DNA from: an uncultured Gemmatimonadaceae bacterium
GTDB taxonomy: Bacteria; Gemmatimonadota; Gemmatimonadetes; Gemmatimonadales; Gemmatimonadaceae
Direction of reading: 5' to 3'
Length of the DNA: 64,000 nucleotides
NCBI GenBank assembly: GCA_963829055.1
Contig: CAWHHI010000016.1
Coordinates: 192,001 to 256,000, forward strand
Under the pieces are notes generated by a model. It was not told the DNA's origin and did not search any database. It was given only the letters and a program-made list of their open reading frames with translations. Shown in pieces: positions 1 to 64,000 of this stretch (its first letter is position 1; the number at the start of each line of letters is the position of its first letter). A program made the translations under genes and the position numbers.

Positions 1-1
1 C

Positions 2-1240
2 AGGCAGCCGGAGAACGGCACGGCCACGAGTGTCGATGAAGCCGTCGTGGTCGCGACGCGCATCGGCTACCCGGTACTCGTCCGACCGTCCTACGTGCTC
101 GGCGGCCGCGCCATGCAGATCGTCTATGATGAGGCGTCACTGCGCGAGTACTTCGCCACCGCGGCGCGCGTGTCGGAAGACCGTCCGGTGCTCATCGACT
201 CGTTCCTCGAGGATGCGTTCGAGGCTGACGTCGATGCGGTGAGCGATGGCAAGCGCGTGGTGATCGGCGGCGTTATGCAGCACATCGAGGACGCCGGCAT
301 TCACTCGGGCGACTCGGCGTGCGTGTTGCCGCCGTACATGATTACCGATACCGATGCAGACACGATGCGTCGGCACACGATCGCGCTCGCGAAGGCGCTC
401 GGCGTGGTGGGTCTCATCAACGTGCAGTACGCCGTGAAGCACGGCGTGGTGTACGTCCTCGAGGTGAACCCGCGCGCGAGTCGCACCATCCCGTATGTCT
501 CGAAGGCGATTGGGGTCCCGCTCGCGTCGGTCGCTGCTCGTGTGATGATGGGCGAGACGCTCGACGACATCGGCTTCACCGAGGAGATCGTTCCGCACTA
601 CGTCAGCGTGAAGGAGGCCGTATTTCCGTTCACGAAGTTCCGCGAGTTCGACCCGATTCTCGGACCCGAGATGCGCTCGACGGGCGAGGTCATGGGGATC
701 TCGAACTCGTTCGGAAGCGCGTTCGCGAAGGCACAGCTCGCGGCCGACAATGCGCTGCCGCTCAACGGCGCCGTGTTCATCACGGTGAATGACTCCGACA
801 AGAAGAACGTCACCCCGATCGCACGTCAGTTCCACGAGCTCGGCTTCGAGATCTACGCGACACCGGGAACGGCGCGGTACCTCCGTGGGCTCGGTATCCA
901 GGCGACGGAGGTATTCAAGGTGCACGAGGGGCGGCCGCATGGCATCGACCTGATCGTGAACGGGCAGGTCCAGCTGCTGATCAACACGCCGCTCGGCAAA
1001 CACGCGCTGCGTGACGACTACACGCTGCGGCAGGCCGCGATCGCGAACCGTGTCTCATACACGACGACACTGTCAGCGGCCAACGCGGCGTTGATGGCGA
1101 TCATCTCCCTCCGCTCGCGGACGCCGAGCATCAAGTCGCTTCAGGAATGGCACGAGGACTTACGCACCTGGCGGGAGGCAGGGCAGACGCCGGAGTCCGC
1201 CGCGCGGACGACGCCCATCGGCGTTCCGGTTCCACGTTAG
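2..1240 (+). CDS. carB: Carbamoyl-phosphate synthase large subunit, C-terminal part (5' truncated by window)
   Basis: [51 protein letters not shown] and an MGS-like tail; frame open from base 2. Confidence 0.97.
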
Positions 1241-1257
1241 GCGCGACGGCCGGGACG

Positions 1258-1881
1258 ATGAGCGCGTTCATCCACGAATCCAGCTACGTCGATGATGGTG
1301 CCGTCATTGGTGACGGTACCAAGGTCTGGCACTTCTGTCACGTCATGGGCGGAGCTGTGATCGGCGAGCGCTGCAGTCTCGGCCAGAACGTGGTCGTGAT
1401 GCCCGGCACGCGCATCGGCAACAACGTCAAGATCCAGAACAACGTCTCGATCTACGAAGGCGTGGAACTCGAGGACGACGTGTTCTGCGGTCCGTCGATG
1501 GTGTTCACGAACGTCATCAATCCGCGCAGTCACGTGTCACGAAAACACGAGTACCAGCGCACGCTCGTTCGACGAGGGGCCACGATCGGCGCGAACGCGA
1601 CGATCGTCTGCGGTGCGACGCTCGGCGAGTACGCGTTCGTCGGAGCGGGTGCGGTCGTGACGAAGGACGTGAAATCGTACGCGTTGGTGACCGGAGTGCC
1701 TGCTCGGCAGGTTGGATGGATGTGTCGATGTGGGGAGAAGATTCCGGACTGCGGACAGCGGGAACAGGGCACGGAGCAACGCGGAACCGAGCGCCGCAAC
1801 GCGAATCGTCTGCGGTGCGTGCGGACACCGCCTACACGCTCGATGACGACAACTCGCGGCTCGCCGAAGCACCATGACTGA
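1258..1881 (+). CDS. wbpD: Hexapeptide-repeat sugar N-acetyltransferase (WbpD/WlbB type); 3' end probably disturbed by indels
   Basis: ATG 1258 [59 protein letters not shown]; a CGAC motif lies out of frame near 1810. Confidence 0.85.
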
Positions 1882-1883
1882 GC

Positions 1884-2927
1884 ATGACTGAGACGCCTCC
1901 CATTCGCATCGCTCTCGCAGGGTGTGGGCGCATCAGCCGCAATCACTTCGATGCCATCGCGAAGATCGATGGCCTCGAGCTCGCGGCTGTCTGCGACATC
2001 ATTCCGGAGCGCGCGCGCGAGGCAGCTGACCGCTATGGCGTGCCATGGTTCGAGTCAGTCGACGAGATGCTCGCCTCGGTTCGATGCGATGCCGTCGCAC
2101 TCTGCACGCCATCCGGGCTGCATCCGAAGAACGGCATCGTTGCGGCGAGGGCCGGGAAGCACGTCATCTGCGAGAAGCCAATGGCGATCTCGCTCGAGGG
2201 TGCGGATGCGCTGGTCCAGGAGTGCGACGCGGCGGGCGTCCAGCTGTTCGTCGTGAAGCAGAATCGATTGAATCCGTCGATTCAGCTGCTCAAGCGCGCG
2301 ATTGATCGCGGTCGATTCGGTCGGATCTATCTGGCCAACACGACCGTCCGGTGGACGCGCCCCCAGGAGTACTACGACCAGGCGCCGTGGCGCGGCACGT
2401 GGGAGTTCGATGGCGGCGCCATCATGAATCAGGCGTCGCACTACGTCGACCTGATTCAGTGGCTCGTTGGACCCGTCGAGAGTGTGACGGCGAAGACTGC
2501 CACGCTCGCGCGTCGGATCGAGGCTGAAGATACGGGCATCGCCGTACTGAAATTTCGGTCGGGCGCCCTCGGCGTCATCGAAGTCACAATGCTCACCTAC
2601 CCGCGAAACCTCGAAGGATCGATCACCATTCTCGGGGAGAAGGGCAGCGTGAAAGTCGGTGGCACTGCCGTGAATCGCGTCGAGCACTGGACGTTCGCGG
2701 ACTACGATGACGACGACAAGCTCGTGGACGCGGCGTCGACCAATCCTCCGACGGTGTACGGCTTCGGCCACGAGGGCTACTACCGGAACGTGCTTGCGGT
2801 GCTGCGCGGTCAGGCCAAGGCGGAAACCGATGGACGCGCGGGGCGCAAATCACTCGAGCTGATTCTCGGGATCTACGAATCCGCGAAGACGGGCCGCGAC
2901 GTTCCCATTCCTCTCGCGCGCCGCTGA
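1884..2927 (+). CDS. wbpB: Gfo/Idh/MocA oxidoreductase, UDP-GlcNAcA 3-dehydrogenase type (WbpB/WlbA)
   Basis: GCGRIS Rossmann start, CEKPMA, WTRPQEYY..WRGTWEFDGGAIMNQASHYVD; context with wbpD/E/A. Confidence 0.85.
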   Translation: MTETPPIRIALAGCGRISRNHFDAIAKIDGLELAAVCDIIPERAREAADRYGVPWFESVDEMLASVRCDAVALCTPSGLHPKNGIVAARAGKHVICEKPMAISLEGADALVQECDAAGVQLFVVKQNRLNPSIQLLKRAIDRGRFGRIYLANTTVRWTRPQEYYDQAPWRGTWEFDGGAIMNQASHYVDLIQWLVGPVESVTAKTATLARRIEAEDTGIAVLKFRSGALGVIEVTMLTYPRNLEGSITILGEKGSVKVGGTAVNRVEHWTFADYDDDDKLVDAASTNPPTVYGFGHEGYYRNVLAVLRGQAKAETDGRAGRKSLELILGIYESAKTGRDVPIPLARR

Positions 2928-2983
2928 TCGAGCCGTCAAACAGCGACGCGGCGCGCGCTCATTCTCTCTCGACTCCTCCAGTC

Positions 2984-4096
2984 ATGCCCGTTCCGTTACT
3001 CGATCTTCGTGCGCAGCACGCGACCATCAAGGACGACGTCGTGCGCGCCATGATGCGTGTTGTCGACGACCAGCTCTTCATCCTCGGCGAGCCGGTCGAA
3101 CGGCTCGAGAAAGCAGTCGCCGAGCTGTCGCGGACGAAATACGCGATCGGGTGCGCCAACGGCACTGACGCGATTCTGCTGGCGCTCCGCGCGCTGGATG
3201 TCGGCCGCGGCGACGAGGTCGTAACGACCCCGTTCACGTTCTTCGCGACAGCGGGCACGGTGCATAACGTGGGCGCCACGCCGGTGTTCGTGGACATCGA
3301 ACCGGACACGTTCAACATCTCGGCGGATGCCGTTGGCGCCGCGGTCGGTCCGAAGACGAAAGCGGTCATCCCGGTGGACCTGTTCGGCGCGATGGCGGCA
3401 ATCGAGCGTGTCGAAGCCGCGGCGCCCGGTATTCCGATCATTGAGGATGCCGCACAGTCCATCGGCGCCAAGCGTCGAATCGGCGACAGCTGGGTCATGG
3501 CTGGAGAGCGCGCCACGATCGGCACGCTCAGCTTTTTCCCGTCCAAGAACCTCGGCGCCTATGGCGACGCAGGGATGATGCTCACGCAGGACGAGGGCCT
3601 CGCCACGCGCCTCAAGCGGCTCCGGGTTCACGGCGGGGCGAAGACCTACTACCACGACGAAGTCGGCTACAATAGCCGCCTCGACGCGCTACAGGCCGCT
3701 GTGCTCCACGCGAAGCTGGCTCACCTCGAAGGGTGGAGCGCAAAGCGCCGGGCGAATGCCGCGTACTACGATAGCGCCTTCGCGGACCTGCCCGACGTCA
3801 AAACGCCATACGTCGAGCCCTGCAACGTCTCGATCTTCAACCAGTACACGATTCGCGTTGCGCGCCGAGATGCTCTTCAGTCCTTCCTGAAGGAACGGGG
3901 TATCGGGAACTCGATCTACTACCCCCTCCCGCTCCACCTGCAGCCATGTTTCGCGTACCTGGGCTACAAGGAAGGGAGCTGTCCGGAGTCTGAGCGCGCG
4001 GCGGGAGAGGTACTATCCTTGCCGATCTTCCCAGAGCTCGAACAATCCCAACTCGACGAAGTCATCGCTGCCGTACGCTCCTTCTACGGCCGTTGA
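2984..4096 (+). CDS. wbpE: DegT/DnrJ/EryC1/StrS PLP aminotransferase (WbpE/WlbC type)
   Basis: ANGTDA, IEDAAQSIG, SFFPSKNLGAYGDAG, GYNSRLDALQAA. Confidence 0.88.
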   Translation: MPVPLLDLRAQHATIKDDVVRAMMRVVDDQLFILGEPVERLEKAVAELSRTKYAIGCANGTDAILLALRALDVGRGDEVVTTPFTFFATAGTVHNVGATPVFVDIEPDTFNISADAVGAAVGPKTKAVIPVDLFGAMAAIERVEAAAPGIPIIEDAAQSIGAKRRIGDSWVMAGERATIGTLSFFPSKNLGAYGDAGMMLTQDEGLATRLKRLRVHGGAKTYYHDEVGYNSRLDALQAAVLHAKLAHLEGWSAKRRANAAYYDSAFADLPDVKTPYVEPCNVSIFNQYTIRVARRDALQSFLKERGIGNSIYYPLPLHLQPCFAYLGYKEGSCPESERAAGEVLSLPIFPELEQSQLDEVIAAVRSFYGR

Positions 4097-4133
4097 CGCG
4101 TCGCGTCATCCGATCGTTCAATTATTGACTGTG

Positions 4134-5532
4134 ATGAAAGCAGAACTCCTTTCCCGAATTCAGGACCGCAGCGCCACCGTCGGCGTCGTGGGGCTCGGCT
4201 ACGTCGGCTTGCCGCTCGCAATGGAATTCGCGAAGGCGGGTTTCCACGTCATCGGCTACGACGTCAGCGACCGTGTGTGCAAGCTGCTCATGAGTGGCCA
4301 GTCGCACATCCAGGACGTTCCCGCGGCCGAAGTCGCCTCAATGCTCAAGAACGGGCTCTTCGAGGCGACGACCGACGAAAGCGCGCTAGGCCGTTGCGAC
4401 GCGATCTCGATTGCGGTCCCGACGCCGCTCAGCAAGACGCGCGACCCGGACATGAAGTACGTTCAGGCCGCTACCGAGGCGATCGCTCGCAATGCGCACC
4501 CTGGGATGCTCGCCGTGCTCGAGAGCACGACGTACCCCGGTACGACGCGCGAAGTCATGCAGCCCAAGCTCGAAGAGCGCGGGCTCACGGTGGGGAAGGA
4601 CGTCTTCCTCGCGTTCAGCCCCGAGCGCGTCGATCCGGGCAATCCGAAGTACCACACGAAGAACACGCCCAAGGTCGTCGGCGGCATCACGGCCGCGTGC
4701 ACTGAGGTGGCGGTGGCGCTCTACTCGTCGTGCATCGACACGGTGGTGCCAGTGTCGACGACCGAGGCGGCGGAGCTCGTGAAGCTGCTCGAGAACACGT
4801 TCCGGTCGGTGAACATCGGCCTCGTGAACGAGATGGCGATCATCTGCGAGAAGCTGCACGTCAACGTCTGGGAAGTCATCGAGGCGGCCGCGACGAAGCC
4901 ATTCGGCTTCATGAAGTTCACGCCGGGCCCCGGCATCGGCGGCCACTGCATTCCGCTCGATCCGCACTACCTCGCGTGGAAGATGCGCACCCTGAACTAC
5001 AAGACGCGCTTCATCGACCTGGCGAGCGAGATCAACAGCGAGATGCCGGCGCTCGTCGTCGACAAGGTCTCGGTTGCGCTCAACGATGACAGAAAGGCGG
5101 TCAACGGCAGCCGCATCATCGTCGTCGGCGTCGCGTACAAAAAGGACATCGACGACATCCGCGAGAGCCCTGCGCTCGACGTGATCCGCCTGCTCGAGGA
5201 GCGCGGTGCTGAAGTCGTCCATCACGACCCGTTCATCCCGCGGTTTCGTGACGGAGGTCACGATGGTGGAGGGGAGCACAAAGAGCGCATCGGCGTGCGA
5301 TCTGAGCGCCGCGGAGTTAGGCAGGGCGGACGCGGTCGTTATCGTCACGGACCACTCGCAGATCGACTACCAGCAGATCGTCGATGACGCGAACCTCGTG
5401 ATCGATACGCGCAACGCGACTGCGCACGCGAGTCGCGGGCGGGCGCGAGTCGTTTCGCTCGCCGCTGACCCCAAGCCCGCGGCGACGGCGTCGCTCGGCA
5501 CGCAGTCTCGGAAGAAGACCGCGATGACCTGA
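4134..5532 (+). CDS. wbpA: UDP-N-acetyl-D-glucosamine 6-dehydrogenase (WbpA type), +1 frameshift near 5297
   Basis: VVGLGYVGLPLA, ESTTYPGTT, KLLENTFR, GPGIGGHCIP; the C-terminus ADAVVIVTDH..VIDTRNA continues in the next frame (ORF 5206-5532). Confidence 0.88.
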
Positions 5533-5564
5533 TCGACCGGTCCTTTCGCCGGCAACGGACTAGC

Positions 5565-5601
5565 AGCGCCCGGCCGCCAATCTGGCGACCGGGCGCTTTT
5601 T
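5565..5601 (+). terminator. Rho-independent terminator after wbpA
   Basis: AGCGCCCGGCCGCCA-ATC-TGGCGACCGGGCGCT hairpin followed by TTTT. Confidence 0.8.
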
Positions 5602-5622
5602 CGTGTCCGTCGGTCTCGACCG

Positions 5623-5638
5623 TGGCCCAACGCTTGCT
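5623..5638 (+). promoter_or_regulatory. Candidate sigma-54 (-24/-12) promoter for the wzi-wza-wzc-RiPP operon
   Basis: TGGCCCAACGCTTGCT = TGGC-N7-TTGCT with GG-N10-GC spacing, just after a terminator. Confidence 0.35.
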
Positions 5639-5741
5639 TTCTGACGGTTGGCCAATGGCGTGGCAGAGGCGTCGTCTCGCCGTGGGCTCGCCGTGATGAC
5701 TCGCGGGGGTTGAGGGGCGACCGCTCCGATCTCCGCGAATC

Positions 5742-7517
5742 ATGGTGCGCGCCACCTCTCACCGTGCGCCTTCCCTGCGAACACGTCCGATTCAGATCCT
5801 TCGTTCCGCGGCGACCAGCTGTGCGTTCCCGCTCGCCTGCTGGCAGACGATTGAGCGCCTTGCGATCGCGTTCATAGCGACGCTCTTATCGTTGGCGGCG
5901 GGCGGCAACGCCGCTGCGCAGGGGCAGCCGCACTCGCTGACGACGCTGCCGATCGGCGACGCCGCGTACGCGCAGTTGGCCGCGCTCGAACGCAGCGGGT
6001 GCAGGCCGGCACGCGTCTCGCCGCATCGCCCGTTCATGGTCCGCGACGTCCAGCGAGCGGTCGCGCGGTTTGCGTCCAACCCGCAATGCGGTGGTCCGGT
6101 CGCGGTGTCACTCGCGACTCGGTTTCTGGCGGCACGCAAGCCGACGCCGCCAGGCGAGGTCGCTTCGGATCTGGCGGCGGCCGTCCGCGAATCGGAGCCC
6201 GACTCGTTGGACACGTTTCGCTTCGGCGGGCGAGCGACGATTCGTGGCACGGCGCTCGCCCGCGGCGAGTTCGAGCCGCTGTGGGCCGGCGTTAGGCCGA
6301 GCGACGAGGGGACACCGCCGGTAGTCGCTGAGGGCCGCGCGCGACTTGGCTGGTCGTCGTCGCCGCACCTCGTTGTCGTCGGTGAGTTGTATGGGCAGAC
6401 CTCGCGCCGGAATGATCCCACCGTTCGACAGCGTGCGTTCCGCAACACGTCGGGCGTCGTCGATTTCGGCGAGACCTACGCGAACGCGTCGTTAGGCAGG
6501 CTGGACGTCTCGTTCGGCCGGAGCTGGGCGTCGTGGATGGGCGAGGACACCGAGTCGATCGCGCTGTCGGCGAATGGTCCGCTCGTGGACCGGCTCGAGC
6601 TCGGCCTTCGATGGCGCGTCGCTGAAGTGCGGGCGATTGTCGCGTCAGTCAACGACGTGACAATGACGCCGGAGCTCGACAGCCTTGCCGCGGACACGCC
6701 CGAGACCCGTTTTCATCGCTGGCTCTACGGCCACGTCCTCACCATCAAACCGAACGATCGTCTTGAGTTCACGATCGGCGAAACGATATTGTCGTCACGT
6801 ACGACGGGCGGGCTCGACCTCGCGTACGCGAATCCCGTCATGGCGTATGTCATCACCCAGAACGACACAGGCCGCGTCGGTTCCGATACACGCGACAACC
6901 TCGTCGTCTTCGGCGGCGCTCGCGTTGCGCTCGGCCGCGGTCACATCGGCGCCGAGCTGACGGTGGATGACATCCAGATCGATGCCGAGGACCGGGAGAC
7001 TACAGCGGATCAGCTCGCATGGCGAGTCTATGGCGCCCTGCCGATCCCTGTTGGTACGAACTCGGGTGCGAAGGTCGAATACCGCCGCGTCGACAGCTAC
7101 GCTTACCTTCGGGACTTCTACACCGACGTGTACCAGCAGTACGATAAACCGCTGGGCTCAGTGCTCGGTCCTGGCGCGGACCTCATCCGCGCCGTGGGTG
7201 AGACGTGGATCGGTGGCGATGTGCGAGTCGCTGCCGGCATTGGGCACTGGCGTCAGGGAGGACTGCGGATCGACCAACGGCCAGCCCAAGGACCGAATGG
7301 CAACGCAAACAAGCCTTTCCCGGCCGTCACGAGCACCCGTCCAGAAGTTCAGTCCGCTCTCCTGGCGGACCTGCAAGCGCAACGGCTCAATCTTCGCGTC
7401 CCGATCTCAGTGCAACTCCAGCTCGCGCGCATCGAGAACGCGGCGAACGTGTCTGCCGCCGCGGCCCTATATGTGCGAGCAGTCATCAGCGGTTCCTATG
7501 CGTTCCGATATCCCTGA
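5742..7517 (+). CDS. Capsule assembly Wzi-family outer-membrane protein (start uncertain)
   Basis: Signal-like hydrophobic stretch, beta-strand-rich body, GRSWASW..SIALSANGP, GHVLTIKP, PLGSVLGP; directly upstream of wza/wzc. Confidence 0.65.
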   Translation: MVRATSHRAPSLRTRPIQILRSAATSCAFPLACWQTIERLAIAFIATLLSLAAGGNAAAQGQPHSLTTLPIGDAAYAQLAALERSGCRPARVSPHRPFMVRDVQRAVARFASNPQCGGPVAVSLATRFLAARKPTPPGEVASDLAAAVRESEPDSLDTFRFGGRATIRGTALARGEFEPLWAGVRPSDEGTPPVVAEGRARLGWSSSPHLVVVGELYGQTSRRNDPTVRQRAFRNTSGVVDFGETYANASLGRLDVSFGRSWASWMGEDTESIALSANGPLVDRLELGLRWRVAEVRAIVASVNDVTMTPELDSLAADTPETRFHRWLYGHVLTIKPNDRLEFTIGETILSSRTTGGLDLAYANPVMAYVITQNDTGRVGSDTRDNLVVFGGARVALGRGHIGAELTVDDIQIDAEDRETTADQLAWRVYGALPIPVGTNSGAKVEYRRVDSYAYLRDFYTDVYQQYDKPLGSVLGPGADLIRAVGETWIGGDVRVAAGIGHWRQGGLRIDQRPAQGPNGNANKPFPAVTSTRPEVQSALLADLQAQRLNLRVPISVQLQLARIENAANVSAAAALYVRAVISGSYAFRYP

Positions 7518-8252
7518 CGCTTCGCGTGGTCGGCCACACACGTACGCCCGAGGGCGTGCTCGCCAATCGAGAGCACGCATCGCGTGCATCACGTCGTGTG
7601 TCTTCGCGGTACTGGCGATGGCGGCGGCGCCGACACGCGCGCAGACGGTCCTGCCGCTGCCGGCCCCGCAGGACACAGGGACGGCTCCCCGAAACGTGGG
7701 TGCGCTCCGTCCCGGTGACGTCCTCAAGATCGCGGTCTTCCGCGACAAGGAGCTCACGGGCGATTATCCGATCGATGCGCGCGGCTATGTGCAGATTCCG
7801 GGACTCGGCGTGATCAAGGCGGCGGGTCTCGATCCGACCGAAGTCACCGATCGATTGCGGCTCGCGCTCATCGAGCGCGGATTCGCTCGCCCGGAGATCT
7901 CGGTGCAGCCGCTGATCCGCGTCTCGGTGTTAGGCGAGGTGCGTTCGCCGAACGTCTACCCGGTCGATCCGGGAACCAGCCTGCTGCAACTCCTCACCGT
8001 GGCAGGCGGACCCACGGACCGCGCGAAGCTCCAGGACACGCGCGTCATTCGCGACGGTCGCGCATTCAAGATCGACATGGACGGCGGTCTTCACGGGAGT
8101 CCCGCCGGGCGCGTGGTGCTCTATTCCAACGACGTTGTCGTCGTCGGGCGAAAGAGAGGGTTGACGAGCGAGAACCTCGGGCTTAGCGCTGACGGGTGCA
8201 TCCTTCATTCTCGTCGTGCTCAACATTGGCTTTCCTGGTGCGTCACAATTGA
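7498..8252 (+). CDS. wza: Polysaccharide export protein (Wza/Poly_export + SLBB); 3' end has apparent indels
   Basis: LRPGDVLKIAVFRDKELTGDYPIDARGYVQIPGLG, VSVLGEVRSPNVY, AGGPTDRA; the C-terminal hydrophobic helix is recovered only by a frame change near 8186; probable stop TGA 8250-8252. Confidence 0.75.
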
Positions 8253-10681
8253 GAGCTCCCTATCTTGCCCCGGTCGCGAACGGTGACGATGCGCCGGTGG
8301 GCGGCGATGCCTTCTCGGTGCGCGACGTGCTGCTCGCCGTGCGCCGTCGCTGGTGGGCGGTCCCCATCGTGTTCGTGCTGTTCGTGTCGTTCGGTATCTG
8401 GCGAACGATGCGCGAACCGCACATTTACCGCGCGGCGACTACCGTCCGCATCGAGAACGCGACGTCGCCTATTGCGGGCGTACAGACGAGCGCGCCGACC
8501 TACGACTATCGGATCGATCCGATGGTGTCGGAGCAACAGGTCATCAAGAGCCGGATGGTTGCCGAGCGTGTCGTCAACGCGCTCGGCCTGCGTCTCCGCG
8601 TGGTCGAACCGTCGGGCCTCGAGCGCGCCGATCTGTTCGGTGGGGTGCCGCCACTCGTGGATTCCACCGCACCTCCGGGCGACCTCAGGCTCACGTTAGG
8701 CGCGACGACGTACTCGCTGAGCACCGGCGGCATCAAGTACGCCACCGCGACGTACGGTCGAGCGGTCGCCGGCGGCGGCGTGAGATTCGTCGTGCCGGAG
8801 CGGCCGCCGGTCCGCGAGCAGAGCGTCCTGCTCGAGATACTTCCGCTCGCGGCGGCCGCGGCCGAGCTGCGCGGTTCGATCGCGACGAAGGTCCTGCCGC
8901 AGACGAACATCGTCGAGATCTCGTATGTCGGCACCGAGCCCGCACTCGTCCGCGACGTGACGAACGCCGTCGCCCGCGAGTATGCCGCCGTTTCCAGCGA
9001 AATGCAGCGCGCGAATGCGCGTGCAAGGAGTCAGTTCATCGCGTCGTCGCTGCGTGATCAACGTCTGCGGCTGGACTCGGCCCAGGACGCACTCAAGAAC
9101 TTCAAGGAGCGCGAGCAGATCGGCGATGTGAACTCCGAGCAGGCGGCGCTCGCCCAAAGCATCCATCGGATGGAAGAGGCGAAGCAGTCGGGCCTCGTCG
9201 AGCAGCAGATCTATTACACGCTCGTGGGCAAGCTCACGGCGGCGGACACGGCTGACGAAGAGCTTCGCCGTCTCGTGGGCACCGAGGCCGTCGAGAAGAA
9301 TCGCTACATCGCGAACCTTTACGACCGCTGGTTCAGCCTCGTGAAGGAGCGCGAAACGCTCTATGCGCGCGGTCGGACGGAGAAGAACGAGGACGTGAAG
9401 GCAGTGCAGCGTTTGATCAGCCGGACGAAGGAAGACGTCCAGAGCGCGAGCCAACTCTATCTGCTGGCGCTGCAGTCGCGCCTCGGCTCGCTCGACAAGT
9501 CGATCGCGAACCTTCGCGTGCAGACGGAGAAATATCCGAAGCTCGAAGCCGAGCAGACGCGGCTCTCGGCGACGATGGGGACGATGCAGCGAACGTTCGA
9601 CAACCTCCAGTCCGAGTTCCAGCTCGCGCGGATCTCCGAGTCGGTGGACGCCGGTCGCGTGCAGTCCATCGACGAAGCCACGCTCCCCACGTTTGCCGTC
9701 TCGCCCAACCGTAAGCGCGCGATCACGTACTCCGCGCTCGTGGGCCTGCTTCTCGGGTTCGCGCTGGCGTTCGCGCTCGACCGGCTCGACGACTCCGTCA
9801 AATCGCCGGACGAGTTGCGAGAGCAGATGGATCTTCCGATGCTCGGCTTGATTCCGGCGATCCGTGCGGAGCGAGGCAGTCGCCGGACGGCCGACTCGAC
9901 GGCCGGCCGACTGATCACACATGCCGACCCGCGATCGCCGGTAGCCGAGGCGTACCGTTCCATGCGAACGAACCTGGCGTTCGCGCGCGCGCAGCAGTCG
10001 CCGCAGGCAATCGTGGTGGCGAGTCCTGGACCGTCCGATGGCAAGTCGACCACCGTCGCAAACCTCGCCATCACGTTCGCTCAGCAGGGCCAGCGTACGC
10101 TGTTGATCGACGCGGACCTGAGGCGCGCGGTGCTCGACAAGGCGTTCTCGATTCCGCGTTCGCCGGGGCTCACCGAAGTCATCATCGGGGAAGCGTCGCT
10201 CGAGGACGCGGTGCACGAGACGGCGGTGCCGAACCTGTCGCTCGTTGCCAGCGGTCGTTTCCCGCCGAACCCGGCCGAGCTGCTCGGCTCGGTGCGCATG
10301 CAGGAAATACTGCACGAAGCCAAAGCACAGTTTGACGTCGTGCTGCTGGACTCGCCGCCGCTCCTGGCGGTGACCGATGCCGCGGTGCTCGCTACGATGG
10401 TCGATGGCGTCGTGCTCGTAGTTCGCACGGAGCGTACGAAGCGTGATGCGGTGCGGCGGGCGCTCGGACACATCCACTCGGTCCGCGGGCGCTTGTTAGG
10501 CGCCGTGCTGAACGACGTGGATCTTCGAAGCGGCGCGTACTATGGCAGCTATGGGCACTACTATTACTCGTATTACGGTACCGATCGCCGTGCCAGCAAC
10601 GGAGGTGGTGCGGTGCGGCGACTGCGCCAGCTCGTCGGGCGCGGCGCGTCCAACAACGGCGAGAGCGACGAAGGCGCGTGA
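8249..10681 (+). CDS. wzc: Polysaccharide co-polymerase / tyrosine autokinase (Wzc)
   Basis: Two TM segments, coiled periplasmic region, SPVAEAYRSMRTN, Walker A GPSDGKST, LLIDADLRR, PPNPAELL, DSPP, Tyr-rich tail YYGSYGHYYYSYYG; TTG 8249 start inferred. Confidence 0.93.
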   Translation: MRAPYLAPVANGDDAPVGGDAFSVRDVLLAVRRRWWAVPIVFVLFVSFGIWRTMREPHIYRAATTVRIENATSPIAGVQTSAPTYDYRIDPMVSEQQVIKSRMVAERVVNALGLRLRVVEPSGLERADLFGGVPPLVDSTAPPGDLRLTLGATTYSLSTGGIKYATATYGRAVAGGGVRFVVPERPPVREQSVLLEILPLAAAAAELRGSIATKVLPQTNIVEISYVGTEPALVRDVTNAVAREYAAVSSEMQRANARARSQFIASSLRDQRLRLDSAQDALKNFKEREQIGDVNSEQAALAQSIHRMEEAKQSGLVEQQIYYTLVGKLTAADTADEELRRLVGTEAVEKNRYIANLYDRWFSLVKERETLYARGRTEKNEDVKAVQRLISRTKEDVQSASQLYLLALQSRLGSLDKSIANLRVQTEKYPKLEAEQTRLSATMGTMQRTFDNLQSEFQLARISESVDAGRVQSIDEATLPTFAVSPNRKRAITYSALVGLLLGFALAFALDRLDDSVKSPDELREQMDLPMLGLIPAIRAERGSRRTADSTAGRLITHADPRSPVAEAYRSMRTNLAFARAQQSPQAIVVASPGPSDGKSTTVANLAITFAQQGQRTLLIDADLRRAVLDKAFSIPRSPGLTEVIIGEASLEDAVHETAVPNLSLVASGRFPPNPAELLGSVRMQEILHEAKAQFDVVLLDSPPLLAVTDAAVLATMVDGVVLVVRTERTKRDAVRRALGHIHSVRGRLLGAVLNDVDLRSGAYYGSYGHYYYSYYGTDRRASNGGGAVRRLRQLVGRGASNNGESDEGA

Positions 10682-12249
10682 GCAGCGCTGTGGAGGACGG
10701 ACACGTGGCGGCGATCTCGTTCGACGTGCGCGATGCGGTTTCGCTCGCGATCAGGCTCGCGCTTGGGAAGCCTCGGCTCGAGGACTGCTACGCCAACTGG
10801 GCCCTGGTGTTCGACGCGGCGTCGCGCGAGTTGCTCGCGCCGCTCGCGTGGATTCGGTCGGGTCAGTTCATTCGTCGGTTCGCCGGTCCGGTTGTGACGG
10901 ATCGGTGGCGTCGTGCGGCGGTGGCGACGCACGTCCGGGGACAGCAGCAGCTCGACCTGCTACGGGTTGCCATGGATGCGCTCAGAGCCGCGGGGGTCGA
11001 AGGCATCGCGCTCAAGGGGTTACCGTTAGGCCAACGGCTCTACGGTGATCCGTTCGTCCGCTGCTCGGCGGACATCGACCTGTATGTCCCCGCGGTACAG
11101 CGGGCACGCGCGAGCGCTGCGCTCGAGTCCATCGGCTGGCGGAGCGACGACGGGCAGGCGCCCTGGCACGAGGCGTGGTCGATCTGGCGCGCGGACGTCG
11201 CGTATCATCTCGAGCTGCACTCGTCGCTCGTATCCGATCATCTGTTCCACTTGGAGCCGCCGGCGCCGGGGTCCACCACCGTGTATGTCGCCGGTGTGCC
11301 GGTGCGCGCGCACGCCGGTGATTTTGTTGCGCCGTACCTGGCGGTCCATCTCGCGACGCACCAGATGCCTCCACTGCTGTGGTTCGTGGATTTCGCGAGC
11401 CTCTGGAGCTCGCTCTCCGCGGTGGAGCGCGTTCGCGCCGAAGGCGCTGCGCTCGAGGCGGGCGTGTCTCGCTACCTCGCCTGGGCCCGCGACCGAGCGG
11501 TCCTGGTCGACCGTCTCGCCGCTGGCGACCGGGAGACGTTAGGCGCGCTCGGCGTCACGAGCGACCGGCGCCGCGACATCCACTCCATCTGGCGGCACCT
11601 CGCGCTCGCGGCTACCGTGGCCGACCGCGTTCACGTGATGGCCGCGTTTCTGATTCCTCGTCGTGTTCGCGGCGATATCGGAGCGTTTGCGCGATACACG
11701 CTGGCGCGACTTCGCACTCGACTTCGGTCGCTCGCCGGAATGTCTCGCGACTACGCGTCGTCGGACGACAGCGCCCAGCCCGTCGAGTCGCAACTGGAGG
11801 TTTCACCAGGGTCCGCGCGCGCACTTCGGATGGAGCGGAGCGACATGGTGGCGCTCGCGACCGACGTTACGCGCGCGGGTGGCGCGCTGCGAGTTCGCGC
11901 GCGGGGCGGAAGTATGCTGCCGACGATTCCGCGAGGGGCGCTCGTCCGGATCGGCGGCGTACCGCCCGCCGGGGTGCTGCGTGGCGATGTGGTGTTGGCC
12001 CTGACGACCGACGGTGAGCCGGTTCTCCATCGCGCCGTGGAGGTTCGGCCCGACGCGATCGTGACCCGCGGTGACGCGGCCATCTACGTCGACGCCGCCA
12101 TTCCGCTCACGCGAGTAATCGGGGTGGCCACGCATGTCACTGAGGCCGGCGTCGAGCGCCAGCTGGGCCGTCGACCGCAGCGGTCGCTTGCGGTTTCCGC
12201 GCTCAAGCTTCGCCGGCGCCTTGCACGGGTGGTGCGTCGTGATCGCTGA
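10678..12249 (+). CDS. Nucleotidyltransferase (NTP_transf_5-like) fused to a C-terminal S24/S26 peptidase-like domain
   Basis: N-part ALKG..LYGDPFVRCSADIDLYV..LELH; C-part RARGGSMLPTI..GDVVL..VLHRAV..TRGDA; GTGA overlap with the wzc stop. Confidence 0.75.
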   Translation: MSSAVEDGHVAAISFDVRDAVSLAIRLALGKPRLEDCYANWALVFDAASRELLAPLAWIRSGQFIRRFAGPVVTDRWRRAAVATHVRGQQQLDLLRVAMDALRAAGVEGIALKGLPLGQRLYGDPFVRCSADIDLYVPAVQRARASAALESIGWRSDDGQAPWHEAWSIWRADVAYHLELHSSLVSDHLFHLEPPAPGSTTVYVAGVPVRAHAGDFVAPYLAVHLATHQMPPLLWFVDFASLWSSLSAVERVRAEGAALEAGVSRYLAWARDRAVLVDRLAAGDRETLGALGVTSDRRRDIHSIWRHLALAATVADRVHVMAAFLIPRRVRGDIGAFARYTLARLRTRLRSLAGMSRDYASSDDSAQPVESQLEVSPGSARALRMERSDMVALATDVTRAGGALRVRARGGSMLPTIPRGALVRIGGVPPAGVLRGDVVLALTTDGEPVLHRAVEVRPDAIVTRGDAAIYVDAAIPLTRVIGVATHVTEAGVERQLGRRPQRSLAVSALKLRRRLARVVRRDR

Positions 12250-13135
12250 ATCCCGCATGGTCGCCGTGGCGCCGGTGGCAGGCATTCCGATCGTCCACGA
12301 GTTGATGGACGGGATCGAGATCGAACATCGCGATGCCGTTCTGTGGGCAGGAACCGCGTCGACATGCGCCCCGATCGTCATTCGGCATGAGCTTGGCGAT
12401 GCGTCTCCGCGCGCGATGCGCGCGGTGCTCGACGTGCCGCCGTGGTGCACGTTCCACCTCGATGCACGCGGAGAACCAGCGTCGCACTTTCACGCGGTCT
12501 TCGGTGAAGTGGATCGCCTGCTGACGTGTGAGGAGCCGGGCGCGACCTACGTCGTCAAGTATGGCGCCACTCCCCGCGAGCCTGTCGTCGCCTTGCAGTC
12601 GGAGCTCGCGACCTACTCGTTCGCGCTGTCGGCGCGCGAAGTCGGGCTGATCGCGCATTCGTGCGCGTTCGTCACGCCGGATGGGGCAGGGGTGCTGTGC
12701 CCGGGCGTGTCCGGCACTGGCAAGACGACGCTCGCGCGTCTGCTGCACGCGAACGTGCCCGAGGTGGAGTTGCTCACCGACGATCGCGCGATCGTTAGGC
12801 TCGACGCCGATGCGCTCAGCGTGTGGGGCTCGCCGTGGCCTGGCGCCGCGGGCATCGCCGGACCCGGTGTGGCATCGCTCGATGCGGTCGTTTTCATTCG
12901 CCATGGCACTACGATGACGATGCGTCGCGTGGCGCCGAGCGATGCGTTCCGCCGGATCCTGAACACGCTGTCGATGCCGCTCTGGGAGCCGGCTCGATGT
13001 GGCCGTGCACTGGAGATCGTCGACGCCATCGTGTCCCGCGCGACGCTTGTGGAAGCGTCGTATCCGCCCACAGGCCGCGCCGCTCGCTGGCTCGTGGACG
13101 AGCTCCGTGGACTCGAATCGTTAGGCGCGCGATGA
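12239..13135 (+). CDS. HPr-kinase-related P-loop kinase
   Basis: AHSCA, Walker A GVSGTGKTT, LLTDDR, WGSPW; start GTG 12239 or ATG 12257. Confidence 0.75.
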   Translation: MIAESRMVAVAPVAGIPIVHELMDGIEIEHRDAVLWAGTASTCAPIVIRHELGDASPRAMRAVLDVPPWCTFHLDARGEPASHFHAVFGEVDRLLTCEEPGATYVVKYGATPREPVVALQSELATYSFALSAREVGLIAHSCAFVTPDGAGVLCPGVSGTGKTTLARLLHANVPEVELLTDDRAIVRLDADALSVWGSPWPGAAGIAGPGVASLDAVVFIRHGTTMTMRRVAPSDAFRRILNTLSMPLWEPARCGRALEIVDAIVSRATLVEASYPPTGRAARWLVDELRGLESLGAR

Positions 13136-13464
13136 CGCAGGCCAACGATGCATCCACCGCGCGGTGGCAGCGCGCCGGCGGCGTCATCGCGCGACGGGTG
13201 GCGGGCGAGACGGTGCTCGTACCGCTCACCGCACGTGCGTCCGATCCCGAGTTCAAGAGCGCTCGCCTGTACGTCTTGAACGAGACAGGCGAGTTCCTCT
13301 GGTCGTTGCTCGATTCCCCTCGGTCCAGTGTCGAGCTGGCTCGGAACTTGACTCAAGAGTTCGTGACCGCGGCCGGACGTGCGCATTCGGATGTGGAAGT
13401 GTTCCTCGCCGCGCTGCGCGACATTGGTGCCATCCGCGAGCTGCCCGACGACGGAGCCGAATGA
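13132..13464 (+). CDS. PqqD-family RiPP recognition element (RRE), 110 aa
   Basis: IARRVAGETVLVP..LYVLNETGEFLWSLLD..ELARNLTQEF..DVEVFLAALRDIGAI; ATGA overlaps with both neighbours. Confidence 0.88.
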   Translation: MTQANDASTARWQRAGGVIARRVAGETVLVPLTARASDPEFKSARLYVLNETGEFLWSLLDSPRSSVELARNLTQEFVTAAGRAHSDVEVFLAALRDIGAIRELPDDGAE

Positions 13465-14576
13465 GCGCAATGCAGATGTCGATGGGCCGCTTCGAGGAGC
13501 GACTGGGCGCGCGAGCACGGCGCGAGCGCCAGCCGCTGTCGTGCCTATTCGAGATCACGCCTCGGTGTAACCTCCGCTGCAAGTTCTGCTACGTCGCCCT
13601 CGATCCATATCAGGGCCCGTACCTCGGCACCGACCAGGCGTGTCGTGTGCTCGACGTCATCGAGCAGGCGGGGGTGCTGTGGCTGACGCTGACGGGTGGG
13701 GAGGTGTTCTCACGACGCGACTTCCCGACCATCTACGAATACGCGCTGACCAAGGGGCTCCTCGTCACGATCTATACGAACGCGACGATGGTCACCGAGT
13801 CCGTGGCGCAGCTCCTCACCGACCGGCCGCCGTTCTCGGTGGAGGTCAGCATCTACGGGGCGGACGCCGAGCACTACGAGGCGACGACGCAGATTCCCGG
13901 CTCATTCGCGCGGTTCGAGCGCGGGATCGCGCGACTGCAGGCCGCGGGCGTGCCCCTGCTGATGAAATGCCCGATCAGCACATTGACCGCGGATCACGTC
14001 GCGGCGCTCGTGCAATGGTGTACCGACCGCGCTTTACCATTCAAGGCGGACCCGGTTATCGACGCGCGCCACGATGGCGGGCAGCAGCCGACTCTCTACC
14101 GCATCGCGCCTCGCGGCGTCGTCGAGCTTCGCGATGAGCTGTACGCGTTGAGTCACGGCGCGCCGCGGCCTGCTGGACCGCTTCCCGAATGTTCAGTCCG
14201 CGGCGACGCGGATGGCCCTGAAGAGCTGTACACCTGCGGTGCCGGGCGTATAGCGTTCTTTGTCGACGCACTCGGAAACGCCAGCCATTGCGTGATCGAT
14301 CGCGAGCCGTCATTTCCGATTCTCGAAACGCCGTGGAACGAGCTCTGGACGCGCATGGGAGCGTGGGTTACGCAGCCGTTGCCGACCGACGCGTCGTGCA
14401 GCGGATGCTCGCTGCGCGGCGGGTGCAGCAACTGCCCGGCGCGATCGAGGCTCGCGACCGGAAGTCCGTTCCTGAAGGATGAATACCAGTGTGACATCAC
14501 ACACGCCATTCATGGGCTTCCGCCGGCGCGCCACGAGCATCGCGCGCCTCGCCCACTCGCAGCGTGTACCGCCTAA
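13461..14576 (+). CDS. Radical SAM protein with SPASM domain (peptide maturase type)
   Basis: CNLRCKFC motif, LTGGE, YTNAT; C-terminal CGAG..GNASHC..CSGCSLRGGCSNCP..YQC. Confidence 0.92.
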   Translation: MSAMQMSMGRFEERLGARARRERQPLSCLFEITPRCNLRCKFCYVALDPYQGPYLGTDQACRVLDVIEQAGVLWLTLTGGEVFSRRDFPTIYEYALTKGLLVTIYTNATMVTESVAQLLTDRPPFSVEVSIYGADAEHYEATTQIPGSFARFERGIARLQAAGVPLLMKCPISTLTADHVAALVQWCTDRALPFKADPVIDARHDGGQQPTLYRIAPRGVVELRDELYALSHGAPRPAGPLPECSVRGDADGPEELYTCGAGRIAFFVDALGNASHCVIDREPSFPILETPWNELWTRMGAWVTQPLPTDASCSGCSLRGGCSNCPARSRLATGSPFLKDEYQCDITHAIHGLPPARHEHRAPRPLAACTA

Positions 14577-14599
14577 CGTGACGTGCCGAGGCTAGCACC

Positions 14600-14776
14600 A
14601 TGACTGAACAGAACCCCTTGTCCGACGTCGAACATTCCGACGCACGGCGCCCGTATGAGCCGCCGGCGGTGATCGAGGTGTTCGTCGACCCGGCGAAGGA
14701 CATGCTCGTTGCCTGCGCCCCCGGTAAGTTGCCCAGCTCGGGCGGACGGGCCTGTAACGCCGTGCAGTTTACCTGA
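14600..14776 (+). CDS. Putative RiPP precursor peptide, 58 aa: MTEQNPLSDVEHSDARRPYEPPAVIEVFVDPAKDMLVACAPGKLPSSGGRACNAVQFT
   Basis: Translated by hand; GAGG at 14588-14591 before the ATG; 23 nt after the rSAM stop; YxxP leader motif; Cys39 and Cys52 in a small-residue-rich C-terminus. Confidence 0.8.
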   Translation: MTEQNPLSDVEHSDARRPYEPPAVIEVFVDPAKDMLVACAPGKLPSSGGRACNAVQFT

Positions 14777-14800
14777 GGCGGGAAGCGGCCCCACGCCGCG

Positions 14801-14831
14801 GAACTGGCGACTGAAGCGCTCGCGCCAGTTC
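14801..14831 (+). terminator. Stem-loop after the precursor gene (terminator or stabilising hairpin)
   Basis: GAACTGGCG...CGCCAGTTC 9-bp stem; no U tract. Confidence 0.35.
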
Positions 14832-15046
14832 ACATCGCCGGTCCGGGGCGGGACCGTCTGACGGCTCGATCGTCATCCACGACGCCCTCGGCCATCACGT
14901 TTCCCCGCGACACCACCACGAGATCGTTGCCCGATCGATCCAGAACGTCCGTCGATGAACACATCGACGGTCGCGCGACGGTTGCGGCTGCACACTGGCC
15001 TAGGTAAGCTATTGCGGCCACTCAACTTCAACGAACTGGAGCACGC

Positions 15047-16360
15047 GTGAAGATCGCTGTCATCGGGTCCGGCTACGTCGGCCTGGTCGTAGGCGCCTGC
15101 CTGGCGGAAACCGGAAATGACGTGACGTGCGCAGACGTCGATCAGAACAAGATCGATGGGCTGAAGCAGAACGTCTTGCCAATTTACGAGCCGGGCCTGG
15201 ACGGGCTCGTCGAACGGAACCAGCAGCAAGGCAGGCTTCACTTCACCACCGACGTGGGCAACGCGGTCGCGAAAGCGGAAGTCGTGTTCATCGCCGTGGG
15301 CACGCCACCGGACGAAGACGGCTCCGCGGACCTCCGCCACGTGCTCAGCGTGGCTGACATGATCGGCGAGCACATGACGCGCGAGCTCGTCGTCGTCACC
15401 AAATCGACTGTACCAGTCGGGACAGCGGCGAAGGTCGCGAGCGCCGTCGGCAAAAAGGCGCGGCACCCATTCCACATGTGCAGCAACCCCGAGTTCCTGA
15501 AAGAAGGTGCGGCGCTCGACGATTTCATGAAGCCCGACCGTGTCGTGCTCGGCGTCGACAGCGATCACGCGCGCAGCGTCATGGCGGAGCTGTACGCGCC
15601 GTTCGTCCGAACCGGCAAGCCGATCATCTTCATGGACATTCCTTCGGCGGAGATGACGAAGTACGCCGCCAATGCGATGCTGGCGACGCGCATCTCGTTC
15701 ATGAACGAGATCGCGAACCTGTGCGAGAAGGTCGGCGCGAATGTCGATCTCGTTCGAAAGGGCATTGGCAGCGACGCGCGCATTGGCCCGTCGTTTCTGT
15801 TCCCAGGACCCGGCTACGGAGGCTCCTGCTTTCCGAAGGACGTGAAGGCGCTCGTGCGCACTGCTGGAGAAGCAGGATCACCACTCAACGTTCTCCAGGC
15901 AGTGGAAGATGCCAACGATCGTCAGAAGCATCGCCTGTTCGAGAAGCTGCACTGCGCGCTTGGCGACGCGATCAAGGGCGCGCACATCGCGGTGTGGGGG
16001 CTCGCGTTCAAACCGCAGACCGACGACATGCGCGAGGCGCCGGCGCTCACATTGATCGACGACGTCATCGCCGCTGGCGCGACGATCACGGCGCATGATC
16101 CGGCGGCGATGCACGAGGCGAAACGCCGCGTCGGCGCCCGCATCAACTACGCGGCGTCGAACTATGAAGCGCTCGATGGCGCAGACGCGCTGGTCGTGGT
16201 GACCGACTGGAACGAGTACCGGCACCCCGATTTCTCACGCATGAAATCACTGCTTCGACGGCCCGTCGTCATCGATGGCCGCAATCTGTACGATCCCGCG
16301 AAGATGCAGACGCTCGGCTTCGACTACTTCTCGTTCGGACGCGGGAGAGAACGCGCATGA
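15047..16360 (+). CDS. ugd: UDP-glucose 6-dehydrogenase
   Basis: [52 protein letters not shown]. Confidence 0.95.
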
Positions 16361-17313
16361 GAGTGCTCATCACCGGCGCCGCCGGCTTTCTCGGGTCGCA
16401 CCTCTGCGACCGGTTCCTTGCCGATGGGCATTCGGTGGTGGGACTCGACAACTTTCTCACCGGGAACCCGGCGAACATCGCCCACCTCATGGGCGACACG
16501 CGGTTCGAGTTCGTCGAGCACAACATCTCGACGTACACGTACGTCGCGGGCCAACTGGATGGCGTGCTGCACTTCGCCTCGCCCGCCAGTCCGGTCGACT
16601 ACCTCGAGTTTCCGATCGCGACGCTCAAGGTCGGCGCACTCGGTACGCACAACGCGCTGGGCCTCGCGAAGGCGAAAGGGGCGAGATTCTTCATCGCGTC
16701 GACGTCCGAGGTTTATGGCGACCCGCTCGAGCATCCGCAGACGGAGAAATACTGGGGGAATGTGAACCCCATTGGTCCGCGCGGCGTCTACGACGAAGCG
16801 AAACGCTTCGCGGAAGCGATGACGATGGCATACCATCGCTTCCACGGGATGGACACGCGGATCGTGCGGATCTTCAACACGTACGGGCCGCGCATGCGTC
16901 CCAACGACGGCCGTGTCGTATCGAATTTCATCGTTCAGGCTCTCAGCAACGAGCCGCTCACGATTTACGGCGACGGTTCACAGACGCGGAGCTTCTGCTA
17001 CGTCTCGGACGAGGTCGAGGGTATCTACCGGCTGTTCATGCGGGGGGACAGCAACCCCACGAACATCGGTAACCCGAATGAGTTCACGGTGCGCCAACTG
17101 GCCGAGCTCGTGATCGAGTTGACGGGGACCAAAGCCACGATCGTCCAGCGCGAGCTTCCCGTAGATGATCCGAAAGTGCGACGTCCCGATATCACCCGGG
17201 CCCGCGAGATGCTGGGATGGGAGCCCACCGTCGCGCTTCGCGAGGGCGTGGGGCGCACCATCGAATACTTTCGGTCAGTTCTGACGAAGGAAGCGGTCTC
17301 GGCCCGCGCGTAG
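16357..17313 (+). CDS. UDP-glucuronate decarboxylase (UDP-xylose synthase family, extended SDR)
   Basis: [56 protein letters not shown]. Confidence 0.92.
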
Positions 17314-17432
17314 CGCGGGTGCCCCTGGTTATGTTACGGGTTTGCCGCCCTAAAGCATCGGCCTGCGCGTAGCGTCGCGCGGTCGTCGCGCTGAGGCGAA
17401 CCGGATCCACCTTTCCGGGTAACCTACCCGTT

Positions 17433-18209
17433 ATGCAACTGTCTAGTTGGCCACGTACAGCTTGGGGTGTATGCGTTGCGCTGCTTGCGGCGAGTGCGTG
17501 CGCTCCGGCTTTCAAGCTCAGCAAATTCCGCACGAATGAGGCCTTGTACGCCGCGGCGACGCGCGAATACAAGGCGGGTCATTGGGACAACGCGATCCAG
17601 GCGTTCGAACGCTTGACGCTCGATCTTCCTGCGCGTGACCCGCTCTTGCCGGTGTCGTACTGGTACCTGGCAACAGCGCACAGCCACAAGAAGGAGCACC
17701 TGCTGAGCGCGCAGGGCTATTCTCGGCTGAATCAGACGTTCCCCGATGATTCGCTCGCGGACGACGCCTTGCTGGCGGAGGCCCGCGAATACGCCAAGAT
17801 GTGGCGCAAGCCGCCGCTCGATGCGCAGTATGGCCAGACGGCGCTCGCGACCTACCGGTCGCTTGTCGAGTTGTATCCCGACTCCCCGCTCGCCCCTCAG
17901 GCGCAACAAGGCGCCCAGCAAATGCTCGAATGGCTGGCGACCAAGGACTACCTCGTCGGGGTGCACTACGTGCGCCGCAAGGCGCCAGACTCCGCCATCC
18001 TGTACTTCAAGGACGTCGTGAAGAACTATCCGGAGACGGCGCGCGCACGGGACGCCTACCTGCGGCTTGTCGAGGTGTATCGGTCGATCCACTATAAGGA
18101 CGATGCGCGGGACGCCTGCACGACGCTCCAGCAGAAATACCCGAGCGATCGCGAGGTGCGAAACGTCTGCGGACCGCCGCCCCCAACTGCCGTCGCCCAG
18201 CCCAACTGA
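17433..18209 (+). CDS. bamD: Outer membrane protein assembly lipoprotein BamD
   Basis: Lipobox-like LAASAC, TPR helices, ELYPDSPLA, KDYLVGVHY, NYPET. Confidence 0.8.
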   Translation: MQLSSWPRTAWGVCVALLAASACAPAFKLSKFRTNEALYAAATREYKAGHWDNAIQAFERLTLDLPARDPLLPVSYWYLATAHSHKKEHLLSAQGYSRLNQTFPDDSLADDALLAEAREYAKMWRKPPLDAQYGQTALATYRSLVELYPDSPLAPQAQQGAQQMLEWLATKDYLVGVHYVRRKAPDSAILYFKDVVKNYPETARARDAYLRLVEVYRSIHYKDDARDACTTLQQKYPSDREVRNVCGPPPPTAVAQPN

Positions 18210-18215
18210 CCGGGC

Positions 18216-18851
18216 GTGCGGCTCGGGATCTTCGGCGGGACGTTCGATCCGCCTCACGTCGGTCACCTGCTCGCCGCTTCTGATGCGATCGAGCACCTGA
18301 CGCTGGATCGACTGGTGTTCGTTCCGGCTGCCGTGCAGCCGCTCAAGGCTGGCCGGGCAACGGCGTCGGCCGCGCACCGTCTGGCCATGGTTCGGCTGAC
18401 GGTGGGCAACGACCCCCGGCTCGAAACCGACTCGGTCGAAGTCGACCGCGACGGGTTATCTTACACGGTCGACACTCTGAGGGAGTTTGCCCGGCGCCTG
18501 CCCTCGGCGGAACGTTACTTCCTCGTTGGAGCGGACGTGTTAGCGAGCTTCGCGCAGTGGCGTGACCCGCAGACCGTTCTGGATCTTGCAACGCTCGCCG
18601 TGCTCACGCGTCGTGCCGATGCGGGTGAAGGCCGAGCCGCTGGGGCGGCGGGAGCGGATGAGCAGCGCCCTAACGCGGCGCGCAGTGACGTCGAGTCGTT
18701 GCTCCAGCAGCGCTCGACGTTCGTACCAACGCGTCGCATCGACGTATCGTCAACAGAAATCCGCGACCGGGTGCGATCGGGCCGGTCGATTCACGGATTC
18801 GTCACCGATACCGTAGGCGAGTACATCACCGCCCACGGGCTGTACCGATAG
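18216..18851 (+). CDS. nadD: Nicotinate-nucleotide adenylyltransferase
   Basis: GIFGGTFDPPHVGH, SYTVDTL, LVGAD, VSSTEIR. Confidence 0.95.
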   Translation: MRLGIFGGTFDPPHVGHLLAASDAIEHLTLDRLVFVPAAVQPLKAGRATASAAHRLAMVRLTVGNDPRLETDSVEVDRDGLSYTVDTLREFARRLPSAERYFLVGADVLASFAQWRDPQTVLDLATLAVLTRRADAGEGRAAGAAGADEQRPNAARSDVESLLQQRSTFVPTRRIDVSSTEIRDRVRSGRSIHGFVTDTVGEYITAHGLYR

Positions 18852-18858
18852 AGGAACC

Positions 18859-21800
18859 ATGCTGAAAGGCGTACTGGGCAAGGTCTTCGGGACCCGCCAC
18901 GAGCGCGAGCGGCGACGCATTCAGCCGATCGTCGACGAGATCAACGAGCATTACGCGCGTCTGCAGGGAGTGTCTGAACAGGAGCTCCGCGACCAGACGG
19001 CGAAATTCCGCGCGATCATCCACGAGCGGACGCACGAGCTCGAGGCAGAGGTCGCGCGCCTGAAGACGGCGAAGAAAACCACCAGCGATCCGACCGAGCG
19101 CGAGACCGTCGACAACGAGCTGAGTGGCGCGGACGGCCGCGGCGGCGTCGAGGCGAAGTTGCGCGAGACGATCGCCGAGGTGCTGGACGAGATCCTTCCG
19201 GAAGCGTTCGCCACCGTGCGCGAAGCCGCGCGCCGTCTGGTCGGCACCAAGGTCCTGGTGACGAACCAGGAGCTCGAGTGGAACATGGTGCACTACGACG
19301 TGCAGCTCATGGGAGGCATCGAGCTCCACCTCGGCAAGATCGCGGAGATGGCGACGGGCGAAGGCAAGACGCTCGTCGCGACGCTGCCACTGTACCTGAA
19401 CGCGCTCCCGGGGCGTGGCGCGCACCTCGTCACGGTCAACTCGTACCTCGCCCGCCGCGACTCGCAGTGGATGGGGCACCTGTACGGCTACCTGGGCCTC
19501 ACCGTCGGTTGCATCGACGACACCGAGCCGGGTACCGCCGCGCGACGCGCGGCGTACGAGTGCGACATCACCTACGGCACGAACAACGAATTCGGGTTCG
19601 ACTACCTGCGCGACAACATGGTGGTCTCGCTCGACCAGCGGGTGCAGCGTAGTCACATCTTCGCCATCGTCGACGAGGTGGATTCCGTCCTCATCGACGA
19701 GGCGCGGACGCCGCTCATTATCTCGGGCCCGGTCGGCAACGATACGGACGCCGAGTACGCGATGCACAACCCTGGTGTGTCGCGGCTCGTTAGGCGTCAG
19801 ACGGACCTCGCGAACCAGCTCGTGGGTGAAGGCGAGCGCGCGCTGGAGTCGGGTGATACCGATCGCGCCGCACTCCTGTTCTACAAGGCCCAGTTGGGCG
19901 CGCCGAAGAACAAGCGGCTCATGAAGGCCATGCAGGAGCAGGGCGTGAAGCAGCTCGTGCAGAAGATGGAGCTCGAGCATCTCGCGGATAGAAAGCTGCC
20001 AGCGGCGAAGCAGCAGTATCGCGATCTCGAGGAAGATCTGCTGTTCGTGCTCGACGAGAAGGGGCACACGGTGCACCTGTCGGAGCGCGGCGTGGATGAG
20101 ATGTCGCCTAACGATCATGACGCGTTCGTCCTCCCGGACATCTCGAGCGAGATCCATCGCATCGAGCGCGACCAGGAGATGGACCCGCAGGCGAAGATCG
20201 AGGCGCGTCAGGCGATCGAGCGCGAGTACGCGATGAAGAGCGAGCGGCTGCACATCGTGCATCAGCTGCTCCGCGCGCACGCGCTGTACGAAAAGGACGT
20301 GAACTACGTGATCCAGGAAGGCCAGGTCCTGATCGTGGACGAGTTCACGGGACGCACCATGCCGGGGCGTCGCTGGTCGGAAGGCCTGCACCAGGCGGTC
20401 GAGGCGAAGGAAGGCGTTCAGGTGAAGGGCGAGACGCAGACACTCGCGACGATCACCATCCAGAACTACTTCCGCATGTACGAGAAGCTCTCGGGCATGA
20501 CGGGAACGGCGGAGACGGAGGAGTCCGAGTTCCATCAGATCTACGGACTCGAGGTCTCCGTCGTGCCGACGAACAAGCCAATGGTTCGCGACGACCGGCA
20601 CGATCTCGTCTACAAGACGCGTCGCGAGAAGTACAACGCGATCCTCGAGGAGACCGAGCGTCTCCACAAGCTCGGCTACCCGGTGCTCGTTGGTACGGTC
20701 AGCGTCGACGTTTCGGAGACGCTGTCGCGCATGTTCAAGCGCCAGGGCATTCCGCATAACGTCCTGAACGCGAAGTACCACCAGCGCGAGGCCGAGATCG
20801 TTGCGGGTGCGGGTCAGCCCGGAGCCGTGACGATCGCGACGAACATGGCCGGCCGCGGAACCGACATCAAACTCGGACCTGGCGTCACCGAGCCGAAGCC
20901 GTCGCAGGTCAAGGATCCGGACAACAATCTCGTCGACGTGGTGGAGGACGGCGGACTCCACATCATCGGATCCGAGCGGCACGAGTCGCGACGCATCGAT
21001 CGACAGCTTCGAGGACGATCGGGCCGTCAGGGCGATCCTGGCGCGTCCCAGTTCTTCCTGTCGCTCGAAGATGATCTGATGCGGCTCTTCGGGTCGGACC
21101 GCATTGCGCGATTGATGGATCGGATGGGCGCGCAGGAGGGCGAGATGCTGACGCATCCGCTCATCACGCGCTCGATCGAGCAGGCACAGAAGCGGGTCGA
21201 GCTCCAGAACTTCCAGTCGCGAAAGCGGCTGCTGGACTTCGACGACGTGATGAACCAGCAGCGCGAAGTGATCTACTCGCTGCGGTCCTTCGCGCTCGAA
21301 GGCGGCGAGGAGCTCAAGGGCGAAGCGCTGAAGATGGTCGACAAGGCGCTGGTGAAACGCGTCGACGACCGGCTCGGCACCGTGGAGTCGGAAGAGCAGT
21401 GGGATCTCTCGCTGCTCAAGCAGGAAATGCTCATGCACTACCTGCTGACCGTGCCAGAGTTCGAAGGCGGCGATCCGCCAACGACCGTCGAAGCGGCTCG
21501 CGCCGCGGGCATCGAGTCCGGCCGGCGCGCATTCGCGGCGAAGCTCGAGGAGCTCGATCGGGTCAAGGACGATGACGGCAACGGCTTCTCGGGCCGCCTG
21601 CTGTCACTCGTTATGCTGAACGTGCTCGACGAGAAGTGGAAGGATCACCTCTACGATCTCGACCAGCTGCGCGGCGCGATTCACTATCGGTCGTGGGGTC
21701 AGAAGGATCCGCTCATCGAGTACAAGCAGGAAGCGTATTCGATGTTCGTGGATCTCATGAACGACATCTTCAACACGTTCACCGAGCGTTTCTTCCGCGC

Positions 21801-22242
21801 GCAGCTGGTGTTCCAGCAGCCTAACGATGGCAGTGCCCAGGCTGGGATCGGCGACGGGAGCGGTGGCGCGGTGCGCGGCCCCGAAGCCCCGCGCAAGCCG
21901 ACGAAGCGCTACAACGCGCTCGGTATCCTCGAAGACATTCCCGAGGAGGAGCCGGCGTCTTCCAACGGCAATGGTGCGGGCAACGGCGACGGCACCGGTC
22001 CAAAGTCGCCGGCGGCGGGAGAGGAGGAAGTGATGGACGTGGGTCCCGACGAGCCGCCGAAGAAAAAGGTCGTCGCGCGACAAGACCCGGTGGTCGTCGG
22101 CGCGGGGCGCGCGCGGTCGCTCAATCCTGCCGCGAATGTTCCAGCCGCGGGTACCGGTGACTGGTCCAACGTGGGTCGCAACGACCCGTGTCCGTGCGGA
22201 TCCGGCAAGAAATTCAAGAAGTGCCACGGGGCGACGCTGTAG
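18859..22242 (+). CDS. secA: Protein translocase subunit SecA
   Basis: MATGEGKT, DEVDSVLIDEARTPLIISG, ATNMAGRGTDI, RQLRGRSGRQGDPG, SEC-C motif GRNDPCPCGSGKKFKKCHG. Confidence 0.99.
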   Translation: MLKGVLGKVFGTRHERERRRIQPIVDEINEHYARLQGVSEQELRDQTAKFRAIIHERTHELEAEVARLKTAKKTTSDPTERETVDNELSGADGRGGVEAKLRETIAEVLDEILPEAFATVREAARRLVGTKVLVTNQELEWNMVHYDVQLMGGIELHLGKIAEMATGEGKTLVATLPLYLNALPGRGAHLVTVNSYLARRDSQWMGHLYGYLGLTVGCIDDTEPGTAARRAAYECDITYGTNNEFGFDYLRDNMVVSLDQRVQRSHIFAIVDEVDSVLIDEARTPLIISGPVGNDTDAEYAMHNPGVSRLVRRQTDLANQLVGEGERALESGDTDRAALLFYKAQLGAPKNKRLMKAMQEQGVKQLVQKMELEHLADRKLPAAKQQYRDLEEDLLFVLDEKGHTVHLSERGVDEMSPNDHDAFVLPDISSEIHRIERDQEMDPQAKIEARQAIEREYAMKSERLHIVHQLLRAHALYEKDVNYVIQEGQVLIVDEFTGRTMPGRRWSEGLHQAVEAKEGVQVKGETQTLATITIQNYFRMYEKLSGMTGTAETEESEFHQIYGLEVSVVPTNKPMVRDDRHDLVYKTRREKYNAILEETERLHKLGYPVLVGTVSVDVSETLSRMFKRQGIPHNVLNAKYHQREAEIVAGAGQPGAVTIATNMAGRGTDIKLGPGVTEPKPSQVKDPDNNLVDVVEDGGLHIIGSERHESRRIDRQLRGRSGRQGDPGASQFFLSLEDDLMRLFGSDRIARLMDRMGAQEGEMLTHPLITRSIEQAQKRVELQNFQSRKRLLDFDDVMNQQREVIYSLRSFALEGGEELKGEALKMVDKALVKRVDDRLGTVESEEQWDLSLLKQEMLMHYLLTVPEFEGGDPPTTVEAARAAGIESGRRAFAAKLEELDRVKDDDGNGFSGRLLSLVMLNVLDEKWKDHLYDLDQLRGAIHYRSWGQKDPLIEYKQEAYSMFVDLMNDIFNTFTERFFRAQLVFQQPNDGSAQAGIGDGSGGAVRGPEAPRKPTKRYNALGILEDIPEEEPASSNGNGAGNGDGTGPKSPAAGEEEVMDVGPDEPPKKKVVARQDPVVVGAGRARSLNPAANVPAAGTGDWSNVGRNDPCPCGSGKKFKKCHGATL

Positions 22243-22280
22243 CAGCCACCAGCCATCGGCCGCCAGGCATCAGCCCAATC

Positions 22281-22335
22281 GAGAACCCTCGGGTACTTCT
22301 CTCGCTAGAGAACGTCCCGGGGGTTTTCGCTTTTT
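22281..22335 (+). terminator. Rho-independent terminator after secA
   Basis: GAGAACCCTCGGG..TTCTCT-CGCT-AGAGAA..CCCGGGGGTTTTC followed by TTTTT. Confidence 0.7.
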
Positions 22336-22360
22336 CGACTGATGGCTGCGGCCCGGCTAC

Positions 22361-22380
22361 TGTTTATGCCGTGTTTATGC
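22361..22380. promoter_or_regulatory. Direct repeat TGTTTATGC-CG-TGTTTATGC, candidate response-regulator site
   Basis: Exact 9-mer repeated with 11-bp period, about 70 nt upstream of the Spy-like gene. Confidence 0.4.
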
Positions 22381-22451
22381 TCGCCGACTTGGTTTCTGAT
22401 CGTTCTCGGGGCGTGCTCGAGACGTCACACTGAACTTCGGAGAGGTAATTC

Positions 22452-22817
22452 ATGAAGCTCACACGGATCGTCGCGCTCGCCGGCATGGTAGCGCTCGCCG
22501 CACCGGCTGCTGCATTTGCGCAGGGTGGTGGCGGTGGTCAGGGCGGGCGCGGCCGGCAGATGGAGATGCTGATGCAGGGCATCACGCTCACCGACGCGCA
22601 GAAGGCCTCGGTCGACTCGATCGGGCAGGTCTACCGCGCCCAGATGCCGCCCATGCAGCAGGGCACGCCGCCGGACTCGGCCACGCGGGCCAAGATGATG
22701 GCCGTGCGCCAGCAGCAGTACGCGGCCGTCCGCGCCGTCCTCACCCCCGAGCAGCAGAAGACCTTCGACAAGAACCTCGAGGAGATGCGCGCCAACGCCG
22801 CCAAGCCCAAGCCGTAG
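22452..22817 (+). CDS. Small secreted Spy/CpxP-like (LTxxQ) protein
   Basis: Signal peptide ending AFA, Gly-rich segment, LTDAQK and VLTPEQQK motifs; SD GGAGAGG. Confidence 0.7.
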   Translation: MKLTRIVALAGMVALAAPAAAFAQGGGGGQGGRGRQMEMLMQGITLTDAQKASVDSIGQVYRAQMPPMQQGTPPDSATRAKMMAVRQQQYAAVRAVLTPEQQKTFDKNLEEMRANAAKPKP

Positions 22818-22863
22818 GCCCCTAACCTGCCGCGAAACGCCAGGACGGGTTCCCGTCCGGCTC

Positions 22864-22905
22864 CGGCCCTCCCACGGTTCATCGATACCGTGGGGGGGCC
22901 GTTTT
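22864..22905 (+). terminator. Rho-independent terminator
   Basis: CGGCCCTCCCACGGT...ACCGTGGGGGGGCCG followed by TTTT. Confidence 0.75.
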
Positions 22906-22944
22906 GCCTTCGCGAGTGGGACGGGACTGCCACGCAGTAAAGCG

Positions 22945-23743
22945 ATGCCGATCGCGCCGGCGATGGCAGTAGGTATGACGGACCTTCAACCGCAGGGTCC
23001 GATCGTGTCTACAGACCTACCACCGAACGTGATGTCCGGTGCTCGACAGAGTGCATTCAAAGGACTTAGTATTCGAGAGCTGCCGCGTGGGGAGCGACCG
23101 AGGGAACGTCTGAAGGCGCACGGAGCGCACGCCCTGAGCTCCGCCGAGCTGCTCGCGATCGTGCTCGGGACCGGTGCCGCAGGGCGGTCGTGCGCTGGCG
23201 CTGGCGCACGAGGTGCTCGCCTGGGCCGGCGGCTCGCTGCGACGAATAGCCGGTCAACCGGTGGCGGCGCTCACGAAGCTGGGCGGCATAGGATCGGCCC
23301 GCGCAATCGCGGTGCATGCGGCGCTGGAACTCGGTCGCCGGGCGGCGGGCGAGGAACGGGAGGACGGCGCACCCATGCGGTCGCCGAGGGACGTTTTCGC
23401 GGTCTTCGCGCCGCGCCTGGAGGATCTGCCGGTGGAGGAATTTCACGTCGCGGTGCTCGATTCGCAGCACCGGCTGGAACGCGACGTGACGATAACGCGT
23501 GGGATCCTGAATTCTTCGTTGGTGCACCCGCGGGAGGTATTCCGTGAAGCGATCGCCGAGCGCGCGGCGGCGGTGATCCTGGTGCACAATCATCCAAGCG
23601 GTGACCCGACGCCGTCGGCCGACGACCGAGTCGTGACGGAGCAGCTCGCGGCGGCGGGACGGTTGCTGGACATTCCGGTTCACGACCACGTCATCATCGG
23701 ACGGGGGCGGTACACGAGCTTCGCGGAGGCAGGGTTGTTGTGA
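22945..23743 (+). CDS. radC: RadC / JAB-domain protein, +1 frameshift near 23191 (start uncertain)
   Basis: IRELPRGERPRERL..LSSAELLAIVLGTG in one frame; VHPREVF, HNHPSGDPTPSADD, HDHVIIG in the next. Confidence 0.9.
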
Positions 23744-23798
23744 AGGACGGCGTGACGAGTAGCCCATCGTGCCTAACGATCGTGACCGTGGGGCGTCC

Positions 23799-25985
23799 AT
23801 GACGTCGACGGCGCCCACCCCGATCACCATTCCGGGCTGGACCAGCCCCGCCACACCCCTGCGCGAGGGGCTCGACCAGGAGCTGCTCCTCCGCGCGTAC
23901 AAGTACAGCGAACGCGCGCATGCCGGCCAGACGCGGTCGTCCGGCGAGCCCTACGTGTCGCACTGCGTCGAGGTCGCGCACATCCTGGCCGACCTGCACC
24001 TCGACTCCGTCACGGTCGCGAGCGGCCTCATTCACGACGTCGTCGAGGACACCGCGATCACGGTCGCCGACGTCGAGCAGGAGTTCGGGAAGGAGATCGC
24101 GCAGATCGTCGACGGGCTGACGAAGATCGGAAACCTGCCGCTCAACTCGACGCAGGAACGACAGGTCGAGAACTACCGGAAGCTGCTGCTGTCCATCGCG
24201 AAGGATGTGCGGGTCATCCTGATCAAGCTCGCCGACCGACTGCACAACATGCGCACGCTCGACTGGCTGCCGCCGGAGAAGCGCCGCCGCATCGCGCAGG
24301 AAACGCGCGACCTGTACGCGCCGCTCGCGCACCGCTTCGGTATGGCGAAGATGCGGTGGGAGCTCGAGGACCTGGCGTTCAAGCATCTCGAGCCGGATGA
24401 CTACCGCTCGCTCGCGAAGCTCGTGGCGCAGAAGCGCGGCGAGCGCGAGGACCTCATCGCGCGCATGCGCGATCCGCTCGAGCGTTCGCTCAAGAGCGCG
24501 GGCATCAAGGACGTGGACGTCACGGGACGGCCGAAGCATCTCTGGTCGATCTTCAAGAAGATGCAGAAGCGCGACAAGCCGTACGACGAGATCTACGACC
24601 TGCTCGCCATCCGGGTGCTCGTGAACAGCGTTCCCGACTGCTATCACACGTTAGGCGTGATTCACGACGGGTGGACGCCGCTGCAGGAGCGCATCAAGGA
24701 TTACATCGCGCAGCCGAAGTCGAACGGCTACCAGTCGCTGCACACGACGGTGTTCGGGCCGTCGCGGCAGCTGTTCGAGATTCAGATCCGTACGCGGGAG
24801 ATGCATCGCACCGCGGAGTTCGGCATCGCGGCGCACTGGCTGTACAAGGGCGGCAACGAGAAGTCCGATGAGCTGGATCGCCACCTGGCGTGGTTCCGTC
24901 AGGTGCTCGAGGTGCAACTGGACGCCAAGACGCCTGACGAGTTCCTGGAATTCCTCAAGCTCGATCTCTTCCAGGACGAGATCTTCGTCTTCACGCCCAC
25001 GGGCGATGTCATTCAGCTTCCGAAGGGCGCGACGCCGATCGACTTCGCGTTCGCGGTGCATACGGAAATCGGGTTGCACTGTGCTGGGGCGAAGGTGAAC
25101 GGCCGCATTGCGCCGCTCTCGCGCCAACTCAAGAACTCGGAGACGGTCGAGATCATCCGGTCCGCGAACGCACGACCGAGCCGGGACTGGCTCGCTCACG
25201 TGCGCACCGGTCGCGCACGGCACAAGATCCGGCAGTGGCTCCGGCACGAAGAGCACGCCACGTCCGCCAAGCTCGGACGCGAGATTCTCGAGCGCGAGCT
25301 CAAGCGTCGTCGACTGGCGAAGCCGGAGGATGCAGAGCTCGAGGCGGCTGCGAAGGCCTTCAACCTGAACGACGCCAATCACCTCATCGCGTCGATCGGC
25401 CAGGGCGATCTCAACATCGGGCAGGTGTTGAATGCCATGCGACCGGACCTGGAGACGTCGGCCGAGCATCAGTCGAAGCCGACGGCCATCGAGCGTCTGG
25501 TCGAACGGATGCGTGGGACACCGAAGGGCGTTCGCATTCAGGGCGCGGATGGGTTGATGGTCCGCTACGCGCAGTGCTGTCAACCGGTTCCCGGCGATAC
25601 TGTCGTCGGCTACGTGACGCGCGGGCGCGGCGTGAGCATCCATCGTGGCGACTGTCCGAATCTCCTGATGCTCGCGCACGAGCCGGAACGACGTCTCGAG
25701 ATCGACTGGCAGCAGCAGGAGGGCGAGCGCTTCATCGTTAGGCTCGTGCTCGAGGGCTCGGATCGGCGCGGCCTGTACGCGGACATCGCCGGCGCCGTGT
25801 CCGGTGCAGGGACCGACATCCGCAGCATGGAGCTCAAGACCGTCGACGGTCGTGTGAGCGGCTCCGCCCTCGTCGAGGTCGAGAACCTCGCGCACCTGCA
25901 GAAGATCATCAAAGCCGCTCGGCGTGTGAAAGGCATTACGGAAGTCGCTCGTCGTGAGCGCATCTCCACTGACGACGACGCGTAA
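23799..25985 (+). CDS. Bifunctional (p)ppGpp synthetase/hydrolase (long RSH)
   Basis: HD motif IHDVVED, KLADRLHNMRTL, PKSNGYQSLHT, EIQIRT, TGS and ACT domains. Confidence 0.96.
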   Translation: MTSTAPTPITIPGWTSPATPLREGLDQELLLRAYKYSERAHAGQTRSSGEPYVSHCVEVAHILADLHLDSVTVASGLIHDVVEDTAITVADVEQEFGKEIAQIVDGLTKIGNLPLNSTQERQVENYRKLLLSIAKDVRVILIKLADRLHNMRTLDWLPPEKRRRIAQETRDLYAPLAHRFGMAKMRWELEDLAFKHLEPDDYRSLAKLVAQKRGEREDLIARMRDPLERSLKSAGIKDVDVTGRPKHLWSIFKKMQKRDKPYDEIYDLLAIRVLVNSVPDCYHTLGVIHDGWTPLQERIKDYIAQPKSNGYQSLHTTVFGPSRQLFEIQIRTREMHRTAEFGIAAHWLYKGGNEKSDELDRHLAWFRQVLEVQLDAKTPDEFLEFLKLDLFQDEIFVFTPTGDVIQLPKGATPIDFAFAVHTEIGLHCAGAKVNGRIAPLSRQLKNSETVEIIRSANARPSRDWLAHVRTGRARHKIRQWLRHEEHATSAKLGREILERELKRRRLAKPEDAELEAAAKAFNLNDANHLIASIGQGDLNIGQVLNAMRPDLETSAEHQSKPTAIERLVERMRGTPKGVRIQGADGLMVRYAQCCQPVPGDTVVGYVTRGRGVSIHRGDCPNLLMLAHEPERRLEIDWQQQEGERFIVRLVLEGSDRRGLYADIAGAVSGAGTDIRSMELKTVDGRVSGSALVEVENLAHLQKIIKAARRVKGITEVARRERISTDDDA

Positions 25986-26155
25986 TCCCGGGTCGAGATC
26001 GTGGGCCTCGGGGAGCCATTTTCGTCCCGTCGGCACGCATGAGGCGCTTGGCACGCGGATGTGGCGCTCTGACCGCTTGGCTGCGGAAGCCGTAGCGCCG
26101 TCCGGCGCTTGAAGCGGACCGAACAAACTCCGACGCGGGGCATTATATTGCGCCC

Positions 26156-28216
26156 ATGCCTCGCGCCGAATTCGTCCTCCAAGCCCCTTTCGAGCCCGCG
26201 GGCGATCAGCCAAAGGCCATCGCCGAGCTGACAGCGGGGCTCGAGCGCGGCGACCGATTCCAGACGCTGCTCGGAGTCACCGGCTCCGGCAAGACGATGA
26301 CGATGGCGAACGTCATCAAGCAGTACGGACGGCCGACGCTCGTGCTGTCGCACAACAAGACGCTCGCGGCGCAGCTGTACGGCGAGTTGAAGGGCTTCTT
26401 CCCGAACAACGCCGTCGAGTACTTCATCTCGTACTACGACTACTATCAGCCCGAGGCGTACGTCCCCTCGAGCGATACGTACATCGAGAAGGATGCGTCG
26501 ATCAACGAGGACATCGATCGACTCCGGCTGCGGGCGACATCGAGTCTCATGGAGCGCGATGACGTCGTCATCGTCTCCACCGTCTCCGCCATCTACGGCT
26601 TGGGCGACCCGATCGAATACCGCGAGCGCATGGTCAGTCTGCAGAAGGGGCAGACGATTCCGCGCAACGAGATCCTGCGCGCCCTCGTCGGTATTCAATA
26701 CAACCGAAACGACGTCGCGTTCGAGCGCGGCACGTTCCGCGTTAGGGGTGACACCGTCGAGATTCTCCCCGCCTACGAAGAGCAGGGGGTTCGCGTCGAG
26801 CTGTGGGGCGACGAGATCGAGCGGATCTCGAAGATCAATCCGATCACGGGCGAGACGATCGCGGTGCTCGAGCGCGCGGCGATCTACCCAGCGAAGCACT
26901 TCATCACGTCTCGCCCGACGCTCGAACGAGCGGTCGGCGCAATTCGCCAGGAGCTCGGCGAACGGCTCGAAGTGCTGCGCCGCGATGGGAAGCTGCTCGA
27001 GGCGCAACGGCTGGAGTCTCGCACGAACTTCGACATCGAGATGATGATGGAGATCGGCACGTGCGCGGGCATCGAGAACTACTCGCGGCACCTGTCGGGT
27101 CGTGTGGCGGGAGAACGGCCGGCGTGTCTGTTCGACTATTTCCCCGAGGACTTCCTCGTCGTCGTCGACGAGTCGCACGTGACGCTGCCGCAGATCCGCG
27201 GTATGTACAACGGTGACCGTGCGCGAAAGCTCACGCTCGTGGACTATGGGTTCCGCCTGCCGAGCGCGCTGGATAACCGCCCGCTCGTGTTCGACGAGTT
27301 TCTCGCGCTGACGCCGCGTGCCGTGATGGTGAGCGCGACGCCGGCGGAGCTGGAGCTCCAGCTGTCCGAGGGCGTCGTCGTCGAGCAGATCATCCGTCCG
27401 ACGGGGCTGCTGGATCCGGAGATCGAGATCCGCCCGGTGCGCGGACAGGTCGACGACCTTCTGAACGAGATCCGCATCCGCGAGCGGCGCGGCGAGCGCG
27501 TGCTGGTTACGACCCTCACCAAGCGCATGTCGGAGGATCTGACCGACTACCTGCAGCAGATGGGTGTCCGCGTTAGGTACATGCACTCCGACATCGACGC
27601 CATCGAGCGCATGGAGATCGTGCGCGGTTTGCGACTGGGCGAGTTCGACGTCCTGGTTGGCATCAACCTGCTCCGCGAAGGCCTCGACATGCCCGAGGTG
27701 TCGCTGGTGGCGATCCTCGATGCCGATCAGGAGGGCTTCCTGCGCAGTGATCGCTCGCTGATCCAGACCGTCGGCCGCGCGGCGCGACACGTCTCGGGGC
27801 GGGCGATCTTCTACGCCGATCGTATGACGGGCTCGATGGAGCGCTGCATCCAGGAGACGAACCGCCGTCGCGAGACGCAGCGGCTGCATAACGAGGCAAC
27901 CGGTGTCGTCCCGCGTGGCGTGGAGAAGAGCATCGAGCAGGTGCGGTTCATCACGCGCGTCGCGGACGCGAGAGAAGGCCGAGAGGAACGCGAGCGCAAC
28001 GCGAAGAAGGTGGCCGAGTCGGCCGCGTCGTACGGTGAAGAGGATCGGGCGACGACGATCGAGCGCCTCGAGCGCGAGATGCGGGAGGCCGCGGCGAACC
28101 TCGACTTCGAGACAGCCGCTCGGCTCCGTGACCAGCTGTTCGAGCTCAAGGCCAAGGCGGCCGGCAACGTTGCGCGCTCGCGCGGCGCGTTTGCGGACAT
28201 CCGGGCGCACAGCTGA
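26156..28216 (+). CDS. uvrB: Excinuclease ABC subunit B
   Basis: [34 protein letters not shown]-terminal UVR domain. Confidence 0.99.
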
Positions 28217-28224
28217 CGACCCGG

Positions 28225-28680
28225 ATGCAACCGTTCCACCACCTCGTGCCGGCGCTCGCGCCGCGCGGCCGCGTCACGATGACGCGTGCCGAGCTCGTGG
28301 CGTGGGGTGAGTCGTTCGGACGCGCCGCAACGCCACCGCTCGTCATCGCCCTCGCGGGGGATCTCGGAGCAGGGAAGACGACGCTCACGCAGGCCATCTG
28401 TGCCGGCTATGGCGTGACCGAGCCGGTGACGAGTCCGACGTTCGCCATCGTGCATCGCTACGAGGCGCCGAGGTCGCCGGTCTATCACCTCGATCTGTAC
28501 CGGCTCGACAAGCCGTCGGAGCTCGTGAACATCGGGTGGGACGAGATCGCCGCTTCCCATGCGCTCGTGATCGTGGAATGGCCCGAGCGTGCGGGTGAGC
28601 TGATTCCGCCGCAGCACGTGCCCATCGACCTCGAGTACGCGCCGTCGGATCCGGAGCGTCGCGTTCTCCTGGCAGGGTGA
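28225..28680 (+). CDS. tsaE: tRNA t6A biosynthesis ATPase TsaE
   Basis: GDLGAGKTT, VTSPTF, HLDLYRL, IVEWP. Confidence 0.95.
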   Translation: MQPFHHLVPALAPRGRVTMTRAELVAWGESFGRAATPPLVIALAGDLGAGKTTLTQAICAGYGVTEPVTSPTFAIVHRYEAPRSPVYHLDLYRLDKPSELVNIGWDEIAASHALVIVEWPERAGELIPPQHVPIDLEYAPSDPERRVLLAG

Positions 28681-28681
28681 C

Positions 28682-29341
28682 GTGATCGCGCTCGCCCTCG
28701 AGGCATCGACCTACACGGGCAGCGTCGCCGTCATTCGCGACGGCGTCGTCATCGCCGAAGAGACGACCGCTATGCGGGGCGAGCGCGAAGAGCGACTCAT
28801 GCCGGCTGTCGCGGCGTCACTCGAGCGGGCCGGTGTCGCGCCTAACGCGATCGAGCGGGTCGTCTGTGGTGCTGGGCCGGGAAGCTTCACGAGTCTGCGC
28901 ATTGCCGGGTCGATCGCCAAGGGACTCGCCCTCGCGTCGCGGGCGACGCTTCATCCCGTGTCGTCGCTGCTGCTGATCGTTGCCGGCGCGCGCGTGTCAC
29001 TCGTACCAGGACACTACGTGGCGGTGCTCGACGCGATGCGTGGCGACGTGTTCGCCGCGGCATTTTCGGTGACCGATTCGTCCATCGTACCCATCTCGGA
29101 GACGACTATCGTAGCGCGGGCAGAGCTCGCGGCGTTCGCGCGCGAGCACGCAGGACGATTGATCGGACCGGCCGAGGAGTTGGCGGTGGCGCCGCATGCA
29201 CGCGGAGCGGCGGTCCTCGGGGAATTGGTGCCGTGGCCGGAAGCCGCATCGGTGGCGGCGTGGGAGCCGACATACGGGCGACTGGCGGAAGCCCAGGTGA
29301 AGTGGGAAGCTGCGCACGGACGTGCGTTGACCCCGGGATGA
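28682..29341 (+). CDS. tsaB: tRNA t6A biosynthesis protein TsaB
   Basis: LALEAST, GPGSFTSLRI, LDAMRG; between tsaE and rimI. Confidence 0.9.
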   Translation: MIALALEASTYTGSVAVIRDGVVIAEETTAMRGEREERLMPAVAASLERAGVAPNAIERVVCGAGPGSFTSLRIAGSIAKGLALASRATLHPVSSLLLIVAGARVSLVPGHYVAVLDAMRGDVFAAAFSVTDSSIVPISETTIVARAELAAFAREHAGRLIGPAEELAVAPHARGAAVLGELVPWPEAASVAAWEPTYGRLAEAQVKWEAAHGRALTPG

Positions 29342-29827
29342 CCGACGCCGCGTCGGGAAGCGGCGCGAGCGGTTCCGCCGCGCCACCTCACCATCCGCAG
29401 TGCTCGCCGCGACGACGTCGACGACGTGGCGGCGATCGAACGGCGCGCGTTCAGCGATCCGTGGTCCGCGAACTCGTTCCGGGCGCTATTCGGGAATCCA
29501 CTCGTGCACTTCGCTGTCGCGGAGGACGCGCTCACGGGACAGGTCGTCGGGTACGTCGTGATGTGGTTCGTGGTGGACGAATCGGAGATCGCGAACCTCG
29601 CGGTCTCCGACACGCTCCGGCGCGCCGGTGTTGGGGCGCGGTTGCTCGATCACGCGCTCGAGGCCGCGCAGACGCGGCAGTGCGCGGTGGTGTTTCTGGA
29701 GGTCCGGGAGTCGAATGGGCCGGCGCGCGCCCTGTACGCCTCGCGCGGGTTCGAGATTGCGGGGCGGCGGTCCAAGTATTACCGAAAACCGGTTGAAGAC
29801 GCACTCGTTCTTCGGCGGGCTTTGTGA
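29338..29827 (+). CDS. rimI: Ribosomal protein alanine N-acetyltransferase RimI, apparent frameshift near 29380
   Basis: LTIRSARRDDVDDVAAIE, IANLAV, FLEVRESN, RSKYY..EDAL; ATG 29338 is out of frame with the body. Confidence 0.88.
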
Positions 29828-29953
29828 CATATCTTGCAGCGCCCGATCGCGTTCGCAACGAAACTGCTTGATGCGCGCCGCTTTGTTTGCGGCCGTGTCG
29901 GCTCCAACCCCTACTTTCCGCGGCGAGCACTACTTCACTCGCCAGGAGGAATC

Positions 29954-30445
29954 GTGAGCCGAAGCTTGAACAAGGTGACCTTGATCGGAAATCTCGGGGC
30001 CGATCCCGAGATTCGATCGACTACAGGCGGCAATCGTGTTGCGACCTTTTCACTCGCCACGAGTCGTTCATGGAGCAGCCCATCGGGTGAGAAGCAGGAA
30101 AAAACCGAATGGCACCGCTGCGTCGTCTGGAATACGAAGGGATCGCAGCTCGCCGACATTGTAGAGAAGTACGTCAAGAAGGGCGACAAGATCTACGTCG
30201 AGGGACGCATCGAGTACCGGCAGTGGACGGACAAGGAAGGCCAGACCCGGTACAGCACCGAGATCAACGTGCGTGAGCTGCTTATGCTGGGCGGCGGCCG
30301 CGGCGGCGGCGACTCCGAGGGAAGCCCCGGAATCACTCGCAGCCGCGCTCCAGAACGCGCCAAGAGCGCGGCTGGTGCGGCCGGCGATGACTTCGAGGAC
30401 TTTCCTGGAGCGCTGAATGACGAGGATGACGATCTTCCGTTCTAA
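29954..30445 (+). CDS. ssb: Single-stranded DNA-binding protein
   Basis: GTG start after AGGAGG; SLNKVTLIGNLGADPE, KTEWH, acidic tail DDDLPF. Confidence 0.97.
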   Translation: MSRSLNKVTLIGNLGADPEIRSTTGGNRVATFSLATSRSWSSPSGEKQEKTEWHRCVVWNTKGSQLADIVEKYVKKGDKIYVEGRIEYRQWTDKEGQTRYSTEINVRELLMLGGGRGGGDSEGSPGITRSRAPERAKSAAGAAGDDFEDFPGALNDEDDDLPF

Positions 30446-31611
30446 CCGAATGGCGATCGCGATGGTGGGGGCCTTGATGGCCCCCACTTTCGCCTTCAGC
30501 CAGGATTCGACTGTGACATCGCGCACACACGTCGTGCGCAAGGGCGATACGCTGTGGGACATCGCTCGCGAGTACACCAACAACCCGTATCGCTGGAAGC
30601 AGGTCTATGACCTGAATACGGCGACGGTGCGCGATCCGCACTGGATCTATCCCGGCGAGCGACTCGTATTGCCGGGCGCCGCGGCGGTGGACAACACCGC
30701 GACCGCTGCGTCGCCGGCGCCGCTCGCGCTCGTTCAGCCGAAGAACGCGCGAAGCCGCAACCGAGCCTATGTCGCAGCCGACGGTGGATCTGTCGACCGC
30801 GCCGATGTACGCACCGCTGGATGGCCCGACGGTGTTCCGTCGCGCGTCGAACGATCGGCCGCGCTCAGTCGTTCCGCGATCGATGCAGGCCGTGCAGATG
30901 CAGTCTCGGGAAGCCGCGCCGACCATTCGGCCTGGTGAGTTCTACACCGCGCCCTACGTCGAGCGCGCCGGCGGGCCTCCGAATGCCGGTCGCATCGTCG
31001 GCACCGGCGATGTTCCGGGCATTCCGCTTACGGAAGCCGAGCGCCCGCTGCAGTCGAACGAACGGATCTTCATCACCGTGCCGCCAGGCATGTCGTCCGC
31101 GGCGGGCGCCCGTTACCTCGCCCTTGGTCGTGGACCGTTGCTGGAAGGCCTTGGTCAGGTCATGATCCCCACCGCGATTGTCGTCGTCGAGCGCGCACAG
31201 CCAGGTCAGGCGGTCGAAGCGCGCATCGTTGCACGCTATGCGGCGGTCGAGATCGGCAACGAGCTCGTCGTGATGGAACCAGCGCCAACGGGCGTCCAGC
31301 GCCCCGTCCCGCAGACGAACGGCCTTCGAACGTCAGTCGTGTGGACGCTCGGCGGACCAGTCCTGCCTTCGCTTCAATCGTACGTCGTCGTTGGCGGCGG
31401 ATCGGCGACGGGCATGCGCGTCGGCGACCAGATCACGTTCTATCGCGAGCAGCGCACGACCCTCGACGGCGTGGTGCTTCCGGAGAGCGAGATCGGGGTG
31501 GCGCAGATTGTCCGCGTGACCGCGCAGGCGTCCACCGCCCTCGTGATCGATCAGTCGTACGGCGCGATCAGCGAAGGGACCGCTGCGCGCGTCTCGGCAA
31601 AGATGCCGTAG
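30426..31611 (+). CDS. Secreted LysM-domain protein, apparent frameshift near 30750
   Basis: Signal peptide, HVVRKGDTLWDIA..NPYRWKQVY..PHWIYPG; body continues in ORF 30769-31611. Confidence 0.75.
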
Positions 31612-31680
31612 GCCCCAGGCCTGGTTACATTAGGGCGACCGTGACTCTGCGATCGCCCTCATGATTGGTACGGATGGCGC

Positions 31681-31712
31681 AGCGGCGCCGCGGCTTCGGC
31701 CGCGGCGCCGCT
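31681..31712. other. Perfect 14-bp hairpin with C(UUCG)G tetraloop
   Basis: AGCGGCGCCGCGGC-TTCG-GCCGCGGCGCCGCT. Confidence 0.75.
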
Positions 31713-31897
31713 TGCACATTGATTCGCTTACTGGTTTGCCCATTGAGCGGTCGCGCGTCTGAATGTGATCGAAGGCACGTCGTGCGTGGGACACGTGACC
31801 AGGCGTGAGCCGTTGGTCTGCACGACGACACGAACCACCACCTCAAGACGGTTTCCCGCGATGCTGCGCCTTCCTGATTCCACCGAGGCACGCTGAC

Positions 31898-32866
31898 GTG
31901 CCACGAGCTCTCGTGACCGGCGGTGCCGGCTTCATCGGATCACACGTCGCTGATCTGTACCTCGAGAACGGGTACGAGGTGACGATTCTCGACAACTTTG
32001 CCTCCGGGCGGCGCGAGAACGTTCCCGCGCGCGCGACGTTGGCGGAGCTCGACCTGACGAGTCCCGCGGCGGCGCAGCTCGTGCGCGACGGCCGTTTCGA
32101 TGTCATCTCGCACCTCGCCGCGCAAATCGACGTGCGGAAGAGCGTCGCCGACCCGATGCACGACGCGACGATCAACATCGTCGGCACGCTGAACGTGGTG
32201 GAGGCGGTGCGCGCGTCGGGGTACGCGACGCGAATCATTTTCTCGTCCACGGGCGGCGCGCTATACGGCGACTTCGTGACGCCTCCGAACATCGAGGACT
32301 ATCCGAAGGATCCCGAATCGCCGTACGGCATCGCGAAGCTGAGCGCGGAGCTCTACCTCGCGTACTACGCGCGCCTGCATCGGATCGACACCGTCGCGCT
32401 GCGCTACGCGAATGTGTACGGACCTCGTCAGGATCCGCACGGAGAGGCGGGTGTCGTCGCCATCTTCTGCAATCGTATCCTAACGAGACAACCACTCACC
32501 GTGTTCGGCGATGGCTCACAGACGCGCGACTACGTGTTCGTGAAGGACGTCGCACGCGCGAACTTCGCGGCAGCGACACGCGATCTCCCGGCACCCGGAC
32601 GGCTCGATGCGCGCGGATTCAACATCGGCACGGGCATCGAGACGTCGGTGATCGAGCTCGCGAACGCACTGCAGAAGAGCGCCAAGTCGGGCGTCCCGAT
32701 CAACAATGCTCCAATGCGCCCGGGTGAGCAGCAGCGTTCCGCTGTCAGCATCGAGAAAGCGCAGCGTGTGCTGGGGTGGCAGCCGACAGTCGGGCTCCAC
32801 GAGGGGCTCGAGGAAACCTTCGCCTTCTTCGCCGAGCGTTTCGGGCGGGAGCGTCAAACGACGTGA
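31898..32866 (+). CDS. NAD-dependent epimerase/dehydratase (UDP-glucose 4-epimerase-like)
   Basis: GTG 31898, VTGGAGFIGSH, HLAAQIDVRKS, YGIAK, NVYGPRQDPHGEAGVVAIF. Confidence 0.9.
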   Translation: MPRALVTGGAGFIGSHVADLYLENGYEVTILDNFASGRRENVPARATLAELDLTSPAAAQLVRDGRFDVISHLAAQIDVRKSVADPMHDATINIVGTLNVVEAVRASGYATRIIFSSTGGALYGDFVTPPNIEDYPKDPESPYGIAKLSAELYLAYYARLHRIDTVALRYANVYGPRQDPHGEAGVVAIFCNRILTRQPLTVFGDGSQTRDYVFVKDVARANFAAATRDLPAPGRLDARGFNIGTGIETSVIELANALQKSAKSGVPINNAPMRPGEQQRSAVSIEKAQRVLGWQPTVGLHEGLEETFAFFAERFGRERQTT

Positions 32867-33582
32867 TCGCGCCCGGCTACTTCCAGATCGGCAAGGCAAT
32901 TCCCACGACCCCGTGGGAGATGGTCACGAACTCGTCGCTCGTGACGCAGATCGTGCTCGGACTGCTGGCGGTGTTATCGCTCCTCAGCTGGGGCGTGATG
33001 TTCGGCAAGTCGGTCGAGTTCCGACGCGTGCGAAAGGCGGCCGACGGGTTCATGCGCAGCTTCGATCGCGCGCAATCGCTCGACGAGGTCGCGACGCTCG
33101 CGAAGCACGCGACGCCAAGCCCGTTCACGCGCGTCTTCGAGCGCGCGGTGCAGTTCCTCACGCAGACGAAGCCCGCGCTCGCGGCGTCGTCGGAGCGCAC
33201 GGCGCGGCTGAGTGGCTCGCAGGTGGAGGCGCTGCGTCTCGTGCTCGATGCGCATACGAACAGTGAGCGCGACTCGCTGTCGCGGTTCATTCCCTGGCTC
33301 GCGACGATCGGGTCGGTCAGCCCGCTCATTGGGCTGCTCGGGACGGTGCTGGGCGTCATTTCGGCCTTCACCGGGATCGCGACACAGGGCTCAGGGAACA
33401 TTGCGGCGGTGGCGCCGGGTATTGGAGAAGCACTGATGGCGACGGCCGCGGCGCTCGCCGTGGCCATTCCCGCGGTGTTCGGGTACAACATCTTCGCGAA
33501 CCGGGTGAACCGGGTCGATAGTGAGCTCGAGGGCTTCGGCTCTGAGCTCATCGCGCTCATGGTTCGCGAAGGGAGGATCTAG
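32863..33582 (+). CDS. tolQ: TolQ (MotA/TolQ/ExbB proton channel)
   Basis: LATIGSVSPLIGLLGTVLG, VAPGIGEALMATAAAL; first gene of the tol-pal cluster. Confidence 0.9.
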   Translation: MIAPGYFQIGKAIPTTPWEMVTNSSLVTQIVLGLLAVLSLLSWGVMFGKSVEFRRVRKAADGFMRSFDRAQSLDEVATLAKHATPSPFTRVFERAVQFLTQTKPALAASSERTARLSGSQVEALRLVLDAHTNSERDSLSRFIPWLATIGSVSPLIGLLGTVLGVISAFTGIATQGSGNIAAVAPGIGEALMATAAALAVAIPAVFGYNIFANRVNRVDSELEGFGSELIALMVREGRI

Positions 33583-33587
33583 GGTTC

Positions 33588-34001
33588 ATGTCGCGTCGTC
33601 GTCGCGGTGAACGATCGCCGCTCAACGCCGAGATCAACGTGGTCAGCCTCATCGACGTGATGATGCTGCTCATGGTGATCTTCATGATCACCGCGCCGAT
33701 CATGCAGGGCGGTGTCGACGTTCGCCTGCCGACCGCTGATGCGAAGCCACTCGATCCGAAGGGCGGGCTGGTCGTGACGGTCGACAAGGCGGGACAGATC
33801 TTCGTCGATGAATCGCGTATGAGCTTCGATGCATTCCGCGCGTCCTTCAAGGCGCTCGCGGGGCGACGGAGCAGTCAGGGCGTGTATCTCCGCGCCGATG
33901 AAGCCGTGAACTACGGACAGGTCGTGCGCGTGCTTGCGGTGATGCGTCAGGCAGGGGTGGGCGATATCGGGCTCGTGGCGGAGCCGATGGGGGCGAAGTA
34001 G
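33588..34001 (+). CDS. tolR: TolR (ExbD/TolR)
   Basis: EINVVSLIDVMMLLMVIFMITAP, LRAD. Confidence 0.9.
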   Translation: MSRRRRGERSPLNAEINVVSLIDVMMLLMVIFMITAPIMQGGVDVRLPTADAKPLDPKGGLVVTVDKAGQIFVDESRMSFDAFRASFKALAGRRSSQGVYLRADEAVNYGQVVRVLAVMRQAGVGDIGLVAEPMGAK

Positions 34002-34711
34002 TGCAGCGCGCTCCGAGCACCACGCGACTCGGTGGACCGCTCGGCATGTCCGTCGTGCTGCATGCGTCGCTCATCGCCGCGGCGATCTTCGTGCGGCCAG
34101 AGGCGCCGAAGGTGTTGCCTCCGGTGTACAAGGTGAATCTCATCGCGGCGCCGGCTGGGCCGCGCGCAATCGGTGAAGTCGCGCCGACACCCACGCCGCC
34201 GACGCCGACACCCGCCGCTCCACCGAAGCGCGCGGAAACGAATCCGCGCGACATGCCGACGCCGACGAAGCCGAAGCCAACGCCGCGAAAGCCGGCGGCG
34301 CCCGCGACGCCCACGCCGGAGGCGAAGAGCACGCCGAAGGACGTACCCGCGACGAAAGCGGGCGGCGGACCAGTGGGCGGTGCAGGCACCGACGTCGTCA
34401 ACGCGAAGACCGAGGGCGTTGAATTTCCGTATCCGGGGTACCTGAACAACATCGTCAGGCAGATCGCGCTCAGGTTCAAGCCGCGGAATCCGGGCGCCCT
34501 TCACGCCCAGGTGTTCTTCATCGTCAGGCGGGATGGGAGTATCGGCGAGTTCCGGTTTCTCACGAAGTCGGGCGTGTACGCATTCGATCTCGAGGCGCAG
34601 GGCGCAATCGAATCTGCGGGATCGGCGAAGGCATTTGGTGGGCTGCCCGACGGTTACGTGAACGACTTTCTGCCCGTAGTGTTTACCTTCGATCCTTCGT
34701 TGTTTCGTTGA
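34001..34711 (+). CDS. TolA/TonB-like energy transducer
   Basis: N-terminal TM with SVVLH, Pro/Lys/Thr-rich linker, TonB_C-like tail. Confidence 0.8.
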   Translation: MQRAPSTTRLGGPLGMSVVLHASLIAAAIFVRPEAPKVLPPVYKVNLIAAPAGPRAIGEVAPTPTPPTPTPAAPPKRAETNPRDMPTPTKPKPTPRKPAAPATPTPEAKSTPKDVPATKAGGGPVGGAGTDVVNAKTEGVEFPYPGYLNNIVRQIALRFKPRNPGALHAQVFFIVRRDGSIGEFRFLTKSGVYAFDLEAQGAIESAGSAKAFGGLPDGYVNDFLPVVFTFDPSLFR

Positions 34712-36031
34712 TGACTCCACTGCTTCGCGCGGCGCTGCTCGGTGTCGCGCTCACGTTCGCGCCGTTCGTATGCGTTGCAGCGCAGGATTCGCTGCCGCCC
34801 GGCGTGCGTCTCGATCTCCGCTACAATCCCGGCACGAAGCCAGGCGTGCTCGTGTTGCGCGTCGCGGGAACGAACGGGGATTCGATCCGTGCGATCCTGC
34901 AGCGAGACTTCGATAACGGCGATCGCATCAACGTCGTCGCCGCCGAAGAGACGGGATTCCCCGACACGCCGACCGCGGGGAAGAACGGCAACTATCCGGT
35001 GTACGCGAAACTGGGTGCGCTCGCGCTCGTGCAGGCCACGCCCACCGCGAGCGGTTTGCACGTCGCGGTGCACGACGTCGCGCTCCAGAAGGTGGCCGGC
35101 GTTAGGGACTTCGTTCTCTCGGGCGCACCGAACTCGCGCGAGTGGCGCATGTCGGTGCACATGGCCTCCGACGAACTCGAGTCGTGGATCACTGGTGTGC
35201 GCGGCATTGCCGCGACGCGCGTTGCCTACGTGCAGGGTGTGCGCGGCAGCAAGCTGTTCATCGTCGATAGCGACGGTGCGTTTCCGACGCCCGTCGGGGA
35301 CGACGCTGGCGTGCTTTCGCCGGCGTGGCATCCGAAAGGGACGCACATCGCGTATTCGCTGGTCGGCGCGCGCGGATGTTGTCAGATCTTCGTCTACGAT
35401 CTCGCGTCAGGCAGCGCGCGGCAGATTTCCGCGGTCGGCGGCGGCTTGAACGCGACGCCGACGTTCTCGCCCGACGGCGGTGTGATTGTGTACACGCACG
35501 GCGAGGAGTCGGGGACGGACCTCTTCGCGACGACCGTGTTCGACCGCGGACCGGCTCGACGGATCACCGTTGGCCGCGGCTCCGACAACACGAGTCCCAC
35601 GTTCAGTCCCGATGGGCGACGATTGGCGTTCACATCGGGGCGACTTGGCCACCCGGAGGTTTATATTAGCGACGCCGACGGGACAAACGTCCAATGGCTG
35701 ACATCCTACAATACGGGCGATCAGAACTATCGATCGAATCCCGATTGGTCGCCCGACGGTCGATTGATCGCGTATCAGGCGCAGCAGACGGATGGTCGAT
35801 TTCAGTTGAGCACCATCTCGCTCCGTGACAAGAGCGTGAAACAGCTGACGAACGACGGGAGCAACGAAGATGCATCGTGGGCTCCTGACAGTCGTCATCT
35901 CGATTTTCTCGTCTACGCGGACGGGAACCAAGCAGCTCTTCGTCATCGACTCGGAGTCGGGTCGGTGGCGACAATTGACGCGGAACGGGGGTGTGCGTCT
36001 ACCTGCATGGTCGCCCCCGCTGACGCGGTAG
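34708..36031 (+). CDS. tolB: TolB beta-propeller protein, +1 frameshift near 35901
   Basis: Repeated PD40-type motifs (PTFSPDG, PDWSPDG); the last blade IFSSTRTG..PAWSPP ends at TAG 36029-36031 in the shifted frame. Confidence 0.87.
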
Positions 36032-36071
36032 ACCCACTCGTTCTTTTCCTGTAACCGTTTTCGGAGAGATC

Positions 36072-36668
36072 ATGCATCGCGCTTCACGAGCCCTAACCTT
36101 CTCGCTCATCGCCCTCGTTGCCCTTGGTGGCTGTAAGAAAAAGCCGCAGGTCGCACCGACTCCGGTGAACACGGCGCCGGCGCCGGCGCCGACGCCGACG
36201 CCGACGCCGCCACCGGAGACTGGCTGCAACGCCGCATGCCGCGATTCGATCGGGCGAGCCGAGGCGGACGCAAAGAATAAGGCAATCGAGACCGCCAGAG
36301 TCGCGCTGACGGCGACCGTCTACTTCGACCTCGATAAGTCCGACATCACCGATGACACCCGCACCAAGCTCGATGCGAAGGTCCCGGTGCTCACGCAGAA
36401 CGCGACGGTAAAGATCCGCATCGCTGGCCACACGGACAGCCGTGGCTCGGACGAGTACAACCTGGCGCTCGGACAGCGGCGCGCCGCGGCGGCCAAGCGT
36501 TACCTTACCGATCGTGGGATCGATGCGAGCCGCATCGAGATCGTCAGCTTTGGTGAGGAACGAGGCACGTGCAGCGACGAGGACGAATCGTGCTGGTCGC
36601 GCAATCGGCGCGACGAGTTCGAGATCACCGCTGGCCAGATTACCGCGGTGCAAACAACCAGCAGGTAG
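36072..36668 (+). CDS. pal: Peptidoglycan-associated lipoprotein Pal
   Basis: Lipobox LGGC, VYFDLDKS, GHTDSRGSDEYNLALGQRRA, NRR. Confidence 0.93.
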   Translation: MHRASRALTFSLIALVALGGCKKKPQVAPTPVNTAPAPAPTPTPTPPPETGCNAACRDSIGRAEADAKNKAIETARVALTATVYFDLDKSDITDDTRTKLDAKVPVLTQNATVKIRIAGHTDSRGSDEYNLALGQRRAAAAKRYLTDRGIDASRIEIVSFGEERGTCSDEDESCWSRNRRDEFEITAGQITAVQTTSR

Positions 36669-36670
36669 CA

Positions 36671-37459
36671 ATGATCCGTTTCACGACTCGGCTTGCACCC
36701 GTCGCGCTCGCGCTGGCGACGGGTGCCTGCTTCGCCACTCGGAGCGACGTCCGGATTCTCCAGGACGACCTCGCAACGACGCGGGCAGCGATGCTCAAAG
36801 CCGACTCCGCGCGCGCGACGCAGATTGCCCAGGTTGCCGCCACGCTGGGCGCGGTGACCGATTCCATCCGGTCCGCGAACGCCACGCTCGCAAAGTGGCA
36901 GGCGACCGTTCAGGGCGACCTGCGCGGTATCCAGGAGCAGCTGCTCCAGGTGCAGGAGCTGACCGGCCAGAGCCAGAACAAACTGAACGACCTGCGCGCG
37001 CAGATGGAGGATCGGGCGACGCAGCCAGCGCCGGGCTCCGTCGCTCCGACGCCCGGTGACTCTACCAAGCCGGCCGGCCCGGGTCCGGCCACGCTGTACA
37101 AGCTGTCGTTCGACCAGATGAGTCGTGGCAGTCACAGCACCGCCCGAAGCGGCTTCCAGGACCTGCTCACGCAGTATCCGACGTCCGACCTCGCGCCCGA
37201 CGCACAGTACTACATTGGGGAGACCTTCCAGGCAGAAGGGAACACGGCCGCGGCCGACTCGGTATTCACCCTGGTCGTCTCGACGTATCCGCGCGCCCCG
37301 CGTGCAGCAACCGCGCTGTACAAGCACGGACTCTTTCTCCAGAAAGCAAAGCGGGATCGTGAAGCACGACAGGCATTCCAGAGCGTCATCGACAAGTACC
37401 CACGGTCCGATGAGGCGGAGCTCGCCCGCGAGCGGCTCAGGTCGGGCGGCGGCGGCTAG
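36671..37459 (+). CDS. cpoB: Tol-pal protein YbgF/CpoB
   Basis: Lipoprotein signal (TGAC), coiled coil, TPR with YPTSDLAPDAQYYIGE; follows pal. Confidence 0.85.
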   Translation: MIRFTTRLAPVALALATGACFATRSDVRILQDDLATTRAAMLKADSARATQIAQVAATLGAVTDSIRSANATLAKWQATVQGDLRGIQEQLLQVQELTGQSQNKLNDLRAQMEDRATQPAPGSVAPTPGDSTKPAGPGPATLYKLSFDQMSRGSHSTARSGFQDLLTQYPTSDLAPDAQYYIGETFQAEGNTAAADSVFTLVVSTYPRAPRAATALYKHGLFLQKAKRDREARQAFQSVIDKYPRSDEAELARERLRSGGGG

Positions 37460-37481
37460 CGTCGCGGGGTCGAGGCTGTAA

Positions 37482-38369
37482 ATGTCGCCAGGCAGCAATG
37501 CGGAGATGCCGTTCCTCGATCACCTCGAGGAACTTCGCTGGCGAATCATCTGGTCGCTCGTAGCGCTCATCGTCGGCGTCGGCGTTGCCTTCTTCATTCT
37601 GCAGCGCTTCGACATCTTCAAGTTCCTCGAAGGGCCGATCCTCCCGTACCTCGGCGGGAACAAGCTCAAATACACACACCCCGCTGACCCGTTCTCGGTG
37701 CTGATCACCGCATCGTTCAGCATCGGGATCGTGATGGCGCTGCCGGTGATCATCTACCAGGTGTGGGCGTTCCTCTCGCCGGCGCTGTACAAGCACGAGA
37801 AGCGGGTCGTCCTGCCGGTCATCTTCGGCGCCATCGTGCTGTTCGTCTGCGGCGTGGCGCTGTCGTTCTACGTCGTGCTGCCGCTCGCCATCGGCTGGCT
37901 CATGGGCATCGCGCAGCAGACCGACGCGCTCGAGCCCATGATCACGTACCGCGAGTATTTCAGCTTCGCCGTGAATATGTCGCTCGCGTTCGGCCTGTGC
38001 TTCGAGCTGCCGATCGTGATCCTGCTGCTGGCGACGCTGGGCCTGGTCACTCCGGAATTTCTGCGACGCTACCGGCGCCACGCACTCGTGCTGTGTGTGG
38101 TCACCGGAGCGCTGCTGTCGCCGGGCGACCTCATCTGGACGACGATGTTGCTCGCCGCGCCGTTGTACCTGTTGTATGAATTGAGCGTGATTCTGACGTC
38201 GATCGTCTACCGTCGCCGGAGAAAGCGCGCGGCCGCGCTGGCGGCCGAGGAGGCCGCCGCTGCCGCTGCGGAGGATGCAGGATCCCCGCGTCGACTCGAT
38301 AGCGAGCCGTGGGAAGGGGGCGGATCCTCGGATGAAGATGCCTCATCGGGGGCTGGGCGCGGGTCATGA
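37482..38369 (+). CDS. tatC: Twin-arginine translocase TatC
   Basis: EMPFLDHLEELRWR, QVWAFLSPALY..EK, FELP, LYELS. Confidence 0.96.
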   Translation: MSPGSNAEMPFLDHLEELRWRIIWSLVALIVGVGVAFFILQRFDIFKFLEGPILPYLGGNKLKYTHPADPFSVLITASFSIGIVMALPVIIYQVWAFLSPALYKHEKRVVLPVIFGAIVLFVCGVALSFYVVLPLAIGWLMGIAQQTDALEPMITYREYFSFAVNMSLAFGLCFELPIVILLLATLGLVTPEFLRRYRRHALVLCVVTGALLSPGDLIWTTMLLAAPLYLLYELSVILTSIVYRRRRKRAAALAAEEAAAAAAEDAGSPRRLDSEPWEGGGSSDEDASSGAGRGS

Positions 38370-41365
38370 CGCCCGTAGTACGCGCAATCGTTAGGCTGCG
38401 GCGAGGCGCCGCCGCGGGCCTGCTGGCTGCCGCAACGCTCGCCCTTTCCACGCCTGCCGGCGCGCAGGTGCGTCGCGACACGACCACCCGCCGCGATTCG
38501 GTGCGCGCCCCGGGAGACACGATCCGTGCGCCCGGCGATTCGCTCAGGGCGGACAGCACGGCGAAGGTGAAGGTCGAGTGGGCGGAGCCCGACTCCGTGA
38601 TGTCGGAGCTGTTGTCGCGCGAGGGATATACGGCGACAAAATATCAGGGCCAACGCGTCGAGCTTCGCGCGAAGGACCGCACGATAAAGCTCGAGGGCAA
38701 AGCGGCGGTGGGGCGTCCGGACGCCGTGCTCATTGGTGATACCGTCGTCTACAACGACTCGCTCGATATCGTTACGGCGGCCGGCCGGGATACGACACAG
38801 GTCGTGCTGCAGGATCCGACGGGCGCGCAGGACGATATCCGTGCGCGGCGTATCGTCTACGACATCAATGCGCGGCGCGGCAAGGCGTTCGACGTCACGA
38901 CGTCGGTCAATAGTGGGCAGATCTGGGTGGTGCACGGGACGACCACCGCCTTTTCGAACGACAGCTCCGCCGCGAAGCGCAACGCGTTCTACGCGAAAGA
39001 CGGTTGGATCACGAGCTGTACCGACTCGACGCCGCACTACCACTTCGCCGCGAAGGAGATGAAGGTCATCTCCAAGGACGTGATGGTCGCGCGGCCAGCA
39101 GTGCTGTACATCGGGGACGTCCCGGTGTTCTGGCTGCCGTTCGTCTTTCAGGATCTTCGCTCGGGCCGGCGCAGCGGCATCATCCCGCCGCGGTTCGGCA
39201 TCAGCGACATCGTGCGCGGCACCTCGACCTATCGCCGGACCGTCGAGGATCTCGGCTACTACTTCGCGCTCAGCGACTACTACGACGCGCAGGTTGCGGT
39301 CGATTGGCGGAGCGACGCCGGCGCCACGCCCAGCGATCCCGGGTGGGTTCGCTGGAAGGGCAGTATGGACTACCGCTGGCTCGACCGGTTCATGAGTGGC
39401 GGCCTCGACGTGTCGTTCCTGGAGCAGAGCGACGGTCTCAAGAATCGCACCTACTCCTGGAGCCACGACCAGCAGTTCTCGCAGCGCAGTCGCCTAACGA
39501 TGAACCTGAACTACGTGTCGAGCACGACGATCCAGCGGCGCAACACCTTCAATCCGTACAATGCGCTGGCGACGATCGATTCGCGGCTGAACTATCAGCA
39601 GACGGTCGGCGCGTTCCAGCTTGGCATCGGTGGCTCACGCAAGCAGTACCCGGGACGCGATCAGGTCGATCAGGAATTCCCGAGCTTCAACCTCGCCAGC
39701 AAACCGATCAATTTCGGGAAATTGGTGACGTGGACGCCGAGTGTGCAATTGAACAGCCGGCAGTCGTTGCACATCGACCAGACGGGCTCGTTTCTGTACG
39801 CGTACACACCGGCCGCGAGCGGTATCGGCGTCGACAGCGTTCAGGTCGACCGCTCGACACGGCAGACGAGCGCGAGCTTCGACACGCCGATCAAGATCGG
39901 CGGCTTCACGTGGACGAACTCGTTCCGCTACTCGGACAACCTGAACGACTTCCCGTTCACGAAGATCGTCGTCAACCCACGCGACTCATCGAAGAAGCAG
40001 ACTATCACGTACGCACGCGATTTCGCGACGACGGTCGATTGGAGCACGGGCATCAACCTGCCCAGCCTCCTACAGGGAACCTGGAAGGTGACGCCGTCCG
40101 TCAGCTTCGAAAACGTCGACCCGCATCCGTTACTCTACCGGTCGCAATTCTCGAACGGAGAATTCGTCCGCCAGACGAAGCGGGTGCGATACGGCCTTTC
40201 GGCGTCACCCACGTTTTTCGGATTGTTCCCCGGCTTCGGCCCCGTCGAACGTTTTCGTCATTCGATCCAGCCCGTCGTCTCGTACAGCTACGCCGGAAAA
40301 TCAGACGTCAGCGATGCCTATCTCGAGGCGACGAACCAGACACGTCAGGGCTACATCGGGTCATTGGCGCAGAACATCGTGAGCCTAACGCTGGCGACGA
40401 ACATCGAAGCGAAGATGCGCGCGAAGAGCGACACGGTGCGTGACGAGGCGAAGACGCGAGTGAAGCTCCTGTCGCTCACGTTTACGCCGCTGGACTACGA
40501 CTTCCAGCGCGCCAAGGAGACTGGCGGCTCGGGGTTTGTCTCGGAACGGTTCGGTTACTCGGTGCGATCGGACCTGATCCCAGGGCTCGATTTCGGCGTG
40601 GACTACTCCCTCTTCAAGGGAAGCCCACGCACGAGCGACACGGCCGAATTCAACCCCTTCCGCGAGTCGGTGCGCGGTTCGATCACGCTGAACCGGCAGT
40701 CTGGTCTCGTCGGCGCGGTCGCGCGGTTGTTCGGCTACGACATGTCCGCACCGCAGCCGCCGCCAGTTGCAGCCGCGCCCTCACGCGACTCGTCGGAGAA
40801 TCGATCGGTCGCTCGACAGAAGATCGCCGGCAGCGTGAACACGGCGACTCGCATGCAGGAGCAGTTCAGAGGCGGGGGCTCGGGGTGGCAGGTCGATCTC
40901 ACGTACAGTGCACAGCGTTTCCGGCCCGTGGAGGGTGCGATCGTCGTGGACCCGCAGCAGCAGTGCGCCTATCTGCAGAACGTCGATCCGTTCGCGTACG
41001 ACCAGTGCATTCAGAAGTACACGACTACGCCTGGAGTGCAGGACCCGTACGCCCCGACGACAGGCGGCAGCCCGGTCTACCAGAGCCCGCCGACGCGAAA
41101 CATTCAGGCCTCGACGCGATTCAGCATAACGCCGAAATGGGCCATGCAGTGGACCACGAACTACGACTTCATTGCCGCTGAGTTCGGGATGCACACGGTG
41201 TCGCTCCGTCGCGAGATGCACGACTGGGACGCCATCTTCGCGTTCACGCAATCTCCTAACGGGAACTTCGCGTTCAACTTCTTCATCGCGCTGCGTGCCG
41301 AGCCGGATCTGAAGTTCAACTACGATCGGCGGAGCTATGGAAGGGCGCCCGGTTCATTCCAGTAA
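38366..41365 (+). CDS. lptD: Putative LPS assembly protein LptD
   Basis: Signal peptide, jellyroll-like N-part with ITSC...PHYHF, long beta-barrel C-part with RREMHDW. Confidence 0.75.
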   Translation: MTPVVRAIVRLRRGAAAGLLAAATLALSTPAGAQVRRDTTTRRDSVRAPGDTIRAPGDSLRADSTAKVKVEWAEPDSVMSELLSREGYTATKYQGQRVELRAKDRTIKLEGKAAVGRPDAVLIGDTVVYNDSLDIVTAAGRDTTQVVLQDPTGAQDDIRARRIVYDINARRGKAFDVTTSVNSGQIWVVHGTTTAFSNDSSAAKRNAFYAKDGWITSCTDSTPHYHFAAKEMKVISKDVMVARPAVLYIGDVPVFWLPFVFQDLRSGRRSGIIPPRFGISDIVRGTSTYRRTVEDLGYYFALSDYYDAQVAVDWRSDAGATPSDPGWVRWKGSMDYRWLDRFMSGGLDVSFLEQSDGLKNRTYSWSHDQQFSQRSRLTMNLNYVSSTTIQRRNTFNPYNALATIDSRLNYQQTVGAFQLGIGGSRKQYPGRDQVDQEFPSFNLASKPINFGKLVTWTPSVQLNSRQSLHIDQTGSFLYAYTPAASGIGVDSVQVDRSTRQTSASFDTPIKIGGFTWTNSFRYSDNLNDFPFTKIVVNPRDSSKKQTITYARDFATTVDWSTGINLPSLLQGTWKVTPSVSFENVDPHPLLYRSQFSNGEFVRQTKRVRYGLSASPTFFGLFPGFGPVERFRHSIQPVVSYSYAGKSDVSDAYLEATNQTRQGYIGSLAQNIVSLTLATNIEAKMRAKSDTVRDEAKTRVKLLSLTFTPLDYDFQRAKETGGSGFVSERFGYSVRSDLIPGLDFGVDYSLFKGSPRTSDTAEFNPFRESVRGSITLNRQSGLVGAVARLFGYDMSAPQPPPVAAAPSRDSSENRSVARQKIAGSVNTATRMQEQFRGGGSGWQVDLTYSAQRFRPVEGAIVVDPQQQCAYLQNVDPFAYDQCIQKYTTTPGVQDPYAPTTGGSPVYQSPPTRNIQASTRFSITPKWAMQWTTNYDFIAAEFGMHTVSLRREMHDWDAIFAFTQSPNGNFAFNFFIALRAEPDLKFNYDRRSYGRAPGSFQ

Positions 41366-41368
41366 CGG

Positions 41369-41477
41369 GCTATCAGCCATCTGCCGTCCGCCATCCGCAC
41401 AAACAGCGTAGCCCCTCCAGTGCGCTGGCGTGTAGAGGTGGCAAGCCCATGATGGCAGATCGACCATAGCTGATAGC
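41369..41477. repeat. Imperfect inverted array of heptamer-like units between lptD and hutH
   Basis: GCTATCA GCCATCT GCCGTCC GCCATCC ... GATGGCAGAT..AGCTGATAGC. Confidence 0.5.
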
Positions 41478-41516
41478 TCCCTTGTGATCCGTTGTCACCA
41501 CGCCGACATTCCGGCC

Positions 41517-43040
41517 ATGAATGACACTGTCGTTCTGGACGGCCGTTCGCTCACATTGGCCGACGTCGAGGCGGTCGCGCGCCGCGGCGCCAAAGTGTCC
41601 CTCGCAGGCGATGCGCGGGCGCGGATGCTTCGCGCCGCCGAGCACGTCGACCGTATCGTCCGGAACCGCGAAGTCGTTTACGGCGTGACGACGGGGTTCG
41701 GCAAACTTTCCGAGGTCGCGATTCCGCCGGAGCGGTTGGCGGAATTGCAGGTCAACCTCGTGCGCAGTCATGCGTCCGGCGTAGGCGCGACCCTCCCGCG
41801 TGAGGCAACCCGTGCCATGATGCTGCTTCGAGCGAACGTGCTCGCAAAGGGCTTCTCGGGTGCGCGTCCTCGCTTGCCGGATTTGCTCGTCGGGATGCTC
41901 AATGCCGGCCTGTGGCCGCCGATTCCGGAGCAGGGGAGTGTTGGCGCCAGCGGTGATCTCGCGCCACTCGCGCATCTCGGGCTTGCGCTCATCGGAGAAG
42001 GTGAGCTGCACTCCGCATCCGGCAGCGGCAAGGCCGACGACGTGCTGCGCGCGTTCGACATGGAGCCGGTGACGCTCGGTCCGAAGGAAGGGATCACGCT
42101 CATCAACGGCACGCAGGCGCACACCGCGATCGCCGCACTTGCTGTGTGCGATGCGCGAGCGCTGTGGATTGCCGCGCACGTCGCAGGCGCCATGTCACTG
42201 GAAGCGTTGCTCGGGACACCCGTGGCGTTCGACACGCGCATTCACGAGGTGCGCGGCCAGGCCGGTCAGCAGCGCTCGGCCTCACTGCTTCGCGACCTCC
42301 TCGTCGACAGCGAGATCCGCGAATCACACCGGCACGGCGATCCGCGTGTGCAGGACGCGTATTGCCTGCGTTGCATGCCGCAGGTGCATGGGCCGGTCGC
42401 GGACGCGATCGACTTCGCGGAGTCGCTCGTGGTGCGTGAGCTCAACGCGGCAACGGACAATCCACTGGTCTTCGAGAACGGCGAGCTGCTGAGCGGCGGC
42501 AACTTTCATGGGCAGGCCGTAGCCCTGGCGCTCGATGTCCTCGCGATCGTCATGACGAATCTCGCGACGATGTCCGAGCGCCGCATTGATCGCCTCGTAC
42601 ATCCAGACCTGAACCAGGGACTGCCGCCGTTCCTGACGAAGGACGCGGGAGTGTGCTCGGGCTTCATGATGGCCCAGGTGACAGCCGCCGCGCTCGCGAG
42701 CGAGTGCAAGGTGCTGTCGCATCCGGCGAGCGTGGACACGATTCCGACCGACGGAAGCAAAGAGGACGTCGTCCCCATGGCCATGGGCGCCGCGTGGAAG
42801 CTGCGCCGCGTGGTGCATAACGTGCAACACGTCATCGCGATCGAGCTGATGTGCGCTGCGCAGGGTGTCGAGTACCGGCGTCCGCTTCGTGCGGCGCGCA
42901 GCGTCGAGGACGCGGTCAGCCTCGTGCGCGAGCTCGTGTCGCCGCTGGCGGAGGATCGCGTGCTGGCGCCGGATATCGCCGCCCTTGCCCAAGCCGTCGC
43001 GGGTGGTCGTTTCACTGAAGTCGCCATGGCTACCGCATGA
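41517..43040 (+). CDS. hutH: Histidine ammonia-lyase
   Basis: [11 protein letters not shown] motif [23 protein letters not shown]. Confidence 0.96.
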
Positions 43041-44782
43041 CCACGCGCAGCGTCGCCCCCCGGGAAACCGCGATTGGCCGCGGCGCACGTCTCGTGACGG
43101 CGCCTCGCGGCAACGCGCTGTCGTGTAAAGGTTGGCAGCAGGAGGCCGCGCTCCGGATGCTGATGAACAATCTCGATCCGGAAGTCGCCGAGCGGCCCGA
43201 CGATCTCGTCGTGTACGGTGGGACGGGCCGCGCCGCGCGCTCGTGGGAAGCATTCGACGCGATTGTCACCGCGCTCCGCCGCCTCGAATCGGACGAGACG
43301 CTGCTGGTGCAGAGCGGGAAACCGGTCGCCGTCTTTCGGACGCACGCTGGTGCACCACGCGTGCTCATCGCCAACAGCAATCTCGTCGGCCGGTGGGCGA
43401 CGTGGGAGAAATTCCGCGAGCTCGAACGCCTCGGGCTGACGATGTATGGCCAGATGACGGCGGGGTCGTGGATCTATATCGGCACGCAGGGAATCCTGCA
43501 GGGCACGTACGAGACCTTCGGCGCCGTTGCACGACGTCACTTCGGAGGGTCGCTCGCCGGTCGCTTCGTGCTGACCGCGGGACTCGGCGGAATGGGCGGC
43601 GCGCAGCCGCTTGCCGCGACGCTCAACGGCGCCGCGTTCCTGGGGCTCGACGTCGAGGAGTCTCGCATCGACAAGCGGCTCGCGACAGGCTACCTCGACC
43701 GCAAGACGCGCGACCTGGACGAGGCACTCGTCTGGATCCGCGACGCCGTCGCGACCGGGCGGGCGCTGTCGGTCGGGCTCGTGGGCAACGCGGCCGATGT
43801 CCTGCCCGAGCTCGTTAGGCGTGGCGTGACGCCTGACGTCCTCACCGACCAGACGAGCGCTCACGACACGCTCAACGGCTACGTGCCGAGCGGCATCGCC
43901 GTGGGTGACGCCGCCGTGCTCCGGCAGGCCGCGCCTGACGAGTACATCGCGCGTGCCATCACATCGATCGTGACCCACGTGCAGGCGATGCTCGAGATGC
44001 AGCGCCGAGGTGCGGTGACGTTCGACTATGGCAACAATATCCGCACGGTGGCGCTCGATGCTGGAGTGCGTGACGCGTTCGACTTTCCCGGGTTCGTTCC
44101 GGAGTACGTCCGCCCGCTGTTCTGCGAGGGGAAGGGGCCGTTCCGGTGGGTTGCGCTCTCGGGCGATCCGGCGGACATCTATCGCACCGACGAATTGGTG
44201 CTCGAGTTGTTCCCTAACGATGCCCATTTGCGGCGATGGATCACGATGGCCCGCGAGAAGGTACATTTTCAGGGATTGCCGGCACGTATCTGCTGGCTGG
44301 GTCAGGGCGATCGTGCGAAGTTCGGGGTGGCCCTGAACGATCTCGTAGCCAAGGGCGAGCTCTCGGCGCCGATCGTGATCGGCCGTGATCACCTCGATAC
44401 CGGGAGCGTGGCGTCGCCATTCCGCGAGACGGAGGCAATGCAGGATGGCAGCGACGCGATCGCCGACTGGCCGATTCTCAACGCGCTGCTCAACGTCGCG
44501 AGCGGAGCGAGTTGGGTGTCGTTCCACCACGGCGGTGGGGTCGGGATCGGGAATTCGCTTCACGCCGGCCAGGTGATCGTGGCTGATGGCTCGGCGGAGA
44601 TGCGCGTGCGACTCGAACGCGTGTTGACGAACGACCCCGGCATCGGCGTTGCGCGCCATGCCGACGCTGGCTACACGAGCGCGATCGAGACCGCGTCGAG
44701 AGAAGGGATTCAGCTCCCAATGGTACCGGCCCAGGGCTCGCCGAGGGGGAACGGCGAGCCTGGGCCGGGTAACAGAACGTGA
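43037..44782 (+). CDS. hutU: Urocanate hydratase
   Basis: [43 protein letters not shown]. Confidence 0.98.
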
Positions 44783-44860
44783 TACACGCACTCTCCAACC
44801 GCACGCTCGTTAGGCGAATCTAATCGGTTCCCAGTTCCCGGCTCCCCTTCCTGAGATCTC

Positions 44861-45832
44861 ATGCTTTCCGCCCGCTTCAAGCCGTATCACGTTCCGCTCT
44901 TCCTCGCGAAGTATGCCTGGTTGACGGCCCGACGCCGCCCGATCCTCGTCCACTTCGAGGTCACCATGCGGTGTAACGCGCGCTGCGGCTTCTGCGACTA
45001 CTGGAAGACGCCAGCGGAAGCGAAGGAGCACGAGCTGAAGAGCTTTGCCGACGCGGCGAAGTTCTTCAATCCGATGATGGTGACGTTCACGGGCGGTGAG
45101 CCGACGCTTCGAAAGGATCTCGAGGAGCTCGTGTCGGCCGTGAGCAAGGCGATCAATCTCAAGTACATCACGATGATCACGCACGGCGCGATGCTCACGC
45201 CCGATCGCGCGTGGGACTTGTGGCAGGCGGGAATCAACCAGTTCAACATCTCGCTCGACTATCTCGACGGGCGCCACGATACCGCTCGCGGTATTCCGGG
45301 GCTGACGGCGAAGATCTTCAGGAACGCCGCCGCGATGCGTGATCGTGGCATCGACTCGATTCGCTTCAACGCCGTGATCAAGGACGACAACCTCGATCAG
45401 ATCCTGCCCATCGCGCAGAAGGCGGCGGAGCTCAAGTGCGGCGTGAATTTCAGCGTCTACACCGCCGCGAAGAACGGCAACACCGAGCATTTGCTGCGCG
45501 ATGAGCAGCTGGACGCCATCGACAAGCTCGTCGCCGATCTGCTCGCGTTCAAGCGACGCAAGCGCGGCATCATCACGAACTCCGACTACTACATCGAGCA
45601 GATTCCGCGCTACGTGCGCGGCGAGATGAAGGAGCCGTGTCAGTCGGGCCTCCGGACGATTCACATCGATCCCACGGGTCACGTGAAGCGCTGCCCCGAC
45701 TTCCCGGTGGACTTCCACTGGTCGGAGTTCAAGCAGTACGAGCCGATCGACTGTAACGCGTGTTACTACGCGTGCCGTGGCGAGGCACAGGCACCACTCC
45801 GCCTGTCGCGTGTGCGAGATGTGATGGCGTGA
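44861..45832 (+). CDS. Radical SAM protein with short Cys-rich (twitch/SPASM-like) C-terminus, function unknown
   Basis: CNARCGFC, FTGGEP, CQSG..IDPTGHVKRCP, CNACYYAC. Confidence 0.88.
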   Translation: MLSARFKPYHVPLFLAKYAWLTARRRPILVHFEVTMRCNARCGFCDYWKTPAEAKEHELKSFADAAKFFNPMMVTFTGGEPTLRKDLEELVSAVSKAINLKYITMITHGAMLTPDRAWDLWQAGINQFNISLDYLDGRHDTARGIPGLTAKIFRNAAAMRDRGIDSIRFNAVIKDDNLDQILPIAQKAAELKCGVNFSVYTAAKNGNTEHLLRDEQLDAIDKLVADLLAFKRRKRGIITNSDYYIEQIPRYVRGEMKEPCQSGLRTIHIDPTGHVKRCPDFPVDFHWSEFKQYEPIDCNACYYACRGEAQAPLRLSRVRDVMA

Positions 45833-47214
45833 GGCCTGAGGACTGGGGACTCGAGACTGGGGACCCGGGACACCAACCAACGGACCACGCGGTGGAAGCA
45901 GGCGACCGTGATGCGCCGCGCCGCGAGTCACCAGTCCCAGGCCCCCAGTCCCTGTTGTTCGTCAACGCGTCGCAGGTAGTCACGTGCAGCGGCCCTCCAC
46001 GTGCGCGACGCGGACGTGAGATGGATGACGCCGGGGTTGTGACGGGCGTCTCAGTCGCGGTTGTTGCAGATCGCATCACGGCCGTGGGCCCGACGAAGGA
46101 GCTCGAACGAACGTACGTCGAGGCCAGGCGAGTCGACTGCGGCGGCCGCGTGCTCACTCCTGGGCTGGTCGACTCGCACACGCACGCGATTTTCGGCAAA
46201 CCGCGTTTCGAGGAACAGGAGCTTCGCGCCTCGGGCCTCGATTACATGGAGATCGCCCGTCGGGGTGGGGGAATTCATTCCTCCGTGCGCGATCTCCGTA
46301 GTCGGACCGCAGACGAGCTCCTCGATCTTGCCGTGCCACGACTCCGCCGCCTCGCCGCGCACGGCGTGACGACGGTTGAAGTCAAATCCGGCTATGGGCT
46401 TACGCCGGAGGACGAGCTCAAATCGCTTCACGTCATCCGGCGGCTCGCCGAGCGGCTCCCGATGCGGCTCGTGCCAACATGGCTCGGCGCTCATGAGATT
46501 CCGCTCGAATTCCGCGAACTTCCGGAAGGTCGTTCCGAATATGTTCGCTTGCTCGTCTCAACGATGCTCCCCGGCATCGTGTCGGGGAGGCTCGCCCGTT
46601 TTGCGGATGTATTCTGCGAACCGGGAGTGTTCACGATCGACGAGGCGAGAACGATTCTCACTGCAGCGCGATCCGGCGGCCTGGGGCTCAAGCTTCACGC
46701 CGACGAGTTGCGTCCGTCAGGAGGAGCGGAGCTCGCCGCTGAAATCGGCGCAACATCGGCCGATCACCTCGCCGCCATCTCGGAATCCGGAATCCGCGTG
46801 CTCGCCGCGTCCAACACAGTTGCCACGCTGCTTCCTGGAACCATGCTTTTCCTCGGCAAGGAGAAGCAGGCACCAGCGCGCGCGCTCGTCGATGCCGGAG
46901 CGGCTGTTGCGCTGGCGACGGATTTCAATCCCGGAACGTCGCCGACGACGAACTTTCCGCTCATCATGACGCTTGGCGTGAGTCAGCTGCGCCTAACGGT
47001 GGCCGAAGCGATGATCGCGGCGACAGTCAACGGCGCAGCCGCCCTGTCCCTGGCCGATCAGGTGGGGCAGATCGCACCGGGGTACTCGGCAGATCTGGCG
47101 CTCTTCGACGCGACCGATGTTCGCGAGCTTCCATACTGGTACGGAGATCAACGATGCGTGGGGACCTGGGTTCGGGGCCGTGCTTGTCATCCCTCTACCG
47201 TCGGGACACTTTGA
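45829..47214 (+). CDS. hutI: Imidazolonepropionase
   Basis: PGLVDSHTH, EVKSGYGL, DVFCE, KLHADE, ATDFNPG; GTG 45829 overlaps the rSAM stop. Confidence 0.95.
   Translation: MRPEDWGLETGDPGHQPTDHAVEAGDRDAPRRESPVPGPQSLLFVNASQVVTCSGPPRARRGREMDDAGVVTGVSVAVVADRITAVGPTKELERTYVEARRVDCGGRVLTPGLVDSHTHAIFGKPRFEEQELRASGLDYMEIARRGGGIHSSVRDLRSRTADELLDLAVPRLRRLAAHGVTTVEVKSGYGLTPEDELKSLHVIRRLAERLPMRLVPTWLGAHEIPLEFRELPEGRSEYVRLLVSTMLPGIVSGRLARFADVFCEPGVFTIDEARTILTAARSGGLGLKLHADELRPSGGAELAAEIGATSADHLAAISESGIRVLAASNTVATLLPGTMLFLGKEKQAPARALVDAGAAVALATDFNPGTSPTTNFPLIMTLGVSQLRLTVAEAMIAATVNGAAALSLADQVGQIAPGYSADLALFDATDVRELPYWYGDQRCVGTWVRGRACHPSTVGTL
45841..45952. repeat. Inverted heptamer arrays (GACTGGG / CCCAGTC-like) inside the hutI 5' extension
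   Basis: GACTGGG GACTCGA GACTGGG GACCCCG ... CGAGTCA CCAGTCC CAGGCCC CCAGTCC. Confidence 0.6.
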
Positions 47215-47269
47215 GCCGCCGCGGCCGCGCCGGACAGTCCGGCACTGACAGACGGATTCTCACGCGCTG

Positions 47270-50200
47270 ATGTCCGCAAACGCCGCGAAGCTGAAGAAGC
47301 GAGCCGTCGAGCTCGAACAGAAGAAACAGTTCGACAAGGCCCTCGCACTCTACATCCAGTTCCTGCAGGAGAGCGACGGCGCGTTGGACGACGTCGACGT
47401 CCCGCTGTACAACCGCGTGGGCGACCTCATGCTCCGCACGGGCAACGCGGCCGACGCGCTGAGTTACTACGAGAAGGCGGTCGATCTCTACGCCGAGCGA
47501 GGCTTTCTCAATAACGCGATCGCGCTCTGCAACAAGGTTCTACGACAGTCTCCGGGGCGCGCGTCGATCTACTACAAGCTCGGCAAGATCAGCGCGACGA
47601 AGGGCTTCAAGAGCGACGCGAAGAAGAACTTCCTCGAGTACGCCGACCGCATGCAGAAAGCGGGGCAGATCGACGAGGCATTCCGCGCGCTCAAGGAGTT
47701 CGCCGATTTATGCCCGGATCAGGATGACATCCGGCTCATGCTGGCGGAGCAGCTGACGAAGGAGAACCGGCACGACGAGGCGCTCGAGCAGCTGCAGAAG
47801 CTGCACGACAAGCTCGATAGCGAGGGCCGATCCGCCGAGGCGCGCGCCACGGTCGATCGCATGAAGTCGATCGATCCGGAAGCCGTCCCTCGCGTGTCGG
47901 GCACCTATCGCGCGCAGAAGTCACCTAATCTCATTTTCCTCGACACGTCGTTCGAGCAGGCATCCCGCGGTCGCCAGGCGGAGGCACCAACGCCGCCACC
48001 ACGAGCGGCCGCGCCGCCGGCCGGCCGTCAGGTGAGCGATCCAGACCTCGTCATACTGACGCTCGGGGATCAGCCCGACGCTCCAGCGTCTCCGGTGCAT
48101 AACGCGGCGGTTGCCGACGCGTTCGCTCTGGACATCGCCGGCCTCGACGCGCCTAACGACGAAGCGCTCGACGCGCAGGCGTTGCCGCTGCTGGACGTAG
48201 GCGGCGACGTCGACATGCCGTCGGCCGCGGCGGATCTCGAGCAGCAGGTGGTGATCGCGACGGTCGCGACGCCGCAGGAAGCGCCAGCGATCGTGTCGCT
48301 CGACTTCGATGTGGCGCCAGACGCCACCGTGTCGATTCCGCCCGCGGCCGTGGTGATCGAGACGTCAGAAGTGACGCTCACGGTCCGACACGTTCGCGAT
48401 CGACGCCCAGGCGGCCCCGGCGCCGGTCGACCTCGTCCTGGACCAGCCGACCTACGATGTCTGGTCCGCCGCTCAGCATCGACTACGCGGGCGACCTGCA
48501 TACGAGCACCGACGCACCGTCCGAAACGAGCCTCGAGGACCTGTTCGACTTCAGGGCGCCACCACGCTCCGACAACGACGTGGTCGTCGACGCCTCGTTG
48601 GCGAGCCTGGACCCCGACGTCTCGTTCCCCTCGTTCGACCTCGACGACCTTCCGTCGGCCGACGACATCACGTCGGGCGGAAGCCTCGCCGCCGCCCTCG
48701 GTGCCACCGACACGTTAGGCGCCGGGCTGGATGATCTCGACCTGTCAACGCCGGACGAGCCGCACGCGCCGGAGGACGCCACCGAGACGATCCAGATCGA
48801 GGCTTTGCGAATCGACGCGGTAGCCGAGCCAGCACGTGTCGAGGCTCCTACGTACGAATTGGCGGCGCAACCGTCCGCTGGTTCGGCCGACCTCGACGTC
48901 GATTGGCCGGTAGCAAGGTCTGTAGAACCATCCGCGCCGGCTGGCGATGACCTCGTCGAGGAATTCGCCATGACCGACGAGCCGTCGCTTGCTGCTCACC
49001 CAGCGCCAACAGAGGCGGTTGACACGCTGGACGACGCGGCGCTTCCGGAGATCGTGGAGGACCTCGCGGAACCAGTCGCGATCGAGGCGATTGCCGTCAT
49101 CGAAGTCCCGGCGGTTGAAGACACCATCGAGACGACGGTCGATGTCTCCGTGCAGGATCTCGTCGAAGAATCGCTCGTCGACGCCGCCGCCGAGCTGACT
49201 CGTTCCGAGGTGTCTCTCGACGCGGCGGAAGCATCGAGCCTAACGCCGACACCGACTGACGTCGAAGTCCAGTCTCTTCGTGTCGCGGTCGAGGCATCGA
49301 GCCAGACACCGCCAGCCGTCGCGATCGAGCCTGACGTACACGCAGAGCCCGAGCCGGAGCGCCTCGCCGGCTGGGAAGTGCAGCGCGCCCACGCAGAACG
49401 ACTGCTCGAAGCAGGCGATCGAGGCGCGGGCGTCCAGGCACTCGAGCAGGTGGCGGTGGATCTGGAACGGATCGGCGATCTCGAGCGCGCACTCACCATC
49501 GTCGATGAGCTGATTCGTCTCACGCCGGACTCGATTCGCCACCACCAGAAGCGGGTCGAGCTCGCGTTCCGCTCGAATCACCGGGCCAAGCTGATCGACG
49601 CGTACATCGAGCTGGGCGACGTGCTGTTCCGCTCCGGCGAGGAACGGAAAGCCCGCGCCGTCTACCAGCGGGTTCTCGAGCTGGCGCCCGACGATCCGCG
49701 AGCACGGGCCGCTGTGGAGTCCGTCGCGTCGATGTCGCCGCCGAGTGGCTCCGGCGCCATCGCGGCCATCGGATCGACGCCCGCCGACGCTCGTGTGCCG
49801 AACCCGCCGGCTCGTCCGCACCCGCGCGATGGCCACATGCCGTATCAGCCGGGACCGGGCGCCGGACCGCGGCAAGCGGGCGGGATAGCCTCGCCGCCAC
49901 CGACGCGCAAGCCGTCGCCGCTCGATCGCAGCGCCGCCTCGAACGGCGAGTTCGTCGACCTGGGCGAATGGCTGCGCTCCGGGGAAAGCCCGAAATCGAC
50001 CCGGATGGTGGCCGAGGAGAAGCCGCCGACAGGGGACGAGCAGGCTGACTTCCAGGAGATGCTCAAGCGGTTCAAACAGGGCGTGGCCGAGAACGTCGAG
50101 GAGGAGGACTACGAGAGCCATTACGACCTCGGTGTCGCCTACAAGGAAATGGGCCTCATGGATGAAGCTGTTGCCGAATTCCAGAAGGCCCTGAGAGGCA

Positions 50201-50475
50201 CCGCCAACCGCGTACGCGCCTACGAGGCCCTCGGCCAGTGCTTCGTGGAGAAGGAGCAGTATCACGTCGCTGCGTCGGTCCTGTCCCGCGCCATAGCGCT
50301 TGGCGAGGGAGACGACCATCATCTCGTCGGCGTGCTGTATCTTCTAGGGCGGGCGACCGAGGCGTTGAGCAAATACGGCGACGCACTCGATTATTATCAA
50401 CGCGTGTTCGCAGTCGACATTGAGTTCCGCGATGTGGCAGAACGGATCAGCGCGATCGAAGGAAAGGCGACTTGA
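47270..50475 (+). CDS. Large TPR protein with acidic low-complexity centre; two apparent frameshifts (about 48386 and 48457)
   Basis: N-terminal TPRs (ORF 47270), C-terminal TPRs with DYESHYDLGVAYKEMGL (ORF 48457); an intermediate frame reads DTFAIDAQAAPAPVDLVLDQPTY. Confidence 0.7.
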
Positions 50476-51476
50476 CCGCACGAGCCAACAGCTCACCACC
50501 GCTAGCCGACACACTCCGGCACATTCAGACCCCCGTCCAGGAGGGGCTGCGCGGAGTCATCGACGAGATGTGGCGAATCGTTGCCACAGACAATCCGCTC
50601 GTTACCGACGTCAACGCGCACCTGCTGCTCGCGAAGGGCAAGATGGTGCGCCCGACGCTGCTCCTGCTGGCAAGCCACGTTGACGGCGCGTCCGAGCCCC
50701 GCGCAACCACGCTCGCCGGTGTAGCCGAGCTGATCCACCTCGCGACGCTGGTGCACGACGACGCCGTCGACCATTCGGTGATGCGACGAGGCCGTCCGAC
50801 GATCAACGCCCTGTTCAGCCACCAGGTGTCCGTGATCATGGGCGATTTCCTCTACTCGCGTGCGCTCTCGGAGCTGGTGCGCCTTGGTGACATGGAGCCG
50901 CTGGCGGTGTTCACCGCGGCTTCGAACGCGCTGACGCTGGGCGAGATGCGCCAGCTCTCGGCGCTGGACGCGCTGGCGTTCACGGAGTCGGACTACGACA
51001 CGCTGATCGAGTCGAAGACCGCATCCCTGTTCGCTGCGGCCTGCGAGGTTGGTGCTGTCTGCGGCGCGCGACGCCACCGCGCTGCTCTCACGCGATTCGG
51101 CCAGCGCCTCGGCATGGCGTTCCAGGTCGCTGATGACCTGCTCGACTATACCGAGGCCCAGGAGACAACGGGCAAGCCAACCGGACTCGACCTTCGCGAG
51201 CACAAGGTCACGCTCCCGCTGATCTCTGCGCTGCGTACGATGTCCCCGGGTGCGCGGCGTCGCGTCGACGCACTGTTCGCCAATCCAGACCCGGACGACG
51301 CCTTGATCGCCGAGGTCGTCGAGATCGTGCGCGAGGAGGGTGGGCTCGAGTACGCGCGGCGTCGAGGCGAGGACTTCGCTCAGGAAGCCGAGGAGGCGCT
51401 GAGCGAGCTTCCCGAGAGCCCGTACCGGAGCTCGCTGGCGGAAGCGATCGGCTACGTCATGGACAGGCGGTCCTGA
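50472..51476 (+). CDS. Polyprenyl diphosphate synthase (IspB-like)
   Basis: GKMVRP, ELIHLATLVHDDAVD, RRG, KTA, FQVADDLLD. Confidence 0.93.
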   Translation: MTARANSSPPLADTLRHIQTPVQEGLRGVIDEMWRIVATDNPLVTDVNAHLLLAKGKMVRPTLLLLASHVDGASEPRATTLAGVAELIHLATLVHDDAVDHSVMRRGRPTINALFSHQVSVIMGDFLYSRALSELVRLGDMEPLAVFTAASNALTLGEMRQLSALDALAFTESDYDTLIESKTASLFAAACEVGAVCGARRHRAALTRFGQRLGMAFQVADDLLDYTEAQETTGKPTGLDLREHKVTLPLISALRTMSPGARRRVDALFANPDPDDALIAEVVEIVREEGGLEYARRRGEDFAQEAEEALSELPESPYRSSLAEAIGYVMDRRS

Positions 51477-51772
51477 TGGCGAGTCGGAACTCGCCGACTC
51501 GCGGCTCGTCGCGGCACCGACCGCTGTTCCACGGTGTAATATTGGCAATCGGGTTCATCGTGGGCGGCTTCATGACCCAGTTCGCCAGGAAATTCCTCCC
51601 GATAGGTGCCGTTAAGGAGTTCCTGACAACCGGGGTGACGCCATCGGTTGGCCCTCTGCCTATCGATCTCGTTATCTTGAAGTTCGCCATCGGGCCGATA
51701 GCGCTGGACGTGTCGTTGCTGAGCCTCGTCGGTGTGCTCATCGCCTATCTCATTGCGCGGTCGCTGTTCTAG
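51476..51772 (+). CDS. Small membrane protein (DUF4321-like)
   Basis: Two hydrophobic segments, GPLPIDLVILKF; TGATG overlap with the upstream gene. Confidence 0.6.
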   Translation: MASRNSPTRGSSRHRPLFHGVILAIGFIVGGFMTQFARKFLPIGAVKEFLTTGVTPSVGPLPIDLVILKFAIGPIALDVSLLSLVGVLIAYLIARSLF

Positions 51773-51780
51773 GAGACGAT

Positions 51781-52056
51781 ATGAATTTCGGGAACATGGG
51801 GTTCATGGAGATCCTCCTCATCCTCGTCGTCGTTCTCCTGCTGTTTGGCGCGAAGCGCCTACCGGAGATCGGGTCGTCGATGGGCAAGGGAATCCGCGAG
51901 TTCAAGAAGAGCATCACGGATGTCGATCGCTCGCTTCGTGAGCCGGAGCGAGACGCGCGGGTCGAGCGCGACTACGCGGCCGACCGCCTGCAGAACTCTG
52001 CGCGCGACGTGCAGCAAGAGGAAGCGCGCCCCGAGCCGAAGCGGCTGCTCAACTAA
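51781..52056 (+). CDS. tatA: Twin-arginine translocase TatA/E
   Basis: EILLILVVVLLLFGAKRLPEIGSSMGKGIREFKK; SD AGGAG. Confidence 0.95.
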   Translation: MNFGNMGFMEILLILVVVLLLFGAKRLPEIGSSMGKGIREFKKSITDVDRSLREPERDARVERDYAADRLQNSARDVQQEEARPEPKRLLN

Positions 52057-52072
52057 TCGAACGGAAGAAAGC

Positions 52073-52121
52073 GAAATCCCCCGGTCGCGATCTGAGAACA
52101 GATACGCGACCGGGGGATTCG
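52073..52121. terminator. Hairpin between convergent tatA and PPIase genes (probably bidirectional terminator)
   Basis: AATCCCCCGGTCGCG-ATCTG-AGAA-CAGAT-A-CGCGACCGGGGGATT. Confidence 0.75.
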
Positions 52122-52161
52122 TCGTTAGGTGGGGCGGCCATCCCGCCGCCGCGGCGCGTCG

Positions 52162-53988
52162 TTAGGTGGTCTGACGCGCGGCCTGCGCCAGATCTTTCCG
52201 CCGGTCGTCCAGCTTGGCGTCCGCACGAAGTTGCTGCAGGAACGCCTGAATGCGCTGCTGCCGCATTCCCTGCACGAGTTGCTGCCGCTGGATCGTCTTC
52301 TGCTTTTCCCACTCGGCACGGTCCGCATCGACCCGGCGGTCGACGCGCAGCACCACGACGCCATCCTGCGTCCGGATCGGGTTGCTGACCACTCCGATCG
52401 GCAACGAGAACGCGGCGCCAATGGCTTCGTTCAGTCGGCCCATGCCCGGCACAAACCCGCCGCGAGTGAACGCGTCGCTGCTCGTGACCTTCAGATTCTT
52501 CTGCGTCGCCGCGGCTTCGAGCGTCGATGCGGAGGCGGCGGTGGCGAATTCCTTCGCCTGCGCCACGAGGCGGTCCAGCTTCTTCTCAGTCGTCAGCGTT
52601 CGCTTGATGTCCTCGCGTGCAGCCTCGAGCGATGGCAAACCGCCGGGCGTGACGGAGTCGAGCTTCGCGAGAACGTAGCCGGCATCAGAGTCGAACAGCT
52701 CACTCGTTGCACCTGGTTTGACGCCGGAGAACGCCCACGCGCTCACGCTCGGGACGTACTGGCCGGCGATCGTCAGCGCCTCGCCTTCGACGGCAATGCC
52801 GTGCTGCGGCGTGAGCTTGAGGACCTTGGCGGCACTGTCGAAGCGCTGCGGCGTGTCCTGCAATGCGGCAATGTTCGCGAGCGAATCGGCTTTCCGATCC
52901 GTGCGACTGGCTGACGAATCGCTCTGCTGGAACTTGAGCAGGATGTGTCGAACCGCGATGGTGTCTGCCTTCTTCTCATCGACTTTGATGAGGTGAAGGC
53001 CAAACTGCGTCTCGACCGGCTCGGAGACTTGCCCCGGTGTCAGCGCGTACGCTGCCTTTTCGAAAGTGTCGACGAAACGACCGCGCGCGCCGCGACCGAG
53101 AAATCCGCCCTGCGCGCCGGAGATCGTGTCGGCCGACTCGCGCTTCGCTACGTCTTCGAACTTGGCGCCCTTCGTGATCTCATCGCGCAACGCGAGCGCG
53201 CGCGCGCGCACGGCGGCGGAGTCAGCGGCGGTGATCTGACGGGGCACCGACAAAACGGAGACGACGGCACGCCCCGGACGAGAGAGCTCCTTCTTGTGCG
53301 AGTCGTAGTACGCGCGAATGTCGGCGTCGGAGACCGTGATGCCGGAGTCCGGGATCGTCGCGGGATCGAAGCTTACGAAGCTGACCTTCGACGAGTCGTG
53401 CTGGTCGCGATAGGCGCGCCAGAGCTCATCGTCCGTGACGAAGACTTCGCTGGCGACCTGCTCGTACAGCTTCGCCTTGGGAATTTCGGAGCGGTAGTAA
53501 TTCTCGAGCTGGAAGTACAATCCCTGCTGGCGCGCGGCGGCGCTCTTCAGGAACCGCTGATACTTCTCGAGATCGAAGCGACCGTCAGTCTGCAGCTCGG
53601 GCGACTGCATGAACTGCGGCGGTGGACTGAACTGCGCCGCCTGGACGATTTCCTCGTCTGTGACGCGGATTCCACGCCGCTTGTATTCCTGATCAAGTAA
53701 AATCGACTGCACGAGCTGGTCGAACACTTCACCGCGAATCTGTTCTTCTTCATCGAGCGTCAACGACCGGCCGCGGCCTTCCTGCTCCTGCTGAATTCGT
53801 TGCTGAGCGGCCTGCATCCAAGTCGTATAGGGGATCTCGTCACCGTTGACCTTGGCAACGGCGGTTCCAGTTGTCACACGAGCGCGTCCAAGCAGTCCCG
53901 ACGTCTCGGTAAACAGGAACACGCCAATGAACACGACGACGATGAAGATCCAGATGTATTTCGCGGAGCTCCGCATTGATTGCAGCAC
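52162..53988 (-). CDS. SurA/PpiD-type peptidyl-prolyl isomerase chaperone
   Basis: MLQSMR plus N-terminal TM, AKVNGDEI, parvulin domain FEDVAKRES..GGFLG..VETQFGLHLIK. Confidence 0.9.
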   Translation of the reverse strand: MLQSMRSSAKYIWIFIVVVFIGVFLFTETSGLLGRARVTTGTAVAKVNGDEIPYTTWMQAAQQRIQQEQEGRGRSLTLDEEEQIRGEVFDQLVQSILLDQEYKRRGIRVTDEEIVQAAQFSPPPQFMQSPELQTDGRFDLEKYQRFLKSAAARQQGLYFQLENYYRSEIPKAKLYEQVASEVFVTDDELWRAYRDQHDSSKVSFVSFDPATIPDSGITVSDADIRAYYDSHKKELSRPGRAVVSVLSVPRQITAADSAAVRARALALRDEITKGAKFEDVAKRESADTISGAQGGFLGRGARGRFVDTFEKAAYALTPGQVSEPVETQFGLHLIKVDEKKADTIAVRHILLKFQQSDSSASRTDRKADSLANIAALQDTPQRFDSAAKVLKLTPQHGIAVEGEALTIAGQYVPSVSAWAFSGVKPGATSELFDSDAGYVLAKLDSVTPGGLPSLEAAREDIKRTLTTEKKLDRLVAQAKEFATAASASTLEAAATQKNLKVTSSDAFTRGGFVPGMGRLNEAIGAAFSLPIGVVSNPIRTQDGVVVLRVDRRVDADRAEWEKQKTIQRQQLVQGMRQQRIQAFLQQLRADAKLDDRRKDLAQAARQTT

Positions 53989-54058
53989 GGCGCGTTACTC
54001 CTGATCGTAAAGACAGGGTGTGTCGGGCGACGAAAAACGGGGTGAGGACAGGACGCGA

Positions 54059-54088
54059 ATAGTAGGCGCTGGCAGCAGCTAAAATCAA
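54059..54088 (-). promoter_or_regulatory. Candidate sigma-70 promoter for the PPIase gene
   Basis: Minus strand TTGATT-N18-TACTAT. Confidence 0.4.
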
Positions 54089-54107
54089 GAGAGAGTGTCA
54101 CTTCTGA

Positions 54108-54135
54108 TTGACTTGGGTCGTCAGAAGAATATACT
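54108..54135 (+). promoter_or_regulatory. Candidate sigma-70 promoter for the TPR-aroQ-accB operon
   Basis: TTGACT-N16-TATACT in the divergent intergenic region. Confidence 0.55.
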
Positions 54136-54183
54136 TCGAACGGTCTCGCCGCCCGGATCGCGCGGCGTCCCAGAGGGCAATGA

Positions 54184-56511
54184 ATGGCTAGCACCGCCCG
54201 GCTCGACGAGCTGAAGAAAAAATTCGACGAGAACCCGCGACGCTACTTCGCCCCACTGGCGAACGAGCACCGCAAGTCCGGTGATCTGGACCAGGCAATC
54301 TCGCTCTGTCGAGCCCATCTTCCGCTGCAACCCGCGCACATCAGCGGTCATATCGTTCTCGCCCAGGCCTTGTTCGAGGCCGGGAGCGTCGATGAGTCTC
54401 GCGACATCTTCCTCGCTGCTCTCGGACTCGATCCCGAGAACCTGATCGCGCTTCGCTACCTCGGCGACATCGCACGGGAAACGAACGATGTGGACACGGC
54501 ACGTTCCTGGTACCAGCGCGTGCTCGAAGTTGATCCGCGCAACGACGAGATCGTGCAGATGGTTCGCGACCTCGATGCGCCGCGACCAGTCGTCGCCGAG
54601 CCGGACGTCGCGCCCGAGCCAGAAGCTGCTACACCGACCTCCGTCGCACCGGTACCGCAGACTCCGCTGGCGGAAGATCCGCGTTACGCGCCGTTGTCGA
54701 TGGAGAACTTCGAAGTCGGCGCAGAAGACCACGCGCAGTCAGACGCTGCACCGACGGTAGACCTGCCGATGCTCGACACGGCGGACATCGATCCATTCGA
54801 TCTGCATCCGTCGGCGAGCGCGGAATCACTCTTCGAGGTGGCCCCAGACGCGGCCAGCGAAGACTTCTTCCTCACCGAGCTGTCGGGCGTGGACGCGCAC
54901 GAAGACGTGGGCGAACCGGCCGAAGCGCAGTCGGACAACGTGTGGTCAACCGCGCCTGCCGAGGCGCCGCCGGCAGCGCCATCGCCTGCTGCCGAAACAG
55001 AAGCCGCAGCGTTCGAAGAGGGAGCATTCTACGTCGACGAGGCGCCCGGCGTGCCCGCGGGTGCGAACGAGCCATCGTCGGTGCATGCGCCGAACGCCGA
55101 AGAGGCTGCGACGATCACGGCGTCAGCGACGCCGGTCGTGCACGCCGCTCCAATCGACGACGAAGCGTTCGACGCGTTTGAAGTGCCGTCCGCCGAAGCA
55201 ACGGAGGTCGTGCATAACGCCGAAGCCGTCCAGATGGCCGAAGGCGCGCATAACGCGGACGCTGATAGTCACAGGGACAGCGATCATAACGCGGAAGCGA
55301 TGGCGCTGTTCGCGGACAGCGACACCGCCGAGTCGCAACTGCCTGCGGGGGCTGTCGACGAAGCGTTCGGGCTCGAAGTCATGGAGTTCGTGCCGCCGTC
55401 GAGCGGACTGCCGTCGGCCGTCGGCGAGCTCACGTCCGCTCACGAGTTGTCGAGCGATGCCGACCCGTTGGTTGGCCGCAACCCGGAGCTGGCGTCGGTC
55501 GAGCAGGCGAGTACACCTGCCGCGTTCGTGACGGAGACGATGGCGGAGCTGTACCTGCAGCAGGGATTCAGGAACGAAGCGCTCGCGGTGTATCGCGAGT
55601 TGCTGGCGCGCAACCCGACGGACGCGAGCTTGCGTGAGCGCGTCGAGCAGATCGAGAACGGTTCCATGTCGAGCATCGGCATGGCCACGCTCTCGGAGAA
55701 CGTCGTCGACTCCGCGCTCAAGCGACAGGCGGGCCGCTCGTCGCGTTCCGTCCGGTCGTTCTTCGCTTCGCTCGCCAGCCGGCGGGCGCCACGGAGCGCG
55801 GGGCACGAGCACGAGCCGGCCGACGCGAGTTCCACCGAGCCAGAGGCGTTCGACGTCGAGCAGACTGACACGTCCGAGGCGGTGGCCATGTCCGATCTCG
55901 CGCAGCCGTCCGAGCCGGCCGCGGAGATCGTTCAACCGGCCGAGCCGCAGCGCGTCACTCAGCTGTCGGCGGCGGAGACGTTGGCGTCGTTCGACCCCTT
56001 CGCGGACACGATGGAAATGCCGACGGAACCGTCCGCCATGCCGAACTCCGTCGCGCCTAACGCCACGCCGGCCGAGGAATCGAGTGTCGTGCCGGAAATC
56101 GACTACGTAGCCGAGTCGTTCGCTCCGCCAACGGCGGAAGCCGAACCGACGGCGGCGGGCCGCTCGCTCGAGGACCTGTTCCCGGACACGCCAGTCACGC
56201 CACGCACCGAGGCGGCCGCCCAGGCATTCGCGACGGCGTTTGGGCGCGATGAGCCGCAAGGTCGTCCGACGCGCGCGGCGAGCAACGAGCTATCGCTCGA
56301 TCACGTCTTCCGTGGTGCGCCAGAGGGCGGTCCGCCGGCGGACGGCGGCTTCTCCTTCGACCAGTTCTTCTCCGATTCGCGGCCCGCGGGCGGTGGCGAC
56401 GTCGCAGCGGCCCCGATCTCGGCGCCACATCACGGGCGCGGTGGGCCGCCGAACGACGCGCACGACATCGAACAGTTCACCGCCTGGCTCGAAGGCCTCA
56501 AGAAGAAGTGA
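54184..56511 (+). CDS. TPR protein with long acidic disordered regions
   Basis: N-terminal FAPLANEHRKSG TPRs, internal TETMAELYLQQG TPR, C-terminal FTAWLEGLKKK. Confidence 0.8.
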   Translation: MASTARLDELKKKFDENPRRYFAPLANEHRKSGDLDQAISLCRAHLPLQPAHISGHIVLAQALFEAGSVDESRDIFLAALGLDPENLIALRYLGDIARETNDVDTARSWYQRVLEVDPRNDEIVQMVRDLDAPRPVVAEPDVAPEPEAATPTSVAPVPQTPLAEDPRYAPLSMENFEVGAEDHAQSDAAPTVDLPMLDTADIDPFDLHPSASAESLFEVAPDAASEDFFLTELSGVDAHEDVGEPAEAQSDNVWSTAPAEAPPAAPSPAAETEAAAFEEGAFYVDEAPGVPAGANEPSSVHAPNAEEAATITASATPVVHAAPIDDEAFDAFEVPSAEATEVVHNAEAVQMAEGAHNADADSHRDSDHNAEAMALFADSDTAESQLPAGAVDEAFGLEVMEFVPPSSGLPSAVGELTSAHELSSDADPLVGRNPELASVEQASTPAAFVTETMAELYLQQGFRNEALAVYRELLARNPTDASLRERVEQIENGSMSSIGMATLSENVVDSALKRQAGRSSRSVRSFFASLASRRAPRSAGHEHEPADASSTEPEAFDVEQTDTSEAVAMSDLAQPSEPAAEIVQPAEPQRVTQLSAAETLASFDPFADTMEMPTEPSAMPNSVAPNATPAEESSVVPEIDYVAESFAPPTAEAEPTAAGRSLEDLFPDTPVTPRTEAAAQAFATAFGRDEPQGRPTRAASNELSLDHVFRGAPEGGPPADGGFSFDQFFSDSRPAGGGDVAAAPISAPHHGRGGPPNDAHDIEQFTAWLEGLKKK

Positions 56512-56948
56512 GGATCGCTGTCCTCAACGGGCCGAACCTGAATCTGCTCGGCACACGCGAACCGGCGATCTACGGCAGCACAACGCTGGCGCAGATCGAG
56601 GCGCGGCTGCGCGACGTGGGGCGCGAGCTCCACGTCGACGTCGAGTGCCAGCAGCATAACGGGGAAGGCGCGCTGATCGACGCGATCCAGGCGCTCCGCG
56701 GAAACACGGACGCGGCGATCATCAACGCCGGCGCGTACAGCCACACGAGCCTGGCGATTCGCGATGCGTTCGCGGCCGTGGAGATACCGTTCGTGGAAGT
56801 GCACCTAACGAACATCTACGCGCGCGAGCCCGAGCGTCGTCACTCGACGTTGGCGTCGGGCGCGCGTGCGGTTCTCGTCGGCTTCGGCGCTGTGGGCTAC
56901 GAGCTCGCCCTCCGCGGCCTCGCCGCGACGCTGCCGTCGCGTGTCTGA
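56508..56948 (+). CDS. aroQ: Type II 3-dehydroquinate dehydratase
   Basis: LNGPNLNLLGTREPAIYG, INAGAYSHTS, EVHLTN. Confidence 0.96.
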   Translation: MRIAVLNGPNLNLLGTREPAIYGSTTLAQIEARLRDVGRELHVDVECQQHNGEGALIDAIQALRGNTDAAIINAGAYSHTSLAIRDAFAAVEIPFVEVHLTNIYAREPERRHSTLASGARAVLVGFGAVGYELALRGLAATLPSRV

Positions 56949-58029
56949 TCGACGCGCCCAGCGCCTCGCCGCGCTCGTCGATTCGCTGAGCGTCGCCCAT
57001 CTCGATGGGCTGCTCGTCACGAGCCTGCCGAGCATCCGCTACCTCACCGGCTTTTCGGGTACGAGCGCGCTGTTGTTCGTCAGCGCCCGTGACGTCCTGC
57101 TGATCACGGACTTCCGCTATCAGACCCAGGTGCGCACCGAGGTCGGCGATCTCGCGCGCGTCGCTGTCGAAGGACAGAGCCTGTGGTCGGGGCTGTGGCA
57201 GTTTCTCGCGCACGCGCCGTACGTGGAGGTGGCCGGCTTCGAATCCGCGCACCTCATGCATCGCGATTTTCAGCGTCTGGTCGAAGCCGGCCCACGACCG
57301 CGATGGCGCGCGACGACCGATCTCGTGGAGGCCCTGCGCGAACGCAAAGACGCTGACGAGGTCGAGCAGATTCGCGAGGCTGCCGCGATGGCGACGGGCG
57401 CACTCGAGAAGACGCTCCCGGCGATTCGTGTGGGCATGACGGAGCTCGAGGTTGCCGGCGTGCTCGAGAAGTGTCTTCGCGACGCAGGAAGCGAGGCGTT
57501 CCCGTTTCCGTCGATTGTCGCGTCGGGTGAGCGATCCGCGCTCCCGCACGCGCGATCGTCTTCGCGGCGAATCGGTGACGGTGAGTTTCTCCTCATGGAT
57601 TTTGGCGCCGCCTCGAACGGATACTGTGCCAATGTCACCCGTACAGTAGTCATTGGGAAAGCAACCGATGAGCAGCGTGCCGTCTACGCTGTGGTACGGC
57701 AGGCGAACGAGCTGGCTGCAGGCGAGGTCCGTGCTGGATTACGGGGGCGAGAGGCGGATGCGCTCGCGCGTGACTACATTGAGCGCTGTGGGTACGGTGA
57801 GGAGTTCGGCCACGGGCTCGGGCACGGGTTAGGGATCGAAGTGCACGAAGCTCCGCGGCTCGCACGGACTGCCGATGGAGTGTTGTCGTCTGGCGCGGTC
57901 GTAACGATCGAGCCGGGCATCTATCGGCCGGGCTGGGGAGGCGTTCGCATCGAGGATGACGTGCACCTCGCGGCGGATGGTCCCGAGCTCCTCACGCAGT
58001 TCACCCACGAGCTTCTGGAGCTCGCGTGA
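56941..58029 (+). CDS. Xaa-Pro peptidase (M24B)
   Basis: RYLTGFSG, LPHA, DFGA, HGLGHGLG, TIEPGIY, GVRIEDD. Confidence 0.92.
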   Translation: MSDRRAQRLAALVDSLSVAHLDGLLVTSLPSIRYLTGFSGTSALLFVSARDVLLITDFRYQTQVRTEVGDLARVAVEGQSLWSGLWQFLAHAPYVEVAGFESAHLMHRDFQRLVEAGPRPRWRATTDLVEALRERKDADEVEQIREAAAMATGALEKTLPAIRVGMTELEVAGVLEKCLRDAGSEAFPFPSIVASGERSALPHARSSSRRIGDGEFLLMDFGAASNGYCANVTRTVVIGKATDEQRAVYAVVRQANELAAGEVRAGLRGREADALARDYIERCGYGEEFGHGLGHGLGIEVHEAPRLARTADGVLSSGAVVTIEPGIYRPGWGGVRIEDDVHLAADGPELLTQFTHELLELA

Positions 58030-58061
58030 ACCCGGAAGGGAGCCACTCGTCCATTAGGGAT

Positions 58062-58574
58062 ATGATCGACTTACGCTACGTCAAGAAGCTCATCGAGATG
58101 ATGGATGGATCCTCTGTCGATTCGGTGGAGATCACCAGCGACAAGGGCATGAAGATCCGTATCTCGAAGACACCGCAGCAGCGCGGCACGGTGCAGATCC
58201 CAACGCCTGTGCCAATGCCCGCGCTTCTTCCGGCGGCCGTGCCGACGCAGTCCCGCACGACGCCGGCGGATGGCATGCCTTCGGTGTCGGAGAGCGAGGC
58301 GCCGCCGCGTGCGGAGGCGCCCAAGACGAAGCTGTTGGAAGTGAAATCGCCGATGGTCGGCACGTACTACGGAGCGCCGGAACCGGGCGCGAAGCCGTAC
58401 GTCGCTGTGGGTTCCCGGATCGCCAAGGGACAGATCCTCTGCATCATCGAGGCGATGAAGATCATGAACGAGATCGAGTCGGAGTTCTCTGGCGTCGTCA
58501 CGGAAGTCGCGGCTCAGGACGCGCACCCCGTCGAGTACGGGCAAGTGCTCTTCAGGATAGATCCCAATGGCTAA
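58062..58574 (+). CDS. accB: Acetyl-CoA carboxylase biotin carboxyl carrier protein
   Basis: SPMVGT, biotinylation motif EAMKIMN, VEYGQ. Confidence 0.96.
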   Translation: MIDLRYVKKLIEMMDGSSVDSVEITSDKGMKIRISKTPQQRGTVQIPTPVPMPALLPAAVPTQSRTTPADGMPSVSESEAPPRAEAPKTKLLEVKSPMVGTYYGAPEPGAKPYVAVGSRIAKGQILCIIEAMKIMNEIESEFSGVVTEVAAQDAHPVEYGQVLFRIDPNG

Positions 58575-59739
58575 TCCGGTCGTGCAGGACCAGGAAGCGG
58601 CAGCACCACAACCGCGTGCCGCGTTCAACTTCAAGGCGATCCTGCAGCAGATGGTGCAGCTGAACGCCTCCGACCTTCACCTGAAGGTCGGGCGTCCACC
58701 AACGCTTCGCGTGAACGGAGACCTGTCGCCGCTTCCGTTGCCGGCGCTCCGCCCCGAGGACCTCACGGCCCTCGCGAAAGAGCTGATGACGCCGAAGCAG
58801 GTGAAGGAATTCAGCGAGTATCGCGAGGCGGACTTCGCGACCGGCGTCCCGGGCATCGGGCGCTTCCGCGTCAACGCCTATCAGCAGCGCGGGACCATCG
58901 CGTTCGCGCTCCGAACCATCCCGCACACCGCGAAGACGGTCGGTGAGTTGAACCTGCCGGCTGTCGTCGAGGAGATCTCGATGCGTCCGCGCGGGCTCGT
59001 GCTCGTCACGGGCATCACCGGTTCCGGCAAGTCGACGGCGTTGGCGTCGATGATCCAGCACGTCAACGAGCGCCGCTACGCGAACATCATCACGATCGAA
59101 GATCCGATCGAGTTCCTGCACCGCGACAACCGCTGCCACATCAATCAGCGCGAGGTCGGAACGGACACCGGCAGCTTCGCGCAGGCGTTGCGCCGCGTGC
59201 TGCGTCAGGATCCCGACGTCATTCTGCTCGGTGAGATTCGAGACCTCGATACGCTCGAGACGGCGCTCAAGGCCGCCGACACGGGCCACCTCGTGTTCTC
59301 CACGCTGCACACGACGGACGCGACGCAGACGATCAACCGCGTGCTGTCCTTCTACCCGCCTCACCAGCAGTCGGAAGTCCGCTTCGCGCTGTCGACGGCG
59401 CTGGCCGCGGTCATCTCGCTCCGACTGGTGCCGCGCGCCGACCGACCAGGCCGCGTGCCCGCAGCCGAAGTGCTGATCAACACTGCTGCGGTGCGCGAGC
59501 AGATTCGCGATCTCAACGCGACGCTCAACATTCCGGACCTGATCAAGGAAGGACAGTCGCAGTACGGGATGCAGAGCTTCGACCAGTCGCTCATGCAGTG
59601 GTACACGAAGGGGGTCATCTCGTACGAGAGCGCCCTGTTCTACGCCAGCAATCCGAGCGAGTTCGCTCTGCGCGTGCAAGGCGTGGCCGGGTCCAGCGAC
59701 ACGAGCTGGGACGGATTCCAGACCGGGACGGCGCCGTGA
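58567..59739 (+). CDS. pilT: Type IV pilus retraction ATPase (PilT/PilU family)
   Basis: ASDLHL, GRFRVN, GITGSGKST, TIEDPIE, LRQDPDVIL.GEIRD, TGHLVFSTLHT. Confidence 0.9.
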   Translation: MANPVVQDQEAAAPQPRAAFNFKAILQQMVQLNASDLHLKVGRPPTLRVNGDLSPLPLPALRPEDLTALAKELMTPKQVKEFSEYREADFATGVPGIGRFRVNAYQQRGTIAFALRTIPHTAKTVGELNLPAVVEEISMRPRGLVLVTGITGSGKSTALASMIQHVNERRYANIITIEDPIEFLHRDNRCHINQREVGTDTGSFAQALRRVLRQDPDVILLGEIRDLDTLETALKAADTGHLVFSTLHTTDATQTINRVLSFYPPHQQSEVRFALSTALAAVISLRLVPRADRPGRVPAAEVLINTAAVREQIRDLNATLNIPDLIKEGQSQYGMQSFDQSLMQWYTKGVISYESALFYASNPSEFALRVQGVAGSSDTSWDGFQTGTAP

Positions 59740-59868
59740 GTTGAACGCGCCCCGGCGCCGCTGCATGTTCTGGATCCACCTGATCACTGCGAACCGACTG
59801 CCGTCGAGCGTAAGTTTACCGCTCGCGGCGCACTCGGCCGCTTACCACCAGGCCGACGGCTCCGCTGC

Positions 59869-61225
59869 ATGTTCAAGAAAATTCTGATCGCGAATCGGGG
59901 AGAGATCGCGCTCCGCGTCATCCGTGCCTGCCGCGAGCTCGGTATCGAGACCGTGGCCGTGTACTCGGAGGCTGACCGCGAGTCGCTCCATGTACGCTTC
60001 GCCGATGACGACGTGTGCATCGGCCCGCCGCCAGCGCGCGATTCCTATCTCAAGATTCCGCGACTGATCGCGGCGGCCGAGATCACCGGCGCCGACGCGA
60101 TCCACCCGGGCTACGGCTTCCTGGCGGAGAATGCGGAATTCGCAGAAACGTGTCAGGCGTCGAACATCATGTTCATCGGCCCGACGGCCGAACAGATCCG
60201 CGTGATGGGCGACAAGGCATCGGCGCGCGCGGCAATGGCCGCCGTTGGCGTCCCGATCATTCCTGGGCACACCGGGGCCCGTCGAGGACTCCGACGAGGC
60301 GCTGGGCTTCGCGCGCGAGATCGGATTTCCCGTCATCATCAAGGCGGCAGCCGGCGGCGGCGGCAAGGGCATGCGCGTCGCGAAGGACGCAGACGACTTC
60401 GCGCGGTCGTTTCAGCTCGCCCGATCCGAAGCGCTATCGGCGTTCGGCAACGGCGACGTCTATGTCGAGAAGTACCTCTCGCGGCCGCGCCACGTGGAGT
60501 TCCAGATCCTCGGCGATCGGCACGGCAACGTGATTCATCTCGGTGAGCGCGACTGCTCCGTGCAACGACGCCACCAGAAGCTGATCGAGGAAGCGCCGAG
60601 TCCCGCGGTGACGCCGGATCTGCGACAGCGGATGGGCGATGCGGCAGTCCGCGGCGCGAAGGCAATCGACTACGTCGGAGCGGGAACGATCGAGATGCTG
60701 CTCGACGAGGATGGCTCGTTCTTCTTCATGGAGATGAACACGCGCATCCAGGTCGAGCATCCGGTGACCGAGATGCTGACGGGGATCGATCTCGTGAAGG
60801 AGCAGATTCGCGTAGCGGCCGGTGAGCCGTTGTCGGTACTCGAGCTGCCAGTGCTCCGGGGCCATGTGGTCGAGTGTCGCATCAATGCCGAAGATCCGAG
60901 CCGGAACTTCCAGCCGTCACCGGGCAAGATCGAGGCGTTCCATCCGCCCGGCGGGCCCGGCGTGCGTCTCGATACACACGTGTACGCGGGCTACACCGTG
61001 CCTCCGTATTACGACTCGCTGCTGGCGAAGCTCATCTGCCAGGGGCGCGATCGTGAAGAGGCCATCACGCGCATGCGCGTCGCGCTCGACAGCTTCATCA
61101 TCGAGGGGGTCACGACCACTGCGCCGTTCCTCGGCCGCGTGATGGAGCATCCGAAGTTCCGCGCCGGGGATGTCGACACGAAGTTTCTCGAGCGCGAAAG
61201 TCAGCTCATGAAGGAGCCGACGTAG
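59869..61225 (+). CDS. accC: Biotin carboxylase, +1 frameshift near 60265
   Basis: [21 protein letters not shown] in frame one; [33 protein letters not shown] in frame two. Confidence 0.95.
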
Positions 61226-61972
61226 TGCGCGTCGATGTCATCTTCGGCGGCCACCGAGATGACCGCCGCGGATATTCACGGACGCGTCGTGCTCGTCATC
61301 GATGTGCTTCGTGCCTCGACGACGGTCGCTGTTGCGCTGTCAAACGGCGCCAGAGCCGTTATTCCGTTCGAGAGCTCCGATGAGGTCATCAATCGCGCCA
61401 AGCAATTCGAGCGGTCGGACGTGCTGCTGGCGGGCGAGCGGAAGATGCGCGCGATCCCCGGGTTCGACCTCGGCAACTCACCGCTCGAATACACGCGCGA
61501 GACGGTCGAAGGGAAGACCGTGTTGCTCACGACGACGAACGGCACGGTGGCCCTCGTCGGTGTGCAGGGCGCGCGCAATGTCATCGTCGCGTCGTACGTG
61601 AACTATTCCGCCGTCGCCGCGATGATCCGTGCGGCTGCGCGCGGCGCGGCGGACGTCGCGATCGTGTGCGCGGGCCGCGACCGACAGTTCGCCCTCGAGG
61701 ATGCCGCATGTGCTGGTCGATTCGCGCGGACCGTCAACCGCCGCCTCGCCAGCGTCCGTTTGAACGATGCCGCGCAGGCGTGCACATTGATCGACAAGCG
61801 TTACGGTGACGGACTGGATCGTCTATTCGAGGACTCGGAGCACGGCCGCGCACTCGCGGAAGCCGGTTTCTCGGCGGATCTCGCCGTGTGCGGTGAAGTG
61901 GATGCCCATCCGGTGATTCCGATCTACCAGGACCGCCAGATCACCAAGCTCGGACCAGACCGGGAGCGGTAA
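61225..61972 (+). CDS. comB: 2-phosphosulfolactate phosphatase family protein, apparent frameshift near 61250
   Basis: VIDVLRASTT, GER, FDLGNSP, TTTNGT, EDAACAG; GTG 61225 (VRVDVIFG) is out of frame with the body. Confidence 0.85.
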
Positions 61973-61977
61973 GTCCC

Positions 61978-64000
61978 GTGGGTAACACGTCGCTCAAGCG
62001 CGAGATCGCCGGGATCGCGCTGCTGTTGTTTGCACTCTTTCTCGCCGGCGCGTTTCTCGTCCCGCCTGAGGCTGCGGTGTACTCGTGCACGTCGGCCCAC
62101 GGAATCTTCGGGCCGGTGGGTGCGTGTTTGCGCAGCTGGTCGCGCGACCTGATCGGCATCCCCGCCGCGCTGCTCGTCCCGCTCATTCCCGCCGTCCATG
62201 CGCTGCGGCTGTTCGGCCGCATGGAGTCGGACACGGACCGATCGTGGCTCGTGTTTCTGATCGGCGTTGTGGTCATCCTGCCGGTCGCGTTAGGCCTGGC
62301 GCGCGCGGTTCCGCCAGGCGAGCTCGATGCGGCAGCGGGGCTGTGGGGCGGGTTCTTCTCGACGTACGCGGCGAAGGCGTTCGGGACGGTCGGTGCGTGG
62401 CTGATGCTGGCGTTGGCGGGAAGTGCGCTGGCGGCGGCGACGCTGCGGTGGAACCCTATTCGAGCGATAGTGGGGCATGCGCCTTCGGCGTCGGGAATAG
62501 GGAATCGGGAATCGGGAATCGGGGCTGCTGAGCCGGTTGCTGGCGCACCTGAAAAGGCGAAACGGCGCCGCGGGAAAAAAGGCGAGCTGCTCGCTGGGAC
62601 GGCTGCCGACGTGGCGACCACGCTGGCCCCGACGCCCGAGGAGATGCCCGCGATCGATCCGACGCTCATGCGCGACAGTGAGCGTGATCGCGACGAGGCC
62701 GACGGCGACGTGGACATCCCGTTCCGTGACCGGAAGAAACGCGAAAAGAAAACCAAGGTGGACGTCGCGACGGAGCATGCAGAGCGCATCGCGGCCGAGA
62801 TCGATGCGACCGCTGTCGCGATCGACATTGCCGGCGATGAGCTGCCGCCCACTGACATTCTCACGCCGCCGCCGCCGCGCAACGTGGAGATCGGCAAGCG
62901 CGAGCTGGACCTCATGGGCTCGAAGCTCATGGACGCGCTCCGCACGTTCCGCGTGGAAGGCGAGCTCGTAGGGCGCACGACCGGGCCCGTCGTCACGCAG
63001 TACGAGATCGAGCCGGCGCCGGGCGTGAAGGTGCGGCAGTTCGCGAACCTCGCCAACGATCTCGCGCTCGCGATGCGCGCGCCGAGCATTCGCGTCGTCG
63101 CGCCGATCCCTGGGCGTGGTGCGGTCGGCGTCGAGGTGCCGAATCCGACGGCCGAGATGGTCGTGTTCCGTGAGCTGATCGAGTCGCGGGATTTCCAGAG
63201 CGCCCGCGCGGCACTGCCGATCGCGTTAGGCAAGGACCTCGAGGGCAAGCCGGTCGTCGCGGACCTCGCGAAGATGCCGCACCTGCTGATCGCTGGCGCC
63301 ACGGGATCGGGCAAATCGGTGTGCGTCAACACGCTCATCACGAGCCTCGTCTACCGCCACACGCCGCGCACGCTGCGCTTCCTGATGGTCGACCCGAAGA
63401 TGGTCGAGCTGTCGGTGTACAACGTGCTCCCGCATCTGCGCCACAAGGTGGTGACGGACAACCGCGACGCGGCGGCGACGCTCAAGTGGGCGGTGCTCGA
63501 GATGCAGGAGCGCTACGAGCTGCTGGCGGCGAATGGCGCCCGCAACATCCAGGACTTCAACCGCAAGGTCACGGAGGGCGCGAAGCTGAAGGCGCCCAAG
63601 GATCAGGCTGCGGCGCTCGGCAACCCCGACTACGTCGGTGGCATCCTGCCGTACGTCGTCGTGATCATCGACGAGCTCGCCGACCTCATGATGACGGTGC
63701 AGGGCGAGGTGGAGACGCCGCTCGCCATGCTCGCGCAGAAGGCGCGCGCGATCGGCATTCACCTCATTCTCGCGACGCAGCGGCCGAGCGTGAACGTCAT
63801 CACGGGTCTCATCAAGGCGAATTTCCCGAGCCGCATTGCGTTCCGCGTGGCGTCACAGGTCGACAGCCGCACGATTCTCGACGGGATGGGAGCAGAGTCG
63901 TTGTTAGGCAACGGTGACATGCTGTTCATCCCGCCGGGCAAGTCTGAGCCGTCGCGGCTGCAGGGTGCGTTCATCTCGAGCGAGGACACCGAGCGCCTCA
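61978..64000 (+). CDS. ftsK: DNA translocase FtsK (3' truncated by window; absent from the ORF track)
   Basis: Read by hand from GTG 61978: N-terminal TM domain, GPVVTQYE, PHLLIAGATGSGKS, VDPKMVEL, IDELADLM, ATQRPSV. Confidence 0.95.
   Translation, partial: MGNTSLKREIAGIALLLFALFLAGAFLVPPEAAVYSCTSAHGIFGPVGACLRSWSRDLIGIPAALLVPLIPAVHALRLFGRMESDTDRSWLVFLIGVVVILPVALGLARAVPPGELDAAAGLWGGFFSTYAAKAFGTVGAWLMLALAGSALAAATLRWNPIRAIVGHAPSASGIGNRESGIGAAEPVAGAPEKAKRRRGKKGELLAGTAADVATTLAPTPEEMPAIDPTLMRDSERDRDEADGDVDIPFRDRKKREKKTKVDVATEHAERIAAEIDATAVAIDIAGDELPPTDILTPPPPRNVEIGKRELDLMGSKLMDALRTFRVEGELVGRTTGPVVTQYEIEPAPGVKVRQFANLANDLALAMRAPSIRVVAPIPGRGAVGVEVPNPTAEMVVFRELIESRDFQSARAALPIALGKDLEGKPVVADLAKMPHLLIAGATGSGKSVCVNTLITSLVYRHTPRTLRFLMVDPKMVELSVYNVLPHLRHKVVTDNRDAAATLKWAVLEMQERYELLAANGARNIQDFNRKVTEGAKLKAPKDQAAALGNPDYVGGILPYVVVIIDELADLMMTVQGEVETPLAMLAQKARAIGIHLILATQRPSVNVITGLIKANFPSRIAFRVASQVDSRTILDGMGAESLLGNGDMLFIPPGKSEPSRLQGAFISSEDTERL
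62491..62525 (+). repeat. Five tandem heptamers (TCGGGAA-like) inside the ftsK linker
   Basis: TCGGGAA TAGGGAA TCGGGAA TCGGGAA TCGGGGC, read as SGIGNRESGIG. Confidence 0.75.

Follow-up and report, generated by a model that had tools for sequence, protein, structure and literature searches.

The window, a stretch of 64,000 nucleotides from an uncultured Gemmatimonadaceae bacterium (assembly GCA_963829055.1, contig CAWHHI010000016.1, positions 192,001 to 256,000), contains a small gene for a 58-residue peptide (14600..14776, forward strand) that is conserved and coding, and whose product is likely the precursor of a modified peptide of ribosomal origin. The gene closes a five-gene cassette that consists, in order, of a fusion of a PF14907 nucleotidyltransferase (NTase) with a SipW-like peptidase, an HprK-like kinase, a lasso-type RRE, a radical SAM/SPASM protein, and the precursor. 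The cassette is embedded in a Wzi/Wza/Wzc polysaccharide locus with the genes on the same strand. The best explanation as a whole, to which we give about an even chance, is that the five genes would make a cross-linked, Thr58-phosphorylated, and trimmed surface peptide.

The translation of 14600..14776 is identical to the 58-residue sequence that was given in an earlier sequence-only reading of this DNA. The start codon lies 23 nt past the radical SAM stop (14576) and 8 nt after a GAGG that resembles a ribosome-binding site (14588..14591, +). The sequence thereby bears out the 23-nt distance and the upstream GAGG that the reading had named. GAGG is found at a similar spot in four of the five same-genus loci. 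The GC content by codon position (0.66/0.48/0.81) is similar to that of the neighbouring genes. Pairwise comparison of the five same-genus loci, which gives values that are not independent of each other, yields a pN/pS of 0.17 over codons 16-58 against 1.0 over codons 2-15; the variable columns by codon position are 7/8/32. The protein search with the precursor gave 128 matches at E<=1, and the 120 that were listed all have E<=1e-15. Among the query and the best 120 of the 128 matches, YxxP and both cysteines are present in 121/121, and the invariant residues are Tyr19, Pro22, Glu26, Asp30, Pro31, Ala32, Asp34, Leu36, Val37, Ala38, Cys39, Pro41, Lys43, and Pro45, while residues 2-15 are free to vary. 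The invariance of Tyr19 and Pro22 upholds the proposal of a precursor peptide with a YxxP leader. The conservation check beside homologous radical SAM genes, which the sequence-only reading had proposed, gave the same outcome, with YxxP and both cysteines kept and the small ORF recurring after the radical SAM gene. The precursor consists of a variable N-terminus (residues 2-15), a conserved leader (residues 16-38), and a predicted core (Cys39-Thr58) that includes the second core cysteine, Cys52 (14753..14755, +).

The precursor matched no family of Pfam or NCBIfam at E<=0.1, and the same scan of 56 aligned peptides gave no meaningful family and one chance match at E 0.04. The ESM Atlas contains the exact precursor sequence, where its neighbours are unnamed hypothetical proteins. 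The description of the gene as unannotated is correct for its function, but gene callers list its homologues as 'hypothetical protein' and the exact sequence is already in that atlas. The hairpin that had been described downstream exists as a 9-bp inverted repeat (14801..14831, +); its stability is ordinary (z -1.7), it is not followed by a U tract, and the terminator scan missed it, and it was rejected as an intrinsic terminator. The DNA 3' of the precursor differs among the same-genus loci, and no promoter-like site was found within 10000-15500. Small shares of the region are contained in 17 soil RNA runs. In the four runs that were examined, RNA contigs cover the precursor gene at 14592-14724 and 14701-14931 with a depth of about 3; DNA carry-over is possible for these contigs, which are weak signs of expression.

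The bare motif is common by chance, as YxxPx[VILFA] with two cysteines occurs in 98 of the 17,638 Met-started ORFs of 40-80 aa in the genome, and the case for the ORF therefore rests on conservation. That frequency, together with the few and shallow RNA contigs, is what speaks for a chance frame, or for a small protein that is not a substrate and bears no relation to the upstream enzymes. This explanation is highly improbable and is largely refuted by the conservation: the ORF is under purifying selection, it has a fixed place after the radical SAM gene in the distant loci as well, it exhibits a leader/core architecture, and a search of the 133,556 frames of the genome with the family profile retrieves it alone (E 1.5e-23, against 0.39 for the next frame). 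A second precursor was not found elsewhere in this genome, which is 86% complete.

The polysaccharide genes upstream are wzi (5742..7517, PF14052), a putative Wza-like export gene that occupies the 3' part of the 6967-8286 frame and was assigned by synteny with the Poly_export gene of locus L117, and wzc for a chain-length regulator/tyrosine autokinase (8216..10681), the stop of which overlaps the start of the NTase gene (GTGA). The cassette continues with the NTase and SipW/archaeal-type signal-peptidase fusion (10678..12249), the HprK-like peptide kinase (12257..13135, with an inferred start at 12257), the discrete RRE of the PqqD family and lasso/LPP type (13132..13464; PF05402, E 3e-12), and the radical SAM/SPASM maturase of 371 aa (13461..14576). 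Start and stop overlaps join wzc to the NTase gene, the kinase gene to the RRE gene, and the RRE gene to the radical SAM gene. In this genus, the precursor is directly followed by ugd for a member of the UDP-glucose/GDP-mannose dehydrogenase family (15047..16360); all of these genes are on the forward strand.

At E<=1e-40, the radical SAM protein has a match in 22 of the 101 related genomes searched, the window's own included, with six of six in the same genus, 21 of 60 in the family, and none of 40 from two other families. In the phylum-wide sample, for which five candidates were scored per genome, the family was identified in five of 401 genomes at E<=1e-80, all under the same family. The named relatives are Gemmatimonadaceae. 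The radical SAM protein has 628 representative clusters at E<=1e-30, and the gene context was examined in those loci that were fetched. Where the radical SAM identity exceeds 55% and the locus extends for 200 nt or more downstream, a small ORF always lies 25-83 nt after the radical SAM match; four further loci above that identity end too early to show it. The wzc gene is directly upstream in 12 of the 14 loci that have upstream DNA (among 18 longer loci), and the other two have a nucleotide-sugar dehydrogenase gene directly before the cassette. No lasso cyclase, B2 peptidase, or ABC exporter was found among the window genes 5742-17313 (without the Wza-like frame) and 72 neighbour proteins.

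Several other arrangements were observed around these genes. At loci from outside this genus, a conserved trio of genes comes after the precursor and encodes a BNR/Ig protein of about 500 aa, a NEW3-repeat protein of about 430 aa, and an OmpA-domain protein of about 520 aa (L119:11138-15537 and ten others, L120, L122-L128, L130, and L131), with the OmpA match in 11/11 loci scanned. In the window and two same-genus loci, the peptide is directly followed by ugd with no trio between them, and a tblastn search for the trio elsewhere in the genome (G000, 86% complete) found the OmpA domain alone. Two or three radical SAM paralogues surround one precursor in the related metagenome loci L049, L051-L054, and L038; the peptides at those loci are longer, and those of L051, L053, and L054 end in Arg-Pro-Ser. 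Some loci, namely L033 (1220-1414 and 3413-3580) and L064 (7028-7722), have a pair of precursor genes whose leaders are similar but whose cores differ. The frame L040:11193-12638 has a Wza-like Poly_export/SLBB region with an S24-like peptidase domain at its start, and it may be a leader peptidase-polysaccharide export fusion or two overlapping genes. Before wzi, the window has genes at 1147-5532 that, judging from orthologue scans and from their sequences, probably encode an acetyltransferase, a Gfo/Idh/MocA oxidoreductase, a DegT-like aminotransferase, and a UDP-sugar dehydrogenase. They look like a rare amino-sugar pathway. Close to the end of the 4125-5387 frame there seems to be a frameshift into 5206-5532. 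Far from the cassette, at 44861-45832, a histidine-utilisation operon has a further radical SAM gene between hutU and hutI, which is PTO1314/MoaA-like and below all cut-offs.

The leader motif YxxPxV (Tyr19-Val24, 14654..14671, +) is the predicted RRE-binding site. A second search, with six distant peptides of the two-Cys branch described below as queries, gave 46 proteins that do not overlap with the first set and most of which have no known gene context. All of the 46 distant peptides have the Tyr and Pro of YxxP, Val at Y+8, Asp-Pro, and Leu at Y+17. The profile of the RRE matched the lasso and LPP RREs TbiB1 (7e-13), PbaB1 (2e-9), and LppB (4e-9) better than PQQ PqqD (4e-5). In the crystal structure of LppB with LppA, D70 makes a hydrogen bond to the Tyr of the leader, and the Pro is kept in place by N33 and F74 (PMC13381572). 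The equivalent residues of the RRE are D87 (34/34 aligned sequences), N50 (26/34), and F91 (27/34). Judging from these conserved pocket residues, the first step of the proposed pathway would very probably be the binding of YEPPAV in the leader by the discrete RRE.

The sequence-only reading was right about the YxxP leader, but the conserved leader extends past VIEV to D30-P31-x4-L36 and likely reaches Ala38. The core had been placed from Ala38; it probably starts at or near Cys39, which is 20 residues after Tyr19, at the predicted leader/core junction Leu36-x-Ala38-Cys39 (14705..14716, +) that was identified from conservation and by analogy with LPP. The enzyme that would cut there is a part of the cassette that the sequence-only reading lacked, the SipW-like peptidase fused to the NTase. 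In this fusion, PF14907 covers residues 39-254, the SipW-like domain matches TIGR02228 (E 4e-7), the peptidase residues are Ser412, His451, and Asp466/Asp472, and there is no clear membrane anchor. The Ser, His, and GD, assigned by motif, are present in 13/13 aligned homologues, and the Ser-His spacing of 39 is the same as in LppS (S29/H68). A hydrophobic residue at -3 and a small residue at -1 matter for LppS cleavage (PMC13381572), and the predicted junction has a hydrophobic P3 and a small P1 that are comparable with F-3/T-1 of LppA. By this analogy, the Ser-His-Asp domain would probably remove the leader with RRE help. The exact bond, at or near Ala38/Cys39, can be placed only tentatively, with a cut after Ala38 as the prediction and one after Leu36 as the alternative; this fifth and last step would leave a core of about 20 residues. 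The calculated monoisotopic mass of a core 39-58 is 1962.94 Da when unmodified, and 2038.88 Da with four H lost and one phosphate gained.

The radical SAM protein has the CxxxCxxC motif (36/40/43) and the SPASM cysteines 259, 277, 313, 316, 322, 325, and 344, each of which is more than 90% conserved in 142 sequences. It also has two extra branch-specific cysteines, Cys244 and the C-terminal Cys369, which both lie in segments with pLDDT below 50 of a model with an overall pLDDT of 92.4. Of the solved structures, the sactisynthase SkfB is the closest by sequence (E 3e-29), and it also ranks first in Foldseek. SuiB, anSME, SkfB, and CteB tie in the fold comparison (Z 23-25, rmsd 2.9-3.9 over 270-323 residues), and the fold thus does not decide the chemistry.

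The peptides of close and distant relatives exhibit two patterns. The loci with a radical SAM protein more than 55% identical have 12 distinct peptides, 11 of which have two cysteines and which end in Thr (nine), Ser, Val, or Cys. The loci with a radical SAM protein 29-36% identical have 24 peptides with the same leader, of which 22 have three cysteines and 23 have a terminal Ser, against a background of 13% for terminal Ser/Thr. These counts are 20/22 and 21/22 when two distant rows, which were kept in the alignments and tree, are left out, and several distant loci gave no peptide under the filter used. In the midpoint-rooted radical SAM tree of 35 rows, from which the fragment L018 was left out, a branch with full support (100/100) separates off the two-Cys enzymes, which lie beside the three-Cys Gemmatimonadaceae enzymes. 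All 12 enzymes of the two-Cys branch have an [LV]-x-x-C C-terminus, and 11 of them have Cys244. The enzyme of the window ends with L-A-A-C-T-A (14556-14576), a tail that echoes the L-x-x-C junction of the precursor.

Cysteine is the only core residue kept throughout the 46 distant peptides, of which 28 have two, 17 have three, and one has one, and no neighbour of either cysteine is conserved. Conserved cysteines with no conserved neighbours fit a side-chain-tolerant link from sulfur to alpha-carbon. An aromatic cross-link on Phe57 was rejected, as Phe57 is not kept in the distant peptides. We give about even odds to the formation of sactionine-like thioether cross-links at Cys39 and Cys52 by the radical SAM/SPASM enzyme. 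The second step of the proposed pathway would be a modification of both cysteines, most likely into side-chain-tolerant sulfur-to-carbon thioethers.

The main competitor of the thioether reading accepts the precursor as real and assigns the enzyme another chemistry, namely an anSME-like oxidation of Cys to formylglycine/thioaldehyde, a C-C reaction, or an epimerisation, with Cys39-Cys52 left as a disulfide or a metal site. A simple disulfide could indeed be formed by these two residues, the number of cysteines in the precursor is even, the core has no conserved acceptor residue, and anSME and SuiB are among the tied top structural matches. The auxiliary cluster bears on this choice too. In thioether-forming enzymes, the sulfur of the substrate binds to an auxiliary cluster (PMC10177961), and in SuiB the auxiliary cluster I site is closed by a linker Cys (PMC6231123). 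Cys244 could by analogy occupy auxiliary cluster I in the manner of SuiB and anSME, and such closure would remove the open iron site used by thioether formers, which would count against a thioether. However, Cys244 lies in the low-confidence segment and is absent from L007, and 89 of 130 relative enzymes have no upstream Cys. Relatives also often have the three cysteines counted above (22/24 and 17/46), which disulfides alone cannot use up, and the wider family has no conserved residue, aromatic or otherwise. We regard this non-thioether explanation as rather unlikely.

The kinase has His134, GxSGxGKT (150-157), and Asp175-Asp176, which match the BsfK motif, and only weak matches far under the cut-offs to HprK_rel_B, ScmC, and HprK_rel_A. 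The acceptor residues that had been suggested were Ser46, Ser47, and the terminal Thr. Thr58 (14771..14773, +) stands as the best candidate on terminal conservation and on its complementarity with Y+20; Ser46/Ser47 are kept in close relatives (Ser/Thr at either in 112 of the 120 listed homologues) but not in the distant peptides, which makes Thr58 the better acceptor. Position 58 is Thr in 117 and Ser in two of the 120 listed close homologues. A universal terminal Ser/Thr was rejected for the wider family, as only 20 of the 46 distant same-leader peptides end in this way, and this lack of universality counts against the Thr58 reading. Position Y+20, which is Cys39 in the precursor with Thr58 as its C-terminus, is occupied by Thr in 35 of the 46 distant peptides, by Cys in 10, and by Asn in one. 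The 11 that have no Thr there all have Ser/Thr as their last residue, and not one of the 46 lacks both. The Fisher p of 3e-5 for this complementarity is overstated if the pattern reflects a single evolutionary event, which it may. Among characterised kinases, BsfK accepts Thr (described within PMC8498205, PMC9266682, and PMC10368454), and LppK does not (PMC13381572), which counts against Thr58. Taken together, the conservation patterns make the phosphorylation of Thr58 by the HprK-like kinase, the third step, reasonably likely.

Alternatively, the kinase may work in a fixed register from the RRE-bound Tyr, with Cys39 or else Ser46/Ser47 as the acceptor. The known enzymes lend some weight to this possibility, as the LppK target is Ser at Y+18, the BsfK target is Ser at Y+19, and both LPP and Bsf are phosphorylated at core position 3 (PMC13381572 and the lasso peptide papers cited above). 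Position Y+20 is Thr or Cys in 45 of the 46 distant peptides, and Ser/Thr at 46 or 47 is frequent in the close homologues, as counted above. On the other side, Ser/Thr is the last residue in each of the 10 peptides that have Cys at Y+20, and in 119 of the 120 listed close homologues, Ser/Thr in the 46/47 register is rare in the distant peptides, and eight of the 120 listed close homologues have Ser/Thr at neither position. A fixed register is therefore unlikely, and Thr58 is retained as the preferred acceptor. In the fourth step, the PF14907 domain would attach a sugar or nucleotide to the Thr58 phosphate. The analogy is with PsmN, which decorates the phosphate of pseudomycoidin (PMC8498205, PMC9266682, PMC10368454), and the inactivity of LppN in a heterologous test (PMC13381572) counts against this step. 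We place it slightly below an even chance.

Among known systems, LPP of Bacillota (lppA-K-B-S-D-N of Paenibacillus alginolyticus, PMC13381572) comes closest, but it lacks a radical SAM enzyme. The main text of that paper does not contain the term 'Radical SAM', and the supplements have it a single time, as the name of a column. Both systems have a YxxP leader, a discrete RRE with a Tyr-binding Asp, a SipW-like Ser-His-Asp peptidase, an HprK-like kinase, a PF14907-type NTP transferase, locations in capsular polysaccharide loci, and no lasso cyclase. The cassette differs by the radical SAM/SPASM enzyme, which belongs to it in all loci examined, by two conserved cysteines, by the fusion of the peptidase to the NTase, and by its Gemmatimonadaceae host. 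Only YxxPxV is shared with the LPP consensus YxxPxVLxHQxIxFETxxS, which has Ser at core position 3. The MsbA-like exporter of LPP (LppD) was not found among the same window genes (5742-17313, without the Wza-like frame) or the 72 neighbour proteins, and, unlike the linear LPP product made with no cyclising enzyme, the product here would come from a cassette to which a radical SAM/SPASM enzyme belongs.

The phosphorylated lasso peptides paeninodin (PadeK/ThcoK), pseudomycoidin (PsmK/PsmN), and Bsf share with the cassette (PMC8498205, PMC9266682, PMC10368454) a YxxP-type leader, a B1-type RRE, a His-Lys-Asp-Asp kinase that acts on the precursor, an NTase that decorates the phosphate, and a C-terminal hydroxyl residue. 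The paeninodin-type terminal Ser is Thr in most close homologues here (117/120), Ser in the three-Cys relatives (23/24), and Ser/Thr in a part of the distant peptides (20/46). The macrolactam cyclase and B2 cysteine peptidase of the lasso peptides were not found in the cassette or the neighbours scanned. A lasso ring requires Asp or Glu, and the predicted core has neither. Sactipeptides and ranthipeptides (SkfB, CteB, and PapB) likewise have a radical SAM/SPASM enzyme, an RRE, and a Cys-bearing core (PMC6231123, PMC10177961). In the cassette, the RRE is a separate lasso-type protein, and a kinase, an NTase, and a SipW-like peptidase are added. The radical SAM protein scores far under the cut-offs of SkfB, AlbA, StsB, and PapB. 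Ranthipeptides have a conserved acceptor residue at a fixed distance from Cys, and the 46 distant peptides have no conserved position near either Cys. Membership of the sacti-/ranthipeptides would depend on the predicted thioether linkage. SynChlorMet (NCBIfam TIGR04248-04251) also has PqqD-like, HprK-like, and radical SAM/SPASM genes together, but it has two radical SAM genes against one here, and the bit scores are far from the cut-offs for ScmC (17.6/125), ScmD (23.6/100), ScmE (63.9/400), and ScmF (47.9/400). The cassette product would work like LPP with a radical SAM step, yet it is not LPP and not a lasso peptide. No published description of the cassette was found in the literature searched, which covered few subscription journals. 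The novelty lies in the two-Cys, Thr-ending branch from Gemmatimonadaceae, in its Cys-tailed enzyme, and in the switch between Thr and Cys at Y+20.

The product would act at the cell surface with the Wzy-type polysaccharide that is encoded around the cassette. A bolder reading, which we consider improbable when all of its parts are taken jointly, is that of a new class of radical-SAM-cyclised phosphoglycopeptide built for joining to the cell polysaccharide. The thioether-bridged core would have its Thr58 phosphate linked to a sugar by the PF14907 domain, it would exit through Wza/Wzc as a peptide-polysaccharide conjugate, and the L-x-x-C tail of the enzyme would mimic the leader/core junction as a built-in stand-in ligand of the auxiliary cluster. 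Export via Wza/Wzc, if true, would account for the missing exporter.

The toolkit of RRE, HprK-like kinase, and PF14907 protein is common to LPP (2026) and the phosphorylated lasso peptides, and it recurs in polysaccharide loci; the cassette in this work adds a radical SAM enzyme to it. With a single precursor of 58 residues, four proteins, and a predicted core that has two cysteines in some 20 residues, the locus is a compact test case that could settle the function of this radical SAM family, the use of a terminal Thr by the kinase, and the substrate that PF14907 transfers.
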